From: Trichosphaerium sp. ATCC 40318
Lineage: Eukaryota > Protista > Tubulinea
Length of the DNA: 64,000 nt
Assembly (NCBI GenBank): GCA_038496445.1
Contig: JALMLS010000270.1
Location: 42,660-106,659 of the forward strand
Direction: 5' to 3'
Below the pieces are notes generated by a model. The model saw only the letters and a list, made by a program, of their open reading frames with translations, was not told where the DNA came from and did not search any database. Shown in pieces: positions 1-64,000 of this stretch; positions within the stretch are counted from its first letter, which is position 1, and each line of letters opens with the position of its first letter. The translations under genes were made by a program, and so were the position numbers.

Positions 1-1939
1 CATTTCTGGGCAATTACTCTCGAGAAAGGAAACAGCGTTCCAAGAAGTAGCTGCATACAAGTGTACTATTGGAAATGACTTGTGTAAGGTCCACATGGTC
101 TATGATAAAACCCATTAGAACAATATTCAACAAAACATTGACATGCTTAGCGCTCACTTACCCTAAAAAATTTCTTGTTGGAAACGTCCTCAAAAAGACG
201 AAAGTAGAATACATAAAGACAATTCAAATGAAGTAACCGACGTCCTAGACGTTCAGCAGTAGTAGCAGCTGAAAAAAAATACGGTTAGAACATAAATAAA
301 AAGATTGTAGTGTTACCTTTCTTGTTCTGGAATTGTGCTAGAAATAATCGAAGAAAATACATAAACTCTTTTTTAAAGACATCGTTTACTCTTATTTCGT
401 AAAAGTTCCTTTCATCAAATTCTTGACTGATACATTTAGAAAATATTAAACCTTCCATCAATACACCCTTTAGAAATAATTAGAAAGCACTTCCTCACAA
501 ATTTTGAATATGACACGTGATATAAAACGATATCACGTGTCATGCTCATTTTGATAAAATATTGAGGGAATACCCAAAAGATAAACGCAGCGTTGTTTTC
601 AAACAAAAACATTTGAAAGCAAAGAACGTAACAGTACAGAAATAAAATGGCAAGTTTATCGTTTTCTTTACCTGTAACCGGAATTGAAGCTTCTCAAATT
701 GCCATAACTGTTCTTCTTCAACACCATATGTCGTAGGATCTTTTTTAATCTGTTTTGCCATACTAGGTAGGTGAGAAAACTACGACTACTTCAAAAAAGC
801 TTCTAAAAAGCAACGCACGTTTTGTACATACTCCATCCCCTTGCCATGGCTTCATTGGTGGTAATAAGTTTATCAAGTGTGACGAGTATCTCTAAGATTT
901 CGGCAACATGCTCAAAAACAGTACGCAAATGCACATTCCTGAAAGTAGTCGCATACAACTTTTGATCACGATGATAAAGTGATGCCAGCTGCCTACAAAG
1001 ATGATTAACTACAGATGTAACGTGTTTATTAAAGCTATCACGAGTTGTGTATTTAATAAAAACACAATGATGCGGAATAGGTGAGTAGAAAGAGGACCAA
1101 AACGAGAAACAGTAAACAAAAGAATGGTTTTTTCTGAACAAAAAGAAAAAAAGACCAAAAAGTTTTTGCTCTTTGCCCAAATTAACACTTGTTTGTCGTA
1201 CCGTATGATGTTTAGGAATATCTCATAGCATCTGTTTACAAAATTGAATAATGTGACAAGGAATGGTAATAATTTTCCGACTTGTAATTGAGCGTCACCC
1301 TCCTCTACATTCGACGTTAACATAATTATTACCAATTTTGTTCATAAAAAAATAAAACATTTAAACGCTATCGCGTGCCTGGATCAAATGTATGAAGCGT
1401 TCCAAAAAGTGCCAAAGCAGGGTAGAAACGATTTATAGCCTTTTTGGACAATTAGTTCTTACAGAAAGTGTACACTGTTAAACATAATTTTTACTGTAGA
1501 CACAAGATAATAGCGTTGTTTTGATGGCTTTACGTACTGTTCGTTTCAAATACTGGACTTCATCGCAAAGACTGGCGAATACAACTGTGATTTTGTTGAA
1601 TAGCTTGTTATTAGTGCGTATTAGCTCAAGAACGTTGGTTTGTTCATAAGGTTGAAAAGCAAGAGCAATTGGGTCACTATTTGAGTCCCAACCTTGATCG
1701 AGTGTCTCGTCAAGTGCCTCTTCGATATTGCGTAGTTGTGTGGTGTAGCTTCCCACAAACTCTTGCATTTTCTCAATTTGTTGCTCTTCGGCAATCCCTA
1801 GCGTACGTGAGCCTCAAAGTAGCGATTGAAAGTGTCATTCGATAAAACAATGACAATTAATGCGAAAGTTCTCCAGTGTCGTACGTATGGAGCCCTCATT
1901 AAAGGGGTCCAAGTCCCAATTACTTTGTACTTCAGCCAT
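1..1939 (-). CDS. WASHC4: WASH complex subunit 4 (SWIP/KIAA1033), 5' part; multi-exon, runs off the window start
   Basis: Spliced exons read MAEVQSNWDLDPFNEG..., FVGSYTTQLRNIEEALDETLDQGWDSNSDPIALAFQPYEQTNVLELIRTNNKLFNKITVVFASLCDEV, EEGDAQLQVGKLLPFL..FVNRCYE, VHLRTVFEHVAEILEILVTLD, co-linear with the SWIP N-terminus. ATG at 1939. Confidence 0.93.
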
Positions 1940-2073
1940 TGGTGGCAGTGACTTCTGGCACTTTTTCTGACGCCAGCAATTTTCTTGAAATTTGAGAATG
2001 ACACGACTGAATTTGACTAGTTTAGCTCTGCGCACTCGCTTCGTTTTCTGCCTGTTCCAGCAGCAAAGCGATC
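1940..2073. promoter_or_regulatory. 134-bp divergent intergenic region, probable bidirectional promoter
   Basis: Lies between the head-to-head ATGs of WASHC4 (1939, -) and Exo84 (2074, +). Confidence 0.6.
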
Positions 2074-5000
2074 ATGAGCAGTAACGAGGATTCGTACAAT
2101 GAATTTATTCAAGGGACACCAGGCTCACCAGAACAAGTTCGAGCGTCTACTAGCAATGAATCGCTTGCTTCGCGTGGGTCTGGGCGGTCTAAACATAACA
2201 AGGGCATTCATAGTTTAGTAAATCAGCTAAAAGGTAACGTTGACGCAGTTAAAACATGTTGGGAGTTAACTGCCACCACAAGGTAAAAAAAAACATCACA
2301 AACACAAGAAAGAGCCTTCATTCCATGGTAATCCAATAAAAAGAGACAGAGGAGATACATCGTACTCTATGGGATCAAATTCAGCAGAAGAAGAAACAAA
2401 ATACTATGGCATCTACGAAGAGAAGCAATTTAACGAAGCAGACGCCGCTAAATGTTCGTAACAACGCGTTGGGGCGTTTTTTATATTAACCTTTATAAAA
2501 ACCGGTTCATTTTGCCTTTATAATTACCCCTTTAACAGTGGTGACGCTTCAACGCCTGTTAAAAATAACAGTCCTCATTTCAGAAATTTAGATGCGGCCA
2601 AACTATTTGAGGCATACGAAGAGCATAACGTAAGGTACAGAGTCAGTTGCTTGCTTGACCAATAAAGCAGAAGTTGTTTATTTGAAAAAAATTGTGAAAA
2701 ATTTACTCACGGTAGGCTGTTAAAACAAGACTTGATGAAGGATAGACAAACTGCTGCTGATAGATTACAGCGTAATGTACATAAGAATTACCCAAAGTTC
2801 ATCAGCAGTTCGAAGTACATCTCTAGTATCCTGAGACAAACCAAATGAAGGAACTTCAATTTTTTTATTTGTTTGTTACACCACGCTTTTAGTAATTGTT
2901 TCTATCCTTCACGTTCACTAAAGATTTGGAAATGGATATGTTAGAACTTAGAAATCATCTTACAGCAATTAATTCGGTAATGAAGGGGTTAGAGAAGCGT
3001 AAACTTAATGTTGCCAGTACGTCTCGTTTATTTATTTTTTTGGTATTTTATTTTGTTGTTATGTAATTTTTACTCACTTGTTGTATAGCTTTTGCTCCTG
3101 GAACATACTCTCAAACAAAACAAGTAGCTAATGACCAAGTGAAACGTGATATTGATTGGTTTTTGGAACTACCTGATGAACTTGACATTCTCACTTCTGA
3201 ACGATTGTTTGGCGAGGCTGTTAATCTTATAGAGCGCGCAGAAGCACTCAAAAAGCAGAAAAAGAGACCACATTGTGCGCTGGCATACCAAACTATTCAA
3301 GGAGAGTTAGTATTTAAAAGGTATCTCAAACCAAAGCTAATGTTTTCAGGTTAATAATTTTGAGTCTAGACAGAAGATGGCTGAAGTCCTACTTCGTGAT
3401 TTACAAGCTGCCGCTTTAAAAAGACCTGAGTGTGCTTACATTATTGCCCATTTGCATAGACTTGGGTACTCAGCACAGGTACAATCGAGCACCTCTTTGA
3501 AAACTGTTGAAGTCATTGTTATGTAACTCTTGCTTTTCTAGGCACAAGATACATTTCTACAAACACGTAGTATCAAACTTAAGGCGAGTGTAAGGTGAGA
3601 ATAGGATAACCTTCGTTTTTTGTAGCTAACTTGTTTTTTTAGGCAGCTAAGTTTTGAAGGTGATATTCTTCTCTTTACCAACGAATTATCACGTGTTGTA
3701 TTTTCAGCCATTTACCAAACATGTGATGACTTTTTGGAATGGTTTCCTAAGCAGCATATGATATCAGGTATGAGACAGTGCCTTTTCTTTATTTTCAAAA
3801 CAACATCACGTGTTGGCAAGGTAATCTGATGTTGTATTCAAGGGTTTGTTGTGTGGGCGATTAGAGAGTTAGAATCTTTTGGAGAGCAGTTTACAACACG
3901 TATTCGCCAAGTATTATCAGCTGAGCTTGATAACTTTGAAACAATGGGGAAATGCTTTGAGATTGCTCAAGCTCATTGTAGAATGGTACAAAAGATTTTC
4001 TACTTCTTTGGTTCTAACTTTTTTGTAGCTTGAAGAAAAGCGATTAGCGCTCACGTTTTTCTTACAAGGAATGTTTAATAAGGACTTGGAATATGCGTTA
4101 GATAATTACTATCAACGAACAAGACCTCTAGTTGATAAACAAATCGGCGATGAGAGTTGGGTTTCTGAGATGTATTTCCCAGAAGGTATGTCAAATCGTT
4201 TTGTTGTTTTTAAAAAGATTGTCTGGTTTTATAACACCTTTATTTAGCTGGAGAGCCAGTATCACTTTCTCCTAGCGCAATATATGTATATAATATAACA
4301 GAGAAGTTTGTGAAAGGCATCAAATCTATCATAACACCTCAGGTTCATTTTTTGTTTTTCCGTATTTCCGAGAACTTGTAGCTCATATTTCATTAGCTTG
4401 TTCCTCTTGTTGTTTCTACAATGTCTAAAATGCTTCGTGACTATGTTTTCTCTCTTCGTGTAATTCTAGAGCAACAAAGACCACAACAACTTGGCGACGC
4501 TCAAGTAAGTATCTTGATATTTACATACGTTATATTTCTAATTCTTACCAGCGTTTCCTTACAATTGTTGCAAATGCTAAAAATATTGTTCACTCTTTGG
4601 TTCCAGAAAAGATTAAAACCTTTGAGGTACTATGATCTGTTGCTATGCTTAGATTAACTAACCCTATCCATAGAGTCAACTTGAAGGACCAGAAGCAGGT
4701 TTATCAACACTTCAAACTCAACTACAGTATGCGAACTTACTTTTTTATTTGTTGGAAGCTTACTTTATCGTACCTCAAGATCGATATACGAGCCTATGCC
4801 TATTATGTTCTGTGAAAAGTGGGCAAGCTTCATATCAAGCACTAAGCTTGTATGGGCTGACGTTGTGGCTACAATTTATTCAGAACAACAACTGGCAAAG
4901 ATTGAAAAGCCTGAGCCTTCTCTTAAGTTTGTAAGGCTTTTTGAATACTTGAGCACACTTACATCAACCATACATGATATGTTGGATATAACAGCAGTTA

Positions 5001-5602
5001 AAGTTATCATAAGCAGAATGTTTGAACTTGTACGTACTCAAGTGTTATGAAAACTGTTTACAATCTATTTTTTTTCCTATTTTTTCTGTTCAAGTACAAC
5101 AGAGACTTGTTTGAGTTATTCTTGTTTTGTCTTAATAATATTTGTCGTATAGATATGTCTTGATCTTAACGAAGGTGAATTTTGGGCAAAAGAAAATACA
5201 GAAGAGCCAATGATAGGCGAAAAAGGTACAACCTCATTAATCAATCTTTGCTATTTTTTCTTCGATGTTTTTTTTTTTGGTCTTGCTAATGCCTTGTTCT
5301 TTCTTTCAGGATTACAACAGCTTGTAATTGATTTACGATTCGCCAAAGAAGCTGTAGGAAGATTTGGAACTGATGTATCTTACAAGGCACTTCAGCGCGT
5401 ACAAGATCGTGTTATTACACAGTACACCAGAACAACAAATGGTGAAGGTGCCAAAATACTAAAGGTAAATGGTTACTGTTTTTTCAACACTTAATTGCAT
5501 TATTATGTATATTTACTTATCGTTATTTAGGGTAACAACATGTTTTATAAGGATGTAGTTAATGCAGCCCTTTCAAAAACTAAGACATTACTAAACGTGT
5601 AA
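2074..5602 (+). CDS. EXOC8: Exocyst complex component Exo84 (no PH domain seen), multi-exon
   Basis: Vps51/Exo84-type N-terminal segment (DRLQRNVHKNYPKFISSSKYIS-LEMDMLELRNHL), then WFLELPDELDILTSERLFGEAVNLIE, LHRLGYSAQAQDTFLQTRS, GFVVWAIRELESF, GLQQLVIDLRF. Last exon ends with TAA at 5600-5602. Confidence 0.85.
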
Positions 5603-6461
5603 TGCATCTAAAAATCAACGAATATTTAAATGTAATGTAAAATACAAACTGTGTTATTTTGTGAAGTCTATCAGTGAAATCCATGATAGTTGTACAGTGG
5701 ACTTTGTAAATACGGTTTTGACGTGCATGTAAACTATTGATGGAAAGGTTGAGATGAGAGTAGACACTGTTCTTGTACACCTGTTTAAAGAGCCATGACC
5801 AGTCGGTAGTTCTCTGAAACAGTAACTTGGTGTTTTTTGCAAAAAACAATACACTGGGCGCGCTTTTGTACACTTGGAAATATCCAACTTTTTAGGGCTG
5901 TTTACTGCCCCAGCTACCATTAAAAACGTTTAACATTTTGTCGGCCAATGTGATCGGTTGTACTATTCTGATACGCACTACTAGCGCAACTGTCGACAAC
6001 GCTGAGCAAAGCTGGTCAAAACAAGTCTGTTCTACGCGCCAAAATTTAAAAACAAGCCAAACGGAAGCAAACACCATAACGAAATGAATAACCAGGTAAT
6101 TCGCGTATATTGCGGCTATAACTACAATATTAACATAAATACGCAGATTACAGCGCAGCAGAACAGACAAAACTTCCAGTTTGTAATGACAAGCAACCAC
6201 GACGCTTATAAGGCACGTAAAACGTACTGAAACCACTAGAAGCGCCACAAACGAATATTGTTTCTCGTTTGCACACTGCCTTTAACAGCCCAACGATTTG
6301 TACTTCCCTTACATTCGGTGTTGGTGATGCGGTCGGTTGCGTGCCGCCGCTTAGCAAAAAACGTTTAAAAACTCTATTCGCTCGTGGGCTGGTGATTATT
6401 CGCTTGTGTACGTTCCCTTAAACGCCAACTCAGAGGTTTATAACCACTGGGGCTGGGTTCG

Positions 6462-7104
6462 ATGTGGTTGTCAGATCTGCCGCTTAGCATGGACGTGCGG
6501 CATATCACTAGCTTGAAAGAAGTCGGGAAAGAAGTTTCAGAACCGATTGAAGTCTTCGCTTCGAGTTCAAAAGTCACAAAAAAAACCAAAAAAGTAGAAT
6601 TTGAAGCTCGAGCCAAATTCTGCGTTTTTGGTTTTTTTTTTCTATCTTCTTTCGTTGTGCTCTAGCTCTCCATGCTTACAGATTTTAATATAGGCACTAT
6701 GTGATATAGAGGTTGCTGAGAAAGAAGCACAGTTAGAGGCGCTTAGAAAGGAGAAAGACGCTCGAATAGCTGAACTTATCAAAGAGTTGCTTAAGCGTAC
6801 AAATCAGCTTGATAATGCTTTAGATACTATAAATGAGCTAAAGGAACAACATAAAAGTAAAGTTGGAGCACTAGAGGTAACAATAAGAAACTTAACGAAA
6901 GAAAGAAATCAAAAGAGAAGTGCCGAGAAATTGCTTCAAAGAGATGTTAGAGCATTGAAGAGGCGTAAGAAGAGTGATGATAGGACTATAAAGGCTGTTT
7001 CTGAGAGTATAAACGTTATGAACTTTGGTGATGCTAGAACGATTATTGATGAGTATGTTACGGAAAGAGATGTTGAAGATGAAGGTAGTGATACTGAGAA
7101 GTAA
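6462..7104 (+). CDS. Hypothetical coiled-coil protein, 2 exons
   Basis: Exon 1 (to ~6593) splices in frame to exon 2 (from ~6693), which encodes E/K/L heptad-rich sequence and ends with TAA at 7104. Confidence 0.5.
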
Positions 7105-7715
7105 AACACAGAAAAAAAAGTTGTAAAAAATGAGTGTAAATAAAAATTGTATTTGTAGGAGACTGTTTGCAAGTAAATTAAACATACGAGCAACATAGCT
7201 ACTATAGAACTCAAAGGTTGCTTGCCATTCTACTTAGTAGTGATGAATCGGTAATGTCTGCATATTCAATTCCAGGCGTTTGAGATTGCCAGATACTGGC
7301 AAGCAACGATCACCTTCCCACCCAGAATGGCTTAACTCCATGGTTGTATACTAAATAACCCAGTATCCCCTTACCAAATTCAATCATACTCCTTTTGAGA
7401 TTTTACCTTTAGCATTAAAAGACTTGATTGCAGAAATAGTAAAGCCATACAAGTTTGTATTGCATCACAAAGATCAGACTAAACTGTTTCATGTTTCTAT
7501 TTACGAAAACTACAATGCAAGAAATTACTTTGTAATGGAAAAAATGACAGTGCATATGATACTTGTATGGCATGTATCAACGATTGTGTAGCATCATAAA
7601 ATCCAAATATGTAGTAAGAAAAAAAGAAGAATCTCAAACAAGAAAACTGTTCTGTCCAAGCTTATAAACGTAAAGAAAATCATTCTCAAATTTTTTGTGT
7701 GTATTAAATAAGGTG

Positions 7716-8862
7716 ATGGACGACAACTATGATACTAGGTCAAATTACAGTGAATCACAAGTGAGTCGGTGACATTCTTTGCTTCAGTCAGTTTTTCAAA
7801 TAAAAAATACAAGGCTAACCGACAATGCCAAAGGGAACTGCCATTACACCAAAATATAAAGAGAAAACTGTTATTACCAAAATAATACTATTGGGCGACT
7901 CTGGTATTTTACAATTCATTCGCCTTTACTTACTTTCAAACAGGTCTACGAGTGGGTAAAACATCAATTATTAGAAGATACAACCAAAATACATTCTCAG
8001 ATCATTACAGGTCGACTATTGGTGTCGATTTTGTACGAATTTTTACTCTTTTTATTGTTTGTTTTGTCGCCTTTTTATTCTGTTTACAAAAATTAATAAT
8101 TTAAAAACGGAAGTTCTTGCTACTTTTAACTGCAAAGCACCGTCGTATTAGTGTAATCTTACCATTACTCAACATGTTTAAGGAGGGCAAACGTACTCAA
8201 GGGAAACTGATCAAGGATATCCAATTACAAATATGGGAGTACGTATCACGTCTTTCACTAAAAACGCGTGCTTTTGCACGTGACAGAAAACAAACGAAAA
8301 TATTTTGTGACTTATTCTTAGCACTTCTGGAAGGGAGGTTGGTTTATCGGGTATGGGTAAGCACAAGACCTCCCAATAAATGTTTAACCTAAAATTTAGC
8401 TCGTGTTTATATTAAAGGAAGTCACGTAGCATTTGTGGTGTTCGATGTAACAAAAAGATACACTTTTGAAAGAGTGGCAGCATATGAAAAGGTGATGGAG
8501 CTCACCAAAGATCAGCAATGTTGTATTGCCATTGTTGGCAATAAAATAGATTTAAAAGATAAACGAGAGGTATCAACAAAAGAAGGACGTGAGTTGGCAG
8601 ACTTTTGGGGTGCTTCATACTTTGAAGTCAGTGCAAAAGAAGTACGAGTAAAACAACAACTTTTTTGTTCTCAGTTCTGATCACTTTTTAGGGCACTGGC
8701 GTATTTGAGATGTTTGATGAAATGATAAGCCGTGCTGAAGAATTACATGTAAAAGCAGGACGTCATTTAGAAGAGTCTCCTACTGAGAAAGTTATTGTAC
8801 CTCCAGAAAACCACACTTCATTCTTCTCAAGAATACAATCTTGGTTTACAGTACAAAAATAA
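7716..8862 (+). CDS. Atypical Rab-like small GTPase
   Basis: Spliced motifs KIILLGDSG-VGKTS, YRSTIGVDF, LQIWDTSGRE, IVGNKIDL, YFEVSAK. C-terminus ...SFFSRIQSWFTVQK* has no cysteine. Confidence 0.88.
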
Positions 8863-8889
8863 AACCTCCTTTGCTTCAATATATCATGC

Positions 8890-9068
8890 ATCCCGTTAGT
8901 AACTTACAACTTGTAAGATTGATCGAATGTACACCACTCAATACTGTGCCACCAGAGTCTGTCACTGCTGTATTCCTCACATCAATGGTATGTACGTTTC
9001 AATGCTGAAACACCTATATCTGTAACGTGGGTGTAACTCAAATCAATGGTATGAACACCTGATAGAGG
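8890..9068 (-). pseudogene. Leucine-rich-repeat gene fragment, frameshifted
   Basis: Reverse strand reads LSGVHTIDLSYTHVTDIGVSALK /frameshift/ NVHTIDVRNTAVTDSGGTVLSGVHSINLTSC, i.e. ~24-aa LRR units. Confidence 0.6.
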
Positions 9069-10347
9069 TTCAAAGATTGGCTGAAAATGCTTTTTGTAAT
9101 TTTTTCTTAATTTATGGTCAAATCACGTGATTAAAAAAGCCAAGAATTAGTCAGTGGTAACAAGTTGTAAAGGCATCAAAGGTTCATGTATGACGAGTCT
9201 ATCGGGAGCACATACCATACAGTTATCAGATACGAACTCAATGCATGATTGGTTGGTACCGCTTTCTAAGGTCAAAGTTTTAACTTATGGGGATGTAAAA
9301 AAATAACAGACAAAGGCCTCGAATCGGTTGCTAATGTACATGGAACAAAACGTTAGTCTGTCGGCTAAACAATGTGCCAGTACGTTTGTTTAAATCAATA
9401 TGTAACTTCTTTGCTAAGTAAAGGGTGCTTAAGTCAAATACAATCAGTCATTTGTAGCTTATTTCTTTTTACAAAACTGTTTTTTCTAATGTTGTTATGT
9501 AGCTATTGCAAGAGCGGCATGCAAAGACACTCAATGTGAGGTTGCCAGAAAATGCGCCAAGTACTGCCATGAAGATAAAGCGGTTTTTGAAAAAGCTACA
9601 AATACCACAATGTGGTCAGCGGAGTTTAGGAAACTTCAACAAAAGTTGGCATAAATTAGCCACTCAATGGATGTTTCGTAACATGTTCAATAAAAGAAAA
9701 TGCATCAAACAATATTATATTTGCCTCTGGTAGGCACAATGGTTAAATACATTTTGATGAGTTTGCTAACTGTCACTTTGTATTTGGTAATTGACCTGGA
9801 TTGGGATAATTTTCTCAATTTTCAGTAGTTTGTGTCATCTTTACCTTATGTGAGGCAGTTTACTGAACGTCACGGAAGTATAAAAAGTAATTTAATAAAA
9901 TGAGTCAAATGAAAAGCGATTTGGCTTAAACAAGGACAACAACAATGAGCACAAATTACAGCAACAGATATCACCAACAAGCACGCATCCACCTAACCAG
10001 TTACACCCCGCATACACCTTTAAAAGTGTAGTGTCTCCAAAATTACTTTAGTAATGAGCTTCTGGGGCGTTTACGCACTAGGCGAAGTTGTCTTTGTAGG
10101 CACAAAATGACAGAAAAACTCGCACAATTTTCAACTTTTTAAGTCAAAACGGTACTTTTACGCGCATGGCAACAATAGTGTTTACTTCTCAACAATACAG
10201 AATGTTGATAATTGTAACCATGTTTAATTGTCAAAGTCATACGAATTAAAAAAAAACAGTGCGGGTAAATTCGTTTCCGACTTTGGTTTTTTTTTTTGTT
10301 TTTTTCGAGTTTTCATTTTTTTGTAAACAATTGCGCTTAAAACAACT

Positions 10348-11402
10348 ATGGGTTATCTTTTTGATCAGAAGTTCTTACATTCGCTTGCTAAAAAAGCTGT
10401 TGAACGCTATGGAGAGAACATGGAGCAGATCGTTGCGTACATTGTTACCGAGCTCAATAAGAAATATCCGGGCCACATAAACAACAACCAAGGTAAGTGC
10501 GCTTTAGAATGAAGCATTTTTACGCGTTTGTACTGGTATTCTACAGACTACATCTTACTTTGCCAACCGTACTTTGGGTGATCATTTAAGACCGTTTTGG
10601 GCTTTTTCACATTGTTTTTGTGGCTGTTTCGCAAATATTTTTCTAGAGTGGATATTTAATAACGCCGGTGGCGCAATGGGTTCTATGTATGTGATTCACG
10701 CATCTTTGACAGAGTATCTTATCATTTTTGGAACAACCTGTGGTACAGAAGGACGTAAGTTGCTTTTTCACCTCATAACGCGTCAAAATACGCATAACTA
10801 AAGCTTCTACATAGATACTGGACGGTTCCCGTTTACTGACGATTATTTTATGATTCTCAAAGGCGAACAATGGGCTCACTCAGCAGTACGTAATAGATCT
10901 AAACTTACAGAGTTTCAACCATTTCGACCAAAACAGCCGAAAAATAAGAAGCTTACGCGATTATGACGCTATCTCGACTTCTCGTCGTTTGTACGAATCT
11001 AAACACTTACTACAGGGAAAGTTCGAACGTGAAGTATACAAACCAGGCGATTGTCATCATTTAAAACGTGGTGTATCTAAGGTAGAACCTTTTTTTGTAA
11101 AAACGTTTCTGTACTGACTTATCTGCTAGCAATATAAAATGCCAGACACTGGATGCTTTGCACTAGAGTACGCTCGCGGTAATATCCTGTCTATGATGCC
11201 TTTTGGTACGATAGACGACGCGGAAATCGGAGATTTCACTTTTTTTCAGATTTTTTTTTCGTTTTTTTTTCTTTCAGTTTATTGACCACTTACAGGTATG
11301 GCTGATGCTCTATTTGGTACCCTTGATTACTGGTCATTTTGGCAAACTGCTAGAACGTATGTTAGCTTGACAACAAAAGAATTATTGCAATGCAAAGTAT
11401 GA
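10348..11402 (+). CDS. ERG2: C-8 sterol isomerase / sigma-1 receptor family protein
   Basis: [88 protein letters not shown] are ERG2/SIGMAR1 signature motifs. Confidence 0.95.
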
Positions 11403-11783
11403 GAAAGAAAACAAGCGAAATCTCACGTGAAGACACATTTTTTTTCGATACAAACAACCTTGAACCAATCAACTGATTTTTGTTAATAAACCCTTTACCT
11501 CAAATATAAAATTGCTTTGGTGTATACACTGAAAGTGTAAGGGTTTTGACGTTTGTACAATGTGAGGATATAGTAACAAACTGATTTTTCTTATGCACGC
11601 TCTCAACCGAATAGAATCGCTTCTTTCGAAAGAACGTTTCTAAAAAAATATTATAGAACATAACGGAGAGATAATCTCAAAAGAAATTTTCATGCTAGAA
11701 CGGTTAGGGTTGTCAGACGTTAAAAAGCAACTATCTCTTTCAAACACTGTAAATTGCAAATCTATTTGTTTTTTCAGTCATCC

Positions 11784-13301
11784 TCAAGGTACAGCGGCCA
11801 TGAAAGGTATGCATTGTCCTATACGACGGAGGCATGTTATCTCTACAACAGGCGGACATGTTTCATCTTCACAATCGACAACATCAAAATCAGCAGGGTC
11901 TGCACGAGAACAGCAACTACAAAATAAATCAGAAAAAATGAGTCGAAACAAAAAAATTGTCGATAGACCTGTCAGTATCGCCGAAACCATTTATTCGTCC
12001 ATTAGTTATACCCATATTCTGTGTTAGGCTTTCAACAAGAATTCTATCATCTCCTCCAGCACCATGAACAGCATTCGCAATTGTTGAGAATGGTTCTAAA
12101 GTGAAAGTAAAATCCTGTGAACAATCGTAATGTTATTTCGTACGTATTGTCACTTCTTCTGCAATCATTACATCATCACCAGAACCGCCAAATAAATTCG
12201 TCATCAAAGAGCACCTGACATACATAATATCATCATCACCACTACCTGAAAACAGTTAAAAAGAGTTTAGTTAAAGTAACGTCTTTACCTGAAATTGTGA
12301 GTACAGAACTGGTTTTAACATCAACGCAATCATCACCAGCTCCCGCATTAATATTTCCTGCAAATGTTGGAATGTCACCATAAGGACCAAGTTTAATACA
12401 ATCGATGCCATCTTGTCCAAAGATATCCGACCTATCACATTACATTTTGAGGCTATTGAGTATTATCATCCGTACCGTTCAGACATCCCCCCTCGCTTGG
12501 ACATTTCTTGCAAATTACTTCCCTCTATTATAATATCATCATCACCTGACGATGCCCTAATGGTTGATGCAGTCGATTGAGTCACTCTTACACAATCATC
12601 ATCATTTCCTAACCAAGTCAAAATTAAATAGTTTATGTCTACGGTGTACCTGCATTTATTAGTCCTAACACTGTCGCCTCGTCCTGTATAAGAATACAAT
12701 CGTTTCCTCCTCTGGCAGTGACACTACCTACGGCTGCCGCTGAACCTCTCACAAGGATGCAATCATTGTTGTTCGTTCCAAGAATATTATTGGATATTAC
12801 AGATTCTACAATCACGCAATTACCAATATCGTCCATCAGCACTAGGAAAATTGTTAGTAAGCGTACGAATGAGTTCTTGGTAAATTATACACGTGATTAA
12901 ACACGTGATAACAAAAAGGAAAAAAACCGAAGGAGCAAATTGGGGCAATAGATCAAAAACACACATAGGTTTTGGTGCTAGCATGAATTCGTTTATGCTA
13001 CTGTAGATGAAATAAAAATAAAAGAAAAAAAAAACCCTAAAATTCCACCACACAAGCGCTAAGTATAACTCACCGTCGCCATCACCGTTTGCGGTTACAG
13101 TCATACAACTATTTTCAAAATCGCAAGTACTACAAGCCATACAATCGCAATCACATCCAGCCGCTTCAGGCAAAGGTGGTTGAGCGTGGTACATGCTTAG
13201 AACTAACAATAGAGGTTAGGTTATCATTATTTTTGAAAAAAATTCGTATAGATACAGATTGTAATCCACAGAATACAAATCATGTTTGTTGTCCTTATCA
13301 T
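11784..13301 (-). CDS. Secreted protein with RTX/hemolysin-type Ca-binding (GGxGxD) repeats and Cys-rich ends
   Basis: Signal-peptide-like start MIRTTNMICILWITIFLSMYHA. Repeats ARGGNDCI, NAGNDDDCV, ASSGDDDII, GQDGIDCI, NAGAGDDCV, SGSGDDDY, LFGGSGDDVM, HGAGGDDRI lie across GT-AG-bounded exons. Confidence 0.7.
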
Positions 13302-13844
13302 TTGCTTCAGCTGTTGTATTAGTTATATTTCTCTTTGTGGTTTAAAATCTCGGATTGACTACTGATTGTGAATCTACGAGCCGGAGTTTTTGAAGGTGGC
13401 CTATAAATAAAAAGTCATGTGAAAAAGAGAAGGAATGTTACGCTTTTTTGTTGTTATCAAGAGATACATAGATACGATGACTTACACATGTAAATAGTTA
13501 CCGCCATAATGTTGTGCATAGAGATATAGCTTGAGATGTAGTCTACGCCATTTAGTATATTGTTCATTAGTCTCTTTGAAGGTAAACACTTGTAGACTAT
13601 TGTCTGTTAGGTTTAAAGACCTCTGTGCTTATTTAGGCTACATGAGCGGTTACAATCTCGTGAATGATCTCATGAACTATCTCATGGTAGCAGAAGGTCG
13701 CGGCGTGATATTGACGATAAAGGTTGAGAGTAAACGCGTGAATGTGAGCAATCTGTTACACTTTAAACACTTTGATACTACCAACAATTTGTACATCGAT
13801 ACTGGGCTCGAGAGTTAATTGATACTAGTAGTCCTTAAGTCATT

Positions 13845-14313
13845 CTCAAGGTACAGCGACAACTAAGTATACATTCGCATGTACGACAGGAAGCATGTTA
13901 AAACTATAACAGGTGGACATGTTTCATCTTCACAGTCGACAACATAAACTACAAAGTAAATCAGAATTAATCAAAACAAAAAATTGTCAATATTGTCTGT
14001 CTCATTCAAGTTTACTATTATTTTCTAGAAAGAGAGCGTAGCACTTTTAGCAGATCTAGCAAGAATTAACAGTTCTTTCAAAAGGTGTAGATCTATCACA
14101 ATGTGAACCATTTGCGTGATAATGCTGTCCTTCATAGTGGGGTTTTTTGATAAAAATCAGTCTGTCTCAAAACTTGCATACCAATAGACCTTAGTATCGC
14201 TACCAGTTATTAGCGCATTATTTATACCCATATTCTGAGTGTGCTTTCAACAATAATTCTATCAGCACCGTCATTACCATTGACAACATTTTGAAGTCGT
14301 TGAGTCAGGTTCT
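13845..14313 (-). pseudogene. Decayed 3' fragment of a paralogue of the RTX-like gene
   Basis: 13850-13947 resembles 11787-11885 (shared ggacatgtttcatcttcaca). 14189-14313 resembles 11967-12097 but is frameshifted. No upstream exons seen. Confidence 0.75.
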
Positions 14314-14549
14314 ACAATAAATATAAACGGCATAATTGTTTGAAAACTTATTCTTGTTCAAGATACTTAGCTCGCTAAAACGCGCTTGCTGGTGTTTCAC
14401 CGTCATTACAACGATACAGTATGGTTCAATATAATATTGTATGGCAACCAAAAAAGAATCCTACGGCTGCCTCCCGTCTTATTAAACGTGCCAAAAAAAA
14501 ACAAAAAAAAGAATTCCGTTTCACTATTTAAACGGTTTGTGACCTATTC

Positions 14550-17500
14550 AATCGTGTGGAGCACGTAACTGGCATCACATCGTTATACAAGATGCAAAAA
14601 AGTGGTACATAGAAGCTGTTTCGATAAAGGCGCGTTCAAATACGTGAACATGAAGACAGGTTCATTGCCATCAAGGCAAAAAAAAATAATACAAAAACAT
14701 TCGACAAGCGCAAATTTATACTTCCATTTAATACATTATTTGTGAGGAATGCTTTAATAAAAACTGTAAACAAGTTGCAGCTGAACCAACAGCCTAGTGA
14801 GAAGAAAGTAAGAAGAAAGTTTATAACAATAAGAAAAAAAAAAGAAAAAAAAAGTTAGGTACCTTTGTGAAGTTTATTGGATCATCCTTTATCTTCGATG
14901 ATATCATCAAAGATGGTGCAATACTAATAGATATTGCATTAAAATCCATTCTATTAACAGCCTTATGAGACTCCAACAATAGAAAGAATTTCATCAAGTT
15001 TTTCCAAGCATCTTTGTTCTCATACGGCATTGAATTATACTCCTTCTTAAAAGCTGCTATATTAGCTGCGTCACTTCCACCTTTAAAATCTACAAAATAA
15101 AATAGTTAGTACTGTGGGTAGCCTGCGTAGTTACTACAGAAATATAATCTGTAGGTAGTGATGCAGTTTTTAAAACCCTGTCACGGTTTCTGCACTTACT
15201 TAGTGAACAGAGAGTCTTGAAACTTGATTCAGGCCATAACGAATCTGGTAGGTTTACTAAGTATAGTTTTAAAAGACCAGCTATTGTATATGCATCTTCT
15301 CCTTCATAATCAATATTTTTACCTACGAGGAAACATATCAGTTTTGTTTTCTAATATACTTTTCCGTGCCATCATCAATGAGCTCTTTGAGCATTATTAT
15401 CCTCCCCTTAGCACCTGGTATACGTATCATACCCTCCAATCGTACACCGTTCTTTATTAATGCGTTACAACATCCCTGAACAGAAAACATGAGATCAGTG
15501 TAACAGTCAACCCAGAAGTACTTATGCTTATGGTTTTAATCCTACGAAACCGTACCTCTATAATGTGAGGAACACCATCATCTATAGACCTCTTTACGCT
15601 AGCTTTGAGCTTTTTTTTGAAATGAAACTGTGATTTTACTGTATTGTCACTACATAGACCAAACGTAAAAGCAATTGTGCCACTAACTTTTAATGAATTT
15701 TTTCTCCCATATTTTTTATCCGGTGATAATTTGTATTTACGCTCAATACATGACTGCCCTGAACAAGGTGTTTGTGCTAATAACTCCCTACATTATAAAA
15801 ATTAGCTCAAAGACTTTTTTCACAATCCCACTGTGTACAACAAACAATATAATTCCACTTTCATATCAAAAAACAACAAAAAACGTACTCTACTGTAAAT
15901 GATACAGCCCCTTCAAAATCATCTCTACTAACCCTATCATGATCCCATACAGATACTGTAATAACGCTATCTCTACTAACATTTCTATTGACAGATAATG
16001 AGCTTATTGAACATTGTTTAAATAGCATGGACGTACGCTACCCACTGCAAACAAGGCCAATTAGGATTAAGTGTTTTCCAACGTATCTTTGTTTGCTTTT
16101 TAAATTTTCCAACAGAGAATTTACAATAAGGGTCTGACAAACCATCTTCGAGGTTAAGTTAACAGTAACCTTAAATACAAAAAAAAAAGGGCAGAAAAAT
16201 AACAGCGCAAGCGACGTACTTGCATCCTTTGGATAAAGGTTACGACAACAAATATCATGGACAGTTATATACCCCTTCCATTTCTGCACATCAAGTACAC
16301 CACGTGACAGAATAGGTGCCCATAGTATTGGTTTCATTAACGCGTATCTCATGAATAACACTATATGCAAAAATAAAAGTTACAACTTTTTATGTGAGTT
16401 ATCATGTGCGTTTGTACCTGGTTGATCCGTCGCTGATACACGTATTTCATTGTACATGTCGTTATTTACACTTAATATACTCCCTGTATACACCATAATA
16501 GGTAGGATATTGCCAAACGTCTTTCTGACATGCTACAAGGAAATTTAATACACATAGTGCTAAGAAAAAATAACATTTTCTGCCATACCTTAACGAATAC
16601 TAGATGAGCATCGTCATCCATTAGCTGTTTTCTGTTAGTCGCTAAGCGACAAAATGGGTTGCTTTCGAGCGTAGTTTTATTAAGTGCAAGGTATGCTACA
16701 AGTTGATGCCAATCTACAAAAGTATAAACCTTAACGCCGTGTGTTTCAAACAAGGAAATAAGCGTTCTACAAAAAAGAATAATAAGTCTACAAAAACACA
16801 AAAACGCATACGAGCTATGTATTTACACACTCTCGAAAGAGTACATTCAAAACAACACTGTTTTAAAAAAACGTAGACGCACGCATTTTCAGTAGAAGTC
16901 GGATTAGGCTCAACCCACAATAGTGTTGAATGAGAAAAAAAGCGAGTAAATCGCAAATCATCTCTCTTTTGCTCCTCGTACATGTCGTTTGCTTTTTGCG
17001 TAAGATCGATCAAACGTTTAAATCCGGTGCTGAGCGTTGCATCGCATGTGGGAGCATAGACTAACGTTGTAACCGAGCTCATGTTGTTTTTCGCAAGTAA
17101 ACTTTGAGAATCAGTAATGAAAGTCTGCTGGGAAGCCTCTGAAGCTGTGCCATCCGTTGAGACTAGTACTCGAATACGTCCTCTGTCCAGAGAAGCCAAC
17201 CTTGTACGATAATTTAGTAAAGCAACACCTGATAGACATCTACAAAAATGATACTGACGCTACGTACACTCAGATAACGCAAAGGCCGTGATCAGAGAAT
17301 AGTGCGCGGTATTTTTAATTATTGACATCAAAAGCAATCATTTACGCGCACTCACTTCGGTAGTATAGTCGTTAGACTATGTATGCTTTGTATTTCCACA
17401 ACTGAAACGGATAGCTTGTTTTCAACTATGTGACCCATTAAAGGCTTGATAATATCGCTAGAATGCCCCTGCGATATTGCGATGGACAATAACTGTTCCT

Positions 17501-17630
17501 CATCTTGTTTTAGTTTCTCAACAACGCTATCTAAATACAAGTTACTAACGGGGACGCTATATCAAAAATACGTACCAATATCTGCGTCTTCTTGCGAATA
17601 GCTATGCATTTTTTGTAGACGACCTGCCAT
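14550..17630 (-). CDS. C2-domain + RhoGAP protein, possibly with an N-terminal Sec14/BCH-like region; 3' end approximate
   Basis: C2: ITVHDICCRNLYPKDA-NGLSDPYCKFSVGKFKKQTKIRWKTLNPNW. RhoGAP: GVPHIIE..NGVRLEGMIRIPG, DAYTIAGLLKLYLVNLPDSL, LMKFFLLLESHKAVNRMDFNAISISIAPSL. Confidence 0.85.
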
Positions 17631-18247
17631 CGCTTAGTTTAGCTCACCCAATCGTGCTTTAGCGAATACACAAATTTTACGTTTAGCGAACAAGCTTAAG
17701 TATTCTAAGGACCACAACGGTTCGTTCAAAAGTCACACTAAAGTGTGTAGCCACCGCAAGAGCATACACATCGTGGGTAGTGTAATTGATAAGGGCTGGA
17801 AGGTTTTTGTGACAGCAGACCGTTTGGACTGGATATGAACCGGTTTTTTCGTTTCACTCCGTAACCGGTATTATGATAATCAGCCACAACCGTATATTCT
17901 CAAAAATGCCCTCAACGGTATAATACTAATTAGCCAAAATCGGCCAGATCGGATGTGACCAGCCATAGATTTTTTACGTGACCTCATCTGGTTCTGGACA
18001 TTTTGATCCAAGCTTGGAACTGACCAGGAAGGCTGTATTTGTGGTATATCCACCTAACGGTCGGATCGGTATTTCTGCCATCTCTATGCGGTTTAGAGTG
18101 AAGCGACGTTCAGAGTACAGGCCAGGTTAGATTGATTTCATTCCTAGAATGAATCTAGATTGAAATATCACGTAATTCTAAATCAATCACATCTATATCA
18201 ATCTATATTAGATTGAACTGTTCTAATCATAATTTTAATACACCAAC

Positions 18248-19004
18248 ATGAACAACAACGCAAGCAAAGCAATAAATATCAATCGCACTTCTCCTCATAT
18301 CAATTGCCCATTCACAATACACAAAACAAACACCAAACGGGAGCCACAAATGCAAAATTGTGAATGCTGTTGCGAAAAAACAAACGCGGACACGAACTGC
18401 TTATATCAATGCTATAAAGAAGTACCATCTTCAGTTGTTGACGAGGTAACCATGTTACCAGCACCTATTGAAACTATGCCTATTGAAGGATGTCACTTTA
18501 TTTCATGGGACATTCGTAACTGGTTGCATCACGACAAAGCTTGTGAACAGTATTCTATTCTGAATTCCAACGTAGAATATAAAAAAGGTAAATATCAATC
18601 ATAACTTGCTCGCTTTTACTTATATAGTGGTAGATACAGGCTGTCATATATTGACTGATCATACTGATATAGAGGACGTAGATGGCCATAAATATGTTAA
18701 ATTCGTTGGCGCACGTTTCAATCTACTTTATTTCGTAAAGTACGGCAAAGAAGAAACGGCTATTTATGACAAAAACGAGAGTGGCGATTACGTATGGTGG
18801 CCTGGCGTACAACGACACTGCCTTTGTGGAACTCACTTATGCGGGCAGCTGGACTGTTTAAACTGTGGTCACATGCATTTTGAACCTCAATCAATCAACA
18901 AAGAGCGAAGGACATGCACTCAAGCTGGTAAGTGCACGGGAGATCATTATTACACCTACCCAGATGGTAGGCGCGTGAGATGCCCGGATTGCATACTAAA
19001 ATAA
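18248..19004 (+). CDS. Orphan Cys/His-rich protein, 2 exons
   Basis: ORFs 18248-18604 and 18606-19004 are joined by a short GT-AG intron (~18588-18627). Multiple CxC/CxxC/H clusters. Confidence 0.55.
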
Positions 19005-19467
19005 ATTTGTTTCACGATTACAAGGCCGTTTTGTTTCCCTCTTGTAGTTGAAAACTCCTCGCGGTTTGTAGTAAACCAAACGTAGATAGATACACTGCCT
19101 TGGTTAAATGTGACAGTTAACGCACTACCTTTACTCAAATCGCTACTACGACAGAACTCTAAGCTGAAATTAGCGTGTGGTACCGTCTTTGGCCTATCTC
19201 TTCCTTTTGGTTATTATTATTTCTTCAAAAAATGTCTCAATAGCACTTCGTAAGCTCAATTAATAGTTCCACGATAACGCTGAGGTTACTCTTTCTCTAC
19301 CAAAAGTCTCGGTTGCCATTACCGACTTCTATTCTCTACTAAGCTCCAGAGAGTATTAGTACAGTAGAGTCGAGATAAATTTTCCGCTATTTGAGTACTA
19401 TTATCAGGCGAAATAAATAATTTGACTTTCATTTTTTTTCTAACATATTTCATCACTGTCTCAAAAA

Positions 19468-20138
19468 ATGCGTCACGTTGCTGCCTATTTACTTTGCGTT
19501 CTCGGAGGAAAGGAAAAACCATGTAAAGATGATGTAAAAGCTGTCATTACCGCAGCTGGTAAGATTAAACGCACAGGAAAATACTAATCTAGGCGTAAAG
19601 GAGGCGAAGCTGATGATGCTCAACTCGACAAACTGATCGCTGAACTTGGCAGCAAAAACATCGATGATGTACTCAAAGAGGGTCAAGAGGTAATATAAAC
19701 GTTATTACAATATAAACGAGGCGAAAACAGAACTTTCAGTCTTATTTTTTGGGTTTTGCGTTGAATGCGTTGTATTCGCTGTTTTAGCGAAATGTGCGCT
19801 TACGCGCGACTAAAGAAGGAAACTATCCAAGTCGTGTACTAAAGGAATAATAGAAATTGAGCGCTCTTGGACCTATGTCAGGTGGTGGATCCGCCGGTGG
19901 CGCAGCCAAAACAGCAGATGCCGCTGAACCAGGTACAATTACAGTTTTTTTTTCATGCAGTGAACCTTACCGTTTATTTCCTGCACAAAACGTATCTCCT
20001 CCTTCCACTACAATGATTTTGTACCCTTTCTTTGTTAACGATTTAATAGAACCAGAAGAGGAGGAAGAAGAAGAATCCGAAGCCGATCTCGGCGGTGGTG
20101 GTCTCTTCGGTGGTTCCGACGATGATGACGACTGGTAA
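19468..20138 (+). CDS. RPLP2: 60S acidic ribosomal protein P2, 4 exons
   Basis: MRHVAAYLLCVLGGKEKPCKDDVKAVITAAGGEADDAQLDKLIAELGSKNIDDVLKEGQEKL, an Ala/Gly hinge, and an acidic tail ending DLGGGGLFGGSDDDDDW. Confidence 0.95.
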
Positions 20139-20615
20139 ATTTTTAGATGGAGCGGTTTTTAATGCGCTTGTAAAAAAAAAACATAAAAATTACTGTAATT
20201 ATCAACTTTGGTGTACATTGTGACAGTTGTTTACCACATGTGTCATTACCAGTGATGTGGAGCTATTTGGCTATGAGCCCTATATAGCCGGAGATGAGCT
20301 ACTAAGCGTTTTGTTACGTGACGTAACGGTATGTGTAGATACCGCGAAAAGTTAATCAAACGGTACAGCAGAGCGATCATTGCTTACTTTCCTAGTTTAG
20401 CGACTTTCTTGTTTTTTCGTTATGTCAGACTTTTTTTATAAACACGAACAAGATATTCGTACAGATACTCACAGGAGTGCGGTACTTTTTTAAACCTAAA
20501 ATGGACTATTGACTACAAATGACCCCGATTGTTGTGTAACGATCGAATTCAGCCGGTGAAACTAGCAAGTGTCGAAATAATACGTTGAGAGTATTTAAGA
20601 GGGAAATTTAGAGCT

Positions 20616-23600
20616 ATGAAAGTTATCGTAGCACTAGCCTGCTTTGTTTTGCTCGCGTGCACTAACGCACAATGGCGTCTTCTTCAAAGCAGTGATACAA
20701 AGGCTCTATCCAGTGGTTCAATGGTGCAACTCGTTTTTTTAGCCTACAGTCTACTAAATAACTAACAATTGTAGACGCTGTTCCTTGAGAACAATTACGA
20801 TATAGATTTGGCATTACTTATGGGCAATGACGGTACGAGCGTTATAGATAGCTCTGGTCTTGTTATTCTAGCAGATGACAACGGTACGGCAATAAAGAGT
20901 TCATTGAGTGCTTAATCGGCAACAATCAACAAACAGCTTTTTAACGCTACCAGGAACTATTAAATTCTCACAAACAACACCTCACAACCTTGCCTCCAGT
21001 TCTCCAATGCAAGACCATGTAGCAACTATGCACCCTGGCGCAAGTACGTATCAATCATTTACATCAATACTCTTTGCAACAATACGTATTGTTTTTTACG
21101 TAAAAAACGTTTATCGCTCGAAAAGGCGACTTCAAAGTCCAAAATTAATTAAGAGTGTTACGTAATGATCATCACTAATATACCCCTTCAGATCAACCTG
21201 TTTTTTCGAATAACATCCCTGTAAATAAGACTGGATTGGTGACAGTCTTCGGTTATGATGGAACAGATTATATAGCTTCGCCACTCGTATTACTTCGTAA
21301 TAGTTCAGGTACTAGCTTTCAAAAATGATTGACATGTTGATTAATAATTTGTGTAGCTTCTTTTGTGGGTATAAATGGTGGTGTTGGTACACTTGTACGT
21401 GACGATCTTGCGCGTGGAGAGTACGCTCAGTGGTTCTGGAGAGAGAATGATGGAGATTCTGGTTTTTTGTTCGTGTTTGGCGGCAGAAATAGTGCGTTTG
21501 TTTCAGAGTAAATATTGTTGTAACGTTGGTAGATACGTCATTCTTTTCCGACGTGCTTAAACTGGATTTTGGTAAGTCTATTGTGTACTCCTACTATTAA
21601 CAGCATTACAGCAACAAACATATGGACAATAGTATCTGCTACTGGCGATGTACCAAGCGGCCGTGCTGGTATATCTTGGGTTGTAAATGAAGCAAATGAT
21701 AGTGCTTACTTCTTTGGAGGTACACAGAACTAGTTGTCATTTGAATAAAGCCATAAACTTACTCGTATGTTAGGTTACAACGGTGAAACGTATTACGATG
21801 ATTTGTTCCAATTTAACTACGGTAATGCTTGTCGTATGTTAGTACAAGTACTAACACGATTAATAGTAACCAATGTCTTTACAAAATTAAACGGTACTGG
21901 TACTAAGCCATCCCCGCGCGCAAATCATATTGCCGAAGCCTTGGGACCATCGTACGTCACAGCTTAAAGAAAAACTAAAGTTAAACAATCTGTAGGCAAG
22001 ATAAAATGCTTATCTTTGGTGGTCGCGAAAGCAACTCTACGTTGGCTAGTAGTGAGGTATATGAGTATGATATTGCAACGAACACATGGCAAGAATACTG
22101 TCTTACAGGTTCGAAAAAAATTGAACGACTTTTTTGAATGATCTATGTACATTGAAGCTGACAGTAGCCGTAGCGTCCGTACCAGAAGCTAGATACAAGC
22201 ATATGTCAGTTAAACTTGAAGAAGAAAACTTGTTTGTCCTTTATGGTGGTATTAACGCTGCTGGTACCACGCTAAATGACGTTTGGATTTTCGGTAAGAT
22301 TTATTTTTGTTGGTGTTGTTCTTTCACACTAACATTTCTTTTGTAGATATCAACATAGAGCGTCAGCAAAGGTATTTATTTTTTATTTTGGTTGTTTTTT
22401 CTTCAAAAAATAATACACGTGAGCGTAATTATTTGGATAGATGCGAAGCTTATGGAAACCCAGATAAATGTGCCTTTGGTGAACGTGGATGTCTTAATCT
22501 TATCACATGTCCTATCACTGTACGAAACTTTATAGTTACCTCATGTTGACGCTTGCTAAGGAATCAAAATGTTTTAATGGATGTGCTGCAAACCGTAGTT
22601 CTTGTGAACAACAAACTTGTTCTGGAGCAACGTACGTAATTGCCTAAAGAACTGGAATCTGTTTAGAAATTAATTAAACTCAAATAATTTATTATTGTAC
22701 GTTTACCACTTGCCTAGTTGTCCAGAGGGTGCATGTGTTGTAAATAATAATTTTTCAGACTGTGATGTGCTACCACGGTGTCCAGTGTTGCAAAAGAGGT
22801 ATTTAATTAACACATTATCTCTTGACAGATTGGCATCTTTGTTGACTGTGATTAGGTGTCCAGGTCTTGGAACATGTGTGTCAGTTGACACTGTATGTGC
22901 TGATCAATGCGCAGGTGACGCGAAATGCGCATACTTTGATGCAAATAATGGTATATTACCTACTTGGTGTTTACAGAGTGTTTGTTTGTACGAGTTCAAT
23001 GGCTGCAGTGCAAATGCGAGTGCTAATCTACAGGTACGAAAATTAGTTTTTTATGACAATATCTATTGACTAGTCCTTACCTTTTGTCCTATGAAGTGTC
23101 CTAATGGAAAATGTGCTGCAACTATTGATGAGTGTAGAGGTTCATGCGTAGCACCAGAATTTGCTTGTTATGATGGCGGATGTAGTGCTGCATGCAAGGA
23201 CGTACGTTCTAACACTTGTTCTTTATTTCGCAATGTTTAATGGTTGTTATTTTAGCCTGCTTGGTATAAAACTCCACGTAGGTTCGATCTAGAAAGTCCT
23301 CTTTCGATACCTCGTGGTACACCTTTATATGGTGCGGCATATGATGCTAATAATGAGGTATTGGCGTACTTTAGGTTGGCATCATTCTCCAATACTGGTA
23401 CGCTTGGCAAACAAAAAGACTCAATACAATATCACTGACTTGCGCGTTTAGTTGTTTCAGAATTTAATGTTCGATCCTTCTCCACTTCAAATCTAAAACA
23501 GATTGATCAAGTTCGTGAATCAGAACTACTTGCGGTTTGGGAAATACCAAGCTTTGAGGCAAATATACTATCATCTGTTATCAGAGTGACTGCACGTATG

Positions 23601-25472
23601 TGATTTTTATTGTTTCTTCGAAAGAACATAAAAACACTTTTTTGCTCTTAGTTTTGTTGTATTAACGTCAATTAGCTTCACTCCCTTCTGGTATTTCATT
23701 GACATTGTACTTTGGTGTAGAGGCAGGTTTTTCGGCTTCAAACACGTGCGACTTTGTCTTTTTTTGCATTTTTTTTTGCTAACCAAGAGCCATTAGTTGC
23801 TTAGGATATACGACTGTACCTGATGTTGCATCTGTTGGTGAAGCTTGGAAATGTGTTCCATCAGGTATATTCGATTATCCCACCATACTAGAAACACCTG
23901 TGACGTCATTTAATGACGGTACGTTAGCTTTGTGTATTTGTAACTTTCTCATGTTTTGATTAGCTCCAAGTAAGCGTAGTGTTCAGCAAATTGCTTCACA
24001 TGTTGGTGGTAGCGTAGAAGATATATTTAATAGTAATGGAAACGACCTTGTGTTTGCTGTAATAAGGTAGGTTCTAGTAATGTTATCATCGTACTAAAAG
24101 CTATTTCTACATAGGTTCGCACCTCAAACACCATCAGTTGCACCTACAACGGACGCTCCTACTACCGCTGCTCCTGTGTACGTTTAGTTACTAAAGATAT
24201 TCTCTAAATTATTTTAGTCTCGTGCCTTCTGCAAGTACAGCACCATTAGCAGAAGTACCATCAGGTAAATGTTGTATTTTTTTTTTGGTGGTTTAACTGA
24301 TTATTTTGGTATTAGGTGATGATAACTTAAATAAAATTATTGGTGCATCTGTAGGTGGTACTCTAGTACTTATAGTAATTCTTGTCATTGTTGTTTGTTG
24401 CTGTTGTTTGGGCGAGAATAGAAAGAATAATAAGGATGTACGTTCAATAATTTGTTTGTATTGTTGGAGTTGTTGATGGGCTTATCAATCTCCAGCTCTT
24501 TACCCTTTTCTGTAGTATCTTAACGATCGTGAGCTTATTTAATTTCTTTTTTTAGGCAAAGAATCCAAAATCTCAATACTACAGTAGTCGTATGGAACCT
24601 ATGACATCAAAGATTGATTACACATCTAGGTAAGTATTTTTTTACCAGTATTTTATTTTTATATTTCAACCGAAACTTATTGTTTGAATGTAGAGCCCAT
24701 AGTACTAGATCACAGATGCAAAGTCCTCAAGGTGATGGTGGTAATAGTATAAACCAAGGAAACTCAATCAACAATGATCGTACTATAAACGGTGGAGGAC
24801 ATCCTAATATTGTAAGTTGTATTCTTTCCTTTTTTGTTTTTTTTAATGAAGATGCTTCAACAGTTTGTCAAAAATCACGTGTTCTTTCATTTCCTTACCT
24901 TCTTTTCTCTCTAGGTATCTGTTAGAGGAGATGAAGATGATAACGAACCTGACGACTACGATAGTAACAATCTTCCTGATCTTCCAGCTGAACCTGATTT
25001 TGCACCAACTGATGATGATGATGGAACCTTTCAACCACCTGACGGTGGATTTATGATACCTGATGCTGGTCCTACACGTCCACCAGAGGCTTTTGAGCAT
25101 GTACGTATTCATAGCGTAGTAGAACTTATTACTGAGGAGTGTTACTTCTTATTCTTTTTTATAGTATGAAGCAAGCGGTAATATTGAAGGTGATGTCGGT
25201 CTACCAGATATTGGTGAACCCCCAGAGATTGACGGTGGTTTCTACATACCTGGAGGACCTAGTTCTCCTCCACCAGGAGATGTGCCAAGTAAGTATTATA
25301 GTCAAACCTCAGTTTCTCTTTTTTTTTTGTTTCTTGAACGCTATCTGACTTATTTACTTTAGTGTCTGAATCGGAGGAAACGCCACCGTTACCACCTAGA
25401 TCTAATGAAATGGAAGATGACCAAGGTTTTGTGATTCCTTTGCATGTAGATAGTAACAACGAGCTGTTCTAA
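20616..25472 (+). CDS. Type-I membrane protein: signal peptide, kelch propeller, Cys-rich repeats, TM, acidic/Pro-rich tail
   Basis: MKVIVALACFVLLACTNA. Kelch units (FVFGGRN, TGDVPSGRAG..YFFGG, PSPRANH..LIFGG, PEARYKH..VLYGG..LNDVW), CPNGKCAATIDEC-type repeats, TM IIGASVGGTLVLIVILVIVVCCCC. Ends PPLPPRS...DSNNELF*. Confidence 0.8.
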
Positions 25473-26230
25473 ACGGGGTACGTGGACCTATATATCTAAT
25501 TTGTTTGAAAAAAAAAAGTTCTTTCATTTAATGTATTTTTGTCACTTTTCAATGAAGCCTGAAGCTTTCGTCTGTATGCTAATTATTTACACAATACCAT
25601 CGTATAGCTGTTAGTTGTATTAAAAACAGTTAAATTTCAATTGTTTTTTCGTCTATGGCTAACATTTGTAATTAGGTATTTATTTTCTTTTCCCCGTCCT
25701 TGACAATTAAGTGTAATTGACTAATGATTAACTAAAGAGGATCAAACCAACAAATATCTTTTTTTTCTTTTAAGTATCAAGTGTGCACAGTAACTTGTAA
25801 TGTACAATAAATAGGGTTTGGCCTTTGTTTTTTTTTATGCTATTAGAATTAAAAACAGTGATCTAACTTTTTCAACCTTCTAGAAGACCTTAACATGTAC
25901 TAGACAAACAGAAAACTATGTGTTCAACAAGGGTTATTACTTTAGTATCAAATGTGATCAACATCCATATGAATTAAGTATTAGCACCAAGCGGTATATA
26001 CGAGTTTGTAAAAAGAGAATACTTTAGTGGATTCTGGTGGAGAATTTGTCTCTGCATTTTCCAGAACATGCAATGATCATTTGGCGAGTTAAAGCTTATT
26101 GATCAACGGTATCGAAGTTATTTAATTTCCCGTGGACTTATTATTGAAATGTCAAGTCCAGTTGTTCGGTTAAATTACTCAAGTAAAACTTCGTCTTTTT
26201 TGCTTTATTGGTACGCAAGAGATAGGATAA

Positions 26231-28242
26231 ATGTCACGATTCTTTTATGGCGTTCTTGCAGCATTCATAGGTACTGTGTTGATACCATTTAATGGATTAG
26301 GTACATTTAGAATTAATCAATGATAAAAAGGCGGATTATTTAACGGATCTTGGGCTGCTCCTTTGGCATACCTCATAAGGATGTGGAATATTGGTACAGT
26401 GTGGCTAATATACTCGATTAGCGTTACTTTGTGTGCTTGGTTCGTTGCCGGGTTTCAAACGATAGATATAGCAGATGTAAGTGAAAATAAAAATGATTTG
26501 GGAAAAAGAAGCCGAAAAAATACACGTGATGGAAAACTACTTTTACGGATATTTTTTGGCTTTGACACGTGATTTTTTTTTGTTCTAATATATTCATAAG
26601 GCCCTTTCAAGCGCTGTTTCATATGAGGTTGTCATAGCTGTTGTATTCAGTCTTCTGTGGGGCGTAAGCAAGTGAGTATTTTTTTTTTTGCTGTTGATGG
26701 CGATCAAGTTCCTCAGATAATTTCTAGCGTATTTTTCGGAATATCAGTTACTCTAATTGGTCAAAGTCTTACGTACGCCATCGTACTTGGTATAGCATCT
26801 ACACTTGGTACGAGTTACTTGGTCTTTTTTTATTATTATAACTTACTTTTGTTTAAGGGTCATTTCTTCCACTGGTTATATGGAACTCTAGTCATATGCG
26901 TCATCTCGATGGAGTACTCATACTTATAGGACTTGGTAAGTCATCATTTATGCGCAAAAATCATCAACACACAGTGCTTTTCATTTTGCATGACGTTTTA
27001 TTTTCTGTTTTTTGCTACTATTGAATTATTATTGATTCTGTAACAATACGTACATGTATTAATTATGGCAATAGAGATAATGATTATTGCAATTGTACTC
27101 ATAGCTATTGCTGGGAAAGAGAAGGAAACCGAACTAAAAATCCTAGCCTACAAACATGGCCACAACGTGAGTTCATTTTTCTTTATCCAATCCAAGTGTT
27201 CTTACTTTTTTCTCGATTAAAACCTTAGACAACCGATTCAACAGATGTTCATGTTCAGGTACGGTACAAAACACAATCGTGTATTCCAACATTTATTGCT
27301 TCTCTTTAACAATTGCCGAAAAACTCACTGAATGAGTAGACACCATGTCGGCGAGAAATAAGAATGCCCAAACGTTCATTCTATGTTGGCCTCGTTTTAG
27401 CTATTGCTACAAGTATAGGTGCACTAAGCTTTAACTTTGGTATTATTTTTGCAAAATCCATTGGAAAAGAAGTGATACTACAAGGATCACGTGAAGAATT
27501 TGAAAATGCATTGGTAAGAATGACGTGCTTAAGAACGAAAAACAAGCATTGTATTTTCAAGTTTTACAAGTATTGGTTTGTGGATTAGTGGTATCTATAC
27601 TTCTAGTATATTGACCTTATAAATGAAAGCGTCTGTATGTAATTGATAGATACAGACTGTACCTCATTTGAAACCTTGAAATTACAGTGTAAAAACGCGT
27701 TTAAACCAAAAAAGATTCTCATACTACTCCTTCTTGTTTTAGTGTCAAACACCCACTTACTTATACAAAAGCCAATAGCAATAACTGCTGGATTGGGAGG
27801 TATGGTGATGAATATAGCGTATGCTATAATATTAATGACTCAAAATGGTTCTTGGAGAGAACTGTATCTTATTGAAGAACAAAGCAAGTTATGGCAGTGC
27901 TATGTTTTATCTCTTTTGATGGGGGTTCTGTGGTATTTTGCCCAGCTTTTATATGGTATAGGAGCAGCTTTCATCGGTAACCTTGGAACATCAGTTGGTA
28001 AGAGAAGTCTTATATTTCTCCTCCAAAATCACTGCTGTTTTTTTTCTTACTTTTTTCTTGAAGGTTGGGCTATTTTTTTCATTGCAACAATCTTGGCTGG
28101 TCAGTTCTGGGGTGTAGTGTTTGGTGAATGGCGTGAAATTAGCCGTTTCCCTAAAATTATAATGTGTATAGGTGTTGCACTGTTAATTCTTGCTTCTGGA
28201 GCTGTATGCGGTGCCGGGTTTGCAAAAATACAACACTTGTAG
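26231..28242 (+). CDS. rhaT: L-rhamnose:proton symporter (RhaT family, DMT superfamily), intron-containing
   Basis: GGLFNGSWAAP..W....WL, SLLWG..FFGISVTLIGQSLTYAIVLG..LGSFLP, GGMVMNIAYAIILMTQNGSW, LMGVLWYFAQLLYGIGAAFIG..GWAIF..AGQFWGVVFGEWR follow the RhaT motif order. Confidence 0.85.
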
Positions 28243-28731
28243 TTTAATGGTTTTTGTCAATTTCTTTATTATATCAATGCTAAGTGCGCTTCTTGTTTAA
28301 ACTCAAATGCCATTACTAGACTTTTTATCATGAAAGCTAAATGTCCATTGGTAGTTCTAAGAAATCTAACGCCCTTCAACTGTAATGTCACTCTCAGAAA
28401 GGTGAATAGTGAACGCCTGAACGTGCCTTATATCCTGTAACGTGGAGTTCATCAAAAATGTGAATAGTTTGGACAACTGTTAATGCTTTTATACCTTCAT
28501 CTGCAATGCCATAGCACGGATAAGGGTCTATTATATGAACACCAGCAAGTATCTAACAAAACTAGTATCAGAAACACGGCCAATAAGTGACAAACTATTT
28601 TTTTGAGTTGATTTTCGTTTGTGCCTTTGGTTTGCCGCAAAGCTGTGACTGCAGTTGACTTACGATTTTTTTTAACATGTAATTTTGTATCAAAAACAAA
28701 GCTCAGTTCACTTGCTGTTCAATTGAGCATT

Positions 28732-31112
28732 ATGGAAGAAACAACATCAAAAAACTCTGACGACAATTCCATAAATCTCACTAATGAGCCTGAAACAGCT
28801 ACAACAGACTCACTTCATGTTATCAATAATGCTTTGGATAATAGAAGTAGCATAGCTTCTGATGATGGCCATAACTCAGCAACAGACAGATTCGATAAAA
28901 ATTGCCAAGAGGGTACTAATAAAACCTTGAGACCACATTTGCGCTCTTCTAACCACTCGTAGAAGTATTAGATACACAAACCGACCACTACCATGGTAAG
29001 TTAAACGACCTTTAGGGTGTAACTTCAATGCAACCTCAAACTATGAAGGGTGTACCGATTTCATGGTTTGATTTGTTTTACAACACGTGTTAATGGTTAA
29101 TACTATTTCAGGACCCAGAATCGGCAATTGGAACAAACGAGAACCTCTTGTGTTTATTGTAAATGTATCAGGAAGTTCTGTTTATTCAAGTCATATTCCC
29201 GCTTATAAAAGTGCCTGTATTGTTTCTTTTTAATTGTAGGTTAACTTATTTTAGTTACAGGTATTAGTGCTGTTATTTCGGCTCTTGTGTCGATTGTAGA
29301 TGATGATAATGATCAAATAAGGTAAGAACTAGTCAGTTTTTTGTGAGAGCTTATGGCCTTGTAGAGCTGTTACTGCTGGAGAATGTAAGATTGTTTTTTT
29401 GATTGTTGGTCAATTGATCTATATTGTTGTTTCTACTTCTGGTGATACAATAGACCAACTTAGAGATGTGCTATTGCAATACTGTAACTCTCAGTTGTAC
29501 AGTGTTTTAACAAGGGGGTACACACTGTGTTTTTAAGCTAATCAACATGAAACATGTATGAAGTTGTGTTGATGGTGAACTATGAAGCTTGTTATGATCT
29601 CTGTTCCTTTTTTGAATCTTACTTGTTTTGTAGAGTGGAGACAATATACAACAGACTCCCTTACTTTGATATTGTAGGTTTAATAGGAGGTAATGTTATT
29701 GTTGTGAGTGGAGGTTGACAAGATTAAGGCATAAATCTATTTTTTGATGGTATAATAAAAGATACTCAATCTGATACTTCGTACCTGCTCTCTGCTGTTC
29801 GCACTTTACCGCTCCCAACCAGTAAGTATGCAAGATACTTATCAATCTTGCTAAATTTACATAGACGTGAGGGAGATGATAGGTAGTATCTTACAAAAGC
29901 AAACAAACAAAGATGTCTTGTACACAGTTGTTTTTCTCTTTTGTTTTCTTTCTTTGGTCCTTATAAATGCTTAGCTATGGAATGTTAGTTCATGGTAATA
30001 GACTCGTACATGTTAGTATAAGGAAAAGATATGCATTGGAAATTGTTGATATCCACTTGCTCCTCAATTTTATTAAACTGTCCAAAAAGTACAAAAGCCA
30101 CAACAGCCACATCACGGTAGTTATTACTTCTTAGATACAAGGGCGTAGAATATTGGTCACCTATTTGCTTGCCAAAATTTAATGCGAAAGGGTTCTTCTT
30201 TACTTATGTACGATTATATTATTCTGTGTACTGACTGTCACGTACTACAGTGAAAGGAGTCAACACCAATTTACATTATTTTAGATGACATTTCTTACAC
30301 GTGACATATGCTTATTGCTACTCTCAACAAAGTGTGATGGTTTTTATCAAATGAAAAGTGCTAAACAACAGATTATGTCTGGTCTTGTAGCTCAAGGTGT
30401 CTTCGAGAGGTAATGAAACTGTTTTAGTTTTTGTAGTTCTAGATAGCAGCGCCACGTACTTTTCGGTAACTTGACTTGTGTTTACTATGAAGTATTATGC
30501 TACAACTTAACAGTAAATTAATTAACTCTATAATAGCATTGCAAACGCCCTTCCATACTGTGATTATGTTCCTAGTGATATTGGTGTACCTGGGTTATTT
30601 CATTTTTTGTACAAATCAAAAACCAAACAAATGACAAGTCCACTCTTTACTCCACCATATCATACAAAAGAAGCTTTACTACGGTACTACTCACTTCATA
30701 TTAAATTATTGTAATTTACTTATTTATTTAGTGCACAATATTTGTACAAACGCCTCCACTCACGTCTTAACTCGTCAGGTTATCACATGTTTTTTTTTCA
30801 GATTTTGTTTTGAATCAGGTGTTGCGACCAAAAACACGATGTCCATCACCCATATTTTGCTTGAGGGTGGTTAACAATTATGTATAATTTACTTTTATAG
30901 GCAACTACAAAGAAAGAGTCCATTGCAAGAGTTATTACTCAATGGCAACATCTGAAATTTGCGTTGGATTGAAAAGAAATGGATTTGAATTATATGCCAT
31001 ATTCTCACCATTAATGGATAAGCGAGATGTAGTTCATGGTTGTAAAAAGATAGTAACATGGATAAAAACAAGAGAAAAGCGGCTGTTCATTCAAACTTCT
31101 GCAATTTGGTAA
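28732..31112 (+). CDS. MON1: Mon1/SAND-family tri-longin Rab GEF subunit, divergent
   Basis: AVISALVSIVDDDNDQIRAV, LLSAVRTLPL, DIHLLLNF, EYWSPICLPKFNAKGFFFTY, GVPGLFHFLYKS, FELYAIFSPL..WIKTREKRLFI. Confidence 0.85.
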
Positions 31113-31149
31113 GAAATAAAGTTGGTAAAAGTACTTTGTTGTTTAAGAG

Positions 31150-34100
31150 GCATAAATACTCGTTTGAGACACTATCGTTCCACCACTTTTACAGCATAAT
31201 ACTGTACGCTGAGGAAGGTTTTGATAAACTCGGCCATGTGTTGTTGATGAAGGCTATCTGCTATTAATACAAAGACCAACACAAACTATAGCGAGTTCAT
31301 TGGTCAAACACCAGTAGAGCAGTATCGCCAGAAAAAGGATCTTTTGCTTTCAACAAAATTAGGTTTTTTAAACAACTATATCCTGAGCGTCATCTGTCAC
31401 TGTTACACAGTTGTATTTACGTGTGAGATAAGAAGTTGCTTTTTTGTTTGCTGAGTAAACAGTCAATTTCATTTCTTCAGTTTCATTTGATCTCAATGAT
31501 CTTAATAATCCATCAGCAGCATTCCCCTTGCCGTCTTCTCTATGACACGTATTTGTGATGATATGTATCTTATTAGGTGTGCAATAACCAACAAACTTGT
31601 TCAACCAAGCAATCAGTTCTTTACTCGATGTCATTTGAATGACCTATTGTGTAGCAGACAGACTACATATTCGAATGCAATAGCTTGAATAGTCTTGTAT
31701 TGGATATTATAATGCGGTAGTACCTTTGTTTTGATGGTGTGTTTCTCAAGTTTAGCAGCAAGTATTTTGTTTTCCTTTGACAAGTTATCATCAGTTGGCA
31801 CAGACAAGAATTCTTATATCAAAGATTGTATTGTTTGAAAATCCAACACTTCAATGCAAATTTAAGAGTCGTACAATAGTAGAAAAGACAATCAAAAGAG
31901 ATTGTAATGATGGTAAAGAAGGTTTCGAAGGTATGTTGTTGACACGTAATACTTGCAAGCCACATGTATCAAGTGGCCAATGAGGGCATAAACCTAGTGG
32001 CTGGTTTCATGGAACATCTGAAATAACGTTAATTTGATAGAAGTTTTCTCTCGTACAACAAGGACGTGAGCTACAAGATTGCTACTACCTACTTTTTAAA
32101 ACCATATGAGCTCACAAAACAGACTCATCCTGGTTATTTCGGTACGTGCCATCCATGTGATGCAACACAGGAACTAACTTTCACAAAAGGTAAAGGTATT
32201 TACTTCACAATATCCTTCATACGTGACGTACTGGCTAATGATGTGTGACAAAATAAAGGGTCACTATACGCTGAACTGCAAAAGAAACCAGGTGAAAGTA
32301 TACGTTGATTTCTTGGTCATGATGGGAAATCCATATCCTAGTATTCTCAAAGAACCAAGTATGATGGAATCCTCTCTTTGTTATTTGGTATATTAACTTT
32401 TTTGATGTTTCGGTACTTCCTCGCTATCTTGTTTACTATACTCGTACAAATAGCAATGACGACACATCACCATTTGAGCTGAGTTGGAGTGATTCAAAGT
32501 TCCTCATTCTTTGGGTTGTAGAACATATTCCTCGCCCTAATATACTCTATTTGACGTTCCTATTGTTTGAAAAGAACCAATGAGTAAGGAAAAAAATCAA
32601 ATATATCACTTAAAAGTTGTTTTTCTAACGCTATGTTGTCTCACCAGTCTTGGACATTCTGCTATTGGGGCAAAGCAATCAGTTTGTACAGCAGCGGGAT
32701 ATTGTAAAGTTACTGTTCCTTCAATAAGGTATAACTAGTTTTTTATACATTCCTAGATGAAAGGCTGTTTTAGGAAAAACAAAAGCTTTGAAAAAGAAAA
32801 ACTACCTTCCACAAGAAAGGAACAAGTCCACGAACAAGTACCTTAAGAGCATTCCCCTCAAAGAATAGTACTATAATATTAGCGTAAAAGTCTTTTATAA
32901 TCACTGTATTAAGAAAGAGTTTGTAGTTCTATCATGATAGCCTACAAACAGCACAAGTTAAATCAAAGACTATTTCGTTTTTGATGTACATCTTGACTGT
33001 ATTTGCAAGTTATGAAATGTTTCTATAGAAAGGTACTCGGATATATTAAACGCCGTGTATAACAACTATGATTGAACTTGTTCATATTGATGCAAAGATG
33101 TATTAGCAGAAGTTATTGTTGGGAGTTTACGTGTAAGGAATCCGAGAGCGGTATTGAATGCAATATTGTCCATTTCATTGTCAACAATCCTAGGATCACT
33201 TCTGAACTCGTGTTTTTTTGTCATACCAAAGTAGTTGAAGTTCTCAAAGCATCCTCATCTTTATCAACAAGCTTAACTTTTTTCTCTTTTGGAAAACGCT
33301 TCCTATAAATGTTATGGATAATATCTTGGCTTTCAGATGGTGGAGGGATGTATATCATATCAGTAGTTGGTCTTAAAGACATGATAATGTAGCACTTGCA
33401 TCCGTACGGTTTCTGTAGTTCTCGAAACTTCATTACTACTTATCTACTTTTAAAGAACAAGCAACTGTGAGTCTCTTTAGTGCTTCTTCTTCTGTGAGTA
33501 TTGCAACGATAGATTAATTGCCACCATTTATTAACCTCGTTAGATGGTCTGCAGGGCCAACTTACTTCGAAACAATGATATTGGAGCTCCCAGAGCGCGA
33601 ACAATACAAACTCGCTTGATATTATTCCATCCTTGATGTTTCATAATCCTTACGATTTTTTGGGTACAATTTTAGGCCTACATACTATGTCAATGCTATT
33701 GGTATCTAACATTCATCCGCATAACAGTTTCAGAGCCTCTTGAACTACTTACCAATAGCACTAGTTTCGAAGTAGACCATGGTTTCGCGTTCGCTAGACG
33801 TTTCTGATATAAACAAGCCTCAGCATGATATATCGTCATTTAGCTGCTAATACATATATTATCGCCCTGAAGACAGGAAGTTGAACTGAGCAATAGGTAA
33901 TGTACATTATAATAGCACTCAATACAGTACTTAATACCCTTTTAACAGTTCTTCTGGTCTAGGGCTATACGACATACTACAGCAGTTGCCATGGATGAAT
34001 GCTTCCTTTTTTATTTTCTACAAGACGAAATCAATACACGGTCTATCACTTCTCCCTACACCGAAGTTCATAGATGATGACACGTGTCGGCGAATATGGC

Positions 34101-34900
34101 ACCACTTAACCTTTCCATAAGTCTGTAGCATATAATCCAGTACCCAAATCTGCAGCGGTGTATTGAAACACATGTTAACAATACCATTCTGAGTATAAAG
34201 CAGCTCAGGTTTCATAAACGCGAGCGTTTTCGATGCCTATTGTGGTACTTCTTAGGCGCGAGGTTTGTGAAGAGTTGTACTGGCACTCATACGTGCTAGT
34301 CCAGTACAAATGAAAAAGACAGGAATGGATTTTACAGCTAAGTGGAAACAAAGTTAACAAGAGGAGAAAACAAATAACTGCGAATTACAGATTTATTGAT
34401 CTGTTAGAAGCGAACGTATCTTAACAGGAGTTTGTGTCATTGCGCAAGTTAATCTCAGAACATGCTTTGTACACGTACGGTCAAAACAATCGGCGAACAG
34501 AGATCATCACCTCTTTGAGATTGTAGAGTGATGAATCTATGTGCAATAGGCGAAATAAAACTATTCAAATGAAAAATACTGAAAAGAAAATTCATGACTT
34601 TGCTTCTTGTGGAGGAAGACCTAAAGCTGCAACAACATAGGAGTATTAGCTTGAACTCTGTTTGGCTTTTATTGTAGAGGTATCCCATTCGTAGGTGATA
34701 AGGGTTTACTGTTACCTCGTGCAGCTCCGTTGTGGTTTTTTGGTCTTTTCTCCATCTCCCGTCTCTCTTGATACTCTCCTGGCGTCTAGAAACAGGTACC
34801 TTAATTTATTTCTTGTGCAACTTCTTATCTGATATTTTTACAGTAGCACAGCTCTTATTACTAGAAAGCACTGAGTGATCCTTCTTTAAAGGCGCTCTCG
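31150..34900 (-). pseudogene. Decayed multi-exon gene of unknown family; boundaries approximate
   Basis: Exon-like segments with GT-AG boundaries on the minus strand (e.g. 31368-31634, 33221-33433, 34714-34790), interrupted by many in-frame stops. Confidence 0.4.
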
Positions 34901-36791
34901 CGCAAACCACTTATTTTTTGTGAGTTGTTTCTTTTTTGAGGCGCACTAGTCGTTGTAGCGCTTTTTGCAACCAGCTCAATTAGTCCTGAAAACCCTCAGT
35001 TACGCTATAAGATTTCGAATTCGATGTGTTTAGGTAGTCCATACTTCATTATGCATTATTTGCCATGCTCACGCGTTATTATCGAAGTAAGATTGTTCAA
35101 ACACTTTTCTTGCGTAAGCAGATTTATTTAATCACTTTTTAAACTGTGCTGGTGAGAAAAAACGCTGAGAACATTCATTATGAGCCCTTGCTGTTAATGC
35201 GGTAGTCTTTGCTACAAACTTGTTACCGCCGCTGCGGGTTGCTCAATGTACGATAGCGTATACGTCGTTAAAATGAAGAGAATAAAATCTCCAGCGATAA
35301 ACAAAAACAGTTTTCAAAAACTGTAGCAACGTTTTCTTGTATTTTGGCGTCCGGTTCTCGTTTTTTTAACAGTTCTGTCTGGTTACAATAACATTATGAT
35401 AATACCCTTTGCTGGTCGGGGTAAAAAATAGCCCGCAAAAGAGAATTAGCCACTTTCGAGCGACGAAAGTTGAGCGAGGGTTTCGCTAGTATTTGGTGAA
35501 ATATTTGAAAAACCTTTTCGAACGTTTTACACTTTTTTTTCCGCCGTTCGAAACCCTTACATATGCCGTGTAAGGTAGTTACCTTTAGTGACTGTACAGT
35601 GGTTTATAGATGACAATGGTCGTATCTTTACAGTGCTTGTGGTTGGTAAAAATGGCCGAAAAAGCGGGCTAGATAGGTGGCTATACAAATCAGAAATGCG
35701 TATAGTGCAAAGCAACCGACTCAATATTGCTTCTTCTACGGAAACTGCAAGTGTGTAAGTGTTTATTGAAACGGAGGCTACAAACAAGATGAACTGTTTC
35801 TAAAAAGCATCCTTCGTGCGGAATCAATAATTCATTCTGAGTTTGGAAGCCCTCGTGCTTACATAACTGAAGACACGAATTACAGAAAGGACGGTGTCCT
35901 GTTCTAGCGCTTGACATGCCATGTCAATTATACAGCTTGTATTATTTTCACGTTTAGTTTTATGTGGTTGCAATTGTCTAGCATATTTAACGTTAACGAA
36001 TCCTTTATCATGTTCTACAACTTGTACCTCCAACATACTGTATGTGCTTTAATCTCAACACATTTTGCAGAGCATTACACGTGGGTACGTGGTTCTGTTA
36101 TCTTACAGGATTTTACTATACCCTGCGGCTACAGCTCATAGGATGAATCAAAGACTCGTAATCAACATGTCACCTGTAAGTAATATAAGTTAATTTAATA
36201 GATAACTGGTATCGTTTCTACTTGTACATCAGAGGAATAGCGTGATTCTACATCTTAAAACACGTTACTCAGTTGTTTTTGCTTTTCTCTCCAGATTGAC
36301 CATCTAAATATTATACCTCTAAATACACAAAACCAATCAATGCGGTTCTTAGCACAGTTTTCTATCACGTGATAGAATATAGACGCGCAATTTGCATTAT
36401 TTCATATGTCAATTGTATTGAGCTTAGAAGTTGGACAAAGGTGGATATTTCAATGTATGCTGATACTCAAATTACTAATCTTCACTTAGGTCTAACGCAT
36501 CAAGTTCAATTATCTCAACTACACATTAACGGTTATGATGAAACTATCAATTAGAAACAGCCAAGCATCTAGCGATGGAGCAATAGCACTCGTGGTACTT
36601 TCATACGTATCGAAACTATCAGCATAGCTCAGTGCGTTCTATTTCCATTAGTTGTGGACTGAAAGTTAATACCATATTGTAAATAACTACAAATGATATG
36701 ATGAGTTATGAAGAGAACAATGAGCTATAAAATGCTTGTTTATTTGTGTGAGTGTGAGTGAATATTGGCAGCTTGTAGCTGGTAGTGGAGC

Positions 36792-39700
36792 CTACTTGTT
36801 TGTTCTTTCAAGTTGGGCTAGTTTCGCAAGTAGAGTAGTGTTTCTCTCTTGTTCGGCAGTTAGGCTTTCCCTCAAGGCGATATTATGTTGCTTCAGGTTG
36901 GTATTGGTCTTGGATAAGTTGGCGTTATCTTTCTTCAGGGTTTTGATACTTTCTTTACTCATGGCATCGCTTTGTGCTAATTTGACATTGTCTTGCTTCA
37001 GGTCATTGACACTTTCTGTCAATTTGATGATGCATTGTTTAATTGAGTTGTCTCGCTCTAAGTTTGCATTGAGTTGTTGTTGGTTTGTATTGGTTTGTTG
37101 TAAATTATCAAGAAGCTGCTTCATATTCATATTGCGGTGCTTCATGTTCATATTGCTATTCTTTAGTTTGTTCATCTCGTGGTTTGCTTTCTGCAATTCT
37201 ATTTCGAGATTGACATCATTATTAGTTGATTGTTGGTCATCAGTTGAGTCTTCATGAGCAGCCCATAGTTTTCTAGTACAAAAGGTTAAAAAAAAGATGA
37301 AGATATTTTGTGATGTAATTACCGGTTAGAAATAAAATTATCATCATCGTCAGAAAGATCATCATCCGAACCGTCGTTTTCTTCTTTGTTTTGTTTCTTT
37401 GTCTTTTTGCCACCTTTCTTGGATTTTTTTGTTTTGATTCGTTTTTTAATTTGACTATCTTTCAGTACAACTTTGATGATGTAACGAGCAACAGCTTGAT
37501 TATCTGATTTCAAGATAAAATAAATCACAATGATACTATTTCATTTTTATAACGTACCTTGAGCAACAACAAGCTCATCGTATACTGCGTTGGCAAGCTT
37601 ATCTTCTTTGAACGCTCTACCTAATTTATCTACCAATACATAATGACTTTGGTAGCCTGGTTTTATTGGCTGTCCTCTTAACTTGTCGTCTGGGTGTACC
37701 TTTTTGTAAATTAGGTACGACAATAAAATTGTTTACTTACAGGATATACATTGCCAGGAGTGACAAGACTCAAAATAAGTGTTTTCACTCCCTTTACTCC
37801 CTTATCGTACGAACAGGCATATTTTATACTCCGCTGTTGTAAAAACAATGAATAAAAATGTGACGTTGTTATTTGCGTACTGTGAAGTATATCCCTTGGC
37901 CATAGTAACCAGCATCCAAGGCGCTCACAGTCCCGAAACCAGCTTGTACAATACTGTAAGCTGCCTTTTCACTTGTTCCGTGAGCCATCAATATCGCTGG
38001 TAACTACATGTAGGGGTTAGTACAAATAGGTATTTCTACTGAACATTACCTCGTGTTTTGAAGTATCTTTGTTATCGGTACTTGAATCTTTTTGCATTGG
38101 TGTGGCATTGTAAACACTCTCTTTGTACTTTTTGTGGACACTATTTTTCCAAGTCTGCTTTTTAAACAACTTGGGAAGTCCTCTACAAGTACACAATTAG
38201 GCACATTAAAACGGGCTAATTTAGAATAAATGTACTTATGTCTGTGTTGTAGTATTTTGTTGAATCGACCAAAGTTTTCATTCAAGATATCATTGTAAAC
38301 AAGAGTCGCTTCAACAATATTGTAATTGTCATAGCCGTGCATTTTAGACATCTGTTGTTTGAGTATGTTGAATTCTCTGACAGCAACTTTGTCATTTGTA
38401 TCAAGCAGGTTCAGTGTTCTGTAGTCTGTCGCCTTTAAATCAATGCCCCTTTTTTGAAAATAAACTAAAAAAAAACCCCCAAATGGTAATATAAGTTTGA
38501 ACGTACGTGCTTTTAGATCTGTCCCAACTATTTGCAAAATGCAATCTTGGATTTAGATCCCATGAGTTTTTAGCCAAAACTCCTTTGTAGTACATTTAGT
38601 ACTTGTCAAAACAGTGACCTTGTTACCTGCATTGGCATCTTCTAAGTATTCAACATGATTTGTATTACCCCATGCATCATTAGGCATATCATGCAAGATG
38701 CCTTGCATTAATTCTCCATCTTGTTTCCAGAAGTTCTAGTAAGCAAACAGTTACAAAGTTTACATATGATTTACGGATTCGTACTGCAGACAGAGCAACT
38801 TTGGGATCTAATACAGCACAAATTAAATAACAAACACCTTTTTCCATTGCCAGTTTAAAATAAGAACGCGTTGGCTGAAGGTTGTAAGGATTAAAACAAA
38901 TACAGCATTTTCAAAGGTAGCATACCAAGTACCGAAGCCATTTTTCAGGATGCTTAAGATCTTGTTCCCGCTGCTTGAAGTATGCTTTGTATATAGGTGT
39001 CATTTGCATTAATGTGTCGTTTGTGGAGGACACAAAGGATGAACAAGATTTCCACAGTGAATGGCATTGTTTGCCATTTGGACAGAGTTTTAAAAAAGCT
39101 ACAAACGCTTCAACAGATGCTGGAGTATTTGATATCACTTGTTTAAATAACAATAAAAGACAACCTTGCCACTTTTTGTTATCTGGTACAACTAAAACCA
39201 ACTGTTAAATATTGTTGTTTGTTTCAAACAAATAGCATTACAAATGTGAAATTGCAACATACCTAAATAAGCATTGTTTCTATTTTCATCACCAGCGTCC
39301 TTATTTAAATGTGCTTTAAGTAATATTGGTATAATTTCATTCTTTCCTCTTTGTACTAAATAGTAACATTAGTTAAACTTGTATCTCTTTGATGCAACCT
39401 GAACAATGTAAAGCTGAGTTTCCATCTTTATCAACAGCATCAATATTTGCATTTACTTCTATCAGCATTGATACACATGCAAAATCGCCATTTATTGCTA
39501 CAATAATATTGAACATTATCATGGCTAGATATGACATTACCCGCTTTAATTAAAGCTGTGTTTCCACCTTCATCAACAGCATCAATATTGGCGTTGGCAT
39601 TAATTAACATTGATACAACTTCATTGTGTCCTTTTAGTGCTAAATAATACAGTAGTGAGATATGGTACATGTTGTATTTCATCATATCATGTTACCTGCA

Positions 39701-41779
39701 TAAATTAAAGGTGTGCTTCCATATTTATCAACAGCATCAATATTTGCATTTACTTCTATCAGCATTGATACAACTCCATTGTGTCCTTCTTGTGCTAAAT
39801 AGTAGAGTAAGGTATGTACATGTTGTATCTCATCATGGCATGTTACCTGCATACATCAAAGCTGTGTTTCCATATTTATCAACAGAATGAATATTAGCGT
39901 TGGCTTTGAGTAAGATTGATACAACTTCATTGTGTCCTTTTTGTGCTAAATAGTAGAGTGAGGTATGTACATGTTGTATCTCATCATATCATGTTACCTG
40001 CACAAATTAAAGCTGTATTTCCATCTTTATCAACAGCATCAATATTTGCATTTACTTCTATCAGCATTGATACAACTTCATTGTATCCACACCATGCTAA
40101 ATAATACAGCAGTGAGATGTGGTACATGTTGTATTTCATCTTTCATGTTACCTGCGCAAATTAAAGCTGTGCCTCCATCTTTATCAACAGCATCAATATT
40201 GGCATTGGCATTAATTAACATTGATGCAACTTCATTGTGTCCACGCCATGCTAAATAATACAGCAGTGAGATATGGTACATGTTGTATTTCATCATATCA
40301 TGTTACCTGCGCAAATTAAAGCTGTGCCTCCATCTTTATCAACAGCATCAATATTGGCTTTGGCATTAATTAACATTGATACAACTTCATTGTGTCCTTT
40401 TAGTGCTAAATAATACAACAGTGAGATGTGGTACATGTTGTATTTCATCTTTCATGTTACCTGCGCAAATTAAAGCTGTGCCTCCATCTTTATCAACAGC
40501 ATCAATATTGGCATTGGCATTAATTAACATTGATACAACTTCATTGTGTTTACACCATGCTAAATGATACAGCAGTGAGATGTGGTACATGTTGTATTTC
40601 ATCATATCATGTTACCTGCACGAATTAAAGCTGTGTTTCCATCGTCATCAACAGCATCAATATTGGCATTGGCATTAATTAACAGAGATACAACTTCATT
40701 GTGTCCTTTTAGTGCTAAATAATACAGCAGTGAGATATGGTACATGTTGTATTTCATCTTTCATGTTACCTGCGCAAATTAAAGCTGTGTTTCCATATTT
40801 ATCAACAGCATCAATATTGGCATTGGCATTAATTAACATTGATACAACTTCATTGTATCCACGACATGCTAAATAATACAGTAGTGAGATATGGTACATG
40901 TATTTCATCATATCATGTTACCTGCATAAATTAAAGGTGTGTTTCCATCTTTATCAACAGCATCAATATTGGCTTTGGCATTAATTAACATTGATACAAC
41001 TTCATTGTGCTCATCTTGTACTAAATAATACAGCAGTGAGATATGGTACATGTTGTATTTCATCATATCATGTTACCTGCACGAATTAAAGCTGTGTTTC
41101 CATCGTCATCAACAGCATCAATATTGGCATTGGCATTAATTAACAGAGATACAACTTCAGTGTACCCTTCTTGTGCTAAATAATACAGCAGTGAGATATG
41201 GTACATGTTGTATTTCATCTTTCATGTTACCTGTATAAATTAAAGGTGTGTTTCCATCTTCATCAACAGCATCAATATTGGCATTGGCATTAATTAACAT
41301 TGATACAACTTCATTGTATCCATGCCATGCTAAATAATACAGCAGTGAGATATGGTACATGTTGTATTTCATCATATCATGTTACCTGCACGAATTAAAG
41401 CTGTGTTTCCATCGTCATCAACAGCATCAATATTGGCATTGGCATTAATTAACATTGATACAACTTCATTGCGCCCTTCTTGTGCTAAATAATACAGCAG
41501 TGAGATATGGTACATGTTGTATTTCATCATATCATGTTACCTGCACAAATTAAAGGTGTGTCTCCATATTTATCAACAGCATCAATATTGGCATTGGCAT
41601 TAATTAACATTGATACAACTTGAGCATAGCCATTTGTTGCTATGCTTGGTCAACTATTTGCTTACCAAGGATTGCAAACCTGCAAAAGAAAACACAATTT
41701 CAATTATGTGGAGATGGTTGTTGTTGGTTGGTTCTTCCCGCTCTAAATGTTGGGTTTTGTCACTCTGTGATTCTGTCAT
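36792..41779 (-). CDS. Ankyrin-repeat (16x) + helical region + PARP-like ADP-ribosyltransferase + coiled-coil protein
   Basis: ATG at 41779, then 16 ankyrin exons. The catalytic exons splice in frame to LMAHGTSEKAAYSIVQAGFGTVSALDAGYYGQGIYFTRSIKYACSY...LSLVTPGNVYP...GYQSHYV...YDELVVAQ (H-Y-E triad). A K/D-rich linker and coiled coil end with TAG at 36792. Confidence 0.88.
39399..41639 (-). repeat. Tandem array of 15 exon+intron units (period 151-155 bp, last 142 bp), one 99-nt ankyrin exon per unit
   Basis: Exon low coordinates 41541, 41386, 41231, 41077, 40922, 40770, 40616, 40461, 40307, 40152, 39998, 39847, 39696, 39541, 39399. All introns are phase 1 and most are near-identical. Confidence 0.97.
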
Positions 41780-42239
41780 GACGTGTTGTCACTCTTGAGG
41801 TTTATCACAAAGCAGTGTTAAGTCAGTGTTACTTGATACAAGATTTTTTTCAGTGAAGTGTTATTGTAATTTGCATTACGGTTCTGGTTCTGTGTTTTTT
41901 ACTGATTTGTTACAAGAACGCAATTGCCTTTACAACAGTTTTTTTGACCACTTGGAGAGCTTTAATCTGTATCCTGGAACATATTTTCCAAGGCTTGGAA
42001 GAAAAAATTCGTTATTTGGTTTTGAATAACAGTAATTTACAGTAGCCTTGAGTCACATGTTGGGATTACGTGACTTTGTTGTTACATCAGAACAATATAC
42101 CCACCTTAGCCTGCTTTAATTGGTCAAAGGGGTTAAAAAGCAGAGTGGGAAATATCCTCACTTTCTGGGGAATTATCCCAACTGGTGGATATTTGCTTCT
42201 TTTTTTTTGATTGCCGCTTACAATAGCTGTGATTTACAT

Positions 42240-43620
42240 ATAGGAGACCCACATGTGTCATTATTGTGACAGTGTGACGTTTTTATGTACACTTTTGTAC
42301 TTGTTCTTACTTTTGTCCATAGCGACGTGTTTGAGTCCTTTTTCGTGGTGTTATTTTAGCATTTCCAGCAGCAATCGCTTTGTACAATTTTGAAGTAGAG
42401 CATGTCTTCGCTAAGAGTAGTCAGAGAACAGATTATGAAAACAATTGTTTTTTACCTTTTTGTACTTGTAGCACAATTGGCACTTCAGATAGTTCACGTG
42501 ACACTTTGTCTTCAACATAGAATTGAGACATGGATTCGCTTGAATAGATTGAATTGGATGACTCTGAGCACTCTTGTGAGGGTGATGGAGAGGCAGGTTC
42601 TTCCTCTTTTTTTGACTTTCTTTTTCTCTTATTTTTACGTTTTCGTTTTTGAGTGTCATTTACGAGCTGTTACCTTGTCTAACTCAGGAATGTTCTCTTC
42701 ATGCTCTACAATAATTATTAAATATACTGTTGATGTTACTTACCATGTAAAGCGTGAATGGCTTGCTCTTGTACAACTGTTTCAGCAGAATAGTCTTGCT
42801 CAAAAAGTGAAACAGCAATAGTGTGTTTACACTCTTTACCAGAAGCTTTAAAGCCTCCACAACCACACCTGCCCATTTTCAAGTCTACAGGATATCTAAC
42901 ACGTTTGTAGGTTTGCGATTTAACAGTGTACACCTTATGATCTTCATAGGAATCATCAACAAGAGCCACATGATGCTGTAAAACCTGTTAAAAAACACAA
43001 AAATCAAATACAATACTTACGTTTTCAACAAGTTCACGTGCTTTTTTCTCTTGTGCAGTTCTGTCAAGCCTGGCTTTTGATTTTCGAAGGTGTTTGCCTC
43101 CAGTTAATGCAATCTCTCGCCGAATAATGCAATGATTATCCAGAATTGCTGGCATAATTTTTGTACAGCGGGAGAGACCATAACGGTGTTGAGAATATCC
43201 TTTTCATGAATAGTTAGCTAGCTATTATTTTGTTGTTACATACCATAAACAGTCATAAATTGCTTCCACTGTGTCTCCATTTTATTGTTGGTGTTATATA
43301 AACCAACACGGCTCTTTCGACCAAAATCAGCCCATGCTGCGCACCATTCTTTATCAAGCCTGTGAGAAATTAGGTGATGTTATTTCAAAGTGCACGTACA
43401 ATTCTTTTTGAAGTACAAAAACAATTCATTGGCTGGTTCAATAGTTTTTTTAGGTGACTAGGAAAATGATTGACTTGACTACAGTTACATTGGATACATG
43501 TAAGACAATGGAATAGTATTTGAATTTTGATTTTGGCTTTGGGTAAAGGTGTGAACACGTGTAATATTTTGTTGACAATACTTTTTTTCAGCGACAATAC
43601 CATTTTCAATTGTTTCAGAT
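42240..43620 (-). pseudogene. 3' half of a MULE transposase (catalytic E region + SWIM zinc finger)
   Basis: ELFLYFKKNWLDKEWCAAWADFGR..YNTNNKMETQWKQF; VYTVKSQT..VDLKMGRCGCGGFKASGKECKHTIAV (SWIM). Frameshifts and stops present. Confidence 0.85.
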
Positions 43621-43916
43621 ACTGAACATCACCCCTCAGCGGACTTATATGCCGTTATAAATCAAAACAAAGTGTATGTACGTAATAGAACAAATTAAAA
43701 GTCCATAAAATTTATTTAAGTGGTTGGCGAGATACTTTTTGAGTACACTTTTTTTAATTGTTATGGTTTTTTTCTTTCGTAGCTGCAGTCATGTTAATTA
43801 ACCAAAAAACTTCTTACTTACCTTTAATGGAGCTTTAAGACGTTGATTATGTTGGAGGCGTTGCTTCTTCTCCATCTTTTTTTTTTTTGGCAGCTCTTTT
43901 TGCTTGTCTTTGTGCT

Positions 43917-46436
43917 TTAATTTTCAAAAGTGACGATAGTGATAATCAAAAATACACTTGCATATTTACTATTACATAGAACAAGCGAAATATTGTAATC
44001 GCCTGGATCTGGTGTGTGCCTGAGTCGGTTTGGAGACATTGCTGACCACACAATTAAAGCAATCTTAACAAGTTTAGGGATAAACAAGTAACAAAAGAAG
44101 TACATGTTAAGGATACTATTTGACCGCAAATTAATGCAGCTGTTAGTTTAATAACATCTATTAGAGGTACTGCAACTACATGAGTTGGACGTTTCTTGAG
44201 GGTGTTAAATATTCTGTGAATTCTGTATGTTTTTGCCACAAGCGGCCTTAAAGTTGTGTCAATATTGTAGCTCTATTGATATTCAACATACCCCACAGTA
44301 GTGATAAAACCCATCAACGGAATCCATACCCTAAACTCACAGATAACATCAGATATAGGAGCAACCCTTTTGTTTGTTAGAATGACAGGTATTATAGGAT
44401 TACGGCCATACCAAACAATTGTGCCACAATACAACAAGCAAATACCAAAAAGGATAATCACAAGTAATTCTCTTGTGGATGCTCTCAATATCGGAGAAGA
44501 TTTCCTAGCCAAAATTTGTTAGTGTTGCCAAGGATACGGTTTTTATGATGAGTACCAAAAGTAGAGTACAACAGTGACTACAGACAGAGTTAAAAGCAAT
44601 CCAAAGCACCCAAAGATTATTCCTATGATAGCTGCAGGATCATCCCACCTCCACTCTCTTAAGGTTCGTAGCTCTTCTACTATCTTAATAGACAGAGAAG
44701 TATTTGAAAGCACCATTGCTGTAGAAAATAGGAAGTTAGTGCTGTGCTCGACAATCATGGTTCCGTTGAATATAACATGCGACCCTTGAGAGAATTCAAT
44801 CAAAGAAACCATATCATATGGTTGAAAGTGTGTTGTACGAGGTATTGATACAAATAGTGTACCAACTGAAAAAAGAATTAGGTAGTAGTAAACAGTATTT
44901 AACATACAAACAGTAATAGTTGACTCACTAAGCGCCAAATGAGACTTCCCTGATGTCATGTTGAAATTGGCTTGCGGCCCAATAATGATGTCTGTTGATT
45001 TCAGTTTTAAACGTCCCTATATGTTTTTAAGCAAGTCAAATAATAAACAAGTGCAGGTACATCAATAACTAGCGATGAGTTTTGAAGCATTTTCATACAA
45101 CTTTCTTGACCATTAACAAATATCTCAGGAGCAATACTCAAAGTAGCATATTCGAGGTTAACAATAGTAGTATGAGGGATATAGATCGTGCTTGATATTA
45201 AACTATGTATGCTCATTGATCCTATTTATACAAGGTTAATCATGTGACCTTTCAACTAAGACATGTACCTTTGTTTTCTATTCCGATGGAGTCAAATATC
45301 ATACCAGAAATAGAGGAGGTGCAACTACGTTTGAGTATAAGCTGATTCTCAAGGTAAGACACCGTTCCCTAAAATGATAAGCCTTGAACAATGAGAGCTA
45401 TATGTATTTCAATACATATATTCGTCCAATTTGAGCATTGAACCTCGAAATCACTTCCAACACCCCGTTCCTTGAAAAATTCAGAAATCCATCTTGTATG
45501 ACCAGCAGCATCTGAATACTCTTCAACCCAACTTGAAAACAGTAAAATGTGCAACGTGCTGAATGCATTGCCTACCCATGTATTAAAAGGGGCTAACAAG
45601 AACAAAGATACCTCCAGTAATCTGTGGGTATAAGCTATCAATATCAGCTGGAATGCTATTTTCAAAACTGTTGTTTGATACTTCAGTGATATTCTCTATT
45701 TCATTAAATGAGATAGCTAAATTTATCAGCACATACAACGGTTTCTTAAGTTTACCAGGTCCTGTATTATTCTTGAATTGGTTATTATGTACTGTAATAT
45801 TATTTGTGGATGCTATTAGTCTTATTCCACTACCACTACTGGCAGTGTTTTGCTCGAAGGTATTGCCAATAAAATACATTGGTTGTTTCGATATTGCTGA
45901 TAAGCACCTCCCAAATTTGATGCCTTGTTGTTAAAAAACAAGCAATTTGACACATTTACTGCTCCATTGGCTACGCTACTAATTCCCGCTCTAAGTCCAG
46001 CTCCATTCTGTCCAATATTATTAGCAAATGTACTATTGTATAAACTAACAGCGCTATCAATGAGCGCTCCTCCTCCTCGAGAAATTCCCTAAGGGTTTAT
46101 GGCTGTATTATTGAAGAAGATTACATGGTTGCAAAGCACCTTCCCAGCGTCTGTGTATAACCCACCACCTGATGAGGCATAGTTACCATCAAAATAGCAA
46201 TTTTCCATCGCTATATTGGTATTAGTACTATATAGTCCACCTCCATAACCAGCGATATTATTACTACAAATACATAAGCGACATATACTCAATTTTTTAC
46301 CTGAAGGTGCAGTTTTGTATCTCAATCTCCGCATAAAGAAGCCTCACTGCCCCACCATAAGATGTAGCTTTGTTGTGTGCGAATTTAGAACCTGAAATGT
46401 GCACGGTTGATTCGAGCCTTTGAGATGATTCAATTG
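43917..46436 (-). pseudogene. Captured host-gene fragment: Pmp-like beta-helix repeats (FxxN/GGA) + class-C GPCR TM1-TM5
   Basis: FAHNKATSYGGAV, NNIAGYGGGL, FDGNYASSGGGL, FEQNTASSGSGI; then WRWDDPAAIIGIIFG, KSSPILRASTRELLVIILFGICL, ICEFRVW, PLVAKTYRIHRIFN. No signal peptide; truncated in TM5; introns retained. Confidence 0.82.
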
Positions 46437-46474
46437 CTAGAAACTATTAACTCTACAAAATGGTTTTAACTTAC

Positions 46475-48577
46475 CTTTCCCCGGGGTATTTAGTTTCTTC
46501 ACTTTGACAGCATTAGTTTCATGTACCATAACAGTATTGGTCACTTACACCTCTTCTCAATTTTCTCAGCTTGATCTTTTCGCCTCTTTAAAGTAACACT
46601 CTTAGGTGTGCCCACAGCTATTCCAATAACTGTGCGTTGACCATCTTTTAAGCTGCAAGTAGCAAACTTTACCAGTGAAGAAAAAACAACATCACAAGGA
46701 CGTTTCCTTGTACCCTCATATGAGAGCACCTTTTTAACAGCACTGTTGTTACCCTCGCTGATGTTATTGGTACGCGTATGCTCCCAAGGGGTATCAGTAA
46801 CTGTCCATAGCGCCCATGTAGATGGAGGACATCTAGTATAAAAAATGTAAGGTAAAGAAAAAGCAATAATTAATAAACAAGTATTGAATAACGTACTTGG
46901 TGACTTCATCAGTAACATTCATGTATGTGTTGGCTAGGTACTTAATGTATGCTCTACAGTCGTTTGTTTTTTCAAGTGCTTCCTTCTGAAAGGAATTCCA
47001 ATAACGATAAAACTTTTTCTCATTTTTTTCATATAGTAAAGTTGTTGACACCAACTTACACCATCTATTCTCCTCTTCACGCCCTTCTTTCTTCATACCA
47101 GCTCTGAACGCTTTCTTCTGTGCGCTTCAGCAATATGGTAGATACATTGGGATATTTTTAAAGGGCCCAGTACATTTACAGCTGCTGAATAAAATATGAG
47201 TCTTCTAAAAAAAAATTACAAAAAAGTTTACCTCGTTTCATATTTGTTTCTCCATCAGTCATCAAGCATCAAAAGCTGTTCCATAACCTCATCACTGTGC
47301 TAATATCAGCTTGAAAGCAAAGTAAACAGTAGGTACTATTTTTTAGAGCCATGGCTGTATTTGAACAAACTTACAATTTTTTTGCCCCACATTCTATGGT
47401 AATGGAACTGGCACAATATAAACACCAAACCCAGCATCAAAATGGCTTTTTCTCCGCCACATCTTTGTCGATCATAACTACTGGTTTCCATTCTTTTACG
47501 CCTGTACAATAAATTATTTAATTATTAGACGTGTTTTACGTACCATTTGGCAGTTGCAATATTACCTGCTTTACTGCTAGATGCAATGCATAAAGCACAC
47601 AAAATGCCTCTTCCTGTTTTAGGTTGTTCACAAACCACACCCAGATTGGAAATGAGTACACATTTGTACACACTGTTAATGCCAATCACGCCCTGGCCAT
47701 ACTTGGCTAGCAGTTTTAATGACTCTGCTGTAGCTAAAACTACTACTGCAAAGTTGCTTTTGTCTCCAGAGGGCCGAAATTCATCTAAAACTGGGTATCC
47801 AATGTATGGTTTGTTAACAGGGTCCTGTAGAAAATTGCACAGCTCTTGAATGATATTTTCAGACCTTGTGTGAGTTAATGTTTGTTTAGTTTGTTGTTTT
47901 CAGGGAACTTACAGAGGAGTCTTTTGATTACTTTGAGCCAGTCATGTACTGTGCTTTGATCAATTATCCACTTCTTATCTTCTTCATCAACAATTAATTT
48001 ATCTCGCTTTAATTGACGTCTCATTTTTCGTAAAGTGTCATCAAAGTCACTTGGCTTGACACGACCATAACGTTCTGAAGCGCCATATTCATCTTCCTCA
48101 ATCAACTTTTTACGTGCTTACTAAATTTAGCACAGAAATTAAACAAATAAAACCAAAACGCACCAATATAAAATAGTCTTCAGGAATAGATTCTCTCGCC
48201 TGCAAAGAGGCTAAATCATGTACTCCAGTTATTTTAATGGTGGCTTCTTCTTGTGAATTGCAATAAATGGTCCATGTGAGCTTACAACTGCAGTTGGTGC
48301 AGCTATTGCAAAATAAGACTTCTTTGCACATAATTCTCTTTCTATTGGCAAGTTCAGCTGGAATTTTAAAATAAGGATCTTTTCCCATGAATCTTGGGTT
48401 GCTAAAGCAAGGACCTCCTAATACACCCGTTTGCTTTTTGATTCCATTTCCACAACGAAGAGTTTGAACCTTCTCTTTTTTAGTTTCTAGCTTCCAATGT
48501 GCATTATAGTTTGTCTTAGTCGCATGTATGTGGTTCAGCAACAACGGCAATTGTGTTACCGGTACCACTTCTTCCAT
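46475..48577 (-). mobile_element. Second, nested MULE transposase gene, intron-containing, probably inactive
   Basis: N-terminal Cys/His DNA-binding region (CSCKLTW..IKITGVHD), VIGINSVYK (N at the expected first D), VMIDKDVAE..ILCQFH (second D + CxxH), RTNNISEGNN (E). Confidence 0.85.
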
Positions 48578-51500
48578 TGATGTGCCGAGAATAGCTAATA
48601 AGTCAGTTTTGATAATTAACCAGCTTAAAGTACACAAGGACCGCAGAAAAGCAGCCACAAGAAGCCATCAAACACTGCAATAAGGTTTTTTTGGTTTGAC
48701 GTGTTATACTCCCCAAATCACTTAAAAAAACTCAGTATTGTCTATTTTTTGTTCCTATAGTACATAGTCAACGTAATAACCCTCATAAGAAGCTTTATAA
48801 CAAGTTGTTGTAGTTTTAATTTGAAACATGCTTATATCCACATCAACACCAATAATTACACTCACGAAAGATAAAAGCTGAAAATAGGAGTATTGTGATT
48901 TAAACTATCACTGCAATCACATGGTTTTTTTTTTTACTATCATATCTTCAGAGATGTGAATATAGTTTTTTCCAAAAACAAAAATTCGAAAGTGTAGAAA
49001 GATGCATAGCTAGGGCAGTCCACTAAACTAGAAAGCGCCTGGTTCACTTACAGTTGGGTCCTCGCTGTGCTTGGAACTAGAACCTGACCTTCGCTCACAT
49101 ATAGTGATCCATTGGTGGGTATAGGCATTCGGTTTTTGTATTGAATTCTATTTTTTCGAAAAGTTTCTTTTGAAAAATTCAGAAAAAACGTGGGTCTGTA
49201 AGAGGGGAGATTTGGTAAGATTCTTGTTTAATTACACAACTACTAATCTGTTATTGTCAACTTCAATAACAGCTCAATAACCTATCACAGCCAAGCAAAT
49301 AACACGGATTAACAGTACATTGAAGGATTGAGGGAGCTTGTTTTATTGTACCAAAAAATAATAAAGTAAATTATGATAAATTGTGTCCTTACAGAATTAT
49401 GCCATAGTCCATTGCCAGTTTTGTCATAGGCGAAAAAACCAACAACTAATGTAGTGAGGATGTCAAGGTACAAATGAAATGATGTAGTACCAAAAAAAAA
49501 ATCAATGTAAAAAAGAGTTGGCACTATAATGTGGTTACTCACTGTTACCTATCGCTCAAAGTTTCCAACCGCTTAATTAGTATGTAGTAGTGCAGAATCT
49601 GAAAAAAAAGAAGAAAAAAAAAGTACCAGCACTCGGAAAAATCCACACTACGGGATATTTCCCTCTCTGCGGTTAAAAACTTCTGCTACTTTTATAAATT
49701 GTCGTTGACCTACTGACGTCAGTTTAGAAAACGTTTAATAGGATGGACTTGTATGATAATATCATTAATACCAGAGCTGCAGCTTACTTATTTGTAATCA
49801 ACTGTTACGTAGGGATATCTACAATGTAATTAATGAATATGTCAATCATTTCAGGCGTTTGAATTTGTGAGACCGAAGCTCAACATTGAACTCAACAGAA
49901 GACGCTAGTGATGTTCCAAACGAATAGAATACCGAATCTATCGCCAGAACGTAAAAAGTTGGAAATAGTTGACTAGGGACGATTTTTGTAAGCGGTTCAC
50001 ACCTCTCATATCAATGCTTTATCCTGTGTGAATGTACCTTTGGAATGAATGGCTCTATTTTGTTACGTTCTAAATGTGGAATAAATTATTTACTTTTTTA
50101 CTTGTTTTTTGGCGTTTTTTTTTAAGACTTAACTAAAAAAGCGTCAACTGAGTAGGGTTGCTCACAAACATATGGTTGTATTATAAGGCAAATACTGAGG
50201 GTTAGGCAAAACCCCCAAATTCTTGTTCGGTCAAACCCCTACGTTTATCTGAATCTTACTAGGGTTAGGCGTTCGCAATCCCACAAATCCACTTGAAAGT
50301 GCTCGTCAACGGTAGGTACAATGTTTTTATTGTGTTTGAGAACATGTTTTCTTTTTTTACAGATACAAAATTTCGTTGACACTTGACGCCTAATCTACTA
50401 GCCTTATTTTGTTCTGCGATTGCGTAAAACTGAGTTTAAAATTGGGTTGGACGTACACACGTGGAAATAAAATCTCGTTCTCGCCTCTGAAACTATCCTA
50501 TACACATGAAAATGACGGAGCGGCGTTTATATGGCATGTGGTGTCCGCTGTGGCAGTGTCGACGCCATAACCTAGGGCGCAAGAATGATCTTCAAAATTT
50601 ACTAGTCTCCGTACCAAATTGAGGTTTAACGCCACCAAAAAAATCTTATGTGGATTGCGCCCTATTTACCGAGTTATTGGCCGCATCTGTTGAGGTTGAA
50701 ATTAGTAAAACGAGGAATACTTGAAGGACTTTGACCTTATTCCACAGCCTATCAACTGAGCTTCATTGCTCACAAACACATTAATCAAGCCAGTATCTGT
50801 TATAAAAGGAGCTTGAAAAGCAATAGAAGCGTTATAGTCTAAAACAAGGATTATGGTACCAAAAAAACGACATTTATTGCGTGAAACACTGAAAACGTTA
50901 GTTTGTGGTGTAAAGAATGAAGAAAAAGTGAGTTCCCAAAATTAGCAATTACACAAGCTTTGACAAGCGTTTAAATTACTGAAGTGTTGTCTAACACTAT
51001 TTTTAATGTATTTACATTAGTTTTAAGCTTGTCGAGCCTTGTGTAATTGATAAATTCCAATATTCTGTACTAATGCGCACCATTAAGCGATTTTTTGATT
51101 TAAATACCTCAAGAGCTAATTGACCATCCCACACTTTTCATAGTGATAGTCAATAATTGTGGTATTGCACAGTATAATTTATAGCAATAGTTGATGGAGT
51201 GTAGTGACACAGTTTCTTTGAACCTGGTTTTGGAAAATCTTGCAGTATCTCCATGTAAAAACTAAGTTCTGTCTCTAAAACTCTTATAGTGGTAAAACAT
51301 ATATACAGCAAGCTTTGTGGCTATCTGATGTAATAAAGTACCCGAGCAAGAGTGAGTTAATTGACATTTTCATTTAAATATTATGTGCATCCACTTCTTT
51401 GAAAAAGAAACCTCTGTGTTTTGATACCTAAATTATCAAATACGCTATAACTGCATATAGGTACACAATGAATTATTGAGCAACTGCCGTCAAAAGGAAA

Positions 51501-52779
51501 GATTTGAAAAAGGTATCTGTGGGTTAGAATGATTGTTCAAAAGAATGACAAATTTACAACAATCAGGTCTAGAGACAGGTGACGATAGCTTTATGTGGTA
51601 CACTGAAAGTGATAAAAAATGTCTTAAACGAAAGAATGTATTCCTTACTCACTATTCTGTAAAAGAATTACCTGCAAAACATGGTGGTGATAGAGGAGAA
51701 GAATATGATCCCAAGCAGAAAAAACTCAGTTTTCATTTCAATGTAATAGTTGATTGAAGCACACTATTAATTACCAGCAAGTTCTGGTTAATATCAGTTA
51801 TAGACACATATGTGTTCTGAAGCATAGCAAAAATTGGGCATAAATAACGTTTTTGAGGTGTGCTAGAAATTTTTTTGAAAATGTGAACTGCTTACAAAAA
51901 TCGTCCCGATATTCCAATTTGGTTTTCAGAGAAGAGCGACTGAAACTGAAAGTTGTTGGCTTTTTTTTTAATCACCAAGTGCTTTTTATTCATCCAAACT
52001 ACTCTCATATGTTTTAAAATGCATAGTTCTATACATAGAGTGGTTGAAAGCCCTATATTGCGTGAGTTTAAGATATCTACATTTTAGAAGTAAAACTAAG
52101 TCACAGTAAGCCTAACCAACACTTTTGTTGTGAAATTGTGCCAGTGGTGACGTTTTTTTGACAATTCGAGCCAATGTTGAGACTGCCACATGATCTATTT
52201 TTTTGCTGTCTCAAAACCACTTTTTAGTACTTTCCACGCGTAGAAATAGCCATCACTTGAGGTATAACATATTTTAACACAATTTTGTAGTTTTATCTAT
52301 TCACTTGCTCATTAAAAAAAGTCTCAGACGTGTGAGGATATAAAAAATTGGGTTCAGGACAGCAATAAGGATGTAATTTGTGCTATTTTGTCCCACCACA
52401 AAAGCAAGAAGAATATCTCTATGCGCTGAATAGCTAAAAGAGGATTTCCGATACTCCGAATAGTGTTAAACAACTTTAAACACACTGTAGAAACGCTACC
52501 TGCAAGTACAGCTCATAATGTAGAGAATAAAAAAAACAGTTTGTTGTTCACACGTGTTTCATATTTTACAAGGTCTAAGTGCTTCAAACATGAACTTCTT
52601 GTAGAGCGTAGGGTTTTTATGGCCTCTGAAGTGCAGTTGAACGAAGGTACGGAACCGAAAAACGCTAAATAATGAAAGTTGTCTTCAATGGGTTTATAAT
52701 CACACTCATGTTTACGCGTAAAATAAGATGCCAATCTACTTTAAGCTTCCCAATTAGCTCGTCTAATGTAAATTGTTGA

Positions 52780-54045
52780 TAGATCCTAATGAATGGCCTC
52801 TCGTTAGCTGGCGTAATCATAGCTGTGCTTGGGATGCTGTATACACAGGTTTACAGTCTGTTGGTGATAACGTACATTTTTTGAAGCTTCAAGTGGATTT
52901 ACACGTGCTAGGTGTTTCCTACTCTTTCAGTGCTTTTGAGAGATCCAAGCACAGACAATAAAGAATTATTCATTAAACAGTTTTTGGCTGATCTCTATGA
53001 ACGTTTTCCGAAGGAGAAAAAGAAGATTGAAGCAGCATATATCAAACAACGTTCTGGCATATATTCAACACTATTCAATGTCGATGCTGTTCATGAGTTT
53101 GTGCAACAACAATGTCTTGCTTTTCATGCGACCTATGAGTATGATGTACAATGCAACTGTGAAGGTATTGTGCCTATATTTATAGCTATAACATTGCATA
53201 GAATACCAAACAAAACCTGCGTTTGTTTTTGCACCTAGAAGCGTCCAACATAATTTTGAAGAATGGGTAAACATGAAAATTGGCAGAGCTTCAAACTGCA
53301 AAACATGTCGCTATTGTGGTTCCAAAGAAATCAAGGCATACAATATCTCAACATTACAGTGCTTACACAATTATAGGTTATTACTTTGCCAAAGAATGAT
53401 TTCAATGACATTCCAGAGTTGTTTATGCATAACAAACAGTACTAACATAATTGTGGTTTCATTTAATTTTACATAGTGAGTGGAAAGCACAGGGGCAGCA
53501 TCGCTTTTGAGACAGTTTCGAAAATTACGACATTTTTGATTTTTGATATTTACTGCATTTCGAGAATCTTTGAGACGTTTTTACTCACCTCAGAACCGTC
53601 TTAACCAAAAATTGTTATTATGAACATTTAACTAGTATTCTATACTTATAGGCTTAAAAACCATTTTGCGATTCGTTCCTGCTGTGCGGGGGAAAAGTAC
53701 CGACAGTCAAAGCAATTTTTTTCAAAACAAACTTTTTCAAAAATTTCGGAATTTCTGAAACTGTCTCAAAAGCGATGCTGCCCCACAGTACATAATTATG
53801 TGGCAGCCAAATCCAAAACATTTTACATGTTACGTCAGCACCAACAGCGGTTGGTGGTTTGTGGATAACATGAAAAACCCAACTATTGGTGTTAAATCAA
53901 ACCCATGTTTGTTTTTTTTGACAAATTAATAGTTGACAACTGTAGGGACAAATACAAAACTGCAGAACACGATATGTGGGAAATAGAAGCAAAAGAAATA
54001 ACTGGCTTTAAGAGAGCATTTAAAGAATGGAAATGTAAAAGCGTC
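52780..54045 (+). pseudogene. USP-like cysteine protease gene inside the piggyBac element, disrupted by a MITE
   Basis: Cys box WRNHSCAWDAVYTGL, zinc-ribbon-like QCNCE and NCKTCR, His box KHFTCYVSTNSGWWFVD. Confidence 0.7.
53492..53784. mobile_element. 293-bp MITE with 28-bp perfect TIRs and 3-bp TSD (ACA); PIF/Harbinger-like
   Basis: aca|ggggcagcatcgcttttgagacagtttc ... gaaactgtctcaaaagcgatgctgcccc|aca. Excision restores the frame EWKAQYIIMWQP. Confidence 0.93.
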
Positions 54046-54729
54046 CGTTATGTACTTTTACTACCTAATTAGTATATGTATAATATCACGATGTACTTAG
54101 TCAGTGATTGAAGAGAAGGTGTAACACGAGTTTAGTTATTAAATTATGTTATTATTATTACAGTTATTACAAGTATTTAGTCGGGAGATTTCATACTATT
54201 TTATTTAGTATGAGATGCCTACGGAATCTCAGTATAATTGAGATAGTATAAATCCGGGCATCTTTACAGAAAGCCCAGCAGAACACTATTTCTAAAGTAC
54301 ATGGTAAAAAGCATTATAACTACTTACATGAATAGAATTGGATTACTGGCCACAACAATGAAACACTTAAACAGCTTAACCAACAGCCACTCAAGCACAT
54401 AAATGCCAAAGATATACTTGATATAGAGTCTAGTAATAATAGCTGTCTGGGAGCACTCTTATCCTCCTTCCATACGTGATGCAGTAAAACAGTGGTTACA
54501 TCCATTATTTCAAATGGTTAAACGGTGTTCAAATCAAGGTGGTAAATGTGGTTTTATTGCTTTAATAGTTTGTAGGTTATAGAACACTTCCAAATGATCT
54601 TCGAGAACAGTACAATGCACTTAAAAAATACACTCTAATCAAGTATACCCCCAATATGCAAAACAAAACGGTAGAGTTCTATCCAGGTACATTATAAGGT
54701 TCTGTCATTTTATATTAAGTAACGAAAGA

Positions 54730-56426
54730 TGTGGTCTCAACTAGCTGGTACAAAAACACAGTGTTAAAGACAAAAAAGAGGCTTAAAAAGGTTAAAGAAA
54801 ATGGCATTACCACATTGGAGTCATTGCAAGCGCATATTGATGTGAAGAAGTATGTTGCTTCTTGTAACAAAAAAAACCATCATAAAGGACATGTGCTGGT
54901 TCTTGGAATATGGAAGGCATTGAACACTACTTTGGTGTGTTGTTAACAATGAAGTTGTCTCCACAGTTTACTCTTAGCGATTTTTGGAGTACTGATACAA
55001 AATTTGGGAATATACACATGTTCATTTAATGTTGCGTAACAAAGTATTATTAACATACCATTAATAGCTATAAAAACAAGTTGTACAAAAGAGCAATGGC
55101 AAGAACTCACAAATCAAATTGACTACCAGCCTTTAGAGGTCCAACGGTATGTGAAATAATCTATGAGTGCTAAAGGATGTAGCTTACTGAATTCAACTAT
55201 TAAAAAAAACTTTAACCCCGGAATATTGTCGTGTTTGGATGAAATGTACTACCAGGAGCAAGTACAATGTTGAATACAATGCATTTTGACTTTGTGTAGA
55301 AATATGGTTCACTTGTTTTTGTTCACATAAACCAGTTAAAGAGGGCTTTTGGGTTTTTGAATTATGTTTTAAGGTACATGGTGATAACTTTAGCCTATTA
55401 ATATTAAAATAGAATAGTAAGCATGTTTGGCCCTGGATATTGGAAATGCAATTTGGAGAAAGTACTATTCCACCATCTCACATGGCACATTATATAGCAT
55501 CACAAATACTCAAAAAAGACAACACAAAGCGTATAACTATAGCAACTGACTCATACTACACTACACCAATCATTTCTAAGCTTTTAGATGATGACAGATT
55601 TAAGTTTGTTGGCTTGATGAGTTCCAAAAAAGCACCAAATATGATAAACCATTTGCAACAAGTAAGTAACCATTTGGCAAAATTCCTTAAGCTTGTTAGA
55701 TGCTTCCCAACAACGGTGTGGGAGCCCATTGTTGGGTTTATGATGCTGACACTATAAACAATGGTTCTGTTGTTTGTGCTGGTATGTTCAAAGACATAAA
55801 AGCACATGTTGCGTACATATCAAACATTGGCAATCCAACTGTTTTTGTATCAAGCAAAAAACCAACCAAATCAGATAAAAAAGCTGTAAACAAACCAGAA
55901 CCAGTACATGCATATTCAGAACTGAAGAACTGCTGTGATATTTTCAACAGATTGTCTGTAATACTGTGTTTTATGCCATTGACTGTTTTTAGTGTGCTTA
56001 AGTACAAACGTATCCATTCCACAAAACACACATGTTGGACCACAGCTTTATTGGCAGCATACTTGTATGTAGTTATTGTATGGCTACATAATGAGTTTAG
56101 TGATTTGTTTCTTGCTTCGTCTTTTGCTGGTATTCAATGCTGAATCCTACTTCAATAAGTTATCCCATGTACATGAACCAAGTTGCATATCTGTTGTTGA
56201 AACTCACTTCCAAAAGACCTTACACTATTTGCCAGCGAAAGCCATCATGCTCACAGTGTAGGTATGCATTTTAAACAACACTTAAGCCTATTGTTTTATC
56301 TAATTCTCTTTAAGAGAGTGGCATAAAAAACTATCAATTGATGCACACAAGCAAAGAAAACCATCAAGTTCATCAAAACGATTAAGATGTACAACCACAA
56401 CTGTACAGAAACCACCAACCAAGTGA
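54730..56426 (+). CDS. piggyBac-family DDD transposase, intron-containing, apparent frameshift near 55300; start approximate
   Basis: DFWSTD, NFNPGILSCLDEM (D1), HKPVKEGFW, ITIATDSYYT (D2), KPEPVHAYSELKNCCDIFNR (D3), WT..LL..L....NA. Confidence 0.85.
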
Positions 56427-57432
56427 TAGTGTGAAACATGCTTTATTACACCCTACACACCAACCAATTAAGATGAAAACCAAATCAAACAAACAAAGTC
56501 ATGAACTTTTGTTGCTTTCACAATCAGATTACCATCAGCATTTACACCAGCTAAAGTATTCAAACTGTTCTAGAAGAGCTTGCAAAAATAGGAATAGGAC
56601 ACTGTAATAATCCTTCTCGTATGTATCTAACAACTGTAGGTTTTGCAGTGGATGCCCTATGTATTGGCAATGGGTTACAATTGATGGAAAAACAAAGCTT
56701 GTCACCATTCCACAGTTTTATTGTACAAAATGCTTTTACAAGTGCCACTAGATTGTATACATTGGTATAGATAATATCCCATACTAAATGCTTGTATTTG
56801 GGGCTTCTGTAGTATAGGAGAAGCATTTTGTGTAACTGAGGAAGGCGGGTTACACCTAACTATTTGTTTTAGGTAGAACGCTATTGTATTTAACTTCTTT
56901 ACTTGTTTTGTGAGCTGTACTGAGGAGTTGTCTAAAAGTGTTATGTACTTTCATGGTTTGTATCAACTGTAAAATAGCCTATGTGTGATTTGAGGTAACA
57001 TTTGGCGAGATAACACAGCTTTTTGCTTTTTTTGCAAATGTAAAAAAAAGGCTAACATCCATGCGCATTTGGATGCATATTTTTTGCATTTTCAGCACCG
57101 CCAAAAACAGCACGGCAGCACTATAAAAGAACAGCGGAGTTGTTTCTGAACGGTTTTACTTCATTTCAGTGAGCTGGGCTTATTCAGCGCATAGAGATAT
57201 TAAGTACTAACTATGTGTTTTTTTTTGTTTGAATTGTGTCGCCATTAGCAGTGAATCGTCTTTGCGACTCATACCAGAGTTTTTCTGTAAATGGGTTTTT
57301 TTGTTTTTTTTTTTTCTCTTTAGAATATCATTCAGAAGTGAGTCGTTGTAAATTTGTGCTATGAAAGCTATCAGTGCATTTTTTCACTGTTGTTTAATTT
57401 GTTTCAGGCCGGGAGGCGGTATACGTTGCCCA

Positions 57433-57452
57433 ATATCTCTGTGTGCTGAATA
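57433..57452 (+). mobile_element. Left terminus of a second, related piggyBac-like element (right end not in window)
   Basis: ATAT|CTCTGTGTGCTGAATA matches the TIR at 52417 at 14/16 positions, is also preceded by ATAT, and is followed by a paralogous USP-like gene. Confidence 0.7.
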
Positions 57453-57843
57453 GGCTACAAGTCCTTTTTATGAGCCCTACACTGTCTCAATGAATATTTT
57501 TACACAATGTGATGCTATACAGAATGGTTTGAGGTTAAACAGATGGCCACATTGTGTTGTAGGGTTTTCTGTAAAAATTCCAAAAACTCATATTTTTTTG
57601 TGCACTGTAGAGTAAATAACATAATTCTTGCACAAGACCACGGGAACGAGTAATTATTACATCTTTGGCAATGAGCGCACGCTACGATACTTACGGTACG
57701 TTTTAATACAGCTATAATAAATTACAGCGTCAACCTGCTTTAAAAGTACCTACCAGGCGTTAATAGTGCTGTTGTGTTTATTTGCGATAGTTTTTTCACC
57801 CAACATAGGTAAATAGAAGAAGCATACGCAAATGGTGTGCGTA

Positions 57844-59020
57844 GGAGATGTACAGAATGAAATGAATTGATTCCGAAAAAACACGAAATGTTCCGAAAAA
57901 AACACGAAATATTCCGAAACATTACGTGTTTTTACCATCTCCAAACCATATCTCATATAGTTGAAGCAAGGTCTTTTAGTAGGAAGTTTATAAGAGCATT
58001 GCAGTGCAGTTTGTAACAAAAAAGTGAAGTTGATAACAGCTTTTTGCAATCATGATAATCTGAGTCAGTACTGCGACTATTTTGCGAAGTTGTCTAAAGA
58101 ACAAGAAATGTCATTGAGATAGTAAAATCACTGGTACTCCTGATAGGTTTTGTGGAGAAGTTTTTTTCACTTAACATTGTACACGCAACTTTCGTAGTTT
58201 TTGTGTGTTGGAAGTGCTCCTTGTTTGTGCTACAGCAACTCAAGATGGTTTTTGTGCAAAACAATCACTTTGGAAGTGATACGAAACTGATTTGAAAGTG
58301 CTTTATTTTCGCTTCCTAATCGCCTTGGTAGAAACACCTTAGAATCACTTGGAAAGCGGTTTGAAAGTGATTTGAAAGTGATTCCAAAGCGATTTCTACA
58401 TGAGTTTTTTTATCTCTTGATGTTGTAGGTGCACCTTTTGCAATTTTGTTATTTTGCAAGTGCACCTCAGATGTATTACAACCAATACTGATGCTTTGAG
58501 GAAAAAAAGCGCTTAGCAATCACTTTGCAATCACTTTCAAATCACTTTCAAACCGCTTTCCAAATGATTCTAGAGCGTTTCTACCAAGGCGTTATGAAGT
58601 GAAAAGAAAGCGCTTTCAAATCACTTTTGAATCGCTTGGAAAGTGCTCGTTATGCACGGAAAACCATCTTGAGTTGCTGTAGCACAAGCAAGGAGCACTT
58701 CCAATACACAGAAACTACGAAAGTCGTGTATACAACGCTAAATGAAACAAAGTCAAATCACCGTATCAGGAACCACTGATTGTACTATGTCTCAGTGACA
58801 CTTCTCATTCTTTCTATGTCACTTTTTGGAACAAGAACAGCTGCTCACTGCAATGCTCTTGGAAACCAACCAAAAGTTCTTGCTTCAACTGTGTTAAGAT
58901 GTGGTTGTTCAGGGCAATCTACTTACCAGTAAAAACACGGAATGTTTCAGAATATTTCGTGTTTTTTTCGGAACATTTCGTGTTTTTTCGGAATCAATTC
59001 ATTTCATTCTGTACATCTCC
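57844..59020. mobile_element. Foldback element: ~550-bp inverted arms around a ~120-bp loop, non-coding
   Basis: 57844-57933 is a near-perfect reverse complement of 58929-59020, and 58188-58395 of 58517-58724. Internal short repeats ttccgaaaaaacacgaaat and ttgaaagtga. No clear TSD. Confidence 0.9.
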
Positions 59021-59139
59021 ATAGTGTAGATTTGATATCTGTGCGCAGCAAGACAAGCTCTTGTCGTGGCTAGAACTCTTTTTTTTTTCGATCACGTGAT
59101 TTTCTGTTTGAAGAAACCCAAACATTCTAAAGTAGTCGT

Positions 59140-60110
59140 AGGGAACCTTGAAACCCCACACATGTTGGAATAATCACAGCTGTCCCTGGGATGCTGTTTT
59201 CACTGGTTTACAGTCTGTTAGTGATATTTGCATGTGTTGTTCTATACAAGTACTAATATAGTTTAGGTGATTCCCAACAACCCGACAGTACTCACATCTA
59301 ACAACATAGATGGAAGTAGAAACACATTTATTCAGTTGTTTTTACAGCGTTGCTACACAAAATATCCAAAGAGGAGGAAGGAAATAGAACATAACTATGA
59401 GGAGTATCGCTGTGGAAAATATAGCCCTGATTTTAGTGTCCGTGAAATTCCAGCTATGTTAGAAGTGTTTGTGTTTCATTTCATGCATTCGCTAACTATA
59501 ACAGTGGTTGCAAATGTGAAGGTGAGCATAATAAACTATTGCCATCCATGCTTCTGACACATCCAGATTACAGAGTGTCACATCAGTTGTGTATTTTTGG
59601 AGAGCAAGATATTGAAGCAAAAATATTCAACTGGCTGATTAAACGTCTTTCAGTTTCAAACAACTGTCTGACTTGCAGTGAGGGAGGGTTTAAGGCTGTT
59701 GAGGTATGTAACTTTATATTATTTTGAAAACAACCTAATTTGATAAAGAGTGTGACATTACCGGCTTTGATTACTGTGTATCCAAATCGCAATGTTGTTC
59801 AGGACATGGCCAAATTACCTAAGACTTTAAACTCCATGGAAGGTATGTAAAGACAGTTAGCGTTTGCACTTACATAAGCAGAACTTGGGAGGCAGCTTAC
59901 ATTTTGATGTGGCAGCCTAAACCGCATCCACATTTCACAACATATGTGAATAACAATGGAGCTTGGTGGTTTATTGATTGTATAACATCACTTCCTGTGG
60001 AATCTAATCCTTGTACGCTATATTCAAAGCCTTTAACTAACACATTGAAAGGGAATGCCTCTAGGGCCCACAATAATATGTGGAAAATACAGGTGTTGTC
60101 TACAAAGGAT
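59140..60110 (+). CDS. Second USP-like cysteine protease paralogue, possibly decaying
   Basis: CWNNHSCPWDAVFTGLQS, FIQLFLQRCYTKYPKRRKEIE, GCKCE and NCLTCS, WEAAYILMWQPKPHPHFTTYVNNNGAWWFID. Co-linear with the copy at 52780, including intron positions. Confidence 0.7.
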
Positions 60111-60469
60111 CACAACACTGTATCATGTAAAGAACTGTACAAATTGACCTGATAGGTGAAAGTGACAGTTTCAGGTATGTAAATGTTGTTCCATTGCTTA
60201 CTAACATCAAACAGTGACTATATCTTCAGTGACGCTGATAGTGACGCTGATAGTGACGGGAGTATTCAATCAGATGTGTCTGGCAATAGTGTTGAGTTGG
60301 CATTTACTTCCCAAAATCAAATGGAATTGCCATGGAATATAGAATCTTTAGGGCCAAATGCAGGTGTTCAAATTGTTCAAATATTGAACAAACAAACAGC
60401 GACAGAAGCAGAAAGAAACAAAAATGGCAATCACAAGTGGCTTCTTGAAGCAACAGTAAACACAAACAA

Positions 60470-63400
60470 TGAATGCTCCAACTATTGCTGCGCACAACAA
60501 CAGATGCACCTAACTGGTACTTGCTTGATATTTTTTAGCTTTCTTTCTAACTGTGATAGATGCGCCAACTACACCTACAACTGCAGCCCCTACCACAGCC
60601 ACACCAACAACTGATGCTCCTACTGCAAGTACTCCAACAATAGAACTGCTAACAACAGCTTCAACTACAGATGCTCCTATCATCAAAACCCAGCTCCAAC
60701 CACCAATGTACCTACGACTGAAGCTCCAACAACAAAAGCACCAACCACTAAGGTCCTTATAACTGATGCTCCTACCACTGTGGTACCTACTACAGACGCA
60801 CCAACGACTGAGACAATAAACTATAGATGCTCCAACCTCTGATGCACTGACAGCAGAGGCTACAGCGAAAGCGCCAACTACTGGCACTCCAACAACCAAG
60901 GGGCCAACAAAAGCTGCGCCAACCACAGTAACACCTACTACAGATGCACCAACCACCGAAGCCCCAACGACTGAGGCTCCTACAACTGTAGCGCCTACTA
61001 CAGAAGCACCAACGACAGAGGCTCAAACTACAGATGCACCTACCACAGAGGCACCAACGACTGAAGCTCCTACCACGGATGCGCCTACAACCGAAGCTCC
61101 AACGACAGAGGCTCCTACCACTGAAGCTCCAACGACGGAGGCACCAACAACAGAGATTCCAACCACTGTAGCGCCTACTACAGAGGCACCAACACCTGAA
61201 GCACCAACTACAGAGGCTCCCACCACTGTAGCGCCTACTACAGATGCACCTACCACCGAAGCGCCAACGACAGAAGCACCAACTACTGAGGCTCCTACAA
61301 CTGAAGCTCCAACTTCATTGGCGCCTGCTACTGAAGCACCAACAACAGAAGTGCCAACAACAGAAGTACCAACTACAGAGGCTCCAACCACTGTACCGCC
61401 TACTACAGAGGCACCAACACCTGAAGCACCAACTACAGAGGCTCCCACCACTGTAGCGCCTACTACAGAGGCACCTACTACGGAACCTCCAACTACCGAG
61501 GCACCAACAACACAGCATCCAACTACAATGCCACCAATGACATCTCCACCAACTACAGAAGCGCCAACTACTGTGGCGCCTACCACAGAGACACCAACAA
61601 CTGAGGCTCCAACTACTGATGCTCCAACTACAGAAGCACCTACAACTGTAGCGCCAACAATGGAGGCTCCAACCACAGAGGTTCCTACAACTGCTGCGCC
61701 AACAACAGAAGCGCCAACAACACAGCATCCAACTACAATGCCACCAATGACGCCTCCACCAACTACAGAAGCACCTACAACTGAAACTCCAACTACTGAG
61801 GCACCAACAACTGGTACTTGATTTATATTGTTATCTTTTTCCATCTAACAGTAATAGATGCACCAACTACACAAAGCACAGAAGCGCCAACAACTGCAAC
61901 CCCTACCACTGATGCTCCAACAACTGAGGCTCCTACCACTGCAACCCCTACAACTGTAGCACCTACTACTGACGCTACAACTACTGAGGCACCTACCACT
62001 GAAGCCTGAAGCCCCTACTATGGAGGCTCCAACTACAGGAGCTCCTACAACCGAAGCTCCTACCACAGAGGCGCCTACAACTGAGGCACCAACAACGGAT
62101 GCACCAACAATCGAAGCCCCAACTACTGAAGCTCCAACTACTGCTGCTCCTACCACAGATGCACCTACAACCCAAGTTCCAATTGGCGCCAACTACTGAG
62201 GCTCCAACAACTGATGCACCAACAACTGAAGCACCTACAACTGTAGCGCCTACCACTGAAGCCCCTACCACTGAAGCTCCTACAACTGTAGCACCTACTA
62301 CATTGGCGCCTACTATGGAGGTTCCCACGACTGAGGTACCAACTACAGTAGCTCCTACGACTGAAGCTCCAACCACAGATGCACCAACAACTGAGGCTCC
62401 AACAACTGAGGCTCCAACCACTGTAGCGCCTACTACAGATGCACCAACAACTGATGCACCAATGACAGATGCTCCAACAACAGAAGCCCCAACAACTGAA
62501 GCTCCAACAACAGAAGCACCAACGACTGAGGCTCCAACTACAGAAGCACCGACAACTGTAGCACCAACAAGTGGTACTTTGTATTTTACTTTCTAAAGCA
62601 ACTAACTTTCTTTGTAGATGCACCAACTACAGATGCTCGTACAACTGAAGCGCCTACGACAGAACCACCAACAACGGAGGCACCAACTACAGAAGCACCA
62701 ACAACTGAAGCTCCAACAACTGAAGCGCCAACCACCTAAGCCCCAACTACTGAAGCTCCAACTACTGCTGCTCCTACCACGGATGCACCTACAACTGTTG
62801 CGCCAACAACCGAAGCACCAACTACTGAAGCCCCTACTACAGAATCGCCTACAACTGATGCACCAACAACAGAGTCACCAACTACAGCTAATCCTACAAC
62901 AGCAGCACCAACAACTGAAGCTCCTACCACTGCAACCCCTACAACTGTAGCTCCTACAACTGACGCTCCAACTACAGAGGCTCCTACAACTAACGCTCCA
63001 ACTACGGAACCTCCAACGACTGAAGCACCAACTGCTGATACTCCAACTACTGATGCTCCTACAACTGAAACACCTACTACTGACGCTCCAACTACTGAAG
63101 CACCAACTACAGAGACTCCTACAACTGTAGCACCAACAATTGAAGTGCCAACAACTGAAGCTCCAACCACAGATGCACCTACTACTGAAGCACCAACAAC
63201 CATAGCACCAAATACAGATGCTCCAACCACAGAATCGCCAACTACTGAGGCTCCAACAACTGAACCACCTACAACAGATGCGCCTATGACTGAAGCTCCA
63301 AAGACTGAAGCACCTACAACTGTAGCACCAACAAGTGGTACTTTGTATGTTACTTTCTAAAGCAACTAACTTTCTTTGTAGATGCACCAACTACAGAATC

Positions 63401-63900
63401 GCCTACAACTGATGTGCCAACAACAGAGGCTCCAACCACAGAGGTTCCTACAACTGCTGCGCCAACAACGGAGGCACCGAACACAGAGGTTCCAACAACT
63501 GAAGCTCCTACAAGTGAGCACCAACTATAGTAGCTCTTACAACGGAAGCCTCAACTACAATGGTACTTGAGTGATTAATTGGACAATACTATCATCTTTT
63601 TCAACTTAACAGTATTAGAACCAACAACCGAAGCTCCAACAACAGATGTGCCAACCACAGTAGCACCAATTACAGATGCTCCTACAACTGAAGCTCCTAC
63701 TAAATCTCCAACTACAAAGGCTCAATAAATGGTACTTCCTACTTTACTTTCTAGAACTAACTTTATTTACGGAGGCAACTACAATAGTACCTTCAAGTGC
63801 TTCATCAACTGCTGAGGTACCTTGTACAGATGCATCTACAACTGATGCTTGGCTTCAACTAAATAGACTACACCAAAGACGCCTACTGCATCCAAAGAAG
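60470..63900 (+). repeat. Mucin-like 15-bp coding minisatellite (APTTE)n in several exons, pseudogenising
   Basis: On the order of 200 degenerate gcaccaacaactgaa-like units, with duplicated introns (62575-62618 vs 63338-63381), frameshifts (~62005, ~62180) and an in-frame TAA (~62737). Confidence 0.9.
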
Positions 63901-64000
63901 CTCCAAGGCTTTTACAAGGCACTATTTTTATGGCTAAAGAAGCAATTTTGACATGCTAATTAAGATGATGCCGAGGATGGGTGTAATTATGTATTGTTTT

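Follow-up and report, generated by a model that had tools for sequence, protein, structure and literature searches.

How did a piece of a host receptor gene come to lie between the termini of what looks like a Mutator transposon, and is the result a Pack-MULE in a protist? The question is raised by a 7.5-kb element in the window, by which we mean the whole 64,000-nt stretch of Trichosphaerium sp. ATCC 40318 DNA that was analyzed. Target-site duplications (TSDs) of 9 bp and the capture of genes at the DNA level are hallmarks of Mutator elements and are known chiefly from plants. Our analysis argues, with good though not full confidence, for a dead composite of three layers built by successive DNA events, in which a first transposon (family A) would have received a second one (family B) and the receptor fragment would have entered B.

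The outer boundaries of the element agree with what an earlier note on this DNA had described. It occupies positions 42140-49670 (7,531 bp) and is bounded by a perfect 9-bp direct repeat, GGTTAAAAA, whose two identical copies (42131-42139 and 49671-49679, no strand assigned) directly abut the termini. The left terminal inverted repeat (TIR; GCAGAGTGGGAAATATCC, 42140-42157, + strand), which is the same in the C533, C488 and C63 copies of family A, agrees at 17 of 18 positions with the right TIR (49653-49670, - strand) once that is reverse-complemented. Elsewhere in the genome we found five other left ends and three other right ends of this family; the termini are the same in six copies, and the TIR, at 17/18 nt, is short relative to those of plant MULEs. 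Three other full copies (C533, C488 and C19), each 3.8 kb, share both end points, to the base, with the window element and have their own distinct TSDs (CGACCAAAT, CAAATAAAT and CAACAGAAC), so that the TSD is 9 bp in all four full copies. Since these three copies fix the same termini independently, chance is excluded as an explanation for the boundaries in the window. C533 and C488 show no difference from each other across 3,831 bp (100% identity), but their flanks and TSDs differ; judged by such copies, family A is a real family that was mobile until recently. Motifs resembling GGGAAATATCC are repeated over about 50 bp inward of the left TIR. The other full copies are about 21 bp longer immediately inward of the right end, where a GGGATATTTCCC-type motif is duplicated; the window copy lacks this duplication.

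Canonical A copies do not contain the middle of the window element: the positions equivalent to 43451 and 47262 are separated there by only 94 bp. In the window, the 3' part of the A transposase gene lies at 42140-43451 (- strand; 98.6% substitution identity to the C533 copy) and its 5' part, with the zinc-finger exon and the first catalytic exon, lies decayed at 47262-49670 (- strand). The gene is almost wholly kept but dead; the codon for the first catalytic Asp reads AAC, not GAC, and the exon carries deletions of 5, 1 and 33 bp.

Family A very probably falls among the Mutator-like elements (MULEs). Its TSDs have the 9 bp typical of MULEs, within their range of 8-11 bp (PMC6446971), and D, D, C-x-x-H and TNNxxE, read by eye, occur in the expected order across its exons, with a TNNKME motif in the open frame 43239-43379(-) and a SWIM zinc-finger exon in the open frame 42739-42987(-). 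The SWIM match (PF04434), downstream of the catalytic core, passes the Pfam cut-off of 19.6 bits both in C533 (23.9) and in the window copy (20.2). When searched exon by exon, the first catalytic exon of C533 gave sub-threshold Pfam matches to PF21056 (E=0.007-0.015) and PF10551 (E=0.14-0.26), and an Atlas look-alike search with the A catalytic exon reached a score of 0.96, the ten best family-bearing matches all belonging to one family/clan (PF21056/PF10551). A word search for relatives of this exon found none, PDB sequence searches with the A and B exons gave no match, and a six-frame scan of the genome with PF10551 returned 0 matches because the domain is split by introns.

The second transposase-like sequence belongs to a separate TIR transposon of 2,725 bp, family B, with five other copies that are 98.9-100% identical. 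These copies have imperfect TIRs of about 30 nt and, in all four whose ends were read, 8-bp TSDs, a length inside the MULE range that is typical of hAT elements too (PMC5499845). The window holds only the terminal 14 nt of B and the part that corresponds to positions 3581-4829 of L046. The left terminus (GGTGACTAGGAAAA, 43453-43466, + strand; the same in all B copies with ends read) joins A inside an A coding exon (L011 position 2339/2340), and the 75 bp of B next to it are missing. The interior then follows in two blocks on the - strand, one at 43467-43932 (L046 3581-4046; 97.6% substitution identity to the C599 copy) and one at 46483-47265 (L046 4046/4047-4829; 98.5% identity), the latter with the TNNISEGNN-motif exon in the open frame 46544-46918(-). 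It ends at a TCAA microhomology (47262-47265, no strand assigned), where a deletion has taken 94 bp of A and the last 1,387 bp of B, the right inverted repeat of B among them. The two different TNNxxE sequences reported earlier are thus both present, and the nested insertion suspected then is borne out by the B terminus in an A coding exon and by the canonical A copies that lack the middle. What does not stand is the picture of two transposases side by side around the receptor piece: they are nested, a badly truncated B within A.

B may also be related to Mutator. It contains D, D, C-x-x-H, W and TNNISEGNN (read by eye), and the leads from the Atlas were SWIM, FAR1 and Transposase_mut (scores 0.83-0.87). 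A WRKY-like finger was matched at E=0.017, and no B exon had a Pfam transposase match. With the exon that carries the Glu motif, phmmer drew a single weak match from 1.84 billion representatives (E=6.7e-5), which is probably due to the lysine-rich tail. The MULE identity that the earlier note gave to the whole very probably fits A, a multi-copy family bounded by TIRs and TSDs, whereas the membership of B draws on motifs and weak matches, and its placement in a superfamily is tentative. By tblastx we found no similarity between A and B, which rules out that they are close relatives and that the junctions were points of homologous recombination.

The two interior blocks of B are separated by a 2,550-bp piece of a host receptor gene (43933-46482, - strand), with PMP-repeat/beta-helix and class-C 7TM parts. 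This cargo is a clean insert at a single base position of B, which resumes at 46483 exactly where it had stopped at 43932; nothing of B is lost or duplicated at the junctions, which overlap by at most 1 nt, and B is uninterrupted across the site in all five other copies. The borders at 43932/43933 and 46482/46483 replace those previously placed at about 43920 and 46430. As for the content, the claim of a 2.5-kb receptor fragment cut at both ends with its introns kept has held up well. Pfam recognizes 7tm_3 (36.9 bits; cut-off 33.5) and Chlam_PMP (24.3 bits; cut-off 20.6). The PF00003 match lies on exon 44276-44518, with the profile continued in the next exon, and covers only profile positions 33-136 of 251; since the match is partial and the coding sequence of a paralogue runs on past the cut, the 7tm_3 domain is truncated. 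Both ends of the cargo are cut within exons.

At least nine introns of 40-53 nt each are retained, with GT/AG splice sites conserved in at least five of the seven aligned sequences (the window and six paralogues), and removal of nine of them yields an open frame of 449 codons. The introns were called by splice sites conserved across paralogues, an unconstrained search for GT..AG paths being uninformative. In-frame stops at about 45226, at 44273 and at 44519-44545 were considered as lesions and rejected, all being intronic; an 8-bp exon deletion near 45490 is specific to the window and absent from the six paralogues and from a relic on C10. Because the introns are kept, the cargo came as DNA; the earlier view of a captured fragment in a Mutator element is right to that extent, but the fragment sits in the nested B and not in the interior proper of A.

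That view was to fall if the genome had no other TIR copies and no donor gene elsewhere; other TIR copies do exist, and so does the receptor family at other loci. This family has at least eight loci in the genome, and the cargo is homologous end to end to its paralogues (on C10, C316, C486 and C394). The closest relatives are two relic paralogues (C10:176573-177555 and C316:23790-24478), both broken and 94-96% identical over their retained parts, and full-length paralogues reach 74-77% (BLAST; 83.5% by substitutions for one that was recomputed). The intact donor GPCR locus that had been expected was not among them: the assembly contains no intact donor of high identity, the two relics being the best matches.

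Some 350 bp separate the element from the ANK-ART gene downstream, whose expression it might affect, as the earlier note suggested. The closest paralogous locus to the ANK-ART side is on C158 (93% over 1.5 kb), and was rejected as an empty site, the two diverging completely between window positions 42028 and 49974. A 30-nt reconstructed pattern of the empty site is absent from the genome (allowing up to 3 mismatches) and from metagenome contigs. An Rfam search of the window returned nothing.

The layers can be read directly from the sequence, and from them we infer the mechanisms and most of the order in the following proposal. A 3.8-kb family A element would have inserted upstream of the ANK-ART gene, creating the 9-bp TSD. 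A 2.7-kb family B element would then have landed in an exon of the A transposase gene, at a point beyond the second catalytic Asp and before the Glu. A double-strand break in B may next have been repaired with 2,550 bp of receptor genomic DNA, introns included, which was either captured in end joining or copied from an ectopic template, as the anatomy of the junctions would suggest. Finally, deletions would have removed the 75 bp near the left end of B and, at the TCAA, the 1,387 bp of its right part together with 94 bp of A. The sole fixed point in this order is that the insertion of B preceded the large deletion. The A and B parts diverge by 1.3-2.4% from active copies and the cargo by 4-6% from its closest relics, values compatible with the history proposed. 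Going by their sequence, both transposase genes are now non-functional and the ends of B are lost; those of A are intact, which in principle would let active A copies mobilize the entire composite.

Several other histories were weighed against this one. B might have taken up the receptor fragment elsewhere and brought it into A, in which case B, and not A, would be the capturing element. That the cargo lies precisely within B, with both B flanks kept, and that B is young and active as a family, its copies being 98.9-100% identical, would suit such a history; however, no cargo-bearing B copy was found elsewhere, and with the right end of B deleted in the window its insertion duplication in A is unreadable, and we consider this reading possible but doubtful. 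It is unlikely, in our judgment, that B and its cargo were already in A when A arrived, moved in trans by the active A copies as a true functional Pack-MULE. The TSD is perfect, both A TIRs are intact and family A was active very recently, all as such an arrival would have it, but the composite and each of its internal junctions occur only once in the 70-Mb assembly, none of the five other A copies or five other B copies contains host DNA, and the cargo sits in B, outside the sequence of A itself. Given the single copy, the idea that the composite ever moved with its cargo is without support.

A mis-join of receptor-gene and transposon contigs is highly improbable even in a repeat-rich region of a 642-contig assembly with some near-duplicate sequences, since B resumes at the same base after 2,550 bp, A resumes 94 bp on and the outer 9-bp TSD is perfect, and a chimera would not restore the register three times. 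The lack of target duplication at the junctions of the receptor piece might suggest a retrocopy, or cargo brought by some other carrier, for example a Helitron. There is no more than a very slight chance of this, as at least nine introns are kept, the insert is receptor-gene DNA throughout, its ends are not inverted repeats and its insertion site is G|G, not A|T.

Read as a composite of A, B and cargo, the window presents a real, single-copy and fairly ordinary case of gene-fragment capture. Its value is that of a base-exact example of composite formation in which all four junctions are readable (43452, 43932/3, 46482/3 and 47262-5), and which illustrates a route from nesting, through a clean insertion of ectopic DNA, to microhomology deletions. 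It would be a bold and rather doubtful extension to suppose that Mutator-type capture of host-gene fragments is recurrent and ongoing in this amoeba-like lineage, with the composite as a still-mobilizable Pack-type intermediate driven by active A copies; if true, genes of a clustered receptor family might be shuffled or silenced by the composite.

Mutator elements are well known to capture gene fragments in plants, with a patchier record elsewhere, and our literature search found no report of it in amoebae. Plant Pack-MULEs (Jiang et al. 2004, as described in PMC6446971, PMC5499845) resemble the window element in having Mutator-type TIRs and a 9-bp TSD around a host-gene fragment, and the two kinds of cargo are alike in their origin from genomic DNA, their introns and their truncated ends (PMC6446971, PMC5499845). 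Unlike those elements, the one described here is not a transposase-less non-autonomous element; its cargo lies in another transposon nested within it, it exists as one copy without signs of amplification, its TIRs are 18 nt long and its host is an amoeba-like protist. The earlier label of Pack-MULE-like is apt for a host fragment between MULE TIRs and less so for a single-copy element in which the A transposase gene remains; the window element is like a Pack-MULE in outcome but departs from one, strictly defined, on several points.

Among protists, EMULE / MULE1_EI of Entamoeba is likewise a MULE, of about 3-4 kb and with a 9-bp TSD, and has 187-bp TIRs and a single ORF, with no cargo mentioned in the accounts that describe it (PMC2725143; PMC6446971 Table 1); family A differs in its 18-nt TIRs and in a multi-exon transposase gene with a SWIM finger. 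Nesting of one TIR element in another is also known from a protist genome, that of Trichomonas vaginalis, where TvMULE1 lies inside an unknown repeat (PMC2725143); that pair is present in multiple copies, suggesting joint transposition, and unlike the window element includes no host-gene fragment (PMC2725143). Giant cargo-carrying families of several transposon superfamilies in Ectocarpus (PMC12477816) and the pack-MULEs claimed for the myxozoan Sphaerospora molnari (bioRxiv 10.64898/2026.02.11.705288) are, like the window, instances of host genes or fragments within DNA transposons outside land plants. Those cases come from other lineages and mostly involve whole accessory genes or many elements, whereas the window offers one decayed copy.

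The element in the window is bounded by a direct 9-mer, GGTTAAAAA, at 42131-42139 and 49671-49679, with both copies adjoining its termini. These termini start GCAGAG, and the right end, once reverse-complemented, agrees with the left in 17 of 18 positions, beyond which the two diverge, so that the earlier note's description of a 9-bp duplication of the target site (TSD) abutting inverted termini 7,531 bp apart (42140-49670) holds. In the genome assembly (70 Mb, 642 contigs), we found five other left and three other right ends of this outer transposon family, here called family A. Three other full copies share both end points with the window copy to the base, each within its own 9-bp TSD: on contigs C533 (7690-11518; CGACCAAAT), C488 (7315-11143; CAAATAAAT) and C19 (106873-110686; CAACAGAAC). 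Since homology to these copies independently fixes the same boundaries, a chance origin of the TSD and terminal inverted repeats (TIRs) is excluded. Between the C533 and C488 copies, identity is 100% over 3,831 bp, but their flanks and 9-bp TSDs differ, which implies that family A moved very recently; it is probably still active, and these two copies would be the natural source for a working transposase.

Canonical A is 3.8 kb long and aligns to window positions 42136-43451 and 47262-49664, blocks that lie just 94 bp apart in canonical copies. The window element's additional 3.8 kb consists of a second TIR transposon (family B) and a fragment of a host receptor gene, the cargo. Positions 43467-43932 and 46483-47265 show 97-98% identity to a stretch that is contiguous at five other loci (on C599, C492, C54, C140 and C333). 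This stretch belongs to a 2,725-bp element whose copies are 98.9-100% identical, whose ends are imperfect inverted repeats (the left beginning GGTGACTAGGAAAATGCC) and whose TSDs are 8 bp in all four copies with ends read. In the window, the terminal 14 nt of B are kept at 43453-43466 and directly adjoin A; this entry point falls in a coding exon of A, with the second catalytic Asp on one side and the Glu motif on the other. Missing from B are the 75 bp that follow and its last 1,387 bp, right inverted repeat included; the deletion that removed the latter cost A 94 bp as well and has TCAA microhomology at its join (47262-47265).

The cargo (43933-46482, 2,550 bp) lies between the two B blocks. 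B breaks off and restarts at one base across it, with a single G assignable to either side, no duplication at the junctions and no B sequence lost. Homology to a clustered gene family, located on contigs C10, C316, C486 and C394, extends over the entire cargo, which reads on the minus strand, like the A and B transposase genes. It matches the Pfam family 7tm_3 (36.9 bits; cut-off 33.5) and Chlam_PMP repeats (24.3 bits; cut-off 20.6), with beta-helix matches upstream. At its 5' end, 8 nt of exon precede a GTAAGT donor, and its 3' end is cut within a transmembrane exon, beyond which the paralogue coding sequence runs on. The GT and AG of its short introns are kept in at least five of seven aligned sequences (the cargo and six paralogues). 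Pfam and the paralogue alignment thus bear out the claim of a host-type receptor gene truncated at both ends with its introns retained. Removing nine introns of 40-53 nt (45611 to 44064) leaves one open frame of 449 codons, to the fragment end; over these 2 kb, the frame is broken just once, by an 8-bp deletion near 45490 without counterpart in the six paralogues or the closest relic. The kept introns and nearly intact frame therefore indicate that the cargo arrived as genomic DNA and has decayed little; a retrocopy origin is ruled out by the introns.

The layers and their junctions can be read directly from the sequence, and from them we infer the processes. B would have entered A by transposition, since its true left terminus adjoins A. 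A break in B may have been repaired with ectopic DNA, the cargo, via end-joining capture or template switching, and microhomology-mediated deletions would afterwards have trimmed B and A. Repair of breaks with ectopic DNA is the type of event proposed for transduplication. Of the earlier proposal of transduplication plus nested insertion, the nesting and the DNA-level capture stand, but the cargo lies within nested B and not in A's own sequence. No empty or intermediate allele of the composite site was found in the genome. That the composite is a mis-assembly is very unlikely, because the register is restored three times: in B to the base, in A 94 bp on, and at the outer 9-bp TSD.

Full-length paralogues show 74-77% BLAST identity to the cargo (83.5% by substitutions for one recomputed). 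Closest to the cargo are two broken paralogues, C10:176573-177555 and C316:23790-24478, which share 98.9% identity with one another and, over what is left of them, 94-96% with the cargo. The 4-6% cargo-relic difference, taken as that between two neutrally drifting copies, against 1.3-2.4% substitution differences between the window's A and B parts and their active relatives, is compatible with this relic lineage, or a lost sister, having been the source. The receptor family sought as donor is thus present elsewhere, but no intact donor gene occurs in the assembly. One of the relics is interrupted by a small element of ~300 bp. This repeat, with short inverted terminal matches, lies at 53488-53789 of the window and, 96% identical, at 3528-3820 and 4758-5058 of a C10 stretch, where one copy interrupts the relic closest to the cargo.

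Family A is very probably a Mutator-like element (MULE). Its TSDs are 9 bp, its SWIM finger exceeds the Pfam cut-off, and its first catalytic exon gives weak matches in the right order to the MULE-core families PF21056 (E=0.007) and PF10551 (E=0.14), the catalytic domain being intron-split and searched exon by exon. A language-model look-alike search scored 0.96, with all ten best family-bearing matches within one family or clan (PF21056/PF10551). By eye, the exons show the D, D, C-x-x-H, TNNxxE pattern given for MULE and hAT transposases (PMC5499845). Even leaving the B insertion aside, the window copy is dead: the codon for its first catalytic Asp is AAC, and that exon has deletions of 5, 1 and 33 bp. 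A further A copy (C269:41000-50999) contains three nested non-autonomous elements at 5424-7394, 7670-8597 and 8927-9857 of that stretch, one 1.97 kb long and the other two ~930 bp each and members of one family, with inverted ends beginning CAGGGCTGAAAC and CAGGTCTGAAAA; the ~930-bp family recurs at 96-98% in stretches L051 and L038.

Two different transposase-like sequences with TNNxxE are indeed present, as first noticed, but B is nested in A and is no more than a putative MULE. Its motifs FVDGTY, MTDGE, C-x-x-H, W and TNNISEGNN, common to more distant relatives in the genome, fit the MULE/hAT clade, and an 8-bp TSD fits either superfamily (PMC5499845). Searching every B exon gave no Pfam transposase match, only a WRKY-like finger (E=0.017), and a full HMMER search with the Glu-motif exon gave one weak match (E=6.7e-5), probably to its lysine-rich tail. 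Two more B relatives lie adjacent on opposite strands in L051 (C136:48000-57999; 4569-5867 and 8300-9960), one 65-75% and the other 27-52% identical to the B protein, with the same exon order and TNNISEGNN.

The left TSD lies ~350 bp upstream of the neighbouring ANK-ART array, and an effect of the element on its expression is speculation. A paralogous ANK-ART locus (C158:3181-6431, reverse strand; 93% over 1.5 kb, of which 250 bp lie upstream of the gene) shares upstream sequence with the window only to 42028, ~100 bp short of the insertion, its intergenic stretch being unrelated to the window between 42028 and 49974. A dispersed ~125-bp repeat (49974-50100; at least 40 copies, 80-98% identity) lies 300 bp past the element's right end. 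Farther on, 61000-63400 is a 47% G+C block with strong strand skew, whose plus strand encodes long Thr/Pro-rich tandem repeats (TTEAP units) resembling a mucin-type surface protein.

Amoebozoa have MULEs with 9-bp TSDs (PMC6446971, PMC2725143), and for Ectocarpus (PMC12477816) and a myxozoan (bioRxiv 10.64898/2026.02.11.705288), non-plant transposons with cargo have been reported or claimed; our literature search found no paper on such host-gene capture in amoebae. The genome-wide TIR search recovered other A copies, and none of the other five A or five B copies carries host DNA. As a nested-transposon locus, this one is ordinary; within it, a DNA-level capture of a gene fragment is well resolved. 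As the label Pack-MULE-like implied, the element is TIR/TSD-bounded and resembles a plant Pack-MULE in outcome, an intron-bearing host fragment between Mutator ends (PMC6446971, PMC5499845). Unlike a strict Pack-MULE, however, the composite retains a nearly whole, though dead, transposase gene, has its cargo in a nested second element and is single-copy.
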